A stretch of 64,000 nucleotides of DNA from a virus (IMGVR_UViG_3300035499_000522:72731-136730), one strand, 5' to 3'. Positions 1 through 64,000 are shown, counted from the stretch's first letter. Notes: generated by a model from the letters alone, not told the origin. Translations and numbers: made by a program.

Positions 1-300
1 TACACTGGACTTCAATATAAGAAATTCGCACCAAAGTATACTTTTTTTATGTAGTGGGAAAAAACACACGATAATGATTATTATATAAGATGTTTTAATG
101 AGCAAGTATTAAATAAGCTTAATATTGAAATAGTAAAACAAGATTTATTAAAATTAATTTCTACTATTGACAATTATCAAGAGAAAGAGATATGTCTATT
201 ATGCTATGAAAAACCATCTGATTTTTGTCATAGGCATTTGGTTGCGAAATGGCTAAATGACAATGGAATTGAATGTAAAGAATGGGAGAAAAATAAATGA
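1..300 (+). CDS. DUF488-like protein, 5' truncated; one in-frame TAG at 52-54
   Basis: Frame 1 reads ...ICLLCYEKPSDFCHRHLVAKWL... (LLCYE...CHR motif of DUF488) and ends at TGA 298-300, overlapping the next ATG. Confidence 0.7.
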
Positions 301-2093
301 AATATTAGCTAATTAATTAGTATGACAACTAGCCATCTACTCTTGAATTGATTTTTATGAATAGAGGAATAAAGTAGAATGAAATTTAGGATTATATAAA
401 TACAACAGATGAAGATATAAATTCACCTTTATTATTGGGTGAAGAAAATCTAAAAAGTGCGGTAGCTATTTTATTCAAAGCAGTAAAGAATAGTGAGCAA
501 GCTATAATCATTGTTGACCCAGATGCAGATGGATTCACAGCTTCCGCTACTTTAATTAATTATCTTCATAACATATGTCCTTCTTGGATAGAAAATAATC
601 TTTAGCTTTATTTTCATACAGGAAAATAGCATGGACTAGATGATTGTATAGATTATATTCTTGAAAATAATTTTTCTTTGGTTTTAATTCCAGATGCGGG
701 AAGTAATGACTATGAGCAGCATAAACTCTTAAAAGAAAGAGGAATCCCCGCAATAGTATTTGACCATCACGAAGCTGAAAAAATTAGTGAGGATGCTATA
801 ATAATTAATAATTAGTTAAGTGATTATCCTAATAAATTTTTATCAGGTGTTGGAATAACATGGTAGTTCTGCCGCTATGTAGATAAAATAATCAATAAAA
901 GCTATGCAGATTAGTATTTAGACCTTGTGGCACTTGGTAACTGTGCAGATATGATGAGCCTTACTTCAAAAGAAACAAAACATATTATTAATAAAGGATT
1001 TAAACAAATTAATAATCCTTTCATTAAATATATGGCAGACAAAAATAGCTATTCATTAGGTGATAAAGTAACGTCAATGGGTGCCGCCTTTTATATTGTC
1101 CCTTTTATCAATGCTATTGTAAGAAGTGGAACATAGGAAGAAAAAATCTTAATATTCAATTCAATGCTTGAATACAAAGCTTATAATAAAATTCCTTCAA
1201 ATAAGAGAGGACATAAACTTGGTGAAGAAGAAGAATTAGTTGTACAAGCTATTAGAACTGCTATTAATGTAAAAAATAGATAGACAAAAGAACAAGATGC
1301 AAGTATGGAATTTATTGAAAGCAGAATAGAAAAAGATAATATGCTTGAACATAAAGTGTTATTATTTTTATTAGAAGGCGGAGAAGTGAAGAAGAATTTA
1401 GCTGGGTTAGTAGCTAATAAAATTATGGCTAAATATTAGCATCCTTGTTGTATTCTTACTAAAGCTGCTTCTGTTCCTGATGAATCAATTCCGCCTTGGG
1501 AAGATTAGCCAACTACTATTTCTTATTAGGGTTCTGCAAGAGGATGCGATATTGCGGGAGTTTCTGAATTTAAAGATATATGTGAAAATACTGGATGTAT
1601 ATCTTGGGCTTTTGGTCACTAGGGAGCTTTTGGTTTATCTCTTCCCGCTGATAATATTGATAAATTTGTTGCCGCAACTGATGAAGCTTTAAAAGATATG
1701 TCCTCTTAGCCTATATATTATGTTGATTGTATTTATGATGGCGATAATATAAATCCAAATGATATATTAGAAATTGCTTAGCTTGATGACTTTTGGGGAA
1801 AAGATTTTGATGAACCTTATATAGCAATAAAAGATTTAAAGATAACAGCAAATATGGTTACAATTTATAGAAAAACTACTAATACAATAAAGATTAGTTT
1901 ATCAAACAATATAGATTTAATAATGTTTAAAGCATCAGAAGATGATTGCGATATTTTTCAAACAACTAATACAGGATACACAAAAGTGGATATAATAGGT
2001 TAGTGTAGAATAAATGAATGGAATGGCAACGTGTCACCGCAAATAGAAATAATTGATTATAATATAGTCACTTCAAGTAAATATGACTTCTAA
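297..2093 (+). CDS. recJ: RecJ-like DHH/DHHA1 single-stranded DNA exonuclease (598 aa with TAG=Gln)
   Basis: One frame ATG297 to TAA2093 with ~19 in-frame TAG. Motifs IIVDPDADGFTAS, GK(Q)HGL, PDAGS, VFDHHE, ALGNCADMM, GH(Q)GAFG. Confidence 0.9.
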
Positions 2094-2134
2094 TATGCAG
2101 CAGGTGGCAGGGCTGCAAACCAACGTTTCTGGGA

Positions 2135-2173
2135 ATAAAAAGAGGATTTTGAATTTTTTTATTCCCATTTTTC
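2135..2173 (+). terminator. Rho-independent terminator-like hairpin after recJ
   Basis: GGGAATAAAAA...TTTTTATTCCC stem (approximate start) followed by a T-run. Confidence 0.5.
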
Positions 2174-2177
2174 TTTG

Positions 2178-2206
2178 TTGAAAAATTCTATAATTTATGT
2201 TATAAT
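2178..2206 (+). promoter_or_regulatory. sigmaA/sigma70-type promoter
   Basis: TTGAAA-17 nt-TATAAT with extended -10 TG. Confidence 0.7.
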
Positions 2207-2233
2207 TATTATAGAAATAAAAGGAGAAAAATA

Positions 2234-2473
2234 ATGGACAGTGCTGAATTATCTAATTTTGAATTTTTAGATGCTATTACTATTGTTGGCTTCTTGGCTC
2301 AACTTGATAATATGGACAAAGATGAGAAAGAAACAGATTACATTCACAAAGTAATTGATTCAATAGCTAACGAAATAGAAAAATTACATAAAGAAAATGA
2401 AATAATAATTGAATAGAATAATAAAATATTGAAGTTATTAGGAAGAAGTGAGGAATATGGAGCTAACGAATAA
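2234..2473 (+). CDS. hypothetical protein (reads through TAG 2414-2416 to TAA)
   Basis: AAGGAG SD upstream; coiled-coil-like C-terminus; overlaps the helicase start. Confidence 0.65.
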
Positions 2474-3635
2474 GCAAGAGCAAGGACTAAAAGCGGTATT
2501 AACCAAGTATAAAAATCATTGTAAATATGCAGTGGTATCTGGCTATGCAGGTGCAGGTAAGTCGACATTAGTACGTTTCATCGTAGAAGCTTTGGATGTG
2601 GATGAAGATAAGGTAGCTTATGGCTGCTATACAGGTAAAGCCGCAGAAGTTTTGCGTAAAAAAGGAAATAAAAATGCTATGACTTTACATAAGCTATTGT
2701 ATGATAGTATTCCAAAGGCGGGCGGTGGCTTCTTCCGCAAACCAAAAGTATCTTTGGAATATAACATAGTAATTGTAGATGAGGTTTCTATGGTACCTAA
2801 ATCTATGGTAGACCTATTGCTAAGTTATAGGGTTTTTGTTATTTTCTTAGGTGACCCCTTTCAGCTGAGCCAGCTTGATAGAAACGACGCACATCAGCTT
2901 TTGGATACCCCTGATATATTCTTGGATGAAGTAATGCGTCAAGCTAAAGAATCTGAAATTATACGTTTAACTATGAAAATAAGAAATATGGAAAAATTTA
3001 ATTCTACTGACCAAGAAGAAGTAATGATTATTCCAAAAGAAGATTTATCAACTGGACATATGAAGTGGGCAGATATAATTCTTTGTGCTACTAATAATAC
3101 AAGACATATGATGAATACTCAAATGCGAGAAATACTTGGATATAGTGGAGATATTCAAACAGGAGAAAGAATAATTATAAAACGAAACTATTGGGAAGAG
3201 TGTAACCTAGATGGAGATGCCCTTGTTAATGGTTCTATTGGTACAATAGAAAATCCATTTGAAAGCTTTGTTCAACTTCCAAGAACCATAAAAAATGACA
3301 GACGTAATTTGCCTTTGTATTGTTGCAACTTTATTCCAGATGGCGGCAGCCCCTTTAATAATTTGGATATTGATAAAGATTTTCTTTTAACAGGGCAGCC
3401 TTGCGTTGACTGGAGAGTATCTTATCAACTGGGAAGAATGAAGCCAAGTATGAGTGACATTCTCCCAAAGCAAGCTACTTACGGCTATGCACTTACCGTG
3501 CATTCCGCTCAAGGTAGTTAGTGGGATAAAGTTCTAGTAATAGAAGAAAGTTTTCCTTTTGATAAAAAAGAGCACGCCAGATGGCTTTATACAGCTTGTA
3601 CAAGAGCAGTTTCTCGTCTTGTTCTTGTAAGATAA
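2457..3635 (+). CDS. SF1B helicase (Dda/RecD-like)
   Basis: Walker A GYAGAGKS, Walker B IVDEVSMV, GDPFQL. Motif V/VI HSAQGS(Q)WDKV...LYTACTRA is only completed by reading TAG 3519-3521 as sense; TAA at 3633-3635. Confidence 0.9.
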
Positions 3636-3651
3636 GAATTGGAGAAATATT

Positions 3652-3918
3652 ATGACTAACAATGAAATTTTAGATAAATATAATTCTAAAGAAATAAATT
3701 GTATTTATGGATTTATGTATGGACATAAATATATTAATACTTTTGATAAAGGATTAATTCCTGATAAAATTATTAAAATTAATAAAAAAGATTTACAATT
3801 AGGTATAAAAAATGATTGCTTTGTTTATGTTTGGGGATACCCGGGTCCAGATGCAAATATTTATAAATTTGAAGATTATGGAGAAACTTGGGCTTTTACA
3901 AAAAAGGAGCTAATATGA
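3652..3918 (+). CDS. hypothetical protein
   Basis: GGAG SD; operonic spacing. Confidence 0.65.
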   Translation: MTNNEILDKYNSKEINCIYGFMYGHKYINTFDKGLIPDKIIKINKKDLQLGIKNDCFVYVWGYPGPDANIYKFEDYGETWAFTKKELI

Positions 3919-4139
3919 CTGAATTAGAAAATTTTATATATGATATAATGCGAATGAATGAAATAAAAGAAATGCCTATGCACATAAAACGTAAGGTATA
4001 TAAAATTTATAAATCAAGATTATTTGATAAATTGGAAAATGAAATGTCTAAAATACTTGAAGATAATTATAATAATTACTTTAATAGTTTTGCTAATGTA
4101 AATGATATATCTTTAGGTATTCCTGCGACTTTTAATTGA
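3915..4139 (+). CDS. hypothetical protein
   Basis: AAGGAG SD before ATG 3915; overlaps the previous stop. Confidence 0.6.
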   Translation: MTELENFIYDIMRMNEIKEMPMHIKRKVYKIYKSRLFDKLENEMSKILEDNYNNYFNSFANVNDISLGIPATFN

Positions 4140-4164
4140 AAAATAATATAAAAAATGTTATAAT
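4136..4164 (+). promoter_or_regulatory. sigmaA-type promoter for the polymerase operon
   Basis: TTGAAA-17-TATAAT with TG extension. Confidence 0.7.
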
Positions 4165-4217
4165 TATAATATAAGAAATGTAATTATAACATTTTTAATT
4201 TGAAGAAGGTGAAGCTT

Positions 4218-7200
4218 ATGACCTACCCCGGTAGTATCCATAATCATACTCAAATGTCGAACTTTCGCTTGAGAGATTGCATCATAAAGGAAGAAGATTT
4301 AATCAATAGGGCAATTGAATTAAATCATTCTGTGTTGGCTATCACTGACCATGAATCAATAGCTGCCGCAGTTAGAGTAGAAAAGTTATATAAGAAAGTT
4401 AAAGAAAAAAATATCCCATTGAAAATAATTATGGGAAACGAGATTTATTTATGTAGAGATGGCTTAAATAATGAAACTTATGTCCATGGAGAAGATAGGT
4501 ATTATCATTTTATTCTTTTGAGTAAAGACTTAATTGGTTTTCAACAAATATGTGAACTTTCTACTCGTGCGTGGATGCGTAGCTATAAAAGTAGAGGTAT
4601 TAGAAGAGTTCCTACATATTATCAAGATATTGTAGAAGTGATTGGGGCGAATCCCGGTCATGTTATTGGAACAACCGCCTGTTTAGGTGGAATGTTGGCA
4701 ACTCAGCTTCTTAAATATAGGGAAACAGAAGATGAAGTTTTGTGGAAAAAAATTCTTAATTGGTGTAATTTAATGAAGAATACATTTGGCGGCAAAGATT
4801 ATTTCTATCTTGAATTACAGCCTTCTGAATCAAAAGAGCAAAGTTACGTCAATAGAAAATTAATTGAAATTTCTTCAATATTAGACATAGATTATATTAT
4901 AACAACGGATACACATTATTTAACCAAAGAAGATAGACCTATCCATAAAGCTTATTTAAATTCACAAGATGGCGATAGAGAAGTCGATTCTTTTTATGCA
5001 ACAACTTATCTTATGGATACAGAAGAACTTGAATCTCATTTAGAGCTTTCAAGAGAAGAATTAGATAAGGCTTATAATAACATTTTAAAAATTCAAAATC
5101 TTTGTGAAGATTATTCAATATTAAAGCCTTTAAAAATTCCAAGCTTAAAATGGAATGATTATAGTTACATTGACGTTACAGAAGATTGGTTTGAAAAAAT
5201 TCCTTATTTAAGAACTTTTTACAATTCAGATTTTATTGGAGATAGAGTCTTAGTAAAAGCAACAATAGATGGAATTAATAAGCATTATGATTTGCAGAAT
5301 AAAGAAGCATATAATGAAATAAATAGCAATCTTGAAATGACTTGGATTTCATCTAATGTAAACAAAGCACATTGGTCAGCTTATTATCTTAATCTTCAAA
5401 AAATAATTGATTTGTGTTGGGAAGCAGATTCAATCGTAGGTCCGGGACGTGGCTCTGGCGTTGGTTTTATTCTTCTTTATGCTTTAGGAATTACGCAAAT
5501 TAATCCTTTGCGGGAAACTACAAAGACATTCTCTTGGAGATTCCTTAACCCAGAGCGTGTATCAGTATTGGATATAGATTTTGATATTGAAGGTTCTAAG
5601 AGAGATGCTGTTCTTCATAAGTTTAGAGAATTTTACGGTGAAGATAGAGTAGCAAATGTTACAACATTCAGAACAGAAAAATCAAAATCAGCAATACTTA
5701 CTGCCGCAAGAGGATTAGGAATTGATAACGATACGGCTCAGTATCTTGCAAGTTTAATTCCCTCAGATAGAGGACAGTTAAGAACTTTAAAAGAAGTTTA
5801 TTATGGAGATGTCGAAAAAGATTTCAAACCTGTTTCAGCTTTTGTTAATGCTATGAATAATGAGTATCAAGATTTATGGCAAGTAGCACAAAAGATTGAA
5901 GGATTAATATGCGGAACTGGTGTACACGCAGGTGGAGTAATTTTTGTAGATGAGCCTTTTACATTATCTACTGCATTAATGAGGGCACCAGATGGTACTA
6001 TTTGTACACAGTTTGACCTCCACGATGCAGAAGATGTGAGCCTTATTAAGTATGACGCACTTTCAGTCGAGGCTATGGATAAAATACACGCTTGCTTAGA
6101 TTTGCTTTGTGAACATAATTATATAGCAAAAGAAAAAACATTAAAAGAAACTTATGAAAAAGCTATTGGAATATATAAGTTGGATAGAGATTCCGAAGAT
6201 ATGTGGGAAATGATTTGGAATCATAAAGTGCTTGACTTGTTCCAAATGGAAAAACAAAGCGGCGTTCAAGGTATCGCATTGGCTAAGCCAAAAAGTGTAA
6301 ATGATTTAAGTGTACTTAATTCAGTTATTCGATTAATGGCACCTGATAAAGATAGTGATACTCCTTTGGTAACTTGGTCTAAGTACAGAGAGAATATTAA
6401 TCTTTGGATAGCTGAAATGAGAAGATATGGATTATCAGAAGACGAAATAGATTGGCTTAGTCATCATTCTGCTGTAACACAAGGCATCTGTGAATCACAA
6501 GAAGGACTGATGCAACTCGTACAAGAGCCAAGATTAGGCGGCAATTCATTGAATTTTGCTGACCGTTGCCGCAAAGGCATAGCTAAAAAACAAGGCAAAT
6601 TATTTCAAGAATGTGAAGATGAATTTTACGAGAATATAAAAAAGAATAATTGTTCTGAGAAACTTGCACATTATGTTTGGGATGAATTACTCAAGGTACA
6701 GCGTGGCTACTCGTTTAACAGGTTGTTGTGGCCTGTACAAGCTTAACCGTTTATCAACGGGGTTAGAAATAATTAGGTATTGGTAGTACCTGTTTCTAGC
6801 TAACGAGGGTAAAATCTCGTGTCAAATGAAAAGTAAATTAAATAAATAAGAAAGGAGGAATTTTATGGTTATTTATAAGATGACTAATAAAATTAATGGA
6901 AAATGTTATATTGGTCAAACTAAGAATTTTAAAATTAGAATGAATGGACATAAATCAGAAGCTTTCAATCCTAATGCAGTAGGATATAAATATCCATTAT
7001 CTAATGCAATTAGAAAATATGGGTGGGAAAATTTTGAGAATACTATTATTGAAGAAATTGACCCAACAGAATCTTACGAATATGTAGATGAAAGGGAAAG
7101 ATTTTATATATCTTATTATAAGTCTTTATCTAATGAAAATGGATATAATATTACTCTTGGAGGACAAGGATGTCCAAAAAAACCCTTAACATATGAAGAA

Positions 7201-9282
7201 CGCCTTCAATTAAGTAATATATTTAAAGCTGATGAAATTAAAGATATTCAACAAATGCTTAAAAATGGAGAACAAACAACCACTATTCGAGAAAAATATT
7301 ATCCAAGACTTTCTGTAAGTTTTCTTGATAATATTAACAAAGGATTAAATTTTAGAAATAAAGAATGGACATATCCACTTCGTGCAGAAGATATATCTCG
7401 TTCTAATTATTTTACTTCTCAAGAAATAAAAGATATTAAACAAGATATTAAAGACAATATGACTTATAAAGAAATTTCTGAGAAATGGAATATAAGTTTA
7501 GGAATGCTTTCTGGTATTAATAATGGTTCTATTTGGCATGATAATAATGAAAAATATCCTTTATGTATAAAGAGTCATTCTAGAAAACAAAATCTTGAAA
7601 CTTGGGTTAAATCAGTTCAATATGATTTAATGAATAGTAATTTACCTATGACAGAAATTGCTAAAAAATATGATAAAGCATATAGCACAATTAAAAAAAT
7701 AAATTATGGTCAATCGCACCATAATCCTGAATATCTTTATCCTTTAACTAAAAATAGAAAAAACTAATTTACTTTTCAAAATGATGTATCGACTATCTGG
7801 GGTTAGACCCAGAGTACTGGAACTATTGATACGTTCTGGGAAATAGCTTGCGGCCCACGAGCCAAACTACCAAATTGACTCGTCATAGAAAGGCTGTAAA
7901 AAATAGTCAGTTTTTAACAAAATGCACACTGCCTCGCTTACTCTCTGGTTGGTCTGCAAGAAATGAATTTAGCTTATAAAAATCCAACTTTATTTTGGAA
8001 TTGTGCGTGTCTAATATCTAATAGTGGTTCTCTTGAAGATAAAGGAACTACTGATTATAATAAAATGGCTAAGGCATTGGGCAATATTATTTCCGCAGGA
8101 ATTAACATATCTTTGATAGATATTAATAAATCAAAAGCAAGTTTTGAACCAAATGTTGAAGATAATAAAATTCTTTTTGGTTTAAAAGCATTAAGTGGAA
8201 TTAACTCTGAAACTATTGAAAAAATAGAACAAGGTCGTCCATATAGTGGAATAGTAGATTTTATGCGACGTTGCCCCCTTACAAAGACAACTATGATTTC
8301 CCTTATTAAAGCAGGAGCTTTTGATGAATTAGATAATCATTGGGCTTCTGAAATTAACAAAAAAGAACCAAGAAAAGTTATTATGGCTTATTATATTTCA
8401 AAAGTAAGTGAGCCAAAAACAAGAATAACATTACAAAATTTCAATGGATTGATTCAAAGAGGACTTATCCCAGAAGAATTGTCACCAGTAGTTAAAGTAT
8501 TTAGTTTCAATAAATTTTTAAAAGAACATATGAAGTATAAAACTTATTATATATTCAATAGCACTTGTCTTAAATATTATTCAGATAATTTCAGTCAAGA
8601 GAAAATAGAAATTGTAAATGGCAATCCTTGTATTCTTCAAACTGAATGGGATAAAATATATCAGAATGAAATGAACAAAGCAAGAGAATGGATAAGTAAT
8701 AATCAAGCAGAAATACTTAAAAATCTTAATATGTCTTTGTTCAAAGAATCTTGGGATAAATATGCTTCAGGAAGCATTTCACATTGGGAAATGGAATCTG
8801 TATGTTTCTATTATCACGAGCACGAACTCATTAATGTAAATAATAAAAAATATGGTATAGTAGATTTTTCAAGTCTTTCCGCAGATTCAGAAGTAGAAAA
8901 AACATTTAGAAAAAATGGCAGAAGTATTCCTATTTTTAAACTTTCTAAAATAGCAGGTACAGTTATTAGTAAAGATGATAATCATTCCACAGTAACTTTA
9001 TTAACAACAACAGGAGTAGTTGATGTAAAATTTTCAAAAGAATATTATGCAAATTACAATAAACAAATTTCAGAAAAAAATGATGACGGTACTAAATCAG
9101 TAGTTGAAAAAAGTTGGTTTAAACGTGGTGAAAAACTTTTGATTACAGGATTTAGAAGAGATGAGCAATTTGTAGCAAAAACATATGCGGCAACTATTGG
9201 ACATCAGCTTTATAAAATAACAGACATTAATGAAGAAACTGGCGATATTACAGTAATACATGAAAGGGCGGAAGTAGCTTAA
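4218..9282 (+). CDS. dnaE: DNA polymerase III alpha subunit (DnaE-type); exon 1 4218-6723, exon 2 7925-9282
   Basis: PHP motifs HNHT, AITDH, TTDTHY; GPGRGSG; catalytic DIDFD; HAGG. Splicing restores GYSFNRSHCLAYS. OB-fold C-terminus. No in-frame TAG. Confidence 0.93.
6724..7924 (+). ncRNA. group I intron in dnaE
   Basis: Exon end ACAGGU pairs with IGS GCCUGU (U.G at 6723). P7-type GACUA (~7791) / AUAGUC (~7903) elements. Terminal G 7924. Removal gives in-frame N-R-S-H. Confidence 0.9.
6865..7767 (+). CDS. intron-encoded GIY-YIG homing endonuclease
   Basis: VIYKMTNKINGKCYIGQT...R...H, ERE, GYN motifs, followed by repeated HTH-like DNA-binding segments; AAGGAGG SD. Confidence 0.9.
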   Translation: MVIYKMTNKINGKCYIGQTKNFKIRMNGHKSEAFNPNAVGYKYPLSNAIRKYGWENFENTIIEEIDPTESYEYVDERERFYISYYKSLSNENGYNITLGGQGCPKKPLTYEERLQLSNIFKADEIKDIQQMLKNGEQTTTIREKYYPRLSVSFLDNINKGLNFRNKEWTYPLRAEDISRSNYFTSQEIKDIKQDIKDNMTYKEISEKWNISLGMLSGINNGSIWHDNNEKYPLCIKSHSRKQNLETWVKSVQYDLMNSNLPMTEIAKKYDKAYSTIKKINYGQSHHNPEYLYPLTKNRKN

Positions 9283-9836
9283 TGGAGGAATGTAAACTTA
9301 TAGCTTTATTTGGTGAAAGTGGCTCTGGCAAGGATACTATTCTTAAAAAAGTTATGGATTATGACGAAGAAACTGGACTTCATAAATTCCATAAAATAGT
9401 TAAATATACATCAAGACCCAAAAGACTTGGAGAGATAGATGGAGAGGACTACATATTCCGTAGTCCCAATATCTTTCCTTTTGAACAAATGGTAGCAACT
9501 TCAACTTTTAATAAAGATTGGTATTATGGAGTTAATAATAATAGCTTTAAAAATGATAAAATAAATATTGGAGTATTTGATATTACAACTATTGAACAAC
9601 TTATAGAAAATACTAATTATAAAATCTCACCAGTAAGAATTAAATGTAAAGATGAAATAAGATTAACAAGAGCCATTAAAAGAGAAGAACATCCAAATTG
9701 TGTAGAAATATGCAGAAGATTTTTGGCAGATAAAGAAGATTTTAACAATTTAACTTTTAATTATTGGACAATGTATAATAATAATACTCAAGATTTAAAG
9801 CTAACAGTAACAGATTTATATAATTTCTTTGATTAA
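9282..9836 (+). CDS. gmk: guanylate kinase-like nucleotide kinase
   Basis: GESGSGKDT P-loop; YTSRPKRLGEIDGEDYIF; WYYG. Confidence 0.85.
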   Translation: MEECKLIALFGESGSGKDTILKKVMDYDEETGLHKFHKIVKYTSRPKRLGEIDGEDYIFRSPNIFPFEQMVATSTFNKDWYYGVNNNSFKNDKINIGVFDITTIEQLIENTNYKISPVRIKCKDEIRLTRAIKREEHPNCVEICRRFLADKEDFNNLTFNYWTMYNNNTQDLKLTVTDLYNFFD

Positions 9837-9920
9837 AAAGTTATTTATAATATAAACCTATTTTGGAGGAAGTAACTCTCCTTCACTGGTTAATCCAAAA
9901 CAAACAAGGAGTTAAAAATT

Positions 9921-12083
9921 ATGTATTTTATTAAAGAAAATGGAACAAAAGTAAAATTTGACAAAAGCAAAATCAAAAAAGCCATAATTGCGGCAATGCG
10001 TGATGGCGGTGTTTATCTGCCTGATATTGCTCGTATCATAGCTAATGATTCGGAAGCTTATTTTCAGAAGAACTATCCAATAGATAATGATGGAAGTATT
10101 TCAGTAACAAGAGAACAAGTTGATAAGTATATTTTTGATAGACTTATTCATTATGGGCAAAATTTGACAGCAAAATCTTATGAGGACTTTAAGACATTAA
10201 GAAAATATCAAAAGCAAGTAATGGATACTGATGAATCTATTATTAGCTTAATTGAAAATAAAAATGAATTAGTTCAAGATGAAAATTCTAATAAAGATGC
10301 TAAAGTCAATTCAACAGTAAGAGATTTAGTTGCAGGAGAAATTTCTAAATCTATTTCTCGTAGAAAAATGATTCCCGCCCATCTTATTCACGCACACGAT
10401 GAAGGTATTATTCATATTCATGACCTTGACTATTATCTTCAGCCAATGTCTAATTGCTGTCTTGTAAACATAAAAGATATGTTGAATAACGGAACAGTAA
10501 TTAATGGAGTTAAAGTAGAAAGACCTCATAGTATAAGAGTTGCTGCAACAGTAGCTACACAAATAATGGCGGCAGTTGCTTCCTCGCAGTTTGGAGGTCA
10601 GACAGTTTCCACTGCACATCTTGCTCCTTTTGTTAGAGAAAGCTATGTTAGATATCTTGAAGAAGCAAAAAAAGAATTAAATGATTTAAAAGATTATCCA
10701 GAATTTGAAAATACAGTAAAGAAAATTGCAGAATCACGTACAAAGAAAGCTGTATCAGATGCAGTACAAACTTTACAATATCAAATTAATACACTTTGTA
10801 CTTCCAATGGTCAAACACCTTTTGTTTCTATATATATGGAAATTAATGAAGAACCTGAATACGTAAAAGAAAATGCTATGCTAATTGAAGAAATTATTAA
10901 GCAGCGTTATCAAGGTTTAAAAGATAGAGAAGGTCACTGGATTACTGCTAGCTTTCCCAAGCTTTTATACGTCCTCGACGACTATAATACATATGAAGGT
11001 TCTGAATATTTTTATATTACAGAAGCAGCCGCAAAATGTAGTGCAAAAAGATTAGTTCCAGACTATATTAGTGCTAAGCAAATGAGAAAAAATACTGGCG
11101 GTTATGTGTACCCTTGTATGGGCTGCCGCAGCTTCTTATCACCTTGGTTTGATGAAAATGGCAATGCCAAATTCTACGGAAGATGGAACGGTGGAGTTGT
11201 AACAGTAAACTTAGTAGACGCTGCGTTATCAGCAGAAGGTGATTTAGACGAGTTCTGGAGAATCCTTAAAGATAGATGCCAGCTTTGTAAAGAATCTTTA
11301 CTTTTGAGAATTCAAAAGCTTGAAAAAGCAACTCCAGATGTTGCTCCTATTCTTTGGAGAGATGGAGCATTGGCTAGACTTAAAAAGGGAGAAACAATAG
11401 ATTCAATGACACAGAATGGCTATTGTTCTTTAAGTTTAGGATATATAGGAATTGCAGAAGCTTGCTATGCCCTTATTGGTGAAAGTAATACATCAGAAGA
11501 AGGTAGTAAGTTGGCTTTGGATATAATTAAATTTTTAAATAATTTATGTGCAGAGTGGAAAAAAGATACAGGATATGGATTCTCGTTATATGGCTCTCCT
11601 GCAGAATCTACTACATATACTTTTGCTAAAACAACTAAGAATCGCTTTGGCGAAATCCCTAATGTTACAGATAAATTATATCTTACCAATAGCTATCATG
11701 TAAAGGTTACTGAACCTATTGATGCTTTTTCTAAACTTAAATTTGAATCGCAATTTCAGAAATACTCTAATGGCGGTTGCATTTCATATGTAGAAATACC
11801 TAATATGCAGAACAATATTCCTGCTGTTATTCAATTAATTCAGTATATTTATGAAAATATTCAATATGCAGAATTAAATTGTAAATCTGATAAATGCGAA
11901 AACTGCGGCTATGAGGGAGAAATAATTACAGATGAAAATCTTGAATGGTATTGCCCACAGTGTGGATGCAAAGACCATGACTTAATCCACGTTGCACGAC
12001 GGACTTGTGGCTACTTGGGGTCAAATTTCTGGAATAAAGGTAGGACGCAGGAAATAACCGAGAGAGTTGTCCACTTAGACTGA
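9921..12083 (+). CDS. nrdD: anaerobic (class III) ribonucleoside-triphosphate reductase with N-terminal ATP cone
   Basis: ENSNKD, HIHDLDY, NCCL, SSQFGGQ, MGCRSFL, YLTNSYH, CxxC...CxxC and RRTCGYLG glycyl-radical motif. Confidence 0.95.
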   Translation: MYFIKENGTKVKFDKSKIKKAIIAAMRDGGVYLPDIARIIANDSEAYFQKNYPIDNDGSISVTREQVDKYIFDRLIHYGQNLTAKSYEDFKTLRKYQKQVMDTDESIISLIENKNELVQDENSNKDAKVNSTVRDLVAGEISKSISRRKMIPAHLIHAHDEGIIHIHDLDYYLQPMSNCCLVNIKDMLNNGTVINGVKVERPHSIRVAATVATQIMAAVASSQFGGQTVSTAHLAPFVRESYVRYLEEAKKELNDLKDYPEFENTVKKIAESRTKKAVSDAVQTLQYQINTLCTSNGQTPFVSIYMEINEEPEYVKENAMLIEEIIKQRYQGLKDREGHWITASFPKLLYVLDDYNTYEGSEYFYITEAAAKCSAKRLVPDYISAKQMRKNTGGYVYPCMGCRSFLSPWFDENGNAKFYGRWNGGVVTVNLVDAALSAEGDLDEFWRILKDRCQLCKESLLLRIQKLEKATPDVAPILWRDGALARLKKGETIDSMTQNGYCSLSLGYIGIAEACYALIGESNTSEEGSKLALDIIKFLNNLCAEWKKDTGYGFSLYGSPAESTTYTFAKTTKNRFGEIPNVTDKLYLTNSYHVKVTEPIDAFSKLKFESQFQKYSNGGCISYVEIPNMQNNIPAVIQLIQYIYENIQYAELNCKSDKCENCGYEGEIITDENLEWYCPQCGCKDHDLIHVARRTCGYLGSNFWNKGRTQEITERVVHLD

Positions 12084-12102
12084 GGTACAGGAGATATTAT
12101 CA

Positions 12103-12576
12103 ATGAGAATTGCAGGAATTAAATATAACGATATAGTAGATGGCGAAGGAGTATGTGTTTCACTTTGGACACAAGGCTGTGTCTTTCATTGCAAAGGATG
12201 CCATAACCCAGAAACTTGGGATTTTAATGGTGGAAAAGAAATAGATAAAGAAATTTTAATCAACAATATAATTACTGCAATATCAATTAATAATGTTCAG
12301 CGTAACTTTTCAATATTGGGCGGAGAACCCCTCTGCCCGCAAAACGCTGAAAATGTTATTGATATTATAACTGCTGTAAGAGAAAAATATCCAGATATAA
12401 AAATCTTCATATGGACTGGCTATAAATATGAAAATCTTCCTTCCGCAATTAAAGAAGGAATATCTAAAGTTGATTATATAATAGATGGACAGTATGAAGA
12501 AGATAAAAGAGATATTGCTCTTTATCTCAGAGGAAGCACTAATCAACGCATATTAAAAAGAAATATTGATTTTTAA
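12103..12576 (+). CDS. nrdG: anaerobic RNR activating enzyme (radical SAM)
   Basis: GCVFHCKGCHN (CxxxCxxC), GGEP, DGQY, LRGSTNQR. Confidence 0.95.
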   Translation: MRIAGIKYNDIVDGEGVCVSLWTQGCVFHCKGCHNPETWDFNGGKEIDKEILINNIITAISINNVQRNFSILGGEPLCPQNAENVIDIITAVREKYPDIKIFIWTGYKYENLPSAIKEGISKVDYIIDGQYEEDKRDIALYLRGSTNQRILKRNIDF

Positions 12577-12594
12577 AAATATTTATGTTATAAT
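12566..12594 (+). promoter_or_regulatory. sigmaA-type promoter
   Basis: TTGATT-17-TATAAT with TG extension. Confidence 0.6.
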
Positions 12595-12627
12595 ATATAT
12601 AGAAAAGATAAAAAAGGAGAAAAGAGA

Positions 12628-12999
12628 ATGGCTGATATTAGCACAGGTACTCTTTATGAAATTAATAAAAGCATAATGGCTAAAGAGCCAATATTGACTG
12701 CAAAGCAAATAATAGAAAAAGAAAAATTGCTTGTAGAATATTTTAATGATACTTCAAAAACTTATTATATGCTTTTGAATAAAGAATTAAGTGATTATAC
12801 AGTACTTCGCTTAGCAGATAAGAATTTTATTCATTCAGGTTTTGCCGCCAAAGAAATTATTGGTTGTGCAAACAATAGAGGAAAAATTCAGGCTATTGAT
12901 AAGAATGAAAACAATGCTATTGAAATATGGATTATGATAAATAAAGAATCTTATGTATATTATTTGTTCCCATATGATGAAGGAGTAATTGAATGTTAA
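12628..12999 (+). CDS. hypothetical protein
   Basis: AAGGAG SD; operon with overlapping neighbours. Confidence 0.75.
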   Translation: MADISTGTLYEINKSIMAKEPILTAKQIIEKEKLLVEYFNDTSKTYYMLLNKELSDYTVLRLADKNFIHSGFAAKEIIGCANNRGKIQAIDKNENNAIEIWIMINKESYVYYLFPYDEGVIEC

Positions 13000-13277
13000 A
13001 AGCAGTATGTAATATAAAAACATCTACTATTAAAGATAAATTTTATATAGTTAATGAAGATAATAATGAAATTATATTTTCACAAGAATATAATTTATTA
13101 GATATTCTTGAATATACTGACTTTTTAGATATGATTCATTTGTATAATTGCAAAGAAATAAATCTATATGGAAATATGAAATATATAAAGCATCATAAAC
13201 AAAGAATACAGAGTGATTTAGATGATAGATATGGTAAAAATTCTATTGTTGTAACCGCAAGTGAGGTAAATAAATGA
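12993..13277 (+). CDS. hypothetical protein
   Basis: Overlapping start/stop; AAGGAG SD. Confidence 0.7.
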   Translation: MLKAVCNIKTSTIKDKFYIVNEDNNEIIFSQEYNLLDILEYTDFLDMIHLYNCKEINLYGNMKYIKHHKQRIQSDLDDRYGKNSIVVTASEVNK

Positions 13278-13522
13278 TTAAGCATTTGATTAAAACAACT
13301 GAAACATATAGAATAGATAATGATGAAAATGTAAAAAGCTTTTTGGAAGAGCTTAAACGTGACCCCAATTTTGAATTGGCTAAATATAGTAGTACAAAAA
13401 AAGTAGCCAAAGAAAAGGGTGAAATTGTGGATGAATGGATTCATCTTGAAGTAACCAAGATATTTGATGATGAAAAAATGCCTATGAACGATATTGAAAT
13501 TTCATATAATGCAGGAGAATAA
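13274..13522 (+). CDS. hypothetical protein
   Basis: GAGG SD; ATGA overlap. Confidence 0.7.
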   Translation: MIKHLIKTTETYRIDNDENVKSFLEELKRDPNFELAKYSSTKKVAKEKGEIVDEWIHLEVTKIFDDEKMPMNDIEISYNAGE

Positions 13523-13524
13523 AA

Positions 13525-13956
13525 ATGACTGTAAAATTTATAAAAAATCTTTCTAATGCAAAAACACCAACAAGAGGAAGTGAATATGCGGCAGGATATG
13601 ACCTTTATTCAGCTGAATCTGGTTTTGTTCCTCCTCATTCTACTAAAACCTTTAATACTGGTATTGCTATTGAATTGCCTGAGAATACTTTTGGTGGAAT
13701 ATTCGCAAGAAGCGGATTAGCAACAAAGGAAGGGCTTCGTCCAGCTAACTGTGTAGGCGTCATTGACCAAGATTATAGGGGAAATATAATCGTTGCACTT
13801 CATAATGATAGTGATGAAGTTAAGGAAGTCACAGATGGAGAAAGAATTGCTCAATTGGTAATTTTACCATATATTTCAGTAGAATTTGAAGAGGTGGATA
13901 AGCTTGAAGAAACAGCGAGAGCAGCTGGTGGATTCGGAAGCACAGGTAAAAACTAA
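13525..13956 (+). CDS. dut: trimeric dUTPase
   Basis: AGYDL, ARSGLA, GVIDQDYRG, RIAQLV, GGFGSTG. Confidence 0.95.
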   Translation: MTVKFIKNLSNAKTPTRGSEYAAGYDLYSAESGFVPPHSTKTFNTGIAIELPENTFGGIFARSGLATKEGLRPANCVGVIDQDYRGNIIVALHNDSDEVKEVTDGERIAQLVILPYISVEFEEVDKLEETARAAGGFGSTGKN

Positions 13957-14113
13957 AATTAAAAGTAAATGGGAAATTAATTGCGATGGATATTATCCTT
14001 ATTGTAGAAATTGCAATTATGAACCTGATGCTTATAGAAAGCCTCTTCCCAATATTTGTCCCAAGTGTAAAGCAGAAATGACTAATGCTAGGGAATTAAA
14101 TAAAAGTTTTTAA
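13928..14113 (+). CDS. small zinc-ribbon protein (start uncertain)
   Basis: W...YCRNC...CPKCKAEM motif. Confidence 0.55.
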   Translation: MDSEAQVKTKIKSKWEINCDGYYPYCRNCNYEPDAYRKPLPNICPKCKAEMTNARELNKSF

Positions 14114-14145
14114 TTGAATAGTCATACACAAAATCATTCATAAAT

Positions 14146-14185
14146 AAAAAATGCAGAATAGTAGGTCAGCTATTCTGCATTTTTT
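14146..14185 (+). terminator. Rho-independent terminator
   Basis: AAAAATGCAGAATAG / CTATTCTGCATTTTT inverted repeat. Confidence 0.75.
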
Positions 14186-14195
14186 CGTCTAATAA

Positions 14196-14224
14196 TTGAC
14201 TTCCTAAAATTTTTATGTTATAAT
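14196..14224 (+). promoter_or_regulatory. sigmaA-type promoter
   Basis: TTGACT-17-TATAAT with TG extension. Confidence 0.7.
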
Positions 14225-14248
14225 ACAAATATAGGAGGAAGATATTAG

Positions 14249-14746
14249 ATGATTATTTTAGCGGTAGACGCGAGTACCAAGAGTTCAGGATTTTCCGTCT
14301 TTGATAATAATAAATTAATACATTATGAATGTACAACAGCATCAAGCACTGATGTTATAAAAAGAATATATAAAATGGTAGATACTTTATCTAATTTAAT
14401 TCAATAGTATAAAGTTGAAACAGTAATAATAGAAGAAGTAAGACCAGACGCGGGCGGTAGCAACCCAAAAACTATGAAAGCTTTAATGTGGCTTTAGGCG
14501 GCAATCGCATTTAAAATACATGATGACTTTCCTAAAGTTAAAATAGAATATACATATCCAAGTGAATGGAGAAGTGCTTGTGGTATTCATACTGGCAGAG
14601 GAATAGTCAGAAGTACATTAAAAGAAGCTGATATATAGTTTGTTAAAGATATATACAATATAGAAGTAAACGATGATATAGCTGATAGTATTTGTATAGG
14701 TTATGCTTATATAAATAAATTAAATAATGAAATTAATTATGAATAA
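14249..14746 (+). CDS. ruvC: RuvC-like Holliday junction resolvase (three in-frame TAG; absent from the ORF track)
   Basis: MIILAVDASTKSSG...VIIEE...PSEWR...NDDIADSICIG carries the RNase H-fold catalytic D/E/D/D; GGAGG SD. Confidence 0.85.
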
Positions 14747-14787
14747 AAAAAAGAGGGGAAATACTATTTAAGTATTTCCCCTTATTA
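14745..14787. terminator. bidirectional terminator between convergent transcription units
   Basis: A-run, GGGGAAATACT / AGTATTTCCCC stem, T-rich tail. Confidence 0.75.
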
Positions 14788-15183
14788 TTATTTAAGCTTA
14801 CTCATTAAAGAAGATAATTTAGATTGCATCATAATTTTTTCTTCTTGAGTAGCCATTCCCGCCATTTCTTCAACTTCTTGGCATAAATTAGATAAGTAAT
14901 TATCTAAATCTTTCATCTAAATAGCTATATCTTTATGTCCTTCTTTTGATGTCACATAAGCCTTTTTAGATGCTGCTAATTCAGTGTTATGAATATGTGC
15001 AGTAGCTACAGCTGGTTCCTCTTCCATAGCTTTAACTATTGAATGATAATACATTGCTTCATCAATATCTTTAATCATATCAATAACTTCACCCATTTCT
15101 GCAGTATTAACACATTGTGGGTGCTGCATTTCTATCATTACACTATTAATTAAAGTATTTTTTATTTCTTTTAATCTTTCCAT
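14788..15183 (-). CDS. hypothetical helical protein (cassette gene 5, 131 aa)
   Basis: Extends through TAG 14917 to TAA 14788; TAATG coupling with the upstream gene. Confidence 0.75.
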
Positions 15184-15605
15184 TATGCTACCCTCTCAAC
15201 AATAAGATTAGCATTTTGTACATTGATTGTCTAAGTGCTAATATTTTTTATGCTTACTTGTACGCAACAACCTTTTGGTACTTCAATAAAAATAGAACTT
15301 CCAACATGGTTATATAAGCTAACAGCACCGGGTGTAGAAATTGCAATAGTAGAATTAACTGCTTCTCCATTTAAAGCAATAGCCACAGAAATGGCACCAG
15401 CAGTACCCGTGCTAGGTACTGCTATATTGCCATCAAAAGTGACTTTATATCTAGCTTTGCTTTGATTAGTAAGACCTCTGAGAGTTACTAAACCACTGCC
15501 CGAACGATGAAGAATAGAACAATTACCTTCAACAACAGCATTAGAAAATTGTACATCTTGATTTGCGGCAACTGGTTGAACCGCAACTGCTGTATATTCA
15601 GCCAT
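15183..15605 (-). CDS. beta-rich protein, tentatively BclA C-terminal (C1q/TNF-like) domain (cassette gene 4, 140 aa)
   Basis: Reads through TAG 15231 to ...NANLIVERVA-TAA. Pattern SGLVTL...YKVTFDGNI...VAIALNGE...VSIKN is recalled from BclA-CTD-like proteins (not searched). Confidence 0.65.
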
Positions 15606-15624
15606 TATAAAGCCCCCTTCTTAA

Positions 15625-16392
15625 TTAGCATCCACAGCCGCAATTACCATACTGATATGGTGCAGCAACCTGAAATGCAGGAACTGGAGAAGGACGAAGT
15701 GCATTAACTAAGTAAGCATTCTGCTCCTACTGTGAATTAATAAGTCTAAGACTTTGATTCTCTTGCTGCAATGTAGTAAGTTTATCCTGTACAAGGAAGT
15801 CAAGGATACTTCTTGTGTTGCAGTTATTTGCTTCGATAATATCTCTTGTAGAATTAGAAATGCCATTCTGAATAGCACAAGTATCAGTAGCCATATCATA
15901 ACGAACCTGAGCAATATTCTCTCTATTATCGCAGCAACACTGAGCAAGCTGAGCCTACAGAGCATTAGCATTCTGCATATTAGCAATGTTCATTGTATTT
16001 AAATCTTGCTGTAAAGTATTAACACTCTACTGCATACCATTATTTACGCTATTGAATCCTTGACAAAGTGAGCCTTGAATACCATTAAATCCCTAAAGAA
16101 GATTTGTATTCTGAGAATAGAAACCATCACAAATGCCAGACTGAACTCCTCTTACACTATTTTCTAATGCTTGGAAATTCATGTCCTGACACAAATCAGC
16201 TCTTGTCAAAGCACCTTGAGTAGCAGCGTTATTTCCGTTGTTACCCCAGCCATTTCCGCCCCAGCCCATGAAAACGAATAAGAACAAGATAATAATCCAC
16301 CATGCACCAGAACCTGAACCAAAGCCATCATTGTTTCTACCAGAAGCAGTAGCGATATCACTCAAACTATAACCTTCGCTTGTATTAAACAT
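15625..16392 (-). CDS. Gly/Asn/Gln-rich protein with one TM helix, QCCCD and C-terminal CGCGC (cassette gene 3, 255 aa)
   Basis: GGAGG SD; single frame with 4 TAG, ending TAA 15625; AWWIIILFLFVFMGW hydrophobic segment. Confidence 0.8.
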
Positions 16393-16432
16393 ATATTTTC
16401 CTCCTAAATAAAATAAAGCTTATTATATTATA

Positions 16433-16672
16433 TTAAAGTCCAAGAGTATTCTTGAAACTATTAAATTCTTTGTCAAAATCTAAGCCCTTTTCTTTCATCA
16501 TATTTTTAGCTATATTTTCAATACTTTTTCCGTCACCTTGTTTAGCTAATGACAAAAGATTACTCATAAAAGGATTAGATGATGCTTGCTATTCTAGCAT
16601 TTGTATAACCATCTATTGCGGGTTGCCGCAACTCCTAATCATACTAATTAATTGCATAAGATTAGTAGGCAT
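16433..16672 (-). CDS. small Met/Gln-rich helical protein (cassette gene 2, 79 aa)
   Basis: MPTNLMQLISMIRSCGNPQ(Q)MVIQMLE(Q)QASSNP...; GAGG SD; missing from the ORF track. Confidence 0.75.
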
Positions 16673-17126
16673 TTAAGTCAACCTCTTTTCGTGCGGGAAC
16701 TGATTGTTCCTAAGCAACATTAACCACTTGTTGCTATTGAGTTCCCAATAAACTATTTAATTTTGTTTCTAAATTATCAATCTTCTATAAAATTTGATTA
16801 TTTATATTATCATTCATTGTATTTGAATCTAATACTGGGGCTACAGGCTTAAATGTAACAATACTTGTAGTGCCATTATTATTCCAAGTTTTTATGTATA
16901 TTTCACTTAAATCAGCTTTTGGAAAGACTCCATAAGCACCTATGGGAACTTCCGCAACCTTAACCATATCTGCACTATCTACAATTTTACCATTAATAGT
17001 TTGCTATTGCTATTGTATCTATTGCATTATAGGGCTGATTTGCTACTATACCTAAGGCTATTGCGTCATATAATTATTATAAGGTGAATAATTAGGGTAA
17101 TAGCCAGTAGGATTATAATAAGGCAT
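16662..17126 (-). CDS. Tyr/Asn/Pro/Gln-rich N-terminal protein (cassette gene 1, 154 aa)
   Basis: AAGGAG SD; Gln tract written with mixed CAA and TAG codons; ends TAA 16662. Confidence 0.8.
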
Positions 17127-17235
17127 TATTTTTCTCTCCTTTTTTCTCTTAATATTTTTGTCATAAACTATTAAAAATTTATTCATACAATTTTCATAAC
17201 TCAGTCCAAATTTTCATAAAAATTATTTAAGATAT

Positions 17236-17274
17236 AAAAAAAGAAGGTCGCATCCATTAGGATACGACCTTTTT
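17236..17274 (-). terminator. Rho-independent terminator after the tail operon
   Basis: AAGGTCG..ATCC / GGAT..CGACCTT stem flanked by A/T runs. Confidence 0.7.
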
Positions 17275-17275
17275 A

Positions 17276-17497
17276 TTATATGTAATCTATAATTATATCT
17301 TTTGTATCTTCTTTAAAATATAAAGATTCTATATTGATATCTGACAATTCTAAAATACCATTATAGCTTAATTTTATTTCTTGTCCGTTTAAAAAAATTA
17401 CATCTCCAAATTTTGCCTAAATGCCTAAATGTTCACAATAGGTAGGAGATGAAAAAATTTCCGCCTTAGCTTTAAAATCTCCTGTAATCTATTGCAT
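17276..17497 (-). CDS. small hypothetical (tail-associated) protein, 73 aa
   Basis: ATG CAA TAG start, GGAGG SD. C-terminus (GI(Q)AK.G....NGQEI....G..EL...IIIDY) resembles the C-terminus of 19065-19655. Confidence 0.65.
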
Positions 17498-17498
17498 A

Positions 17499-19049
17499 TT
17501 ATTCCTCCGTAATAAACCATACACTGCCAATAGGCATAGACTAAAATTGTGTAGTAATATTATCAGAATCATCAGGACCTACTAAAACTCCACTTGAAGA
17601 ACTAGGAGAACCTACATAATACCATCCCACATATGCACCATTCTTCAAAGTATAATCAAAAGCATAAAGTGATTTAGTAGAAGATTCATCTCCTATTGAA
17701 ATAATTTTTCCATCTATTCCATTAGGATATTCTGTATTAAGATAAGATATTATTCCTGCATTAGTATTTAATTGTCCATTATAATCATTAGGATTAAGAT
17801 TATACTAAATATATAAACCACTATTATCTTTGATGGAACCCATATCTTCCCAATCAGAATATCCATCAATCTCTTTAGGATATGCTTTACCAGAATTAAC
17901 TACTTCTGTTCTTCTTGCTGGGTCACTATATAAAAATAATAAATGATTATCATCTGTTACTTTTGTTTTCATTATATAATTAATAGGAGTACTTATAGTT
18001 TCAGTTGTCCCATCGTTATACGCAACTTTAAATGTCTAATCTCCATTTCCTTCTTTATCACCACTATCAAAAGTAACTTTAGTAGGATATAACATTTTCT
18101 AAGTAAATTTAGTTCCATCGTTATAAGTAATTTCAAAATTGCCATCATCTTTAATCTAAACTTTATCTATCCATTTAAGTTTATATGTTACAGTATCTTC
18201 ATAAGTATATTTAATAGTTAAAGTTCCGTCATTAGCCAAAGTGATACCACTATTAGGATTTATCATATTATATGGACCTAGGTATATAGTTTTTTTATCT
18301 CCACCCGCCGCATAATCATAATAATCATATACTAATACTTCTCTTGAATTTAGAATATCATCCTACTAATCTTCATAATATTCAATATTATTATCTGCTA
18401 CTATTACTCTTAAATTCTAAATAGAATTACCTCTTGAGCCTTTCGGAATTTTCAGATTCCATTTTTCATAAAAGGGACGGCTATTTGTATTATCTCTTTT
18501 AAAAACATTTTCTTCTTCTACAGAATCAACTAATTCAGCATTAAATTCAAATACCGTATATGGAATAGTAAAACCTATATAAGCAATAGAGTTATTATTA
18601 TCTGTATCTTTTACTGTACAATAAGACCATTTTATCTAATCATTATATATTATTTTACCTGAATTATCTTCTGTTTTTCCTGCTACTAAACTATTATTAT
18701 CAAGAGAATAACTTCCACTACCAGAATCTGTTATATCAGAAGAAGAAAATTTATTTATATTATCAATAGTAGTAAGTTTTATATGAGACGCAGAACCACT
18801 TGGACCTACTATCTAGCCAATATAAATAGCACCATTAAGAGAATTACTTGAATATCCACGTCTGTATAATTTACCATTATCAGTATCATTAGTATTACTT
18901 GGACTAATCATAACATATTCATCATAACCTACTGAACAATTATCTGTACCAAAATCAGCTATCATTGCGGCAATAGATTCATATGATTTAGCTATGATAA
19001 AAGAAGCTCCACGTCTGCCGCCATAAAAGCTTGTATCTATTTCTGCCAT
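17499..19049 (-). CDS. putative tail tip/fibre protein (516 aa)
   Basis: GAGG SD; start and TAA 17499 are in frame, with TAG read as sense; located in the tail module. Confidence 0.65.
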
Positions 19050-19064
19050 TTAATTCACCTCTTA

Positions 19065-19655
19065 TTAATATTGATAATCTAAAATAAAATTATTCTCTGT
19101 TGGAATAAAACCAATAAAGTTAATATCTATATTATTCAATTCATATAAACCACTTTTATTAACTCTAATAGGCTATCCATTAATACACATAAGCTGCCCC
19201 GGTTTTGCTTGCACGCCTATTTTATTTAATGTAGAAATACTTAAAGCGTTTAAAACATTATATATTTCATATATTTCAATTTCTATATCAGAAGTAGATA
19301 AAGTAGAATCAGATGAACAAACAATATAATTATAAGAACTTAATGTAGGTTTTAAAATATTCTCATAAATAACATATTCATCATTTGTAGATTGTTTAGC
19401 AACTTTATACCCGCCTATTTTCTAGACATTAGAACTTGAATTTTCAATAGTCTATTGTAACATTACTGTTATTGACTATGTACTATTTTGTTTTTTAATT
19501 TTTATTTTAAAATAATAAGGTTTAGAAATATTAAGAAAAGTAGAAAATTTAAAAGCTATTTTGCTTCCTTCCTAATAAGGTTCTTCTAATATATTCTGCT
19601 TGGTAATATAAGAAAAGCTATTCTGTTTTCTATATTGTTCTATTTTTATACCCAT
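19065..19655 (-). CDS. hypothetical tail-module protein (196 aa)
   Basis: AAGGAG SD; in-frame ATG 19655 to TAA 19065 with internal TAG. Confidence 0.65.
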
Positions 19656-19677
19656 AATATACTCCTTTTATTCCTAA

Positions 19678-21576
19678 TTAGATTTTATCTAAAGCTTTAG
19701 TTGCGGAAATTGACATTGTATTATTTATATCAAGAGGCAAAGATATGGAATTAATCATATAATCTCCATATATATTACTTTTAACATCCTATATACCAAT
19801 TCTTGTGTTTGGTTCAAGATGATAAATAGGAATGCTCTAAATAGTAACTGTTTCATTATAATTAGTGTACTAATATAATAAATCTTTTATCATATTAAAA
19901 GCACTATTGAATGAACCACCAAGAGCAATTAAAGAATAAATATCTGAAGGCACCTATACATAATCTTGCCCTTTTTTTATACATTCTTCTCTATCTTCCG
20001 CCTATGTTTCAGAACCAATTTCTATTAATACAAGGTCTGGAATTTCTGGTTCAAATACACAATTAATACTATCATCAACAACAACCTTTGAGCGGCGACC
20101 TATATTACTTACGCTAAATTGTCCAACAGCCGCAGAAGAATCAATAAAGTCTAAAAAGAAATCTATATCATATGGATATTGCTTTACTTCATCTAAAAAG
20201 TCACCTTTTTCTAAATCATATAGCTTAGGCCACTCATTAGCAAGTTCTGTATAATAATAATTAGAGTCGGTACCAAATGGGTCAGCCATTACTCCACCTA
20301 AATACAATTCACTTCGCCAATCAGTAGTAGTAATATTAGTACCTTTTCCGCTTTCTGATACTTTAGCTTTTGTTAATCCATCATCTTCATCTTCATAAAA
20401 TTCTACATTATATGTATTTCCAGCTTTTGGTTTAGAATCAATAGCTAAATGATAACGAATTGGCAAACTTACGCCATCAGCTGTTTCTCTTGTACCCCAT
20501 ACAACAAAATCATTTTTTATCATATTAAATTGTGGTGAATTAGAATATGAAGTTATAAGATTACTATTATCAAAAGAATAAACAGTTTTTCCTTTGGTCA
20601 TATCTACCAAATAATTATTATTATTTATAGCTTTTAAATCTAAAGTAGCCTAAGTTGTATTTAAATAGTTTTTAATTTCTTGAAATACAAAATTTCCGTC
20701 TATATCATAAAAATACTCATAATTTCCTAAAGTGCTTTTAATTGTATCTAAAATATCGCAAACAGTATCTCCTGCGTCTCCTATAAGCTCGCCCGGATAA
20801 GTAAAATCTGTATAGATATATCCTATATCCATTCCTGTTGAATACATTTGATATTCTACCTCTGTGCCCGCAGGGTCATTTAATGTTGGCGTAAATTGCT
20901 CTACTCCATCTTTTACCTATCTAATAATATATAAAGGGTCTGAACCTGTCCATTTCATAACCTATTTAGAACGAGTATCTACATCACTAATAATAATTTT
21001 ACCTAACTATTCATTACCAAAATGATTTACTAATTCCTAAATAATCTAATATATAGTAGGATTATTAATTACAGAGTTTCCATCTTCATCAATATCTTCT
21101 ATTTCATGAAAAGTAACAGATGCGGGAATCACACCACCGCATTCCCCATTTAATAAACACATTTTATCTTTTAACTATAAAGAAATTGTAGTGCCAGAAG
21201 TTTCGTGAGAAATAGATTCACTAATTAAAACAAATACACCTTGCGGAAACCATATAATTGGATAATCTGTATAAAGCTAAGTGGTATTTGTAAAACCTAT
21301 TTCCAAATTAGCTTTTTTATTGATTGAAATAATCTAATTTATATCATCATAATTAGTTTCATTATCTTCAACATACATAGTAAGATTACAGGTACGACGA
21401 ATAGAAGAACTACCATCAAGATTTAAACTACCACTTGTTACTTTTCCCTAAATATCTTGGACTGGATTTTCGTTCCAATCCAAGATAGTGATTTTTACAA
21501 ATTGTTCTTTGATTTGCAATTCATCTATTGTTTTTAAGAAAGAAGAATCATTTAAATAAGGATAATTATATCTCAT
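19678..21576 (-). CDS. baseplate hub/tail protein (DUF5048-like, tentative; 632 aa)
   Basis: Joins ORF fragments 20650-20847 and 20002-20610 in one frame. GSLNLDGSSSIRRTCNL, YEYFYDIDGNFVFQEIKNY, IKNDFVVWG, IPIYHLEPNTRI. Confidence 0.7.
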
Positions 21577-24194
21577 TATTTTTCTCCTTTCTATACTTCA
21601 ATACCATATTCAATAGTAGATTCAAGTTCTTCAATATTAAGGTCAATAGCTTCAATTGAATTTATATTAACTGATGCTGTATTAGTAATTCTTGTTAATA
21701 ATCCATTAGAATTAAATGAATATAAAGTAATATCTTTATTATCATATTTCCAAACATCATCAGAAGTGGTAAATTTATTTAAATCTAATTCAGATTTTCT
21801 TAAAAATGTTCCATAAAAATAAAATTCATAAACATTTTCTTGAATTAATAAGCTACCTGTAGGTCCTATTATTGTACGTTCTGGCTTTGTATCTTCTCCA
21901 GACTAAATGTATAATACAGTACCCGGGTCTGCCTCTATCTCTAATCTTGTAATATTTATAATAGATGAATATCTTTCATCATTATCATAATTATAAGTAT
22001 CATTATCTTTTATCATCTCAACAATAGAATCTAAAGTAGTAAAAATATTTGTCCACTAAATAGGATAAATAGTTTCATAAATTACTGCTATTGCAGTAGC
22101 TTTATTTTTGCTTGGTGCGGGGGAAGCATTACTATATACTTCTACTGTAGCTTTATAATATATATTAACATCTTCCTATTGAGCAAATGTAATAGAATTA
22201 ATTTCTATTTCATCTCCACTTATTTGATAGATACCATCTTCATTAATTACAAAAGGAATTTTATCTATATAAATAATATATCCTAAATAAGTATTAGAAT
22301 CAGAAGCAGAAGCAATTGTAGGAGTTCCATTATTATCTTTAATAAGATAAGGTTTACTATTAAATGAAAATTTAATATTCTAAAAATTCTTAATAGCTGC
22401 TGTGTAACCTTCTTCAAGATTATTTTGTTCCTATTCTGTAATTAAATTAATAATATTCGTTCCTGCATTAAATATTGTAGTTCCATTATAAAATACCTAA
22501 CTATAATTTTCATAGGTATCTTCTAATTCTCCATCACTTCCGCCAGTCTAAGTGTCTGTATCTGCCATATATTCACCAAGTGACTAAATATTATAATAAT
22601 TATAATTTTCAATAGTATTATCAGCAACTTCATATGCAGTACAAGAAAAATTATAAATGTATCTATTTAAACCCTATTCAGGAGATAAACTAACATTCAT
22701 TAGTTTAACTAAGAAATTACCTTCGGTTGTAGATTTAAACAACTTAACATTATTATCATATAAGAAATCCATAACTTTTTCTCTAAATTTCTTTTCATAT
22801 AGATAATCATTATAGTTGTTTATATTTCTTTCTTCATTATATTTTACATAGTAATCTATATAATCTCCACCGAATAATTCTTCTTTAGAAGTAAAAATTT
22901 CTTCTTCATCCATCCAAAAGGAAATCAATCCGGATATTGGAAGTTCTACGTAATTAACATTACCATTTTTATTAATAAATGGATATTGAGAACCTATAGT
23001 ATCAGTTTTACTTTCTGATACCGTTCTCTTATAAGAAGAAATACTTGGATTATATTTTATTTTAAGCTAAGTATTTCCACTTACCAAAAACATATCATTA
23101 AATACGCCTAATAAAGGTTCTTCATTTAGGATTGCGGCAATACCCCTGCTGCCATTAGAATATCCCTTTTGAATAGAATACTTATATAATACGCCACTTT
23201 CTATTGTATAATCATACCAAATTCTTTCAAATTCTTCTACTTCATCAATAGGCTCAATATGTACGTCTTCCCAGACTCCAAAGTTGCTCACATCCGACGT
23301 CCGCCTTATTACTACATTACTCTATAGATTTTTACCAGATAAAGTTATCTTTACTCTTCCATTTTCTTCATCCATAGAAATTTCAGAATTAATATTAAGC
23401 TTACTATTCTAATCAAGAGAAATAGAAAAATTATATATATACTAAGCAGTATATAAATTTCTTGTTGTTATATTTAAAATAATTTTATACTTTTCGTTCT
23501 CTTTCAAATCAGTTTTAAAAGTATAGTTAATCTAATTTACATTGGTATAGCTATTACTATATAATTCATTTGTATCTAAAATTAATTTGTTTACAGAATC
23601 ATATAGTTTTATTCTATAACTTCTTAATGTTTCTTGTTCGTTTTCTTCAAATTCAACAGAGCCAATTAAACTAACTGTAGAAGAAGAGAAAACTGTACCA
23701 TTAGTTTCTCCTTCTATAAAATTCTTAATATTAACTTGCGGCGGCTCAATACCTTTAATCAAGCATACTGTTGACCATTCAGAAAATTTAGTTAAATTTT
23801 CATTAAGCCAGTTATCTATACTTTGTACTCCATCTACAAATGTAGGTGCTTCCGCAGAACTAAAACGAATCTAAACTTTATAATACTAATTAAGTTCAAA
23901 TTCTTTATTGACTAAATCTTCTTTTTTTACTTCTATATAATATTTATCATCTGTGTCTTTTGTATAATCTTCTTTTACATCAGTGACTTTTATTTGACTT
24001 AAATATATATCAGAATCTAATTCTGATTGATTAGTTTTTTGGTTATTTACTATAACCTATGCACATTTAACTTCATCTATACTATTATAAGTAGATAAAG
24101 AGAAATAAATGCGGCAACCATCTACCGCATTTTTTGCAAAGGCTGGCATATATGTATTAATAATAGGTGGATATAAATTATTAAATGTTGCCAA
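21576..24194 (-). CDS. large tail/baseplate protein (872 aa, TTG start)
   Basis: AAGGAG SD; joins fragments 23532-23762, 23067-23291 and 22674-22928 in one frame; TAATG overlap with the next gene. Confidence 0.7.
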
Positions 24195-24222
24195 TTTATT
24201 TCTCTCCTTTTATTTCTTTGTG

Positions 24223-24696
24223 TTACTCATTAGGTGGGTGTTTAGGTAAGGCTCGTATCTCTTCCATAAGCCCTTCAACAAATGAATTTCCATTTTCTTT
24301 TTGATATATACTAAATCTATATTCTAAACATTCTAAGCTATAGTCATCAATCCAATGCTAAGTATAACAAAAAAAATGATGTTTTTCTGTTATAAAAGAT
24401 TTTATATCATTTTTATCTGAAACTATTAGCATATTAATTTTCTGAGTTAATTCTTCTATTGCTGAATTAGTATTTTTTTGACTATTAGCAATTTCATTAA
24501 TTCTTTTTTCAAAATTTTCTATTTTATCTTCAATAGATTGTTTATCTTTATTTTGCTATTCTTCTTTATTAAAGATTTTCCTTAATCTATCTTTGCCCCA
24601 ATCATAAAAGCTGATAGCCCCTTTAATTGCTATAGCAAGAATAATAATAAAACTTATTATTTCTGTTATAGAATAGGCATCAAATAACTACTACAT
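24223..24696 (-). CDS. holin-like membrane protein (157 aa), begins ATG TAG TAG
   Basis: GGAGG SD; N-terminal TM (IISFIIILAIAIKGAISF), coiled coil, and C-terminal Y..ENGNSFVEGLMEEIRALP recalled from Firmicutes phage holin-like proteins. Confidence 0.6.
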
Positions 24697-24786
24697 ATTA
24701 TTACTTCCTCCTGTTTAAAAACGCCCAATAAAAATCTTATATAATATATAATAATTATATTCAAAAAATGAATTTAATTAGTCCAA

Positions 24787-24975
24787 TTAAGAATTCCATT
24801 CGATATCCCCAGTAATGTTGCTTAACTTACTGTAGATATTATTAATAACATTTTGTAAATTATCCTAATTGTTGTCTACATTCACGTCAATATTTTTTGC
24901 GTCTGCCCCAAGGGAATAAATTGTTCCTAAATTTACATTGTCTTCTTTTACTCTTATAGATTTGATTTTTTCCAT
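24787..24975 (-). CDS. small hypothetical protein (62 aa)
   Basis: GGAGG SD; one TAG; TAA 24787. Confidence 0.6.
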
Positions 24976-24977
24976 AA

Positions 24978-27900
24978 TTAAATTCCTCCAAATCCTTCTA
25001 ATGACATTACTGTACCATCAGGAAAAGTAATAGCAGTTACTTCTTCATCATCTGTATCTTTATTTTCAACAGTTAATTTATAAACTCTTTCATCAAATTC
25101 TTGTTCTTCTTCTGAACTTGAATCTTCTGTATTTTCATCATCTTCATCCTCAGATTCAGAATTTGTATTATCAGTTTTCTTAGTTGTTATTTTCCAATAC
25201 TCAGTAATAGTATCTTCTTCATCATTAAAAACTATTTTTTCTGGATGTCCATATAGTTCATTAAGCATAGCTTTAAGGCTATTATTATTTGATACTAATC
25301 CAGTCTTTCCAGTAGTATGGTTAGGAGGAAAAATAAAATCTTTACTCTATACCGAAACAGAATCTATCTAAGTGCAATCTGTTCTAATTTCTATTGTTTT
25401 ATTAGTTACTGTATTTCCATCTTTATCAGTTACTACATTTCCATTTTCATCCAATTTATCTTCTTCTGTAGTCTTAGTAGCAGGAAACAATAGATAAGAT
25501 TTATTGTCATTCTACTAAGGCATTAAAGCCATTCCTATTTTACCATTTGCGGCAAATAATAAAGGTTTGGTTCCTTTTGATGATAAGGTTAAAGCACCCT
25601 AAAAGTTAATATTGTCATATGTATAAATAGTGCTATTATATGTATATATATATCCTTCTAATGTCCATTTGTTATTTTCTGCATCAACTGCACTATAAAA
25701 TTTTATCTATCCAGCACCAATTTCAGTTTTTTCAGTAGCAGATTGAGAAATTAAATATCCAGTTGAAGTTCCAGAAGTAGTACCAATATCACTACCTACT
25801 ATTCGTCCATCTGCATATAATACTAAACATCCATCTTTTGCTTTAATTCTATCAGATTCAATATACCAGCCGCCAATAGTACCAGAAGTAGCTGTAATTC
25901 TACCTGTTATTTTTAGTTGACCATTTGAATATCTAATAGAGTTTTCATTATCATCTTCGTCTTTGCCTGAGATAATAAACTATTTCTATGTCATATAGAA
26001 TGTATTATCTTCATTATCTTCATAATCTATTCTAAAACCGTCACCATTAAACTAAACATATACAGTACCAGTTTCTGTAGTATCTCTTGTTCTAAAATTT
26101 CCATTAATATCAGCACCAGAAGCAGTTAATTTACCTTCTGAATCTACTGTAAAATTACCACTACCAAATTTAATTTCTGGAGTGCTAAAATCAATCTACA
26201 TTCCAGAGCCATTAGAACCAGTTTTGTAATTACCTGATTTAATAATAGCTTTATCTTTATTAGGGTCTATAATTATCTAATTAGAATTAGCCAAACCAAA
26301 AGTAGCAGAACCGTCTTCCGCATTTAAAAAGAAACTTCTTTCTCCATTAGCATAAGCGAATAATCCAACTTCTTCTGTATAAGAATTACTTTCTTTTACT
26401 TCACCCATTACTACGCCAGTAAAAGAATTATCTTCATTTTTTACACCTGCACCAACTTGCGGCGATAGGATATATCCTCCCTCTTCGCTAATTTCTACGC
26501 TATTTCCATCCCAGCCATTAATATTTGATAAACCATATCTATTTAAATATAAATGTACTGGTATATGAACAGTACCTATATAACTATCATTTTGAGATAT
26601 AATACAAGTTACTGCATTAGAAATTATTTCACCGCTAATTTTACTTATAGGAGTTACCCAACATCTATGAGGACGCTCTTCGTACTAATCTTCTTCTCTA
26701 ATAGTAAGACATGGAGAATCTATCCAAGTTTCTTCATCTTCATAGTATCCGCCTACAACGTTCCATTCATATGTACATACATCAGTAATATCTGTATTTT
26801 CAGAATTAAATACCTATAATTCAAAAGCCGAAGTGTTATCATAACTAGGGTTTGTTCCATCTGACTGATATATAGCATATTTAAAACCACTATAATCTTT
26901 AATTTTAATATTATAATTTGTTTTGTCTATTAAAATGGTAGCAATAGGCTCAGTTGCATAATAAGTTTTTTTATCATGGGTAACAGTTGCTTTAATTATA
27001 TTTGCTAAATTGTAATTATCATCTGTTTTATTATAGCCAAAAGTATAGGTCAAATCATTTTCTTTATTAAATAATAAATCTATATTTGTATCTTCTGTAA
27101 TTGGAATAGAATCGCCGCTACCATCTCTATAAGAACCGTATTTATTTCTTAAAATTTCCCAACTAAGAGTAAATCCATCTTCTGATTTTGTACTATCAAA
27201 AATTTTTTCACTATTTTCCCATAGCTAAACTCTAAACCATTTATTAAGAACTTGTGGAGTAAAATTTAATTTGCCATTTTTTAAAGTTTTATAATAAACA
27301 GAAGTATCAAGTTTAGTATTTGGAACTATTCTACATACATAATTTGTACCATTAGTGCCAGATTCTCCATCTTTTAAGAAGGTAAAATCAGTAGAAGTTA
27401 TTAACTCATAATCATTATAAGTAACTTTTAATTCTATGTTATTTCTTTGGCTTTTTATGTTATATCTATCAGCAATAGAATAACTTAAAGTAGAACCATT
27501 AAATATATTTACATCATCTATATAATTATAAGATGAATTTCCTAATCCTTCAAGTAAAGTATTATTTGCAGGAACATACCAATGGGCGGAAACATTTAGC
27601 AAGTCTTTACCTTGAATCATTTTTCCTAAGACGTTATCATATATATAATATGTAAGTTCTTCTAATACCATTGGGTTTTCAAATGATTCACTTGTTGGAG
27701 CAATACCATTTTCATTATATTTAAATAATTTAGTACCATTTACAATTACTAAATCATATAAATTAAAGCTTCCATCTTCAAGAGAATTAGTAAGTATTGC
27801 GGAAATTGTACCTATAAAGTCTCCCGTATTCTATTCATAAACACTACATTTTAAAGTAATATAATTTACAATTTCATTTACTTGTACCTAAGTTTTATTA

Positions 27901-29348
27901 GGTTCATCTTCTGATACAGCATTTCTATTCTAAAAGTATCCAGTATTATCAAAAGAAGTCCAAATAAATTTATAATTATCTGTCTCTTGTAATTCATTTG
28001 AAAAATATAAATTACAAGTAATAATTGGCTCTCCCTCATCAAGAGTAAAATCAAAACCAGAATCAGATATTAATTCAAGTTTATATTCAGCATCAAAATT
28101 CTTTATTAAAACAGTAGAAGAAATAATATTACCGTCATATAACGCTACACATTTATAAGTTTTTTCTTCTGTTTTTACATCAGTTCTTTTTACTGTATAT
28201 TGACTTTTTGCTCCTAACCATTCTCTTACAGGCTTACCAATAACATTGCCTTCTTCATCATATTCTGCGGCAATAGTTTTAAAAGAGTTAAGACATTTCC
28301 ATCCAGACCCGCCATAGGAACAATAATCTATACTACTTGTAGTAATATTACCCTATTCTTCAAACCAATAGAAAGAAAGCTTTTGAGAATTTTCATCAAC
28401 AACTTTTCCTTTAACTTTAACTTCTGCCTTTAATATCTTATCTTGAATTGCGGAAGGTGCTTTAAAATACGCACCCCTAGGTGTCGAGATGCTTACACAA
28501 TAAGAATCCAATTCTTCATCAGTTAAATGATTTGCCGCATATAATTTAAATCCCTTAATAAGAATATCATTATCATAATCTTGCCCCGCTTCTCTATCAT
28601 TGGGGAAATCTTTTATAAATAACTAAATTGTTTCTAAAGAAACAAAATTCTATCCGTCTATTTCAAAAAAGCAAAGTTGTTCTGTATCTGAAATTAATTT
28701 ATATGGATTACCTGTAATTTTATCTGCATCTATTACATAGTATCTAATTATTTCATTTTCATTACTATCTAAAAATTTTAATCCAAATATAACACCATAG
28801 TTACCATAACTCTACTACTCTTGCGGCAATTGCGTCCTAAAGGTAGCTCCGCACATTAGATAGTTAGCATTTTTAAGATAAAATTCCAATCCTATTGTAT
28901 CTACTGATAAAAGATTATTATCTGAATTTTTATTATATATTGTTATAGTATTTTTATTTTCATTATTAGAATCATAAGAACAAAAATTATATTCTAAATC
29001 TGCTTCTATACAATTGCTTCCATAAAAATTATATGTATCAGCACCAGTTACTGTACTTATGTAATTAGTACCTAATTTTTTAGTAGTGCCTAAAATAGTT
29101 TTATCTCTTGACATATCATTATTAGGTATAAGCACATATACGCTTGACCCATCTGAATATGTCGTTTCCGCATTATTAGAATAGGCATAAAAAGAACTAT
29201 CCTAATATTTTACCTTATATTTTCCAATAGTTTGGTCTATACAGCTAACAATAGTCGCCTGAATAGTCCTATCAAAATCTGCTTGCGAAATAGCCTATTG
29301 TACGATAATATCAATAGCACTACAAATATTATCTTCAATACTATTCAT
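24978..29348 (-). CDS. large tail tip / central fibre-like protein (~1,456 aa)
   Basis: AAGGAGG SD; fragments 28815-29135, 27225-27671, 26814-27053 and 24978-25268 share one frame. Contains a TGRITATSGTIGGWYI beta-helix-type motif. Lies directly downstream of the tape measure. Confidence 0.75.
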
Positions 29349-29421
29349 ATACAGACCTCCTTTTTCCTCTTTTAAATATAATTAATTTTTTTAATTTGAT
29401 ATTAACTGTATCTACCCAAAT

Positions 29422-29454
29422 AAAAAAGAGGGACTCACCTAAGTGAATCCCTCT
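29422..29454 (-). terminator. Rho-independent terminator after tape measure
   Basis: AGAGGGA.TCAC / GTGA.TCCCTCT stem with a T-run on the minus strand. Confidence 0.7.
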
Positions 29455-29459
29455 AAGTA

Positions 29460-32400
29460 TTATCTCTTTGTATTAAAAGCGTATTGACTTGCACGGTTAA
29501 TTAAGTTATTAAATGCGTCTTGAATTTCATTAGAATTAGTTACATTTGGGAATGTAGCTTCTATTTTAACATTTTGGTCTACCGCAGAAGAACTTGTGCT
29601 TGTGTCTCCAACATTATAATTACTTATAGAACTTAAAGCGTTAAGCATCTAAGAGCCTAAAATACTCTATAATGCTGACATTACTGAACCCATATCTCTA
29701 ACAGTATTAACTGCACTTAAAATATTAGCTGTATCAGCTTTATTAAGAACTAATTCTTTTTCATGAAGCATTGCCATTTTGCCATTGGTACTATTCCAAT
29801 CACCAGTATATCCACCAGTATCATAAGATTCAATTGCACTAACTCCTACATCGTTTTTCTGAACATACCATGTCATAGAGTCATTATCCTATATACCTTT
29901 TACTTTATACCAAACGTCCCCGTCAGCATCCATAGTTACTTTTGATAAAACATCTCTATATTTAGTAACTTTGGCTTTAACTCTATCTTTTGTAGTACCA
30001 TCTTTTTTAACAGTTTTATAACCAATAACGCCTTCTGTTACTTTAACTCTATATTTTTTAGTATCGCTAGAAGAATCATCAGAATCAGAACTAGAGCTTC
30101 CTGAAGAACTACCACCAGAAGTACTTCCAGACGTAGTAGAGGATGATGTATTATCTTCTGCATTAGTAGCACCTGCATTAGCAGATTCCATAGCTGTTGC
30201 CGCACTTACTGCTGCGTCTGCTAACTAATTATAATAATCTGCCGTGTTCTTTAACTATTCAATTAAAGTTGCTAAAGACTTTGCCTATTCTTCATAAGTA
30301 TTGATTAAATCTTCGTTAATATCAATTAATTTCTAAGTTTCTTCAATAGTTGGGTCAATACCGTCATCAACAATAGAATCAAAGTCAACTCCTGCCGCAT
30401 CTTCCAAATCAGATAAAGACTTCTTATAATCGTCAGTTGCAAGACCTAAATCTTCCAATGCCTTTTTACACATTTCCGCCAATCCATCAGAACCAGCAAA
30501 AATATCAATCATTTCTTGAACTCCACTATCCCATTGAGGAATCATATCATTCATTAAAATATTCTTTTCAGCATCAGATAAATTCTAAAAATTCTAAATA
30601 TCAGTATCATAAAGTGATGCTAACATATCAAAAGTAGAAGATTGCAGATTCTGTCTAATAGTTTCGTTATCCGCAACTAAATTATTAATTAAATTACCAT
30701 ACTAAGTTATTAATAACGCTTTCTATTTTTCTCTTTCTTCATCTGATAAAGTAGTATCTGAATAAAGTTCTTTTAATTTATCTTCAAATTCTTGGTATAA
30801 ATCATAAATATCATTTAAATTTTCTTTGTATTTATCTTTATCAAGATTATAAAGATTATTCTAAGCTTCTAATAATTCATTCTAAGCATCACTAATCTTA
30901 TCTTCATCTGCAACATATTGATAAGTATAATTACCCTATGAATCTCGACGTAAACGCATCTGAGATTTATTCTATTGAGCCTCTTCAAGAGCAATCTGCT
31001 TAAGAGCTATTTCATACATCATATTGGCTCTATCAACATCATACTAACTAACATTTTCTTTTTCTTTAAGAATATCAAGCTATTCATTCATTACATCAGT
31101 TAATTTTTGCTGAGCCTTTAAATCAGTAGTATTGTTAATAGATTCCAAAAACTTATTTTGTAAAGTCTGAATCTCATACATTGCATCAATTTTGTCAAGA
31201 TACTAATCTGCATTTTTATTAATTAAATCCCATTCATCGCCTATATATTCAAGTCCTAATCCATTAGTTACTTTATCTTCTAACTCTTGGAATATCTCCT
31301 CAATAGCATTTTGATATTTATCTATCAAAGTTTGAATAGATTCTTCAAGCAAAGAATTTAATTCATCTTGAGCACTTGTATAATTTTCTTTATACTTTTC
31401 CCATGCGTCAGAACCTACTTCAACAGAAGCCATTTTAGATTTCCAATATTCCATTTGCTCTTTAAGGAATGCGGCTTGTGCGTTATTATTTTTCTCTTGC
31501 TGTTCATAATATGTAGCTAATTCTTTATAAGAATCATCGCCTTTAAGAAGTTTAACTAAATTCATATCATGCTCAATTATATCGTTGATTCTTTGATACT
31601 GACTAAGCTAATCAGAAAGTTTATCAGCAATTTTGTCAATCATAGAATCATATGCATCTTCCGCAGATTCTACTAAGTCTTGAAGTGCTTCTGCCTAACT
31701 CATCATTTCTTCACGATATTTAGTTAAATCTGAAAGTGCAGATTCTATATCCTTACCATATAGACTTGAAGTACCAGTAGCATTAATCTGGTTAATCTAA
31801 TCCATAATGGTATACAGATGACTAGAAAGTGCGGAAATGGAATCATAATAAGTATAAGCATCGCTTATCTAACCTACAATAGTTCCATATATATCTTCGT
31901 CTCTTAATCCCTCAAATGCATGGCGTCTCCACTCATTCCATTCTCTTTCGGCATCATTAAGATTAAGTCTAACATCAATTTCCGCATTGAATTTAGCTAC
32001 TAATTTATCTAAAGCTTCTTGTGCGGCATCCTTAATATCTTGCTCCAAATCTGCTTTATCAAATTGTAAATCTAAAATTGAAGAATCTATATCAGTAATT
32101 TGGCTAATAAAATCATTATATTCTTCAATATATTTTTCAAGAGCCTCAACTTTTTCTTCAGCAAGTCCTGCGGAAGCTGCTTGCATTACTATTTCCGCAG
32201 CATTTATAATTAAACCTTCTTCATTTAATTTAATAATACTGCTATCAATACCAAATTCCGTCATAGAGTTCTTTAAGCCTTGAAGGTCTAAAGCTGCTTG
32301 TTCTTTAGCTAATTTCTTTTTCTTTTCATAGGCGGCAATCTCCTAATCAATTAAAGCTTGCTATTGCTTTAAATTAGCGATTAAGTTATTACCAGTAAGT

Positions 32401-35400
32401 TTACTTGACGCTTTTGATAAATTACTAATTTTTCTGGATATTGAATCAATTTCCGCATCTACTTCATCAAACAAATGCTCTTTCTTAAAGGCTTTTGCTA
32501 AATCCATGCTGTCTAATTTATCTTTTGTTTCATCAAGACTATCATTAACATCTTCAATACTACTATCAGTTTCAACAATATTTTTCTTTGCTTGAGGAAT
32601 ATCAGTATATACTAAATTATTAACTTCATCAATAATCCATTTAACTTTTTGGTAAGTTTCAGAATCTATACCTAATTCTTCTGCTTCTGCCGCATTTTTA
32701 AATGTACCATCATCATTTCTTAATTTACTATAGACATCTTCACCAAGTTGGTCTTTAAGTTTATTATCATACCAAGTCTATTGTTTCTGTAAAGATGTTA
32801 ATCTATTGTTCTATAATTCTTTCTATTCTTCTAAAAGTTCTTTCTACTTTTCTAATGACTCAATTGATTTTTCTTCAAGTTCTTGTCTTTTATTTAAAAG
32901 TTCAACTATCTCTGCCGAATCTGATGTAATATCTAAATCATCAATCTTTTTATCAATTCTATCAATTTCTCTATTGTAATTATCAAGTTCTTCATTTACA
33001 ACTTCAAGGTCATTAGAAACTTGCTATAATTGATTATCTAATTTCTCAAGCGGTTGCGTGAAATTTTTATCAACTTCAGCTTCTATAATAGCTTTGTTAT
33101 ATTCGTCTATATCTTTAGTATATTCTATCATATCAGAAGATAAACTTCTTATAGAATCCTAAGTTTCATTATAAGTATCTAAATTATCTTCTATTACTTC
33201 TTTTTGTTCACGCATAGCTTCTAATCTTGCTTTTTGTGCTTGAGCTTCTGCTGAATCTTCATTATTTTTATATTTTTCCTAATAGTCTTTAAGAACAGCA
33301 TTATATTCATCATCAAGCTTCTATTTTACATCAGTAAGATTAGTAATATTTCCATCTTCGTCAAAAATAATACCGAGGTTTTCTTCTTCACCCTAAAGAC
33401 CATATGTAGTATTTTCAAGTTCTTTCTAATAAGTACCTTGGTCTTGTTTCATTGCGTCTAATCTCTTTTGAGTAGCTTCCGCAATTTCCTCAGTTAATTC
33501 TTTTTGCTTTTGAAGATTTTCTATCAAGTCATCGCCAAATAAATTTTCTTGCTAAGCTTGTAAATCAGAAAGTTTATCCTTTAATATATCAATAGCAGTG
33601 TCTAAAGTTTCAAGAGGTTTAGTAAACTTTTCTTCTATTTCGGCATCTTTTATTGCTTTATCAAGTTCTTTTTGCTATTTATTATAGTCATTTACGCTAG
33701 AAGTTAGGCTTCTTAATGAAGTATTAGTTTTAGTATAGGTATCTATTCTATCATCTAATGCATCATTTGCGTCCTTCATATTGCTGAGATTTTCTTTTCC
33801 AGCTGTGGTAGGATTAGCATTATATGCTTCAACTGCTTTATTATACTCATCTTGTTTTTGTTGCTTGATTTCCGCAGCATTAGTAATATTACCTTCGCTA
33901 TCAAAAGTAACTCCCTAATTTTTAAGATACGCTTGTTCAGTTTTTTGACCTGCGGTCATGGCACTTATTTCTTTTTGAGTAGCTTTCGTGATTTCTTCAA
34001 TAGCTTCTTTTTGTTGTTTAAGATTATCTATTAATTCATCACCAAATAAATCATCTTGTGCATCTTGTAAATCAGAAAGCTTGTCTTTTAATACATCAAT
34101 TGCATTATCTAAATCTTCGTATTTATCAATTACAGATTGGTCTAAATCAACAGAACTTGTAGAAGAAGATGATGAGCTTGCATTACTTGCGTTATAAGCG
34201 GCAGAACCTGAATTTGTTTTATTAATAGTTTCGTATTTATAATCTACTATTTTATCTGAATATACAACATTACCATTTCCGTCTACACCAGTAGCCACTT
34301 TAGCAGTTATAGCTGTTCTTTTTATACCTAAACTAGATAATACTTTTTCTACATCTTCGCTAGCTACAACTCCAGCTTTAGCCAAAAGCTAAAGTAAGTC
34401 AGCAATTCCTTCTAGGTTTCCAGTATCTGGATTAATTCTTAAAGTACCTTCTAATATTAAATTTTTATACTATTCTATAAGGGCTTTTGTTTTAGTTTGT
34501 GCGTCATCATCATCAATACCTAAAGTTAAGAAAACTTCTGCATTTTTTACATAATCAGCAAAATAATTAAATTTATCTTGAAGCTTATCAATTGCTTCTC
34601 CGTCACCTTCAACAAGAGAATCAATTAATTCTTGGTTATCAATAACAAACTAATCAGTAATATTATCAACAGAAGTACCTAAAATATCTGCGAGGGCTTC
34701 CTTAGTGCCCTACATAGCCTCAGCATATCCAGATGAGCCTGCACCAGCCGCCAAGTCTACCTTGTATGTACTCCAAGATGAAGAAAGAGTTTTAATACTA
34801 CTATTCATCTTGATATTAGCTAAAGCTAAATCCTCAGCCGCCTACTTATTATTCTTTAAGCTATCATTAGTAGCTTGTAAGCTTTCTACATAACTATCAA
34901 AAGTATCTTTATCATAGCCAAGAGAAGTCAAATCAAGATTTAAAGCATAATCATACCATTCATTATATTCATCTTCCGTAATCTAGCCTGAAAGATACTT
35001 CTAACGTAAATCCGCTAATTCTTTAACGCCATTAATTATTTCTGTATTATGTACTTGCTATAACTATTCATCTTTATTATTATAATCTTCTTGTTTTTGA
35101 AGTGCGGTATTATATACACTTTGTATATAGTCTTCTGCTGTTTTAACTTTGCTTTCGAGGTCTTCAAGTTCTTCTTTTTCACTTTCAGTTAATTCTTCAG
35201 AAGATGATTTCAAACTTAAATAAGTGTATCTACCAATATTGTTTACAAGTTCTTCTACCTAAGACTAATAAAATTCTATATTCGTACCAAGACTTTCAAA
35301 ATCTTCTGCACTTAATTTATCTAATTCTGCTTTTACTTTTCCTATACTAGAAGTATCTACATCAAAATTAAAGCCTTCTTGTTTTAAGCTACCTAATAAT

Positions 35401-38400
35401 TCTTTAGTTTCTTCGACTTTATCATCAACGTTATCAAAAAGTTTAAGAATTTTATCTGTTAAATCCTCAGTACCTATGTACATCCATTTGCCATCAGCTA
35501 ATTGTTTAAACTAATCTTGAAGTTCAGGAGCACTTTCAATTAAGGTTTGATAATCTTCATCTTTAATTTCACTACCAGTTTTTATACCAGATGCAGCGGT
35601 GTATGCAGCGTTTGCCTTTTCTACAGTTTCTGAAATTGTTAAACTTTTATTAACAGCGTTGCTTATTGTTTCATAATAATCTTGCCAAGCTTTAGTATTC
35701 TTTTCAACTTCAATGCCTTGCTCTTCTAATACTGTTTTAAACTATTCCCAAGTACTGAAACCAAAATCAAAATCAGCAATAGCAGAAAGATTTTCTTCTG
35801 TTAAATCTCCTAAATTGTTAAGTACCTTTGTAGCAGAATCTAAACCAGCCTAGCCGCCAAACTAAAAAGCATTTGTAAGAATATCGGCAATTTGCTCTCT
35901 CATATTAAGAGAAGTATCGTCTAAATTCAAATTGTTTAATGCAGTTTTAACAGCAGGAGTAAGTGAATTTTTAAAAGCAGTTTCAAATATTTCTTGTTGT
36001 GAAACGCTATTGTTTACTGCATACATATAGGCTTCAGCAGTTTCAAATCCTAAAGACTTTGCTTCATCAAGTAAACTTGCTTTTTCTTCATCAGAACCTT
36101 TAAGCAAAGTTTCCTGCATTTCTTTCTATATCTCTTTAAAATCGTTAAGTTCGCCCTGTGTTAAAGAACTTAAATCTACTCCGCTTTTTCCTCCAGCAAA
36201 ATCTACTAAATTTTCATTCTTCTCATATATAGTATTAAGGTCTTCAATTATTTTTGCATAATTGCCTTCAGCATTTTCTGATAACTTTTTAATAGCTTCT
36301 TGATTAGCAAGAATTCTAGCCATAGCTTCATCAGAAACGTTCTCTTCACTATACATTTCTGTTTCGCCAGTTTTGTTGTTAATTATTTTAAAGTTGGAGC
36401 CACCAGTCTAGGTTCCTCCGCCGCCTTCTTTAACTGTATAATCACTACCATATAAATCTTGCAAATAATCAGCAAAAGCATCATGTACTGCATCATCATC
36501 GCCTTTATCATATCCAAGATATTTAAGATAATCATCATAACTATCGCCTATTTCATCAAGCTATTTTTGTACTGAATCTCCAAGCATTGTGCTAACAGCT
36601 TCATTATAACTATCAGATTTAGTTTTATCTTCTGTATAGTCATAAATTTCGTTAGCCATTTCCTAAGCATATACAGATTGAGATTCTTCTAAATTGTCTA
36701 TAGAAGCAATTAAATCACTATTACTATTAACTAATTCAGCAATAGCTTCTGTAAGGGTACTTGTTTCTATTGTATAACCATTAATAGTATTTTCTTTTTT
36801 AGATAAATCTATTCCTAACTAATCATATAACGTACTATAACCATCTTTTGCTGACGATATTAAAATTTCTTTAAGATTAGAAGGTAAAATATCCGTTAAA
36901 TAATTACTAGATAGTGTTCCTGATATATCAGTAGTCTAAACAGATATATTTGATTTATTTAAACTATTTTGTAATTCTTTATTAGCTGATTCAATACTAT
37001 AACCTTTATTTACATAGGCAGATGAATAGGTATTTAGCTATGCAGTAGAAACTTTTTTCTACTAAGCTTCTAATAAAGCTTCCTAACCTTCTTCACTAAT
37101 AGTTAATACGCCATTCTAATTAGAAACATACTTAGCTAATTCAGGATAATTTTCTATTAAATCTAAAACTTGTTCATTTAATTCGGTAACCTATTCTTTC
37201 CATTCTTCTGTACCTTTTGTTAAATCTTCAATAGCAGAATAAGCTTCATTATAATCTTCTAAGCTTTCTTTTAATTCTTCATATTCTGATTTTATTTCTT
37301 TTAATATTTCAGCATTTGTATTATAAATTGTATTAGCAGATTTAACAGCTTCTTCAAACCGCTTTGAAGCTTTGTAAGCAACATAAATAGCCGCAGAGAC
37401 AGCAGCTATACCAATTACTACACCACCTGCAATTGTAGCAATTGCTCCTAAAGATGTACCTGCAGCAGCCGCACTTGCTTTTAACGAAGTAAGAGCTGCA
37501 TTTATAGAAGTTATACCAGAAGTAGTAGTTCTACTTGCCTATGATACTACTTCAGTTCCAGACTCAATGGCATTAGCAGCAGATTGTTCACCCGTAGCTG
37601 CCGCTTCAGTTGTTTCTGCAGCTGCTAACTAGGTAGCTGCATTTCTACTTCTATCCATGGCTGCCGCATTAGCATTTTCTACTACCGTACCAGTTACATT
37701 AGTTGTATTTTGTTTATTTTTCTCTTCAATTGCTACTTCTATAGATGCCGCAAAAGCTATAATGTCTTTTTTCGCTTTAAGTATATTGGCAGTAAAAGCA
37801 GATGCATTACCGCTTATTGACAAAATTGTTTTTCCAAGTTTTTGCCAACCACTAAGAGAATTATCACTCCATATATCCTTCATATTTGAAACTAAATTTG
37901 TAACAGAAGTAGCCATTCCAATTAATTCAGTGGTTATACCAACAACAGATTGTGTCATCTACTTAGTAACCTAATCATCTGTTGATTTCTATATACTTTC
38001 TTTTATCTAATCAAATTCATTTTTTGCTTTAACAGCATTTTGGTTTAAATTTGGTAAATCTGTTTCTGATACTTCTTGCATATTTACGCCTAACTATTTT
38101 AAAGTATCGTTAAAATTTTTAAATGCTGTATCAATTGAGTTAGTATTTCCTTCAGAATTAAGTAAAGCTTCATTTAAAGTAGTGAAAGCGTTTTCAATTT
38201 CATTGGTTACGCCATTTGAAAGATTAGCTTTTAAATCATCAAAATTTATTGCCTATTTAAGCTAATTATCTAATTCATTAACGTATTCATTAATATCTCC
38301 ACTAGCAGAAAAATCGTCAAAAGCATTCAACCATTCGTTAAAATCTTCATTTGTATTTATAAATTCTTCTAATGGTTCAATAGCAACGTTATAAGCAGAA

Positions 38401-41400
38401 GATATATATTCTAACTATGCTAAATAATCAGTTGAACTACTAATTATCTAATCAAAAGTTATATCTTGATTATCTAAAGCTTTTTTATAAGTTTCTACTA
38501 CCTAATTTACTTCTTCCTACGATGTGGCATAAGCACTCATCTTACTATTAAGTTCATCCATTCTCTTGCCAAATTCATTAATTTCAGAAGTAGACATAGA
38601 ACTACTAAGTTTAACAAGAACATCTTCTTCTTGCTACAAGAAAGCTAAAGTATTGGGGTCAGTAGAACCAGCTTCCTAAAACTATCTTAATCCTTCTAGT
38701 TTTTGCTACATAGTCGCAACATTCTAATTTGCGGCATCTATATTGTTAGTAATACGAACTACTTCATTGGCAATATCTTCACTAAACATATTAGCAAGAA
38801 GTGGTGCGGCAACCTATAAGATGCCTAAACCGCCGCCCATGGAATCAACAAAGGATTCAATTCCAGTTACTATTGTAGTTAAGCCGTCAGCTACTGTATT
38901 AATTGTATCTGCATCTAAAAGAGAATCAAATACACCTTCTGATGCAGTCTCTAATTGCTGTAAATGTGCGGCAGTAGATTCCATATAGATATCTTGCTGT
39001 TCTTGTAATGTACCTTGAGCATTATTAGCTACCTCTAAAGTGTCTACATACGAATCCCAGTTATCGAACAAAGCAATGAGGTTATTATATTGCATACCAC
39101 ACTATCTTTCGATAGCCATTTAATTGTTGTGGTCTGGACTATACCATACTCTTTTACGAGGAGTTATTATAGTCTCTGAGCGTCTCTCTTAGTTAAGATA
39201 TCTCCAATTAAAACCATGACTAGTACCTTCTCTAGAGCAAGCACCAGATATTAAACTCTAATTAATTTGAGTTTCTCTACTTGCTTCATTAGCTGAACGA
39301 TATATTTTTATTAAATTCATATTTAAATCATACTAACCTACTTGTTTAGCTTTAGAATTGGTTTTTGTTACATAATAACTATGTTTAACATTTTCACTTT
39401 GAGAAATTAATTCTAAATTATCTAAACGATTATTCTATTTATTGCCATCAATATGGTTAATAATCTAAGTTCTATCATCTAAATCAAAATCTTCATTAAA
39501 AACTTTGTATACAAGTCTATGTCCTAAATAAGTTTTTCTTTTGTTTTCAATCATTAATTCATATCGAACATAATCTGTATTTCTCTTTCCTGTTAAAATT
39601 CTATTAGTTCTAATATTTCTTACTCTTCCCATATTAGAAACATAGTACTAAGGATTCGATAATAAAGGCTTCCAAATTTCATTTTCTAAATCCCCAGTGT
39701 AAGGAATAATAGTTAAAGTTTTTTTAGATTTTAATCCAGTTTCAATGGCATGAATCACATTTTCTGATTGAGTACACCATTCAAGATTATCTACATTATT
39801 GTTTAATTTATTACCGTCTTTGTGATTAACAATATTTTTGCTTTCATCATGCTCTGGTAAGAAATATTCAGCTACTAATCTATGTGCCCTAAAAGATTTT
39901 AATTTTCCATTAAGTCGTAAACCATAATCTAGATAACCACTATCAGATATTCTACCTTTATACCATTTATCAGTTTTTTTATTATATAATCTTCCAAAAG
40001 AAGAAATATAATAAGTAGTAGGCTCATTCTCATAATAAATTTGTTTTAATTGTTCTTCCATTGAGGTAATTCTCCTTTATTTTTTTATTTTCAATATAAT
40101 TACAAAATTACCACAATGTCATTATCTTATTTTGTCCTAAGAAATTTCGTTGCGTCTGGTTACCCAATCCTTAGCGATGTTACCATACCTTGGTCGCTAA
40201 CCTCGCCGCTATTATATCACTATAATAGTTTGGTTGCTAAGGCTCTAAGGGCTTTCCCGCAGTTTAAACTCTTTTACACGCGCCACCAAATAGCTAGACG
40301 CGTGCCGGCCATAGTCTAGGCTAGGGAAATCTATTGCTCCCTAGTTAAATCTTCCCACTTGCCGCCAATTTCTTCAATAACTTCGCCCATATCACGAAGT
40401 TTTCCATTTGCGTCAAGAACATTGAAGCCCATTTCAGCCATTGCCCCAGAATAATTACCAAGCGAGACTCCATCTTCATCTATTCCAGCCTCAATATCCG
40501 TCATTCTAGCATAAATCGTCTTCAAGGCTGTACCTACGGATTCTGGAGCCTATCTTGTTACAGAAATAATGGTAGATAATTGAGCAGCAAGCTAATCTTC
40601 TCCAACACCCATAGCCGCAGCAGATGAAGCTACCTTTGACATACCAGTAGAAAGTTCTTCCAAGTCTGATGCGGTAGATGCAGCAACAGCCGCCAATCTA
40701 TCTACATAAAGTTCTGCTTCTTCTGCACTTGCCTAATAACCATTCCATACAGCTGTTAATTGTTCAGATACTTCTGATGTAGACTAGCCAGTAACATTTG
40801 CCGCTTTAAGCGTTACATCAGTTCTGGCTTGTACTTCCTCATCTCCTAAACCCTATTGATAAAAGATAAGTGAAGCATTGGTATAATCAGTAGTACTCTA
40901 GCCTAAAGCTTTAGCCGCCTTATTAGCCTTTTCCGCAAACTTATCCATTTCATCAGCAGAATATCCAGTTACAATACGAATATCATTCAATGAAGAATCT
41001 AAGTTTTTTACATAACCATAAGCTTCCTATACAGAGCCTACTAATTGATTAATAACGCTTGAAGATATATTCCACTTAATAGTATTTTTTAAAGTTGTTC
41101 CTATATCAGATAAAACACTTGAAGTTTCTTTTAATTGCAAATTACTATTTAATACAGTATTAGCAATTCCTCTAAAAGCGTTCTCACCTTGTACTCCTGC
41201 CTAAGAGAACTATGTATATACTGTTTTTAAATCTAAATTAGATTCCTAAAGTTTTGTATTAAAAGTCTATAAATTTACAGTTCCTAATTTTTGATTAAAA
41301 GCAGACTATAAAGCAATTTCAACTGCACCAGCAGTTGTTTTAATCTAACTTAATTGTTTAGCCGCTTGTGAAATACTTGTATTGTTAATTTTAACTAAAT

Positions 41401-41506
41401 CTTCTTTTGACATTGCATAAATATTCTATAAAGATTTAGTTAATTCATTTAATCCTGATTTATCGACGGTATAGCCTATTTCAAAATTTATTTTGTTACT
41501 AGCCAT
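29460..41506 (-). CDS. tape measure protein (~3,613 aa); exon 1 41506-40298, exon 2 39092-29460
   Basis: All minus-strand fragments I checked from 39095 to 29460 share one frame. TP901-type core (LNDIRIVTG, LAAVAAS, ESVGTALKTIYARM, AGTR|QYNNLIALFDNW), long coiled coils, and C-terminal YDTGGYTG...LHEKELVLN. Confidence 0.88.
39093..40297 (-). ncRNA. group I intron in tape measure gene
   Basis: Exon CACGCGU pairs with IGS GCGCGUG (U.G at the splice site). AGACUAUA / AUAGUC P7-type elements. Terminal G 39093. Splicing gives GTR-QYNN. Confidence 0.88.
39189..40061 (-). CDS. intron-encoded HNH homing endonuclease, two tandem NUMOD4/HNH modules plus NUMOD1 (290 aa, 5 TAG)
   Basis: HRLVA...VNHKDGNKLNNNVDNLEW; second HRLVY...NHIDGNK(Q)NNRLDNLE; VG(Q)YDL...YRSANEASR. 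Confidence 0.88.
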
Positions 41507-41594
41507 ATCTTCCTTTTACCTCCTTATAAAAAATAAAAGCCTTTACTATTTTTAAATGATAGTAAAGGCTTAGTTTTTAATTTAATTTGCCCTT

Positions 41595-42149
41595 TTAGTC
41601 AACAGGCTAATTAGTCTTTATATCCCTGTTTCCATTTGCGGCTTGGGCAAATTGAATAACATTTTGATATTTATCCTTATCAAAAGTGTCAATAATATCT
41701 TGTGCGGCAGCAGCTGATTTAGGGAGGTCACTAATAACTTTAGCGGCAACCGCACCAATTGATTTGTTATATTCAAACTCTTGCTGAATAGTTTCATTAA
41801 TATAATCGTAAAGATTATTATATTCATCTTGCGGAATTGTTTCAATAAGTTTACCAATAAAACCTGAACTCTACAAAGCATCATAGAGTTTGGCTTCGTC
41901 TTCCCGCTGTTTATCTGTAAATTTCAAATTAGTATACATATAAACAAGATGTAAATGGAAATACATATCAATTTTAAGAGGATTATAGTATCCATTTTCT
42001 TTAGATTTCTAAAGAGTAACCATTAAAAGGTCATATTTATCATTTATTGGTAAATAATTCAATACTTCAATTTCTGTATCATTAAAATTAAAAGTATTAA
42101 TACTATTATCCTTTTTTAATTTTAAATTAGTATAACTAATTGTACTCAT
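41595..42149 (-). CDS. putative tail assembly chaperone (184 aa)
   Basis: AAGGAG SD; one frame with 3 TAG; immediately upstream of the tape measure. Confidence 0.6.
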
Positions 42150-42191
42150 ATTTTTCTCCTTTTATTTCAATATCTTTTTTCTATTACTATA

Positions 42192-42220
42192 AGTATAACA
42201 TAAAAATTTTTATTTGTCAA
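42192..42220 (-). promoter_or_regulatory. sigmaA-type promoter
   Basis: TTGACA-17-TATACT with TG extension. Confidence 0.7.
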
Positions 42221-42221
42221 G

Positions 42222-43310
42222 TTATTGAATTACATTTAAACCTAATTTTTTTATATTTTTATTTATATTAGAAATAGCTATTTCTTCTGCTTTTTTGTCT
42301 ATATTATTATTAAAACTTTCTCGATTAGTTACATAAATATCTGTTAAAGCTTTAATCATTTCATTTTCATTTTTTTTATCCAAAGCTTCATTAACTGCTT
42401 TTAATGTAGTAGCTATTGATGATATCTATATTAAATTAGCACTTGAGTTATATACTGCTTTTAATTGTTCGGTTCCTATATCACCAATTTGCCATCCCTT
42501 ATCGCCATTTCTTAAAGATTCTTTAATTAAGGCTTCTGCAAGTGATTCAGTATTATAATTATTGCTATTGCCTATATAATTTATAGTTTTATATTTATCT
42601 ATTGTTCTAAGAACTTTGTATGCTTCAAATGCATGACCTAAATTTCCTATATTTATTTTTTTTTGATGGTTGACTAAAGAATCCCATAAATTTGGTTTAT
42701 CTAAAGATGTTATAATTTTATTAAGTTCATTTTCATTTTTTTCTAATTTATTTATTAATTTATTTATTGCTGTATTACTTAAAGATAAAGACATCTAATT
42801 AGACAACTTAGTTTCTTCATTAACAATTTTATAATCAGACAAAGTTAATGATATTGCTGGAAATAACTATTGTAAAGTTAAATGTGCTTCTAGTAATTCT
42901 TCTTTGGATTGATATAAAATAGTATAAGTGATTTCCTAATCAGTTAAAATTTCTCTTATATAATGTAATAATTTATATCCTTTAATAAAATATTGTGTTA
43001 TTTCATTTATATCTTTTAAATTTTTAATATGCTTTTTTTGAGATACATATTTTTTTATAATTTTATTTAAACCTGCATAACTTAAATCTTTTTCACCTTT
43101 ATTGCTAGATATTGCTAAAGATTTTTTTTCTTCTAATGTAAAATTATTATATATAGTTATTAATTTTTTATCAAATCTTTCTTTAGTTTTTAACCATTGA
43201 GAGATACTTTTTTGTATAGACACAATTGTATCATCATTAAAAACTATTTCTTTAGTTTTATCTTCAAATTTTTCTATAAATTCTTTTAAATAATCATACT
43301 AAGCTGCCAT
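42222..43310 (-). CDS. Lys/Asn/Ile-rich protein (362 aa) with a possible PD-(D/E)XK-like motif
   Basis: GGGGTG SD; joins 42936-43223 and 42426-42794; GHAFE...GDIGTEQLK. Confidence 0.65.
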
Positions 43311-43335
43311 AATAAATCACCCCCAAAAAGATATA

Positions 43336-43368
43336 AAAAAAAGAGGATATATAAAATATCCTCTTTAT
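43336..43368 (-). terminator. Rho-independent terminator after tail tube
   Basis: AAAGAGGATAT / ATATCCTCTTT stem with a T-run on the minus strand. Confidence 0.7.
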
Positions 43369-43401
43369 TTATATTAATCAATTAAGATTAAAATTTAATT
43401 A

Positions 43402-45463
43402 TTAGTCGCCCTCTTCAGCACCAGTTAAGTAACTATCCTGATACTGATTATCCTTTATAGTAGAATCTCCTGCGAGTTCCTCATCAGTATAAGGCTTGAA
43501 CTCTTCCTTAGGGTCAGAAGTATGTGTCATAACTGACTTGATTTCCTCTGTTGCAGAAGTACTATCCTCAACAATCTGGATTACACAAAGAACCTTCTTA
43601 GTGCTATCAAAATAAGTGTAGCCGGGGAATGCGTCCATTGTGAAAGAGAATGTTGAAGGGTCGCCAGTTGAAGCCATTGTAAATGTAAAGTTAGACTGAA
43701 TCTTTACGTTAGGGAATGTAATTTCAGCAGGCATATCAACACCTGTATCCTAACGTCTAAATAATGTACTAGCTTCTACATAGTAATAACCAGCGAAGTT
43801 CTCGGCATCAATCTGAAGTTCAGAAATAACATTACCGCCCTTGACTACATAATAGTCTACTAATACAGAAGTCTGAGATGTAATTTCTTTAGCCTGAAGA
43901 CTCTTCTTGTCCTCGCCAATAGCTACTTCAATAACCTCACCTGTAACAGAGCCGTCTACCTCAGTCTTTACAACAAAGATAGGAGCATCTTCACAAATTG
44001 TATCACTACCAAGAGCATCAGCTAAATCAATCTTACCAGAAGCGTCTGCAATAGTAGCAGTAGTTGTATGAACGTGTACTTTTTCTGTATTATCTTTACC
44101 CTTAATTAAACCTGCACCAGAAAGAATAGAGAAGCCAATAGGAGAGAGCAAAGCATCCTCAACCGTGAATGTTAAAGTTTTTTCCATTTTTATTCTATAT
44201 AGTTCGCTACGCTATATACGTTCTTTTAAGAACTGCTACACCTTTATATATACGTGTAGATTAGACTATATCATCATCCTGCTCAATGCAGGAGCTTAGT
44301 GCTTCCATTGCCAAACGCTTGCAATGTACTCCCTTGCGGGATAGTCGTTGAACCTTTTTATTTTTTAAACCTATCTTGTCTTTGAGTATTTTCGCTTTGA
44401 GTAATTTTCTATAAATTATCTAATTTATTATTTTTAGGATTATTATCAATATGGTCAATAACATATCCTTCTAAATCATAATCATTATGAAAAATACAAT
44501 ACACCAATCTATGAATATAATAATGTTTACTTTTGTTTGGGTAAAATGCTATTCTTTGATATTTTTGATTTTCATCTAAATACAAAAGTCTATTAGTCTT
44601 ATTATTTTTAATTCTACCCATATTAGATATAGAATAATTTGCGTTAAATGGAATTTCTAGCCATTCTTCGCCATCTAAATCTTTTATATGGTATCTTGGC
44701 GGTCTTACTGCTTTATTTTGATTTTTTGATTGGTGTTCTTTTGAATTATCCTTGGCGGAAATCCATTCAAGATTATTTACATTATTATTTAATTTATTTT
44801 CGTCTTTATGATGTACATAAGGTAAATTATTAGGATTAGGAATAAAATATTCTGCTACTAATCTATGAGCATATATCATTTTACTTAGCTTTTTATTAGA
44901 AGTGGATGATAGTCTATCTCCTAAAGCTAAAGCATATACCTAATATCCTACATTATCTACTTTACCAGATAAAAACCTATTTGCTTTTTTACTATATAAG
45001 CGTCCATCTGAATAAATTAAATAATCATTATCTTCTTTTAAAGGTTTAAAATCTAAACTCGGCTGCTGAACTTCTTCCATATTTATTTCTCCTTTATTTA
45101 AATTAAATATAAAAGACTTAACAGCAATTCACTAAGTATTTCTAAAAGATGTTACCATCTTTGGAAGGGCAAAAAATCTTTCATATTTTACTTATCATAA
45201 CATAAAATAAGTAAAATGTCAATTTTTCCCTAAACGTACCTGCCTTAAGCGCAGACTAGGGCCGTCCCTTCCCAAGCTATAAGACGCGTATTACCACGAC
45301 CACCTTGTGCATACACTGTGGTTGCTGCGCCTTCAATGGTGGAAGTTTTTGCTGTATCAATATAAAGGACAGGCTGTCCTTTTCTAAAAAGCGTACTACC
45401 AATCTTTACATCAGACTTGGCTTTGAATACTACGTCGCATATTTCACGTACACCAAAACGCAT
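43402..45463 (-). CDS. major tail (tube) protein; exon 1 45463-~45266, exon 2 ~44184-43402
   Basis: MRFGVREICDV...AQGGRGNTRLIAWEG joined to EKTLTFTVEDAL...TLFRR(Q)DTG...FTMASTGDPSTFSFTMDAFP; AAGGAGG SD; position between neck genes and chaperone/TMP. Confidence 0.8.
44358..45080 (-). CDS. intron-encoded HNH homing endonuclease with two HNH modules (240 aa, 2 TAG)
   Basis: AAGGAG SD; HRLVAEYF...HHKDENKLNNNVNNLEW; second HRLVY...DHIDNNPKNNKLDNL(Q). Confidence 0.85.
45194..45222 (-). promoter_or_regulatory. sigmaA-type promoter inside the tail tube intron, upstream of the HNH gene
   Basis: TTGACA-17-TATGAT with TG extension. Confidence 0.6.
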
Positions 45464-45496
45464 AGTTTTGTTTCCTCCTTAAAAATTATATTAGAT

Positions 45497-46243
45497 TTAT
45501 GAATGAATGTCTCCCATCCAATCATCTATATCTTTTAAATCTTTTGCTCCAGCTAATTTAGCCCTCATATATAAATCATAATTTAAATATAAAGTAAATC
45601 GCTGAAATTCATCAAACAATTGATAAACTGTATACTAAGAAAAACTATTTATATCTTTCTACTCACCAACAGCCAAAATTGAAATATATCTACTAATAAT
45701 ATTAACTTCTTTACTTTCATTTTTAATCTAAGCTACTTTTTCCTATCCCTTTTTTAGTTTATCAGCAATTTTTTTTGCTAATGCCGACTAAGGGTTATAT
45801 TCTGGATTATCTTTATTTTTCTAATTTAAACAAAACATTTCAATTATGATTTGCTTAAATATTTCAAAATTATTATTATTAATCTATCCTACTTCTTGTT
45901 CATCTTGTTTAAATATGATTGCTGTAGGTGTTAAAGAAAATGAATAGTTTGGAAATATTAATGTCAAAAGCATTAATACATTATTACAAGTTTTTCTCAT
46001 ATTAATATCATCATTATTTATCATTATTGACATTAATATTTCAAAATTTGTCCTATCAGCTAAATTAAAATTGTCCTATTCACTTAAAATCCGCTCTTTG
46101 TTAAAATTTAATAGATTACATCCTGTATAAAAGCTTTCTTCTCCTATATATGAAATTTCTTTCAAAGTAGGCTAATGTATTGTTAATGTAGCTTCTACAA
46201 AAGGAATATCAGCTTTAGTTATTAACTATAAATAACTAACCAT
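45497..46243 (-). CDS. hypothetical neck/tail-module protein (248 aa)
   Basis: One frame ATG 46243 to TAA 45497 with several TAG; not in the ORF track. Confidence 0.7.
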
Positions 46244-46245
46244 TA

Positions 46246-46824
46246 TTAATCTGCGGCGGGTATGGAGTCATCAGAACCATGAACCGCACGGTACATCAAA
46301 GTATAACCAGAAAGAGTTTCATCTAAAATAAGTTCATTACATCCTAAATAATTAAGAGTACCTATTCCAGATAATCGTGTATTATTTAATATTCCATCTA
46401 TGTAGCCGCATATCTTTAGCGGACGTAATCTATAATTTCCTATATCCCAATAGTCTGTATGGCAAAGTACATCAAAACTAATAGTGCAATCTCTAAATTC
46501 TGTATTATTAGTCTACGTAAAATTATCATATGAAATTAAAATATAGGATTTAACTTCTTCGTGTTCAGGAAATCTCAGTTTAGGTTCTAACTTAATATAG
46601 CCTTCTTCTCTTAATTTAGCAATACTCATATCCTTTAGAATATCCTTATACTAAGGGTCATCTAAATTATCTAAGCAATCTTTTGTATTAATTACTAATA
46701 ACCTCTTTAACTCATCGCTGTAAGGTCTACTTTCTATAAATAACTTTCTGAGTATTGTTTCTGTGTCTTTTTCACACTAAAGAAAAGAAGATTTAAGTTC
46801 AAATCTCATTAAATCTCTTTTCAT
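46246..46824 (-). CDS. putative tail terminator/completion protein (192 aa)
   Basis: AAGGAG SD; ...FDVLCHTDYW...RPLKICGYIDGILN...GIG; synteny. Confidence 0.6.
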
Positions 46825-46844
46825 TTATATTCTCCTTTTATCTC

Positions 46845-47831
46845 TTAAATGGATTCAATAACAATAGGTAAGATGATAGAATCTTCCTCATTCTCCATTT
46901 TATATGTTAAATTAAATTTACCGCTTTTACCAGTAGCAATTTCAATAACAACCTCATTATCAGTTTGGCTTAAAATGATAACTTTTTTACTATCAACTTG
47001 CCATTTTCCGCCAGTAATATTTTTAACCTAATAATTTATTGTATCATATGGTTTTACTTTAGTTGCCCCAATAATTTGCGGCAATTCTTTATCTATAACT
47101 TCTGGCTTCTAAGATTCTAATTCTTTCTTTATTTGCTCTTGTTCTATTGTATTTTTATATGTTTCAGCTAATTGAACTTCAATAATTCCATCTCCGCTCT
47201 CATCATCAACTGCAACAATTTCCCAAGGCTCATTATCAATAAAGATTTTCTAAAATCTATGAAAATAATTTAAAGTTTCTTCATTCTTGGTTATGTATAT
47301 AATAGCTGAATAATTAGGCGAACTCCAAGTAATATTAGATTTCTATCCCCATACCTCAGTAGTTTCAACAGGTCCACGATAATAAACTTTATAATTATGG
47401 CCATTAATCTCTACTTCTTTATCGCAGCACCTAATCTCCGCTCTAAAATAAGCTTTTTCTTTTTTGTACCAAAGATATACAATCCAATAGGTTTCACTCT
47501 AAGTATCATAAAAAGTTGAACCGGGGGCAATTAGAGTTTTTACCTAGCCCTAAGAAGCTTTACCAGTCTTCGCCGCATTAAGCTATATATCTTCATATGG
47601 AATTGAAATAATCTAATTATCATAATCAGCTTTTGTTTTATCTGGATTAATTAAACACCTAAATTCTCTATTATATTCTCCTGTTTCATCTTGAAGTAAA
47701 ATCGTAGTTGCTTGATATGAATAAAGCAAAGCTTTTTTTAAAGAACTAAGTTTATCATAATTCATTCTATCTGTTTGGATAGCACCACCACGAAATTCTA
47801 ATCTCTTAGTTAAGTTGTCTAATCCTGACAT
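46845..47831 (-). CDS. putative head-closure/head-tail joining protein with C-terminal Ig-like domain (328 aa)
   Basis: Extends the ORF-track fragment 47613-47831 through TAGs to TAA 46845; synteny. Confidence 0.6.
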
Positions 47832-48136
47832 ACTATCACCAACTTATTAATTAAAGATAAACATTCAAATATTGTTCTTCTATACAAAAGAAAATCAGAA
47901 TCTTGAGTTAAAAGAAATAATCCTTCTAACTTGCAAATAAGCGGCAACATGGTATCTTGCTGCTTATGCATTAATCTATTTATTCCACTTAATTCTTCTA
48001 TAATAGTTTCAAGCGGTTTTTCCCAATCTTTATTTTCTTCTCTACAAGGAAGTAATTTATATATTTGATTAGTTATCTTCATTAATTCTTTTTCAATAAC
48101 TGAATTATCTATTTCAAAATTATATTTTAATATCAT
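47819..48136 (-). CDS. hypothetical protein
   Basis: ORF track; overlapping neighbours. Confidence 0.7.
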   Translation of the reverse strand: MILKYNFEIDNSVIEKELMKITNQIYKLLPCREENKDWEKPLETIIEELSGINRLMHKQQDTMLPLICKLEGLFLLTQDSDFLLYRRTIFECLSLINKLVIVCQD

Positions 48137-48690
48137 CACTCATCCCCCTCATAGACTTCCATAATCTAATTCATGGTTGAGCGAATTTTTCCATTTTCAT
48201 CAATTTTTCTACGCTTATATAACCTCTGTAAATGAAAACCTTCTCGTTCATAGTCTTTCTTAACCTAGAGTAGTTTCTGCATATGGTTGGCCTAGCTTGT
48301 GAATTTAAAATCCGAACCACTATATTTCATTCGTGTATTCTCTATGCTAGCTAACTGCTATCCTAACCACTCTACAATCATATAAGTAGAAAGTATATTT
48401 ATTTCTTCAAAAGTTAAATTACTATTAAAAAAGCCCCCATCAAATAGGAAGGCTTTTACTAATTTATTATCACTTTCAATACCTTGATAGTATTGTTCAT
48501 CTTCAATGTATTCTGTTTCATACTATGAAAGGTCTATTCTTGGAAATTCAAATTTAGGAATTGACGTAATCAAAAGTTCCTCTAACATTTCATACGTATC
48601 AAGTTCTGTCAATTCTAAATATAAATCATCTGTAACTTTTGAAAGAAAAGAATCATATACTTTTGAGAAAGGAGTTACTATTTCTGACAT
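48136..48690 (-). CDS. putative head-tail adaptor (184 aa)
   Basis: GGAGG SD; ...EEINILSTYMIVEWL...YSGSDFKFTS(Q)ANH...; TGA 48136; synteny after capsid genes. Confidence 0.65.
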
Positions 48691-48710
48691 AATAATTCCT
48701 CCTATCTATA

Positions 48711-49292
48711 TTATTCTTTTATAGATGTTACATTATATGTTGGCGGCGTTGCTCTACGAGTGCTTGTAGTCTCGGTTTTAGGTGCTGCCGCACGACGAGT
48801 ATGAGTTTCCTCTTTTTCTGTTTCCGCATCCGAATCACCATCATACTTAGTATTAGCAATTTCAATTGCTCTTGTTACATCAAAATTGAGTTTATTTTTA
48901 ATAGCTTCTCTTTTTGACATATTATCAAGCGGCAATGAAACAGCTAAATTCTTTACTAATTCCAATACACCATCTGGTGCAAAATCAAGACAATCAAGAA
49001 ATTCATCTAAAGTACCTGTTAAAAGTAATTTCTTAATATCTTCCTCTGTATAATAATATTCAGGTTCTACACCGGGTAGTAATTCTTTTACCGCATCAGA
49101 ATTAGTAATAACAAGATATTCTTTAAGAATCCTCATTCCGCCCGGAACATACGATAATCTTTCCAACTCTTCAAATGTAATATCTTTTGGTTCTCTTGGT
49201 CTAAATTGTCTACGAATACCCATCTCTGGAATTTTATATCCAACTACACCAGAACGTCTATTTACGACTCTAATTAAAGTATTTTTATCCAT
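48711..49292 (-). CDS. conserved hypothetical protein downstream of major capsid
   Basis: ORF track; AAGGAG SD; no TAG. Confidence 0.75.
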   Translation of the reverse strand: MDKNTLIRVVNRRSGVVGYKIPEMGIRRQFRPREPKDITFEELERLSYVPGGMRILKEYLVITNSDAVKELLPGVEPEYYYTEEDIKKLLLTGTLDEFLDCLDFAPDGVLELVKNLAVSLPLDNMSKREAIKNKLNFDVTRAIEIANTKYDGDSDAETEKEETHTRRAAAPKTETTSTRRATPPTYNVTSIKE

Positions 49293-49320
49293 ATTTTATT
49301 TTATCTCCTTGTATCTCCTT

Positions 49321-49352
49321 AAAAAAAATAGGGAGAATTAAATCTCCCTATT
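49321..49352 (-). terminator. Rho-independent terminator after major capsid
   Basis: ATAGGGAGA / TCTCCCTAT stem with a T-run on the minus strand. Confidence 0.75.
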
Positions 49353-49373
49353 AAATTTTTAAATCTATATTAA

Positions 49374-50429
49374 TTAGTCAATTGGACTTGTTGAAGTATT
49401 GTCCATAGTAAGACTTGTATTTTCATATACACAGATGCCGGGATTAACAAGATAAGTTGCTACGCCGACCTTCTGATATGTCTGAATCTCAGTAGACCAA
49501 TCACGGTTGTCAAATGACTTAACCTGTGCACTACCCTCAAATGCTACCTTTACAGGTTTTTCAGAGCCAGTAGGAATAATATAAGCAATTGAAGGGTCAA
49601 TTACCTTCTTAGCATTGGTTTCATCTTCAAAAGACTGAGGAAGGATAATTACGTTATGTCCCTTATAACTAGAAAAATAACCATTAGTCCAAACAGTCTG
49701 CTTCATAGAATCAGAAGCCCAAGCTACATCAGGAAGCATAGTTGCCGCAAATTCAAAAGTACAATAAATAGTAGACTTGCCATAAGCATCAGCTGTTGCA
49801 AGAAGTCTATCCATTTCTACTTCATCAAAACCTGTCTGAGAAGTTGTATTTACAGGCTTAATATTCTTAACGGTTTCCTGAAGTGACTTAGCAATCTCAC
49901 GATAGATTGTTTCATCAAGACCTTCAAGTACAAGACTATAATAGTCATTCATGGTAAAGCGATTGTCAAGAAGCTCTTCCCACTCAACTCTAGCAGCTCC
50001 GCCGTATGCACTTGTAGGAACTTCGAGAGTATAACCATCAAGCTTGAAAGTTTCATATCTACCTGCAAGACCTACTTTAGTAATAAACTGCTTAGCACGC
50101 TTCTTAGAAGCTTCACTAATATTTACCTTAAATACAGGTTTTGTACCCTGTGCATAAGTCTTAACATCAGCAAACTGTCCATAATTCTGGAGAACCTTAA
50201 CAGGAAGTACTTCTGTAAGACCAACTTCCATAAGTGTATAAATCAAGTTTGCATTTTCTCTAAAAAGCTGCGGGGTTTTACCCAATTCATTTAATTCTTT
50301 AATATAAGTTTTATTCAATGCTTCTGCAGAAAGCTTCTCACCACCAAAAGAATAAGAAGTACTAGGATTCAAAGATGCCTTCGCATTAGCTCTTGCTAAT
50401 TCAATTAAATCTTGTTTGCTAAGTGCCAT
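49374..50429 (-). CDS. major capsid protein (351 aa)
   Basis: Size, strong SD, AAG/CAG-biased codons and position after protease/scaffold and decoration genes; no in-frame TAG. Confidence 0.8.
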   Translation of the reverse strand: MALSKQDLIELARANAKASLNPSTSYSFGGEKLSAEALNKTYIKELNELGKTPQLFRENANLIYTLMEVGLTEVLPVKVLQNYGQFADVKTYAQGTKPVFKVNISEASKKRAKQFITKVGLAGRYETFKLDGYTLEVPTSAYGGAARVEWEELLDNRFTMNDYYSLVLEGLDETIYREIAKSLQETVKNIKPVNTTSQTGFDEVEMDRLLATADAYGKSTIYCTFEFAATMLPDVAWASDSMKQTVWTNGYFSSYKGHNVIILPQSFEDETNAKKVIDPSIAYIIPTGSEKPVKVAFEGSAQVKSFDNRDWSTEIQTYQKVGVATYLVNPGICVYENTSLTMDNTSTSPID

Positions 50430-50450
50430 AATATATCTTTTCCTCCTTTA

Positions 50451-50981
50451 TTACTTAACTCTTTGAAGCTTAACACCGGGCTGACCGTCAGGCATTGTAT
50501 AAACTTTTGCTACTTGGAATACGGGAGCATCATCATCTGCTGTGCCCTTCTTAAGATAACCTGTTGCGGAATCTACGCTAACAAAATCCTTTTCCTCAAG
50601 TGCAATACCATCAACCTTAGCTTCATCGCTTGTGTTAGCACCAAATGTATTGGTTGTAAAAATATCTCCAACAGGAACTCTGATAAGACGAGGAACAATC
50701 TCTCCATCAATATAATCCTTAGCCTGCATTGCGAAATATCTCTGAGACTGTTTTCTCTCATCATAAAGTTTTGTTTCATTATATACGAGCAACCACTCGC
50801 CTGCGCCAGTAAGATTTACCTTACCATTTGCGTAATCATATTTTGCAAATCTGCCTTGCTCAAGTACATCACCCATTGTCTTTGTATCGAGGGGGAGCTG
50901 GTCCCACATCTGACCAGTAACAATACCAGATAACTGGTTGGGCTCTACTTGACCAAAGCCTATTCTATTAATCTAAGCCAT
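50451..50981 (-). CDS. capsid decoration/minor head protein (176 aa), begins ATG GCT TAG
   Basis: GGAGG SD; GFGQVEPNQLS...QLP...TMPDGQPGVKLQ; located between scaffold and MCP. Confidence 0.7.
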
Positions 50982-50995
50982 AGTATCCTCCTATA

Positions 50996-52351
50996 TTAGT
51001 TATTATTATTTTTTTCTACTTCTCTTACTGCTTTAACCCAATCGGGGAGCGAAGAAGTTTCTGTTTCCGGTGCCATCTAATAAGTGATAATACCTTTATC
51101 TACTATTTCATTATTTTTTGTATTATCTTCTAAATTAAAATTGACCTTTTTGTGGAAACAAATTACAGATAATTTAGATTCAATTTCACTTAAAGAATAC
51201 TTGGTCTTATTTTCAATAACATCTTTCTTATCTTCATCAGAAAGCATATAGAACTTACCAATTAACTCATCTTTCTCAGCATCTTCTTGCTTTTGCTTGT
51301 AAGAAACTAATTCAGCGTATTGTGCTTCAAGTGTTGCAAATTTTCCTTGTAATTCTGTATATTGAGATTGAAGAAGAGCATACTCATTATTCTTTTTCTT
51401 CTTATCTTCTTCGTCATCTTTCTTTTCAGAATTATCTGTTTCTTTATCATCAGCTTTTTCAGAATCAGAAGAATTAGAATCAGACTTTTCTTTCTCAGCA
51501 TCTTTCTTCTCAGGCTCTTCATTCTTGGCAAAATCAGTAGCGGGGACGTCGGTATTAGAATCCTATACCTAAGTTTCCGCATATTCAGTAACAGGAGTTA
51601 CCTCACTTGTTTCCTGAACTGTTGGATTCTGGTTTTCCATCTATTGACCTCCTTCTAATGCAGTTTGTAATTCTTGCATCATACTATATAAAGTTCTTTT
51701 AAATACATTTTCATCTTTTGTAAACTATGTACTTACTTTTGGAGCAGCTACTTCCGCACCCTCAAAGCAAGGCTCTATATCTTCACCCAGAATACATAAT
51801 TTAGAAAAGGTTGCATCATTTATAATAAAAAATTCTAAATTACTATTATTATTTTTTGTCCATTGTCCTTGAACAGAAGCTTCATCTATTTCCATTGACT
51901 AAGGTCTACCTTCTTCAATAGCAAGTTTGCATTCTTCATACTATTCTGTCCAAAGATAACCGGTAGTCATAAGATACTCTCTCGTTATTGTTTTTCCTTG
52001 TGCATTTGTATCTTCAAACTCCTAAAACCATACTTTTGCATCAGGAGAAACAAATCCATAAGGTTTTGTTTCACGCTAAAATTTAATTCCATCTGCATCT
52101 ATAGTTATAAATTCTCCATGGTCACGAAAATCTTCTTTATCATCTTTATAATAACCAACAATAGGACAACCTCTTAAGGTCTTAGCCATATCTAAAGCAA
52201 CTTCTTTAGAAATCATTGTTCTATTGTGGTTTTCGCCTATATATAAAACTTTAATCTCACAACTTGACATTAAAGGAGATATATCAGAAGGCTAAAGATT
52301 GATAAATTCTGGAGCATTAATAGTCGCAACAGACATACTATACTATCGCAT
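50996..52351 (-). CDS. prohead protease / scaffold fusion (451 aa)
   Basis: GGAGG SD; GENHNRT, PIVGYY...DFRDHG, PYGFV, GYLW, (Q)SME, LCILGEDIEPCFEGA, followed by an acidic coiled-coil scaffold region. Confidence 0.8.
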
Positions 52352-52362
52352 TTTATCCCTCC

Positions 52363-53958
52363 TTAACTATTCGATTCAATATTTTTCATAGTCTTTTCTG
52401 ATTTCTCATCATCTGATTTCTCAGGTCTGCCCACATTTTCATTATCACCAGAAGACTTATTTGAATTTCTATTTAATATGTCAGCATTCATTGTACTTGA
52501 CATAAGAGGAGGAATAAATACATTAACCAAATCTAATACATCATTTTCAAAATAAGCATTAGCCAATATAGAACTCTAAGACAAACCTAAAGCTACTTGT
52601 GGCAGCATCTTAGAATAGCCCATACTTGTTTGGTCTTTGTATAATTTAGCTATATCCTAATAATTATATATTGTTGTTTCTAAAACCTAAACTTTAAATT
52701 GAAGTTTCTTATTCTTATTAAAAGGTGCAATTAATACATTTAGGAAACATTCAAACTAAGATAAAAGATTTCTCATAGATGCCGCATCATTTAATATAGA
52801 TTTCTCTAATGCAATATTACCATCAGTATTAAATTGCATTTGCGAAACTCCAGCTTCATTATATACAGCTCTTTCAACTCTTTCAAGTTCGTCTGTTGCG
52901 GAAGTGGTCGTGGTATCCGCCATATCTTCAACATCTACGTCAGCAAATGTTGTTAATACATCAATACCAATAGCTTTACCTAACATTTTAACTGCATTAT
53001 TATGTAGCTATTGTGCTTCATCTATATCAAAAATTAAATCACCATTTTTATCAACAGGCATTTTCTAAATAATAATTTTTAGTAATTCCTGCTACATTTT
53101 CTTTCTATCTAAATCTTGTGCTTCATTTAGTTCAATAATTGCGGGAATAACTGAAATCATCATAGGATAGTCTTCGCCATTCATATTAAACTTTATAGCA
53201 CTATTAGGGTCAAGTAAGTACCAACCAGATGTATCTCCTGCAAAATCACCAGTAAGCTTTCCCTAAAGATATAAATTATAACCTTTTTTAAAATCATCTG
53301 GAAACAAATTTAAAATTCTCATTCTGTACGAAACATCAGAAAAATTATCATTAAAATATTTCATATTAAATTCAACAGCAGGATGACCAGCTACTGAATA
53401 ACGTGAGCGGCAATACTTAACCGGAAGTTCCTACACAGCTACTTTATCATTTTCTCTAATAATATAGCCATAATAACATCCATCTTTAATAACCTTTAAA
53501 GCTACTTCGCCAAAATACTTTTTAACTTCAAAATCGTCTAAAAAAGCCAGTACATTATTAAAAGAAGATTTTATATTTTCTGTATTAACAGCTTTTCCGC
53601 TCTTGCTATTAATAATATATGGTGTAACATACCAATCATATTTATATAGGTAAGCCATATATCTACAAAGTCTGGAATATATACCACTAGTTTTAAAAAA
53701 ATAATTTGATATTTCTCTTTGTTTTTCATAATCACTATTATTAATAGCTCTTAGTACTGTTTCTTTATTTGCTAAACTTGGATTAGCTTTTTTATAATCA
53801 CCCAAAACATAAACAGCATCATCAAGCTACTTAATTCCAACTTTTATTTTTGAAAAGTCAACAGGAGTATAAGGCTAATGTTCTTGCTCTATACTTCGGG
53901 TGTCCGCAAAATTCATTGAGAAGCCCTTACTTTTAATGGCTTCCTTTCTATTTATCAA
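52363..53958 (-). CDS. portal protein (531 aa, TTG start)
   Basis: GAGGTG SD; joins 53431-53805, 52756-52986 and 52363-52566. SNYFFKTSGIYSRLCRY, AVYNEAGVS, IPPLMSSTM...GRP; synteny terminase-portal-protease. Confidence 0.8.
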
Positions 53959-53988
53959 TAATTAGACACCTCTTTCTTTATCTAAATT

Positions 53989-54017
53989 ATTATATCATAA
54001 ATTTTCATATTTGTCAA
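53989..54017 (-). promoter_or_regulatory. sigmaA-type promoter upstream of portal
   Basis: TTGACA-17-TATAAT with TG extension. Confidence 0.75.
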
Positions 54018-54033
54018 AAAGGCTTTTCTTGTC

Positions 54034-54390
54034 TTAATATCCCGCAGCTTTAAATATATAATCGTAACTAATAAGATTTTCATTCCAATAAGGAATCAAA
54101 ACTAAAGTATATCCATGTTTTTTACAATATTCCCTTTTCTGCATATCATTGTACTATTGTTTTCTTAAACCAGATATTCCGCCAAACTTACTTTTAGCTT
54201 CATAATGCTATATACCTTGATATTCAATTAAAAAGTCTATATCACCATTATCATCAAATACACAAAAGTCAAAACGCAAAGGACGATGACTTGAACTTAC
54301 TAAATCTGGAAATATATATTCTTCTTGAAAATTTACTCCCGCAGAATTTAAGATATCTTCTATTTTTATTTCACCTCTAGAGGCACGCAT
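54034..54390 (-). CDS. DUF559/Vsr-like PD-(D/E)XK endonuclease (118 aa)
   Basis: SRGEIKI...LRFDF...LIEYQGI(Q)HY...D..KREYC...LVLIPYW. Confidence 0.8.
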
Positions 54391-54472
54391 TCTTAATACA
54401 CCCCCATAATATTGTGGCTAATTTTATTCAAAAAATTAGCCACTTTTTTATTTTATTTTGCCCAATTAAAAC

Positions 54473-56482
54473 TTAGTTAAACAAAAGTAAATCTGCTATA
54501 TCAAATTTCTTTCTTTTCTTTTTTCTATCCTCTACTGTTTTTATATAATATAATCCATAAATAAAAGCAGAAAACTTATCTTTTTTAATGCCCCTACTTG
54601 ATTGTTTTAGAATAATATTAACACCCTCATTAGATTCTACAAGATTCATCATCTATTCTTTAAGAATTGAAGTCTAAACAAAAGGCATTAAATATTCGTT
54701 ACGCTAATCTAATGACATATTCTATCCAACTTTAGTTGACATTAATTTTGCTTTTGCGGAGGTTTCATCTATAAGCATCTTAACCTTGCCACCTGACATT
54801 TGCACTTTTGCATATGTATAAGCTTCTGTATTAACTGGTGCATTTGCTTTTATAAGATACAAAACATCTTCTATTACATCTGGACCTTTAATTTTTTTAT
54901 ATTGTGCGGCAGCATCCTCATAGGTACCTCCCGCAACTCCAAGAGGTGGCAATATTTCAGATGTTTCTGGGTCAATCTAAGATACAGTTAAGAAATCAAC
55001 TAAACCGCCGCCAACGCCATTTGCATCTATTGCTATTACCTATGCTTTATATTTAAAAAATATTTTTTTAATATTTACAGATTGCTGTTCAAAATGTTCT
55101 GCATCAAATGTATAAACATTTACTAAAGATTTTATTGAACCACCATCTGGCTAAGGAGTAACCTTAAATACACATACTTCTGTTGTGCATTCTGTACGTC
55201 CTACATCGACGCCAAGTACATAATAGGCACTCTTTGAAGAGCGTCCACTATACTCGTATTCTGGCTGTAATAATACTCTGCACCTATCGAACTTCTCAGA
55301 GGAGTAGAATGCGTTCTCCACATCTCCAGACCAAATACTCCTGTACTCTCGGTCAAAGGAATCCTCTTTGAATGTTCCTTGGGCACGCAATTGGTCAACA
55401 AAATCTTCGTCAAGCAATCCTTCAGTTACTGGCGTCATATAGGTTCCGCCCATTACCATCGCTAAATCTGGGTCTATGATAGATTGTATCAAGAGCTCTA
55501 TCTGCTTAGCATATGCAAACGTGTTCTTGTAGCCTGCGGTCGTGATATATGTCTACGACTTATTGACGGTTTCTGTCTTATCACGGGTTCCGTCTGGAAG
55601 AAGCCTATTAACGTTGGTTGTGGGAATCACGATCTCGTTTAACGCAGTTTGGTCTATGAGTACGCATTCCTCCATCAAGCCTCCAGTCCGCCTCTAACCT
55701 CGGGAACTTTCTCTCGCAGCCAAGATATCTATGACAGAACCATTCTTGAATATATATTTTACATCATCTTTTGATTTTTTAGATACGCCACGATTCCAGT
55801 TTATTTCATTATGAAGTGCTGGAATCAATGTACAAAGTTCATCAATCTTAGCTATTGTAATGCTCGCTGCCTATTCCTTTCCGCCTGTGGTTACAAATAA
55901 ATGGCTGCCTGGATATAAAATACAACGCAACATCAATACCATCATTGAGAGGAAACTCTTTGAATATGCCATTTATATTCTACACAATTCGCTACTTTTG
56001 TGTACGTTCTCTTATGAACTGCTATATATTACTATATAGATTAGACTATGTCTTCATCCTATGGTCAATAGGAGTCTACCTTTTCCATTACCAATCGCTT
56101 GTAATGTACTCCCTTGCGGGATAGTCGTTGAACTTTCTATTTATTTCAATAGCTTAGCTGCAAATTTTCCTTAATAGGATGTCCTTGCAATTAGATAGAT
56201 TCTTTAATAATATTACTATTATTACACGCACTTATATTTACGTGGAAATGTAGCATAAACATAACGATGCCGCATAACTATTCTGATAAAGATTCTCTAA
56301 TAAAAGAAAAACTAAAATGTACTATCTGGACCTTTTATCTAATCTATAAAAATATCAGGATATTCTCTATAAAAAGAAATTAAATATCTAAGATTAGAAA
56401 GCTAAGCTTTAATTCTTTCTTCTGATAATCCTATTTTTTTGCCACGAGAATCAGATAAAGATAATAAACTCTATAAACTCAT
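54473..56482 (-). CDS. terL: terminase large subunit (579 aa); exon 1 56482-56240, exon 2 55969-54473
   Basis: FFFY(Q)R adenine-binding motif, Walker A TFPR|AYSKS, Walker B GLMEEC, YITTAG, nuclease LGVDVGR, IDANGVG, KKDKFSA. Confidence 0.9.
55970..56239 (-). ncRNA. ORF-less group I intron (270 nt) in terL
   Basis: Exon CACGU pairs with IGS GCGUG (U.G). Core AAUUGC / GCAGC, CAACGACUAU, CAUAGUCU. Terminal G 55970. Splicing restores the Walker A motif. Confidence 0.9.
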
Positions 56483-57705
56483 TCATTTTCATCTCCTTCA
56501 TCTTCATAGTCCTAAGCATCCTATTCCCGCTGTTTCCGCATTTCTTCACGATAATCCATAATATCTTCATCGTCAAGTTCTATGTCACTCTAGCCATTAG
56601 CCTAAGCTTTCATTTTATCTATTTTTTTCTCTTCCATACTCTAACGTATTTTAAGATATTCTTCTATTTGTCGAGCAAGAGAAGCATCAGAGTAAAATAG
56701 CTATTTATTATATTCTTTTAAATCAAATATTACTTTATCAACTATATCTAAAGGAGTAGTTATTTCATACTTAGGGATTCTTCCGCCTTCTTTTTCACAA
56801 TAGGCAACTAATTCACCTGCACTATCCAAGAAGTCATCTTTCTATTCTTTATTTTGTGCGGCAGTAAATTTAGATGATTTCCGCAAAGCATCATAAACTT
56901 TAGAGAGTTTCTAATAACCTTCCATATCATTCTAATTTATTGCTTCATTCATTTTTAAGAAAGTTTTACAAATTAATATTAAATTGCCTTCTGTATCTGA
57001 ATCTTGTATATCAAAAGACTCACACATCTCATTGAACTTCTTTTCCATATCTATCCATTCATTAGGAGTATATTCCCTACCCCATTTCATAGCAAGATAA
57101 ATTTTATCTTCTTTAGTAAGTTCTGCGGCGGGGTCAGGAAGCTCAGACTAATCAATAAAATATTGCTCGTTAAAAGGATTCGCGGCACCAACCGCAGCCG
57201 CAATTTCGCTCTCTCTAGCTACTTTTTCTATTTCCTCTTGATACTAAGATTGGGTACTCATTAATGTACGATACTATGCTTCTGTAATTTCTCCATTAGC
57301 AAATTGCTATTTAATATTTTCCCGCTCTTCTTCTGATTGAGCCATTTTCTTTTCTGTTCTTGCTTCAACTTCTTTTTGCAGCTATTCACTGTCAGACCAT
57401 CCATAGTCTTTCCATTGCTTAAGCCGCATTTTAGATAAATACTTGCCAAAAACCGACATACCATTCATCTTCTTTGGGTTTTTTGCGAAAGCCGCATCAC
57501 GCAGCGTGTTCCATTCAGAAGGTACATATGGTACATCCATTTTTTCCAAGAGCCACAAATATGTGGAAGGGTCAAAATTATCTATGTGCATGGTTAAACA
57601 CTTTTTGCACAATTCTGTTTTTTCGCCATTTTTATAAGTATAAAATTGTCCTTCTTCCATAGACTTGCCGCACTTTTGACACTATATAAGTGCTCCTGTA
57701 CTCAT
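56479..57705 (-). CDS. zinc-finger protein, probable terminase small subunit (408 aa)
   Basis: CQKCGK...FY...CKKC N-terminus; one frame through many TAG to TGA 56479, overlapping the terL start. Confidence 0.65.
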
Positions 57706-58811
57706 TGTTGATTTTCACCTCTATTGTTTTTCTTTGATTTTAATTCTTTAGTTTTTAGATTTCTACATTCTTTACATATACTGTAAAAGCCATCTTTACT
57801 TGTGCTATTTTTAGAAAAAAACTTATTATGTGCTAACTTAGTTTGCCCACATCTTGAGCATTTTTTCATTACGCCTTTCTCTTGAGTAGTATAATACCAA
57901 ACTAAATAATTTTCTTCTGCTTTTTCCGCCAAAAGTTTAGGTATTTTATTCCGCCAAAGAGAAGATATATATTCTACCGAATGTCGCACTCCATAATCTA
58001 AAAATAACAAATCCTAAATTTCCTAATTCTATTTACCATCTATTTTATATATCAAAAGGTCATAATAAAGAGGGTATTTATCTTTTAAAGTTTGGTCTAC
58101 TAAAGCATCTAAGTCTTCCATCATGTAATAAGTGTCTTCCGAAAATTTACCCCATGATTCTTCCTTAAGAGCAGAATAATTACACAAAAGAGCTGAAATA
58201 TGTTTAGGATTAAAAAATGATATTAAGCTATTATCATGTATCTCACCATTTTCATCAATAGTAATAGTTCCATCAAAATTAATTGGGTCTACACTTTTAC
58301 ATACTTTAGTTGGATATATAGGTTTGCGGAAAGCTTCTTTTATAACATATTGGTCTTTGCACATTTCTATAATTTGCTATTTAATAAGATACTTGCGGCG
58401 GCCGCAGGCTGTCTTCTCTAGCTTGGCCATAGAAGATATAGCTTGGCGTAAAGGTTTTAATTCAGGGATTTCCGCAACATCTCTTTCTGAAATCATTACT
58501 TTGGGAGTAAGAATTATATTTTTATTACTACACAACATATTATAAATGCCATCTTCGCCATTCTCAAGCTTGCCCACAAGCCCCTCAAAGCTGGTTTCCC
58601 GCTTATTCACGGTTACTAATCTGTTGTCTGTTAAAATTTTCTTTTTCTTTTTTTCTTCTTTATTCATAGCGAAAATAATATAATCGCTTAATGTATCTAT
58701 ATATTTACTATTAAGATTTTCAGGCGGAGTGCTCTAGATTATGCGATTCACTAAAGCTACTCTTTCCGCGGCACTCTAAATAGTATAATCTAATTTAAGT
58801 GGTTGGTCCAT
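57702..58811 (-). CDS. conserved protein with HTH-like segment and C-terminal CxxC..CxxC (369 aa); candidate transcription regulator
   Basis: Joins 58377-58667, 58029-58364 and 57702-58010. YYDLLIYKIDGK(Q)N(Q)EI(Q)...SVEYISSLWR; CSRCG...CKEC. Confidence 0.7.
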
Positions 58812-58842
58812 TCTATAAAAATTCCTTTCTCTTGTTTTTTTA

Positions 58843-58920
58843 AGTATAACATAAAATTTTTAAGTTGTCAAACGAGATAATGAATTTTTATTTGACAAAA
58901 TTAAATTTTTTTGATATAAT
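58843..58920. promoter_or_regulatory. divergent pair of sigmaA-type promoters
   Basis: Minus strand: TTGACA-17-TATACT (58871-58843). Plus strand: TTGACA-17-TATAAT (58892-58920). Confidence 0.8.
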
Positions 58921-58952
58921 TATTTTAGTAATTTTAAGAGAGGATTTTATAA

Positions 58953-59150
58953 ATGAGGAAAAAAGTAGCTTGGTATTTAGATATTAATAATAATATATTA
59001 ATAAGAGGAACTTATAATAGGGGAAAGTTCACAAGTGATAGAAGTTGCTATAAAGATGAATATAATAAAATATTAATAAATGAAAATGATGAAAATTTAT
59101 TTTTTGATTTTAGTGAAGCGGCAGCCGCATATAATGAAAGGAGTAATTAA
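58953..59150 (+). CDS. hypothetical protein
   Basis: GAGG SD downstream of the promoter. Confidence 0.65.
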   Translation: MRKKVAWYLDINNNILIRGTYNRGKFTSDRSCYKDEYNKILINENDENLFFDFSEAAAAYNERSN

Positions 59151-59151
59151 T

Positions 59152-59472
59152 ATGACTAAAGAAATGTTTATTAAATGTATGGAAAAAATTAAAAATAAAG
59201 ATAAAGAAATAGATGATTTTATGTATGGAATAGATAAAGCTTTTGGAGAAGTACCTGAAAAATTGACTGAGATTACTTCTATTAATTATGTGATAGAAAT
59301 GTTGGAAGATATAATGGGAGATGTAAATAAATTTATAAGTTGGTATATATATGATAAAGATTGGGGAAAGAGAAAAGACTTAAATGTTTATACAGAAGAT
59401 GGATGGGAAATACCTTGTAATTCTTTTGAAGAATTATATGAGATAATTGAGGGAAGCGTGGGACCTAATTAA
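59152..59472 (+). CDS. hypothetical protein
   Basis: AAGGAG SD before ATG 59152; ISWYIYDKDWG...EELYEII. Confidence 0.7.
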   Translation: MTKEMFIKCMEKIKNKDKEIDDFMYGIDKAFGEVPEKLTEITSINYVIEMLEDIMGDVNKFISWYIYDKDWGKRKDLNVYTEDGWEIPCNSFEELYEIIEGSVGPN

Positions 59473-59633
59473 TGAAAAAAGATGAAGATTTTTATAAAAT
59501 ATGGGCAAAATATTGTGAAGAACTTACGGAACGGCTTAATGATAATATATTTAAAATGATAAATGGAGAAATGTCTATTAATGAAGTATTAAATTTTGAA
59601 ATTGATATTGATAATATTAAAAATCAAAATTAA
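59472..59633 (+). CDS. small hypothetical protein (53 aa)
   Basis: TAATG coupling; below the ORF-track cutoff. Confidence 0.5.
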   Translation: MKKDEDFYKIWAKYCEELTERLNDNIFKMINGEMSINEVLNFEIDIDNIKNQN

Positions 59634-59689
59634 TTTGGTGAGAATTATTATCGTGTTTTAGATTTAAAAATTAATTTGGTGAGAATTAT
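59626..59689 (+). repeat. 23 bp direct repeat AAAATTAATTTGGTGAGAATTAT x2
   Basis: Copies at 59626-59648 and 59667-59689. Confidence 0.8.
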
Positions 59690-60223
59690 GCCGAGGCAAA
59701 ACAAAATTACCAAAATTTCCCAGAGGAATCCCGAAATGTATGCCCCCACTAGAAACTTTGTAGCTTTTTATATCTCAAGAAAAAAGTTCTACTACATACG
59801 GTAGTTTCTACAAGAAACGTTCGCTAGCTTGGCGATTCGCACCGCCGCTTAAACACAATAACAGCTCTAACAAACAAGAATAAATAATTTATTAAACTTT
59901 CAAAAGAAGCTAAAGAAATTATAATTAAAGAAAAATTTGTAACAAAACAATTAACACTAACTTAGTTATTTACTTAATAAAAGTATAGACAAAAAGATAA
60001 AACAAAATAAAATTTAAAAATGGCTTACGCTCGGCACGGTTTCAGACAAAGCGTGCCGAGTGTTCTATTTATGAACAAACCGTGAATTTTTTATTAGCAA
60101 AATGTGAACAGAATATTGGCAGCCTAATTCCCACAAAATGGCAAATAATTACACACTTTGCCTTTGCAAGTTAGCATAAGCTAATCTTGCAAAACGTTCA
60201 TAAAAAGTTTACATTTAAACCTC

Positions 60224-60252
60224 TTGACAAACCTGCTCTTGTGTGTTATAAT
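60224..60252 (+). promoter_or_regulatory. sigmaA-type promoter
   Basis: TTGACA-17-TATAAT with TG extension. Confidence 0.8.
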
Positions 60253-60361
60253 AAAATAAGAAATTGACGCTAATGTTGAATGGTTCAATGGTAATTAATA
60301 CCAAACCAAAAGATAACATTGACATTAATTACCATACAAATCTAATAGGAGTTGTGATACT

Positions 60362-60640
60362 ATGATAGAAGTACAGATAACATTATTTACCAAAAGTGGT
60401 AAATACAGACCATTAAGCACAGTGGTAAAAATACCCAACAAAGAGTATTTTACTACCAACAGGCAGGATGTACTTAAGACAGCAATTATGCAAATTTGTG
60501 CACAAAGACATACTGAATATTGGTGTCTTAAAAGAGATGGCTACAACGAGTTTAAAGCAAGGGTATATGACAAAAATAAAATAGCGTCCGAAAATAAAGC
60601 AAGGTATGAGGCTATTAAAAAAGAACGTGGCTGGGCATAA
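60362..60640 (+). CDS. hypothetical early protein
   Basis: AGGAG SD; own promoter and terminator. Confidence 0.75.
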   Translation: MIEVQITLFTKSGKYRPLSTVVKIPNKEYFTTNRQDVLKTAIMQICAQRHTEYWCLKRDGYNEFKARVYDKNKIASENKARYEAIKKERGWA

Positions 60641-60647
60641 TTAACAG

Positions 60648-60682
60648 TAGGTCTTACTAAAATAATTAGTAAGACCTATGTT
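60648..60682 (+). terminator. terminator-like hairpin
   Basis: TAGGTCTTACTAA / TTAGTAAGACCTA. Confidence 0.6.
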
Positions 60683-60740
60683 GTGTCTGCTGTTTAAGCG
60701 TTTGAGGGCTTTCGAGTACAACAGCATCAATCCACTTCAT

Positions 60741-61435
60741 CGCTTTAAAGTGCTAAAGCGTTAAAATGTTTTTGTAAAGCTTAACGATAAATGTATCAAA
60801 ATTTTTCCCACAACTATTTGATGAATGTATGTTGCAAGAATTACCAAATACTACCAAGTGAGTCCGATTCACCGCTTTAAAGTGCTAAAGTGCTAAAGTT
60901 TTGTAAAAAAATGGTAAACCTGCTCACAAGGCTAATTCCCATAAATTGGCAAGAGAGAGCGAAAAGAACAAACGTTCACTTTGTTAAAAATTTAACAATC
61001 TCAGGGGCAACCACTTTAACGCACTAAAGCGTTAAAGTATTGTACTACTGTATTAGTACAGCTGATACACTTGCTTGTGCTATTGTATTAGTACAGTAGT
61101 ACAAAGAGAGACAGACAGCAAGAGAACAAACGTTTGATAAATTGTGTCTTTCAGTGAAGGACACTTTAGTACATTAAAGCATTGAAGCAAACACTTGTTC
61201 TGTGCGTCAGCGATGGACACACAGTTAGCACAAACTAACTCATTGTTAATAAATTAACAATCTTTGTTAAAAATTTAACAAGCAATTAGCATAGACTAAT
61301 TAGTTATAGATAACTAATTGTACTATTATACTAATACAATAGCAACAATTCAAACAGTAAGATGCTGATTATTGTACTAATACAATAATACAATAGTACA
61401 GTTTCATCACCGACAGCGTTTACAAAACGTTCATA
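60741..61435. repeat. dense cluster of operator-like palindromes (at least 5 motif families)
   Basis: CRCTTTA-N6-TAAAGYR x4, TTGTTAA-N4-TTAACAA x3, GTTAG-N6-CTAAC-like x3, TGTACTA-N6-TAGTACA-like x5, GAAC-N4-GTTC-like x3. Confidence 0.8.
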
Positions 61436-61556
61436 AATCTTTAAGAAAAAGTATGTAGATTACACTATAGCAAAGTAGTATAATAAGTATAGTAAAAGAA
61501 AGCAAGAACTAAATAAGTTGAATGCTTTTGAAATCTAATACATTAATTGAAAGAGG

Positions 61557-61844
61557 TTGTTTATTATGAGAACAAAGATTATTGCTGTTGTTGCTATTTC
61601 ACTTTTTGGTGCATTTTGCACCGCCTGCCACAATGCACCCGTCACCCGCACAGAAAGCGGTGTTGCTACCAAAACTTACTATGATGATGGTGAGGTAAAA
61701 ATTACCACTACTGACGGCAACGAGTGGATACTTGAGAACCGTGCTGACATTGCAGACGGTACAATGGTAACAGTGTATTTTAATACCCACAAAACAGAAA
61801 CTCTTGAGGATGATACCATTACCAAGGTAATAGTTGTTAAGTAA
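61557..61844 (+). CDS. small lipoprotein/secreted protein, possibly OB-fold
   Basis: Signal peptide MRTKIIAVVAISLFGAFCTAC (lipobox-like); TTDGNEW...TVYFNT...DDTI. Confidence 0.65.
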   Translation: MFIMRTKIIAVVAISLFGAFCTACHNAPVTRTESGVATKTYYDDGEVKITTTDGNEWILENRADIADGTMVTVYFNTHKTETLEDDTITKVIVVK

Positions 61845-61915
61845 AAAATAAGGCGGTGACTGTAAGATGCCAAAAACCAACAGTCACCGCTGAATAAGAA
61901 AAGAGGTTTTTTACA

Positions 61916-62158
61916 ATGTGTGAAATTCATGTAATTTACTGCTATGATGAAAAGCTTTGTTTGACTGGAAACACTGTTGCGGAAGTCATTAACAAATTTA
62001 TCTTTGAAAATAATCCGCTTGAGATAAAAGAGGAATATTTCCAGCACATAAACAAAGTTGACAATATGAGTTTAACAGAATTCATTAACCTTGTAGCGAT
62101 AGAAATCTTAATTAAAGGTATTTTTTGTCTTAATGATGAATTGTATCTTGCTATGTAG
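61916..62158 (+). CDS. hypothetical early protein (ends at TAG; to 62176 if read through)
   Basis: GAGG SD; terminator hairpin at ~62176-62212. Confidence 0.6.
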   Translation: MCEIHVIYCYDEKLCLTGNTVAEVINKFIFENNPLEIKEEYFQHINKVDNMSLTEFINLVAIEILIKGIFCLNDELYLAM

Positions 62159-62416
62159 ATACAAACAAAGTTTTGAAAGATAGGGAATAATTCCAAATAT
62201 TTCCTATCTTTTCTCTGCTGTAAAATGATTACCAAATTTGGAAATCGCTGGAAGTGACTCCGAAATTTCCAGTATTTTCCAGTATTATTACAATTTTGTT
62301 AAGAAAAAATTTGATTGCCGAAAGAGCCAAAATTCCCAAAATTAGGCAGTTAGCCTATGCTAACTCTAACTTGTAACATTAAATTATGAACTTTTTGTTA
62401 ATTCTCAAAAAACCTA

Positions 62417-62445
62417 TTGACAAATTACTTGAAATATGTTATTAT
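62417..62445 (+). promoter_or_regulatory. sigmaA-type promoter
   Basis: TTGACA-17-TATTAT with TG extension. Confidence 0.7.
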
Positions 62446-62503
62446 TATAACAGTGGAAGTAAAGAAATACTTCCAAAAACCAAATTTTTACAATTGAGAG
62501 GAA

Positions 62504-62812
62504 ATGATGATTATGTTTAAAATCACAAGCACAAAGAACGGCGTTGTAAATGCTGAGGCTTCATATTCTAACCTTAAGGATGCGGTTGAATTGTTTGTTA
62601 ATGAACTTTACGATGCTGATTTTTGTAAGGTATACAATTACTTGACAGGAAAAAGACTTGACAATAATAAAATGGATATGATAGATGAAAGTGATGAACT
62701 TGTGGACGAATTAATTGAACGTTTAACAGAAGAAGAGGAATGGGAAATTTATGGCGGTGATGTTCTCATAGACAGCAAAAATAATTGGTGGATTGAAATG
62801 ACAATAGAATGA
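62504..62812 (+). CDS. acidic hypothetical early protein
   Basis: GAGG SD; followed by a GGCGG / CCGCC hairpin. Confidence 0.7.
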   Translation: MMIMFKITSTKNGVVNAEASYSNLKDAVELFVNELYDADFCKVYNYLTGKRLDNNKMDMIDESDELVDELIERLTEEEEWEIYGGDVLIDSKNNWWIEMTIE

Positions 62813-62849
62813 GAATGTGGGCGGAAATGAAAAATCCGCCCTTGCTTTT

Positions 62850-62865
62850 TGTTCCACGTGGAACA
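62850..62865. promoter_or_regulatory. parS site (ParB/Spo0J binding)
   Basis: Perfect palindrome TGTTCCACGTGGAACA; one mismatch to Firmicutes parS TGTTNCACGTGAAACA. Confidence 0.8.
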
Positions 62866-63109
62866 TTTTCCAAATTCTTCCAATTGACAAAAATACCAAA
62901 AATTTCCAGTGCGGTTGACGCACTCCGAAGCCGCACTTTAGCACTTTAAAGCGTTAAAATCTTTTTGGAAAAATTTCCCATACAACAAATGTGCTATTCC
63001 CAAAATTTTCCAGCACGATGGGCGTAGCCCGAAATTTCCAATATTTACCAGTTTTACCAAAAAATTTACAGAAAAAACTGCACACTGTTTAAGTGTGCAG
63101 TTCCTGAAA

Positions 63110-63125
63110 TGTTCCACGTGGAACA
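63110..63125. promoter_or_regulatory. second parS site
   Basis: Identical TGTTCCACGTGGAACA 260 bp downstream. Confidence 0.8.
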
Positions 63126-63293
63126 TTAAACTATTGTTAAGTCAATTTCAACATCTTTTGCGGTTCTCTCGAAACCTTCCAAAATGTCATCTTTGTGAGT
63201 AGCTTTCTTTCTGTTAAATTCTTCCAGCGTCTCACATTCATCTATCTGCAAAAGTCCTCTTTCGTCCCTGTAAATAATTGCATAAATTTTCAT
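63126..63293 (-). CDS. small hypothetical protein (55 aa)
   Basis: GAAGGA SD; promoter TTGCAA-17-TATAAT at 63399-63371; terminator AACTGCACAC / GTGTGCAGTT at ~63072-63102. Confidence 0.65.
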   Translation of the reverse strand: MKIYAIIYRDERGLLQIDECETLEEFNRKKATHKDDILEGFERTAKDVEIDLTIV

Positions 63294-63739
63294 AATTACC
63301 ATTTCCTTCCAAATTTTAATTTTTCCACTTTTTAGGAATTCTGCATTTCTGCATTATTTCCACTGTTATCATTATATCACATTACAATATATTTTGCAAG
63401 GCTTTTTTCAAGAGTTTACAAAAAGTTCACAAATTAATTTTTTCGTCGGCTCTCACGCTAACTTTGTTAAATTTTTATCAATCTCAGCAGTTAGCTTGCC
63501 CTAACTGCTAATTACCAAAATTTTCCAAACTTCCGACAGAACCAAATTTCCAATTTTTTCCATTTAGCAGTTAGCTTATTCTAACTGCTAATTTTGGAAA
63601 TCGCTGGAAGTGACCCCGAAGTAGCGAATTAATTATGAACAAATCAATATTTTTTTGTGAATTTTTTGTAAACAATTTGTGAACAAAAGTCCCGTTATTA
63701 TGCACAATAATAGAACAAACATTTTGTACATTTTGCATA

Positions 63740-63768
63740 TTGACATTTTGCTGATTATGCGGTATAAT
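63740..63768 (+). promoter_or_regulatory. sigmaA-type promoter with no substantial ORF downstream
   Basis: TTGACA-17-TATAAT. Confidence 0.65.
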
Positions 63769-64000
63769 ATAATAAAATATGAATAGTATGCAGTTGGGAA
63801 TGAATGGTAATGGAAAAGTCTTCCATGACTGTAAGTTTTTGGTATTCCCTGTCGAATGGTAATTTTTACCAATTCTGTCAGCTTTTGGGACTTCCAGTTC
63901 TTACCATTTCTTCCAAAAGCTGTGACTGCCAATATATAGCAGAAATGGCAAGAACTGTATATGGGTTCATATGGCAGAACTTCCAAGAGCTGGAAGTGGC

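Follow-up and report, generated by a model that had tools for sequence, protein, structure and literature searches.

Candidate operators for several host regulators clustered in the early region of a large recoded phage

The gene-poor head of the early region of a large, TAG-recoded phage genome of 136.7 kb (estimated completeness of the record, 86%) is tiled, in its non-coding DNA, with copies of what appear to be operators of host type. Which proteins occupy these sites, and what would the phage gain from them? Positions refer to the window, the whole 64-kb stretch that was analyzed, unless genome positions are indicated. The sites listed in an earlier, sequence-only reading of this DNA were all present, with coordinates accurate to within 1 to 2 bases, and the site sequences bore out its observation of conserved arms with variable spacers. 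When matches with up to one mismatch in the window were compared with dinucleotide shuffles, the counts of families a (4 observed versus 0.14 expected), b (4 versus 0.28), c (6 versus 0.10), and d (5 versus 0.13) were reached in no shuffle. These four families and two parS sites, all far above chance expectation, are nearly restricted to ∼4 kb of the 136.7-kb genome. Families a and d and parS are found nowhere else in it, family b has one copy elsewhere, and family c (11 sites in the whole genome with up to one mismatch) has 5 further copies in the continuing early region, at genome positions 3590 to 3951 and 11051. Recognizable sites cover ∼64% of positions 60965 to 61435, and a single 770-bp fragment (60.68 to 61.45 kb) holds sites for five regulators. 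The contig end overlaps the contig start by ∼369 bp, the array region lying at most 4 kb from that end, and a GC-skew minimum and a divergent transcription switch both fall at ∼58.9 kb.

The likely host group is Bacillota, probably Clostridia. The host counterparts of the individual families come from separate bacterial groups rather than from one genome, and the links between phages and metagenomic genomes (MAGs) derive from binning. Family a, an 18-bp palindrome (TTGTTAA-N4-TTAACAA), is present in three exact copies, one at 60981 to 60998 and two separated by 3 bp at 61243 to 61281, plus one copy with one mismatch at 63464 to 63481. It is identical to the Rex consensus of Clostridiaceae (PMC9600882). 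Exact boxes gave 9 matches in the family of MAG G005 (Acutalibacteraceae), compared with 1 for the reversed control, and preceded ldh and three adhE-type aldehyde dehydrogenase genes. The proposal that family a is a Rex box is in agreement with both results, and we take it to be a predicted operator of the clostridial Rex type.

Family b, AGTTAG-N6-CTAACT, had been read as a DtxR-type metal repressor box. The phage region contains four exact sites, at 61223 to 61240, at 62348 to 62365, and as a pair 80 bp apart (63489 and 63569) in a divergent intergenic region (63489 to 63586). Three degenerate sites, with two mismatches each, start at 60169 (60169 to 60186, upstream of promoter P2), 61284, and 61302 (together spanning 61284 to 61319). 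Within one class, 28 of 301 genomes contained the exact form AGTTAGC-N4-GCTAACT, with ∼48 matches versus 3 for the control. Twelve of the 28 host sites sampled were directly upstream of feoA-feoB, and others preceded ZIP, Peripla_BP_2, ABC, and DUF3793 genes. A DtxR-family gene (PF01325, 126 to 129 amino acids) lay 100 to 300 bp from the sites in four of five genomes, so that the earlier assignment is sustained by neighboring short DtxR-family genes and feoAB. Host genomes carry one to four exact sites, versus four exact plus three degenerate in the phage. The classical IdeR/DtxR box, 19 bp long with its GTTAG and CTAAC half-sites separated by 1 bp, was rejected for family b, whose half-sites are 6 bp apart. 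The box is predicted to belong to a different, short branch of the DtxR family and to be the operator of a repressor of that branch controlling feoAB.

Family c, which had been left without an assignment, fits the 20-bp HisR palindrome cacTTTA-N6-TAAAgtg. The HisR consensus is cacTTTAnnnnnnTAAAgtg, with in vitro validation for R. gnavus (PMC9413887). In the array, the sites form an overlapping pair offset by 8 bp (60733 to 60760), sites with an 8-bp periodic extension (60865 to 60900), a site with an 8-bp extension (61012 to 61039), a copy with one mismatch (61162 to 61181), and a copy between the two parS sites, in a convergent zone devoid of promoters (62934 to 62953). Genomes G005 and G520 have a c-type site in or after the promoters of a hisXYZ-type (PF04392-type) ABC transporter, and such a site also precedes glyA. 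Searches for a Trp_repressor gene were positive in G005 and G602 and negative in G003 and G601. No HisR gene was found in two "Bacilli" MAGs that hold phage contigs rich in HisR sites, these links being made by binning, and a strict version of the motif with 7-mer arms showed no enrichment in the order to which G005 belongs (6 matches versus 7 for the control). The 635 HisR operons in 387 genomes amount to ∼1.6 per host genome, versus 11 HisR-type sites in the phage. Family c is assigned, from the match of its palindrome, as the putative operator of HisR, the TrpR-family histidine repressor.

Family d is represented by a cluster of three palindromes, two of them overlapping, at 61041 to 61103, and by two sites, at 61319 and 61373 (61319 to 61392), which form with that cluster a 27- to 29-nucleotide inverted repeat flanking a central block. 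Its pattern (TGTAYTA-N6-TARTACA) was found in 43 of 151 Clostridia genomes, with ∼53 matches versus ∼15 for the control. Seven of nine open reading frames (ORFs) adjoining these host sites encode GntR proteins of 123 to 142 amino acids, and the one downstream ORF tested encodes an ABC ATPase. In agreement with the suggestion of a YtrA/GntR operator, family d is a predicted autoregulatory operator of small YtrA-type GntR regulators. Host genomes with the pattern mostly have a single copy, versus five in the phage.

The three e sites, AGAACAAACGTTC (GAAC-N4-GTTC) at 60965 to 60977, AGAACAAACGTTT at 61123 to 61135 on the plus strand, and AGAACAAGTGTTT at 61189 to 61201 on the minus strand, fit the Firmicutes LexA (Cheo) box, which is GAAC-N4-GTTC, or GTTT in clostridia. 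The extended word RGAACAnnYGTTY occurs three times in the whole genome, always within 60965 to 61201. Clostridial LexA operators have been published in the forms GAACnnnnGTTC and GAACnnnnGTTT, alongside the C. difficile recA operator (PMC4234289). The second e site is of the form GAACnnnnGTTT, the third is also of LexA form, and the reading of family e as a LexA box stands as a predicted clostridial LexA box.

The remaining family, f, is the only one tied to the early promoters. Two of these promoters match the sigma-70 consensus fully (12/12), namely P2 (60224 to 60252, plus strand, for the gene at 60362 to 60640) and P4 (63740 to 63768, plus strand). P3 (62417 to 62445, plus strand; 11/12) serves the gene at 62504 to 62812, and a leftward promoter (63371 to 63399, minus strand; 10/12) serves the gene at 63126 to 63302. 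A further promoter, read from the sequence, has a weak -35 and a -10 at 61479 to 61484 and would serve the genes at 61566 to 61844 and 61916 to 62158. The array region contains six f-type direct repeats (TTHAYA-N5-TTHAYA), five of them 11 to 21 bp upstream of an early promoter -35. They are found at 60197 to 60213 (plus strand, 11 bp upstream of the P2 -35), 61419 to 61435 (plus strand, upstream of the weak -35 promoter), 62385 to 62401 (minus strand, 16 bp upstream of P3), and 63415 to 63431 (plus strand, 16 bp upstream of the leftward promoter). Two overlapping repeats with an 11-bp period lie upstream of P4 (63656 to 63683, minus strand), 57 bp from an early promoter -35. The OmpR type proposed before was borne out, with family f as a candidate PhoP/OmpR-type direct repeat.

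The first parS (TGTTCCACGTGGAACA, 62850 to 62865) lies just past a terminator and is identical to the second (63110 to 63125). Both are a fully symmetric variant with one mismatch from the published 16-bp palindromic consensus, TGTTNCACGTGAAACA, and can be accepted as genuine. With respect to a cognate parA/parB, the phage record gave no ParB_N and no AAA_31 match, and any ParB acting at these sites would be the host's, by analogy with phi29.

The claim that most of the array does not overlap a promoter also held. The single overlap is that of the d site at 61319 with a weak promoter-like match, and the f sites adjoin promoters. In 22 related loci, none of 231 array sites overlapped a consensus promoter core, although such cores occupy 14% of the non-coding DNA in this comparison. 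Arrays lie either after a terminator and before the next promoter or in the gap between two divergent promoters, and the same boxes in host genomes overlap promoters or transcription start regions. These 22 loci, of 69 examined, carry at least three copies of at least one family, such as 16 CodY boxes with 9-bp overlapping copies in one relative (L066), LexA and b arrays in another (L029), and 24 HisR sites in a third (L091). The arrays of related phages are made up of these host boxes or of different ones, and the families vary between close relatives. Identical exact boxes are kept even where the anchor proteins of the phages share only 40 to 67% identity, and arrays in relatives show regular 20- and 40-bp phasing, some of them between divergent promoters. 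Because of the family matches, the absence of Pfam counterparts in the phage, the arrays of relatives, and the lack of promoter core overlap, the sites are very probably host-type operators.

No paper describing such host-operator arrays on phage DNA was found in our literature search, in which "DNA sponge" yielded synthetic-biology papers only. The present arrangement is most closely matched by phi29 and Nf, two virulent phages of Bacillus with binding sites for host Spo0A and with parS (Spo0J) sites (PMC2731898). There, as is probable here, the proteins that bind these sites, including parS, are not encoded by the phage and the host is Gram positive, and the sites let the phage exploit the state of the host and its segregation machinery. 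However, phi29 uses one transcription factor family, Spo0A, with boxes near promoters that are thereby repressed, whereas this array combines at least five repressor families with parS, in 3 to 11 copies per array, and avoids promoter cores. No enrichment of Spo0A boxes was seen, and placement of host factor boxes at or over repressed phage promoters was observed for none of the 231 sites.

Single operators for host repressors are known from temperate phages, with DtxR at tox of corynephage beta and LexA boxes in GIL01 and CTXphi. They share with this array, where the assignment is made from sequence, the presence of host DtxR or LexA sites on phage DNA, but there one or two sites over one promoter regulate a single gene or the choice between lysis and lysogeny, unlike multifamily arrays in the non-coding DNA of a phage that appears to be lytic. 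The mode of action proposed for the array, in which a multicopy replicon rich in high-affinity sites lowers the free concentration of a DNA-binding protein, is shared with synthetic "DNA sponge" arrays of decoy operators, the Fur titration assay, "handcuffing" by plasmid iterons, and the E. coli datA locus, a sink for DnaA; to our knowledge, none of them is a phage device against several host metabolic repressors at once. Many short sites in non-coding early or terminal DNA are also found in cluster A mycobacteriophages, as stoperators (copies of a single asymmetric site to which the repressor of the phage itself binds), and in the injection-stop repeat region of T5, to which, as far as we know, no host regulators have been assigned apart from DnaA-like boxes. 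Unlike these, the sites described here are palindromes that match named host regulons.

A decoy function is plausible because the HisR, DtxR-type, and YtrA-type sites of the phage outnumber those of the host chromosome. Since the sites both exceed those of the chromosome and avoid promoter cores, the array is most likely a sink, and we give titration of host regulators as its main function a probability of roughly 45%; site numbers and promoter avoidance favor it over classical promoter control. Host rather than phage proteins would occupy the sites, and the capacity of the sink would rise with phage genome copy number, drawing repressors away from the host chromosome. Phage replication would profit from the resulting derepression of histidine supply, Fe2+ uptake, NADH-reoxidizing fermentation genes, an ABC transporter operon, and SOS genes, and host ParB would be loaded at the two parS sites, as in phi29. 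Tentatively, the replicating operator library may be a takeover device that requires no protein and sequesters HisR, DtxR-type, Rex, YtrA-type, and LexA regulators together. If so, the cell would be pushed into a pseudo-starved state of high uptake and high biosynthesis that feeds phage DNA synthesis. Such a device would be the cis-DNA counterpart of auxiliary metabolic genes, with operator sets exchanged between related phages to match their hosts. Phages would then reprogram host metabolism by DNA sites alone, which gene-based annotation misses, and this may be why many large phages have long "non-coding" early regions.

The confinement of all sites to the early region speaks against titration, as a regulator needs such placement and a pure sink does not, and the 20- and 40-bp phasing and divergent-promoter placement in relatives also fit a regulatory nucleoprotein complex. 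A possible but doubtful alternative is that host repressors bind as sensors, insulators, or roadblocks that make early transcription, or read-through from one small promoter-terminator unit to the next, respond to the redox, iron, histidine, envelope, and DNA damage state of the host, titration being a side effect. The phi29 Spo0A boxes and repressor roadblocks would be parallels, and the former, with parS on a virulent Firmicutes phage (PMC2731898), set a precedent. The early placement of the arrays relative to terminators and divergent promoters, the phasing, the f repeats at set positions upstream of every early promoter, and the large block of sites directly upstream of the weak -35 promoter are all consistent with coupling of this kind. 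However, no consensus promoter core is overlapped, there is no promoter near the c site at 62934, which is flanked by convergent terminators, and the early promoters, of perfect or nearly perfect sigma-70 consensus, need no activator. Moreover, repressors that bind in replete cells would repress the phage under the best growth conditions, and 5 to 24 copies far exceed the needs of promoter control.

It is improbable that the array is an architectural or entry platform, on which host DNA-binding proteins pull in, anchor, compact, replicate, or segregate the genome at an injection-stop, ratchet, origin, or centromere-like region located at the first-entering or origin-proximal end. The proximity to the overlapping contig end, the GC-skew minimum with the transcription switch, and the two parS sites would suit such a role, as would the example of T5-type phages, in which a repeat region without genes adjoins the terminal repeat on its inner side. 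Nevertheless, the region lacks a DnaA box, the phage has no ParA or ParB Pfam match, low-abundance, specific metabolic repressors would be an odd choice for a mechanical task, and the families vary between close relatives.

Least probable is binding by phage-encoded proteins, with the sites as ordinary or stoperator-like operators (cf. the many repressor sites of cluster A mycobacteriophages) that resemble host boxes by mimicry or coincidence: unrecognized phage DNA-binding proteins may exist, because most early ORFs are orphans without a recognizable family, and a 206-amino-acid ORF (genome 12207 to 12827, minus strand) gave the single, weak winged-helix match among 49 early ORFs, but five unrelated geometries would require five proteins, the Pfam search of the phage record gave no ParB_N, Rex DNA-binding, DtxR, MarR, GntR, HTH_3 (XRE), or AAA_31 (ParA-type) match, exact boxes persist across phages at 40 to 67% anchor identity whereas phage repressor-operator pairs usually diverge, and no phage gene tracked any site family in the co-occurrence test. 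The statement that one phage repressor cannot explain the array is likewise justified by the several unrelated operator families present.

The operator set also predicts which regulators the host must have, and would provide host clues for uncultured phages. Two of the boxes, that of the short DtxR-family repressor with feoAB and the autoregulatory YtrA-type box, are candidate new host regulon motifs.

Sequence comparisons strongly support the view that the operator-like site families in the spacers of the early region (window 60120-63690) are operators of host regulators. All the sites listed by the sequence-only reading were present, and its description of conserved arms with varying spacers held. 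At up to one mismatch, the window contained four sites of family a (Rex type; 0.14 expected from shuffles), four of family b (short DtxR-family type; 0.28), six of family c (HisR type; 0.10) and five of family d (YtrA-type GntR; 0.13), and for none of the four was the observed count matched by any shuffle. In a whole-genome scan, a, d and parS, the ParB/Spo0J site, were restricted to this region, b had one copy outside it and c had five additional copies farther along the early region. Only a and b were recovered as spaced palindromes with exact 6-mer arms and at least three copies in the 136 kb. Recognisable sites covered approximately two-thirds of 60965-61435. The CodY, Fur, PerR, Zur, CIRCE, CtsR, cre, TnrA, DnaA and Spo0A consensus sequences showed no clustering here in a scan of this genome.

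Other repeats were observed in the region. TTYCCA words, a further family beyond those of the sequence-only reading, reached 12 per kb in 62150-63650, the densest stretch of the genome (1.7 per kb genome-wide), often in direct pairs 10 bp apart (62266/62276, 62997/63007 and 63547/63557). Two spacer repeats were present in two copies each, one with a 31-nt unit (TTTGGAAATCGCTGGAAGTGAC...; 62234-62264 and 63590-63620, 94% identity) and one with a 24-nt unit (AGSCTAATTCCCAYAAAWTGGCAA; 60121-60144 and 60929-60952, 88% identity).

Bacterial genomes were reached through MAGs with binned contigs carrying relatives of the neighbouring 369-aa late gene. Such relatives occurred on 78 IMG/VR contigs and 11 MAG-binned contigs, the MAGs being mostly from Bacillota (Erysipelotrichaceae, Eubacteriales, 'Bacilli', Clostridium and Acutalibacteraceae). 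Family a, previously read as a Rex box, agreed at every position with the Rex motif published for Clostridiaceae (PMC9600882). Exact a boxes gave nine matches in Acutalibacteraceae genomes versus one for the control, and were located 5' of ldh and of three adhE-type genes, one in the bacterial genome G005.

Of 301 genomes in one class, 28 contained the exact b box (AGTTAGC-N4-GCTAACT), with about 48 matches versus 3 for the reversed control, at one to four per genome and frequently paired 34 bp apart. feoA-feoB lay 40 to 330 bp downstream of 12 of the 28 sampled sites, and further sites were found 5' of a ZIP transporter, a Peripla_BP_2 binding protein, an ABC ATPase and three DUF3793 genes; in four of five genomes a gene for a 126- to 129-aa DtxR-family protein was 100 to 300 bp away. 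Because of these metal-uptake contexts and the nearby DtxR-family gene, b is assigned as the probable binding site of a short iron or metal repressor of the DtxR family, in agreement with the DtxR-type box proposed earlier; its half-site spacing (N6) is unlike that of the classical IdeR/DtxR box. In many Bacillota genomes (loci L094, L093 and L113-L126), feoA-feoB shared one cassette with a gene for a 126- to 134-aa DtxR-family protein and a pair of AGTTAGC-N4-GCTAACT boxes spaced by 34 bp.

Family c probably corresponds to the HisR operator type, judging from its match to the Firmicutes HisR consensus, cacTTTAnnnnnnTAAAgtg, which was confirmed in vitro for the R. gnavus repressor, whose binding is stimulated by histidine (PMC9413887). 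Bacterial c sites lay within a pair of near-identical G005 promoters and downstream of a promoter in a second genome, G520, preceding a PF04392-type (hisXYZ-like) ABC transporter and glyA. The strict form (ACTTTAA-N4-TTAAAGT) was not enriched among 121 genomes of the order of G005 (6 matches versus 7 for the control), and in that scan the G005 and G520 sites alone look real. No HisR gene was detected in two 'Bacilli' MAGs whose phage contigs are rich in c sites; these MAGs may be mis-binned or incomplete.

Of 151 Clostridia genomes, 43 contained family d (TGTAYTA-N6-TARTACA; about 53 matches versus about 15 for the control), which was absent from the five MAGs with related phage contigs. Seven of nine ORFs adjoining host d sites encoded GntR proteins of 123 to 142 aa, which bears out the earlier YtrA/GntR assignment; the one downstream ORF tested was an ABC ATPase, and doubled half-sites were common to host d sites and phage d clusters. 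On this context, d is a predicted YtrA-type autoregulatory operator.

The extended LexA-type word RGAACAnnYGTTY occurred three times in the genome, all in 60965-61201. The earlier naming of family e as a LexA box agreed with the clostridial operator forms GAACnnnnGTTC and GAACnnnnGTTT, and the e site at 61123 resembles the C. difficile recA operator (PMC4234289). Both proposed parS sites were a symmetric variant of the consensus TGTTNCACGTGAAACA, placed just 3' of terminators and flanking a convergent promoter-less zone. Family f (TTHAYA-N5-TTHAYA), which we take to be of PhoP/OmpR-type layout, was the sole promoter-linked family, with five copies that precede an early-promoter -35 by 11 to 21 bp and an overlapping pair (63656-63683) 57 bp upstream of the early sigma-70 promoter P4 (63740-63768). 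The region of another such promoter, P3 (62417-62445; plus strand, 62375-62462), and that of the leftward promoter at 63399 (63354-63441) form an 88-nt inverted duplication, 75% complementary, that takes in their f sites.

Among 69 related loci, 22 had one or more of seven host-box families present in at least three copies in the equivalent region, and five carried two or more families at that copy number; the families varied from phage to phage. Per-locus maxima were 14 copies for b (with 20- or 40-bp phasing), 7 for a, 24 for HisR sites and 8 for LexA boxes, and b was retained in a phage whose anchor protein was only 40% identical. One locus (L066, 600-3900) contained 16 CodY-box-like sites, including runs, with four copies stepped by 9 bp; the CodY consensus used was confirmed, and overlapping CodY sites offset by 9 bp are a known layout. 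Another (L029, 5000-9400) was nearly devoid of ORFs and had 33 near-consensus sigma-70 promoters in 10 kb, many of them forming divergent pairs that flank b arrays.

Of the 231 array sites, none overlapped a consensus promoter core, cores accounting for 14% of the non-coding DNA (promoters were called by consensus at up to one mismatch, leaving weak ones uncounted). Bacterial copies of these boxes do overlap promoters or start sites, and the c site at 62934 lies out of reach of any promoter. For these reasons ordinary promoter control is disfavoured, and site numbers point the same way: 11 HisR sites in one phage genome versus about 1.6 HisR-controlled operons per host genome (PMC9413887), 4 to 7 b sites versus 1 to 4, and 5 d sites versus mostly 1. 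If host repressors bind, the sites on replicating phage DNA would exceed the chromosomal ones by orders of magnitude, so that his, feoAB, Rex-controlled and ytr-type genes would be derepressed. The proteins identified are repressors that bind when the cell is replete; because of this, titration would mimic starvation, raising uptake and biosynthesis, which would suit a phage that encodes an iron-sulphur-dependent anaerobic ribonucleotide reductase. A decoy function is thus plausible, and given the promoter avoidance, the site numbers and the replete-state repressors, titration of host repressors by phage DNA is ranked first, with a probability of roughly 0.45.

A role as sensor, coupling phage transcription to host state, or as insulator or roadblock is ranked second, at a lower probability. 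The restriction of the arrays to the early region and the phasing of the sites speak for it, as does the precedent of the virulent phages phi29 and Nf, whose genomes carry Spo0A boxes and five parS sites, host-factor sites on a virulent phage genome being thereby already known (PMC2731898). In the literature searched, neither multi-family, promoter-avoiding arrays of host metabolic-repressor operators nor a transcription-factor sponge of natural phage origin was described. Temperate phages are known to carry single operators for DtxR or LexA.

Binding by phage-encoded proteins is less likely. The phage record, estimated to be 86% complete and with most early ORFs orphans, gave no match to ParB_N, the Rex DNA-binding domain, DtxR, MarR, GntR, HTH_3 or ParA-type (AAA_31) families; no small early ORF belonged to a DNA-binding family in PHROGs or Pfam, and only 1 of 49 early ORFs scanned had a weak winged-helix match. 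Comparison of site families with phage ORF clusters across 79 loci, confounded by unequal flank lengths, yielded no convincing partner gene. Use of the arrays as an entry, origin or centromere platform is also less likely. Capture of host promoter fragments was ruled out because it could not yield 5 to 24 copies that keep their arms, differ in their spacers and are phased at 20 or 40 bp, and a structured-RNA reading was abandoned since the arms show conservation, not covariation; the region contained no tRNAs or Rfam families, just two sub-threshold miRNA look-alikes produced by the palindromes.

The region had no blastn match among GenBank phages. The window forms the final 64 kb of a single IMG/VR record of 136,730 bp. 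The two ends of that record share about 369 bp, with one mismatch and one indel (window 63632-64000 versus genome 1-369), which points to circular permutation or a terminal repeat; the record is listed as linear by IMG/VR, and is probably a circular assembly or terminal repeat. A long minus-strand block has hardly any long ORFs under table 11, and reading TAG as Gln (code 15) restored the portal, terminase-like, 3219-aa and other late genes (minus strand, 15.6-58.8 kb), in-frame TAG being absent from the replication and small early genes. A GIY-YIG homing endonuclease gene (6865-7767) splits the DNA polymerase gene. Two consensus sigma-70 promoters at about 58.9 kb drive divergent transcription, and small plus-strand genes run from there to the window end and then over genome 1-12,000, most with their own consensus promoter and terminator and most lacking a PHROG or Pfam match; coding sequence makes up only about 40% of 58.9-64.0 kb. 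One early gene (61566-61844), driven by a weak promoter immediately 3' of the big operator block, opens with MRTKIIAVVAISLFGAFCTAC, a lipoprotein-type signal peptide as read from the DNA, and is a candidate surface or superinfection-exclusion protein.
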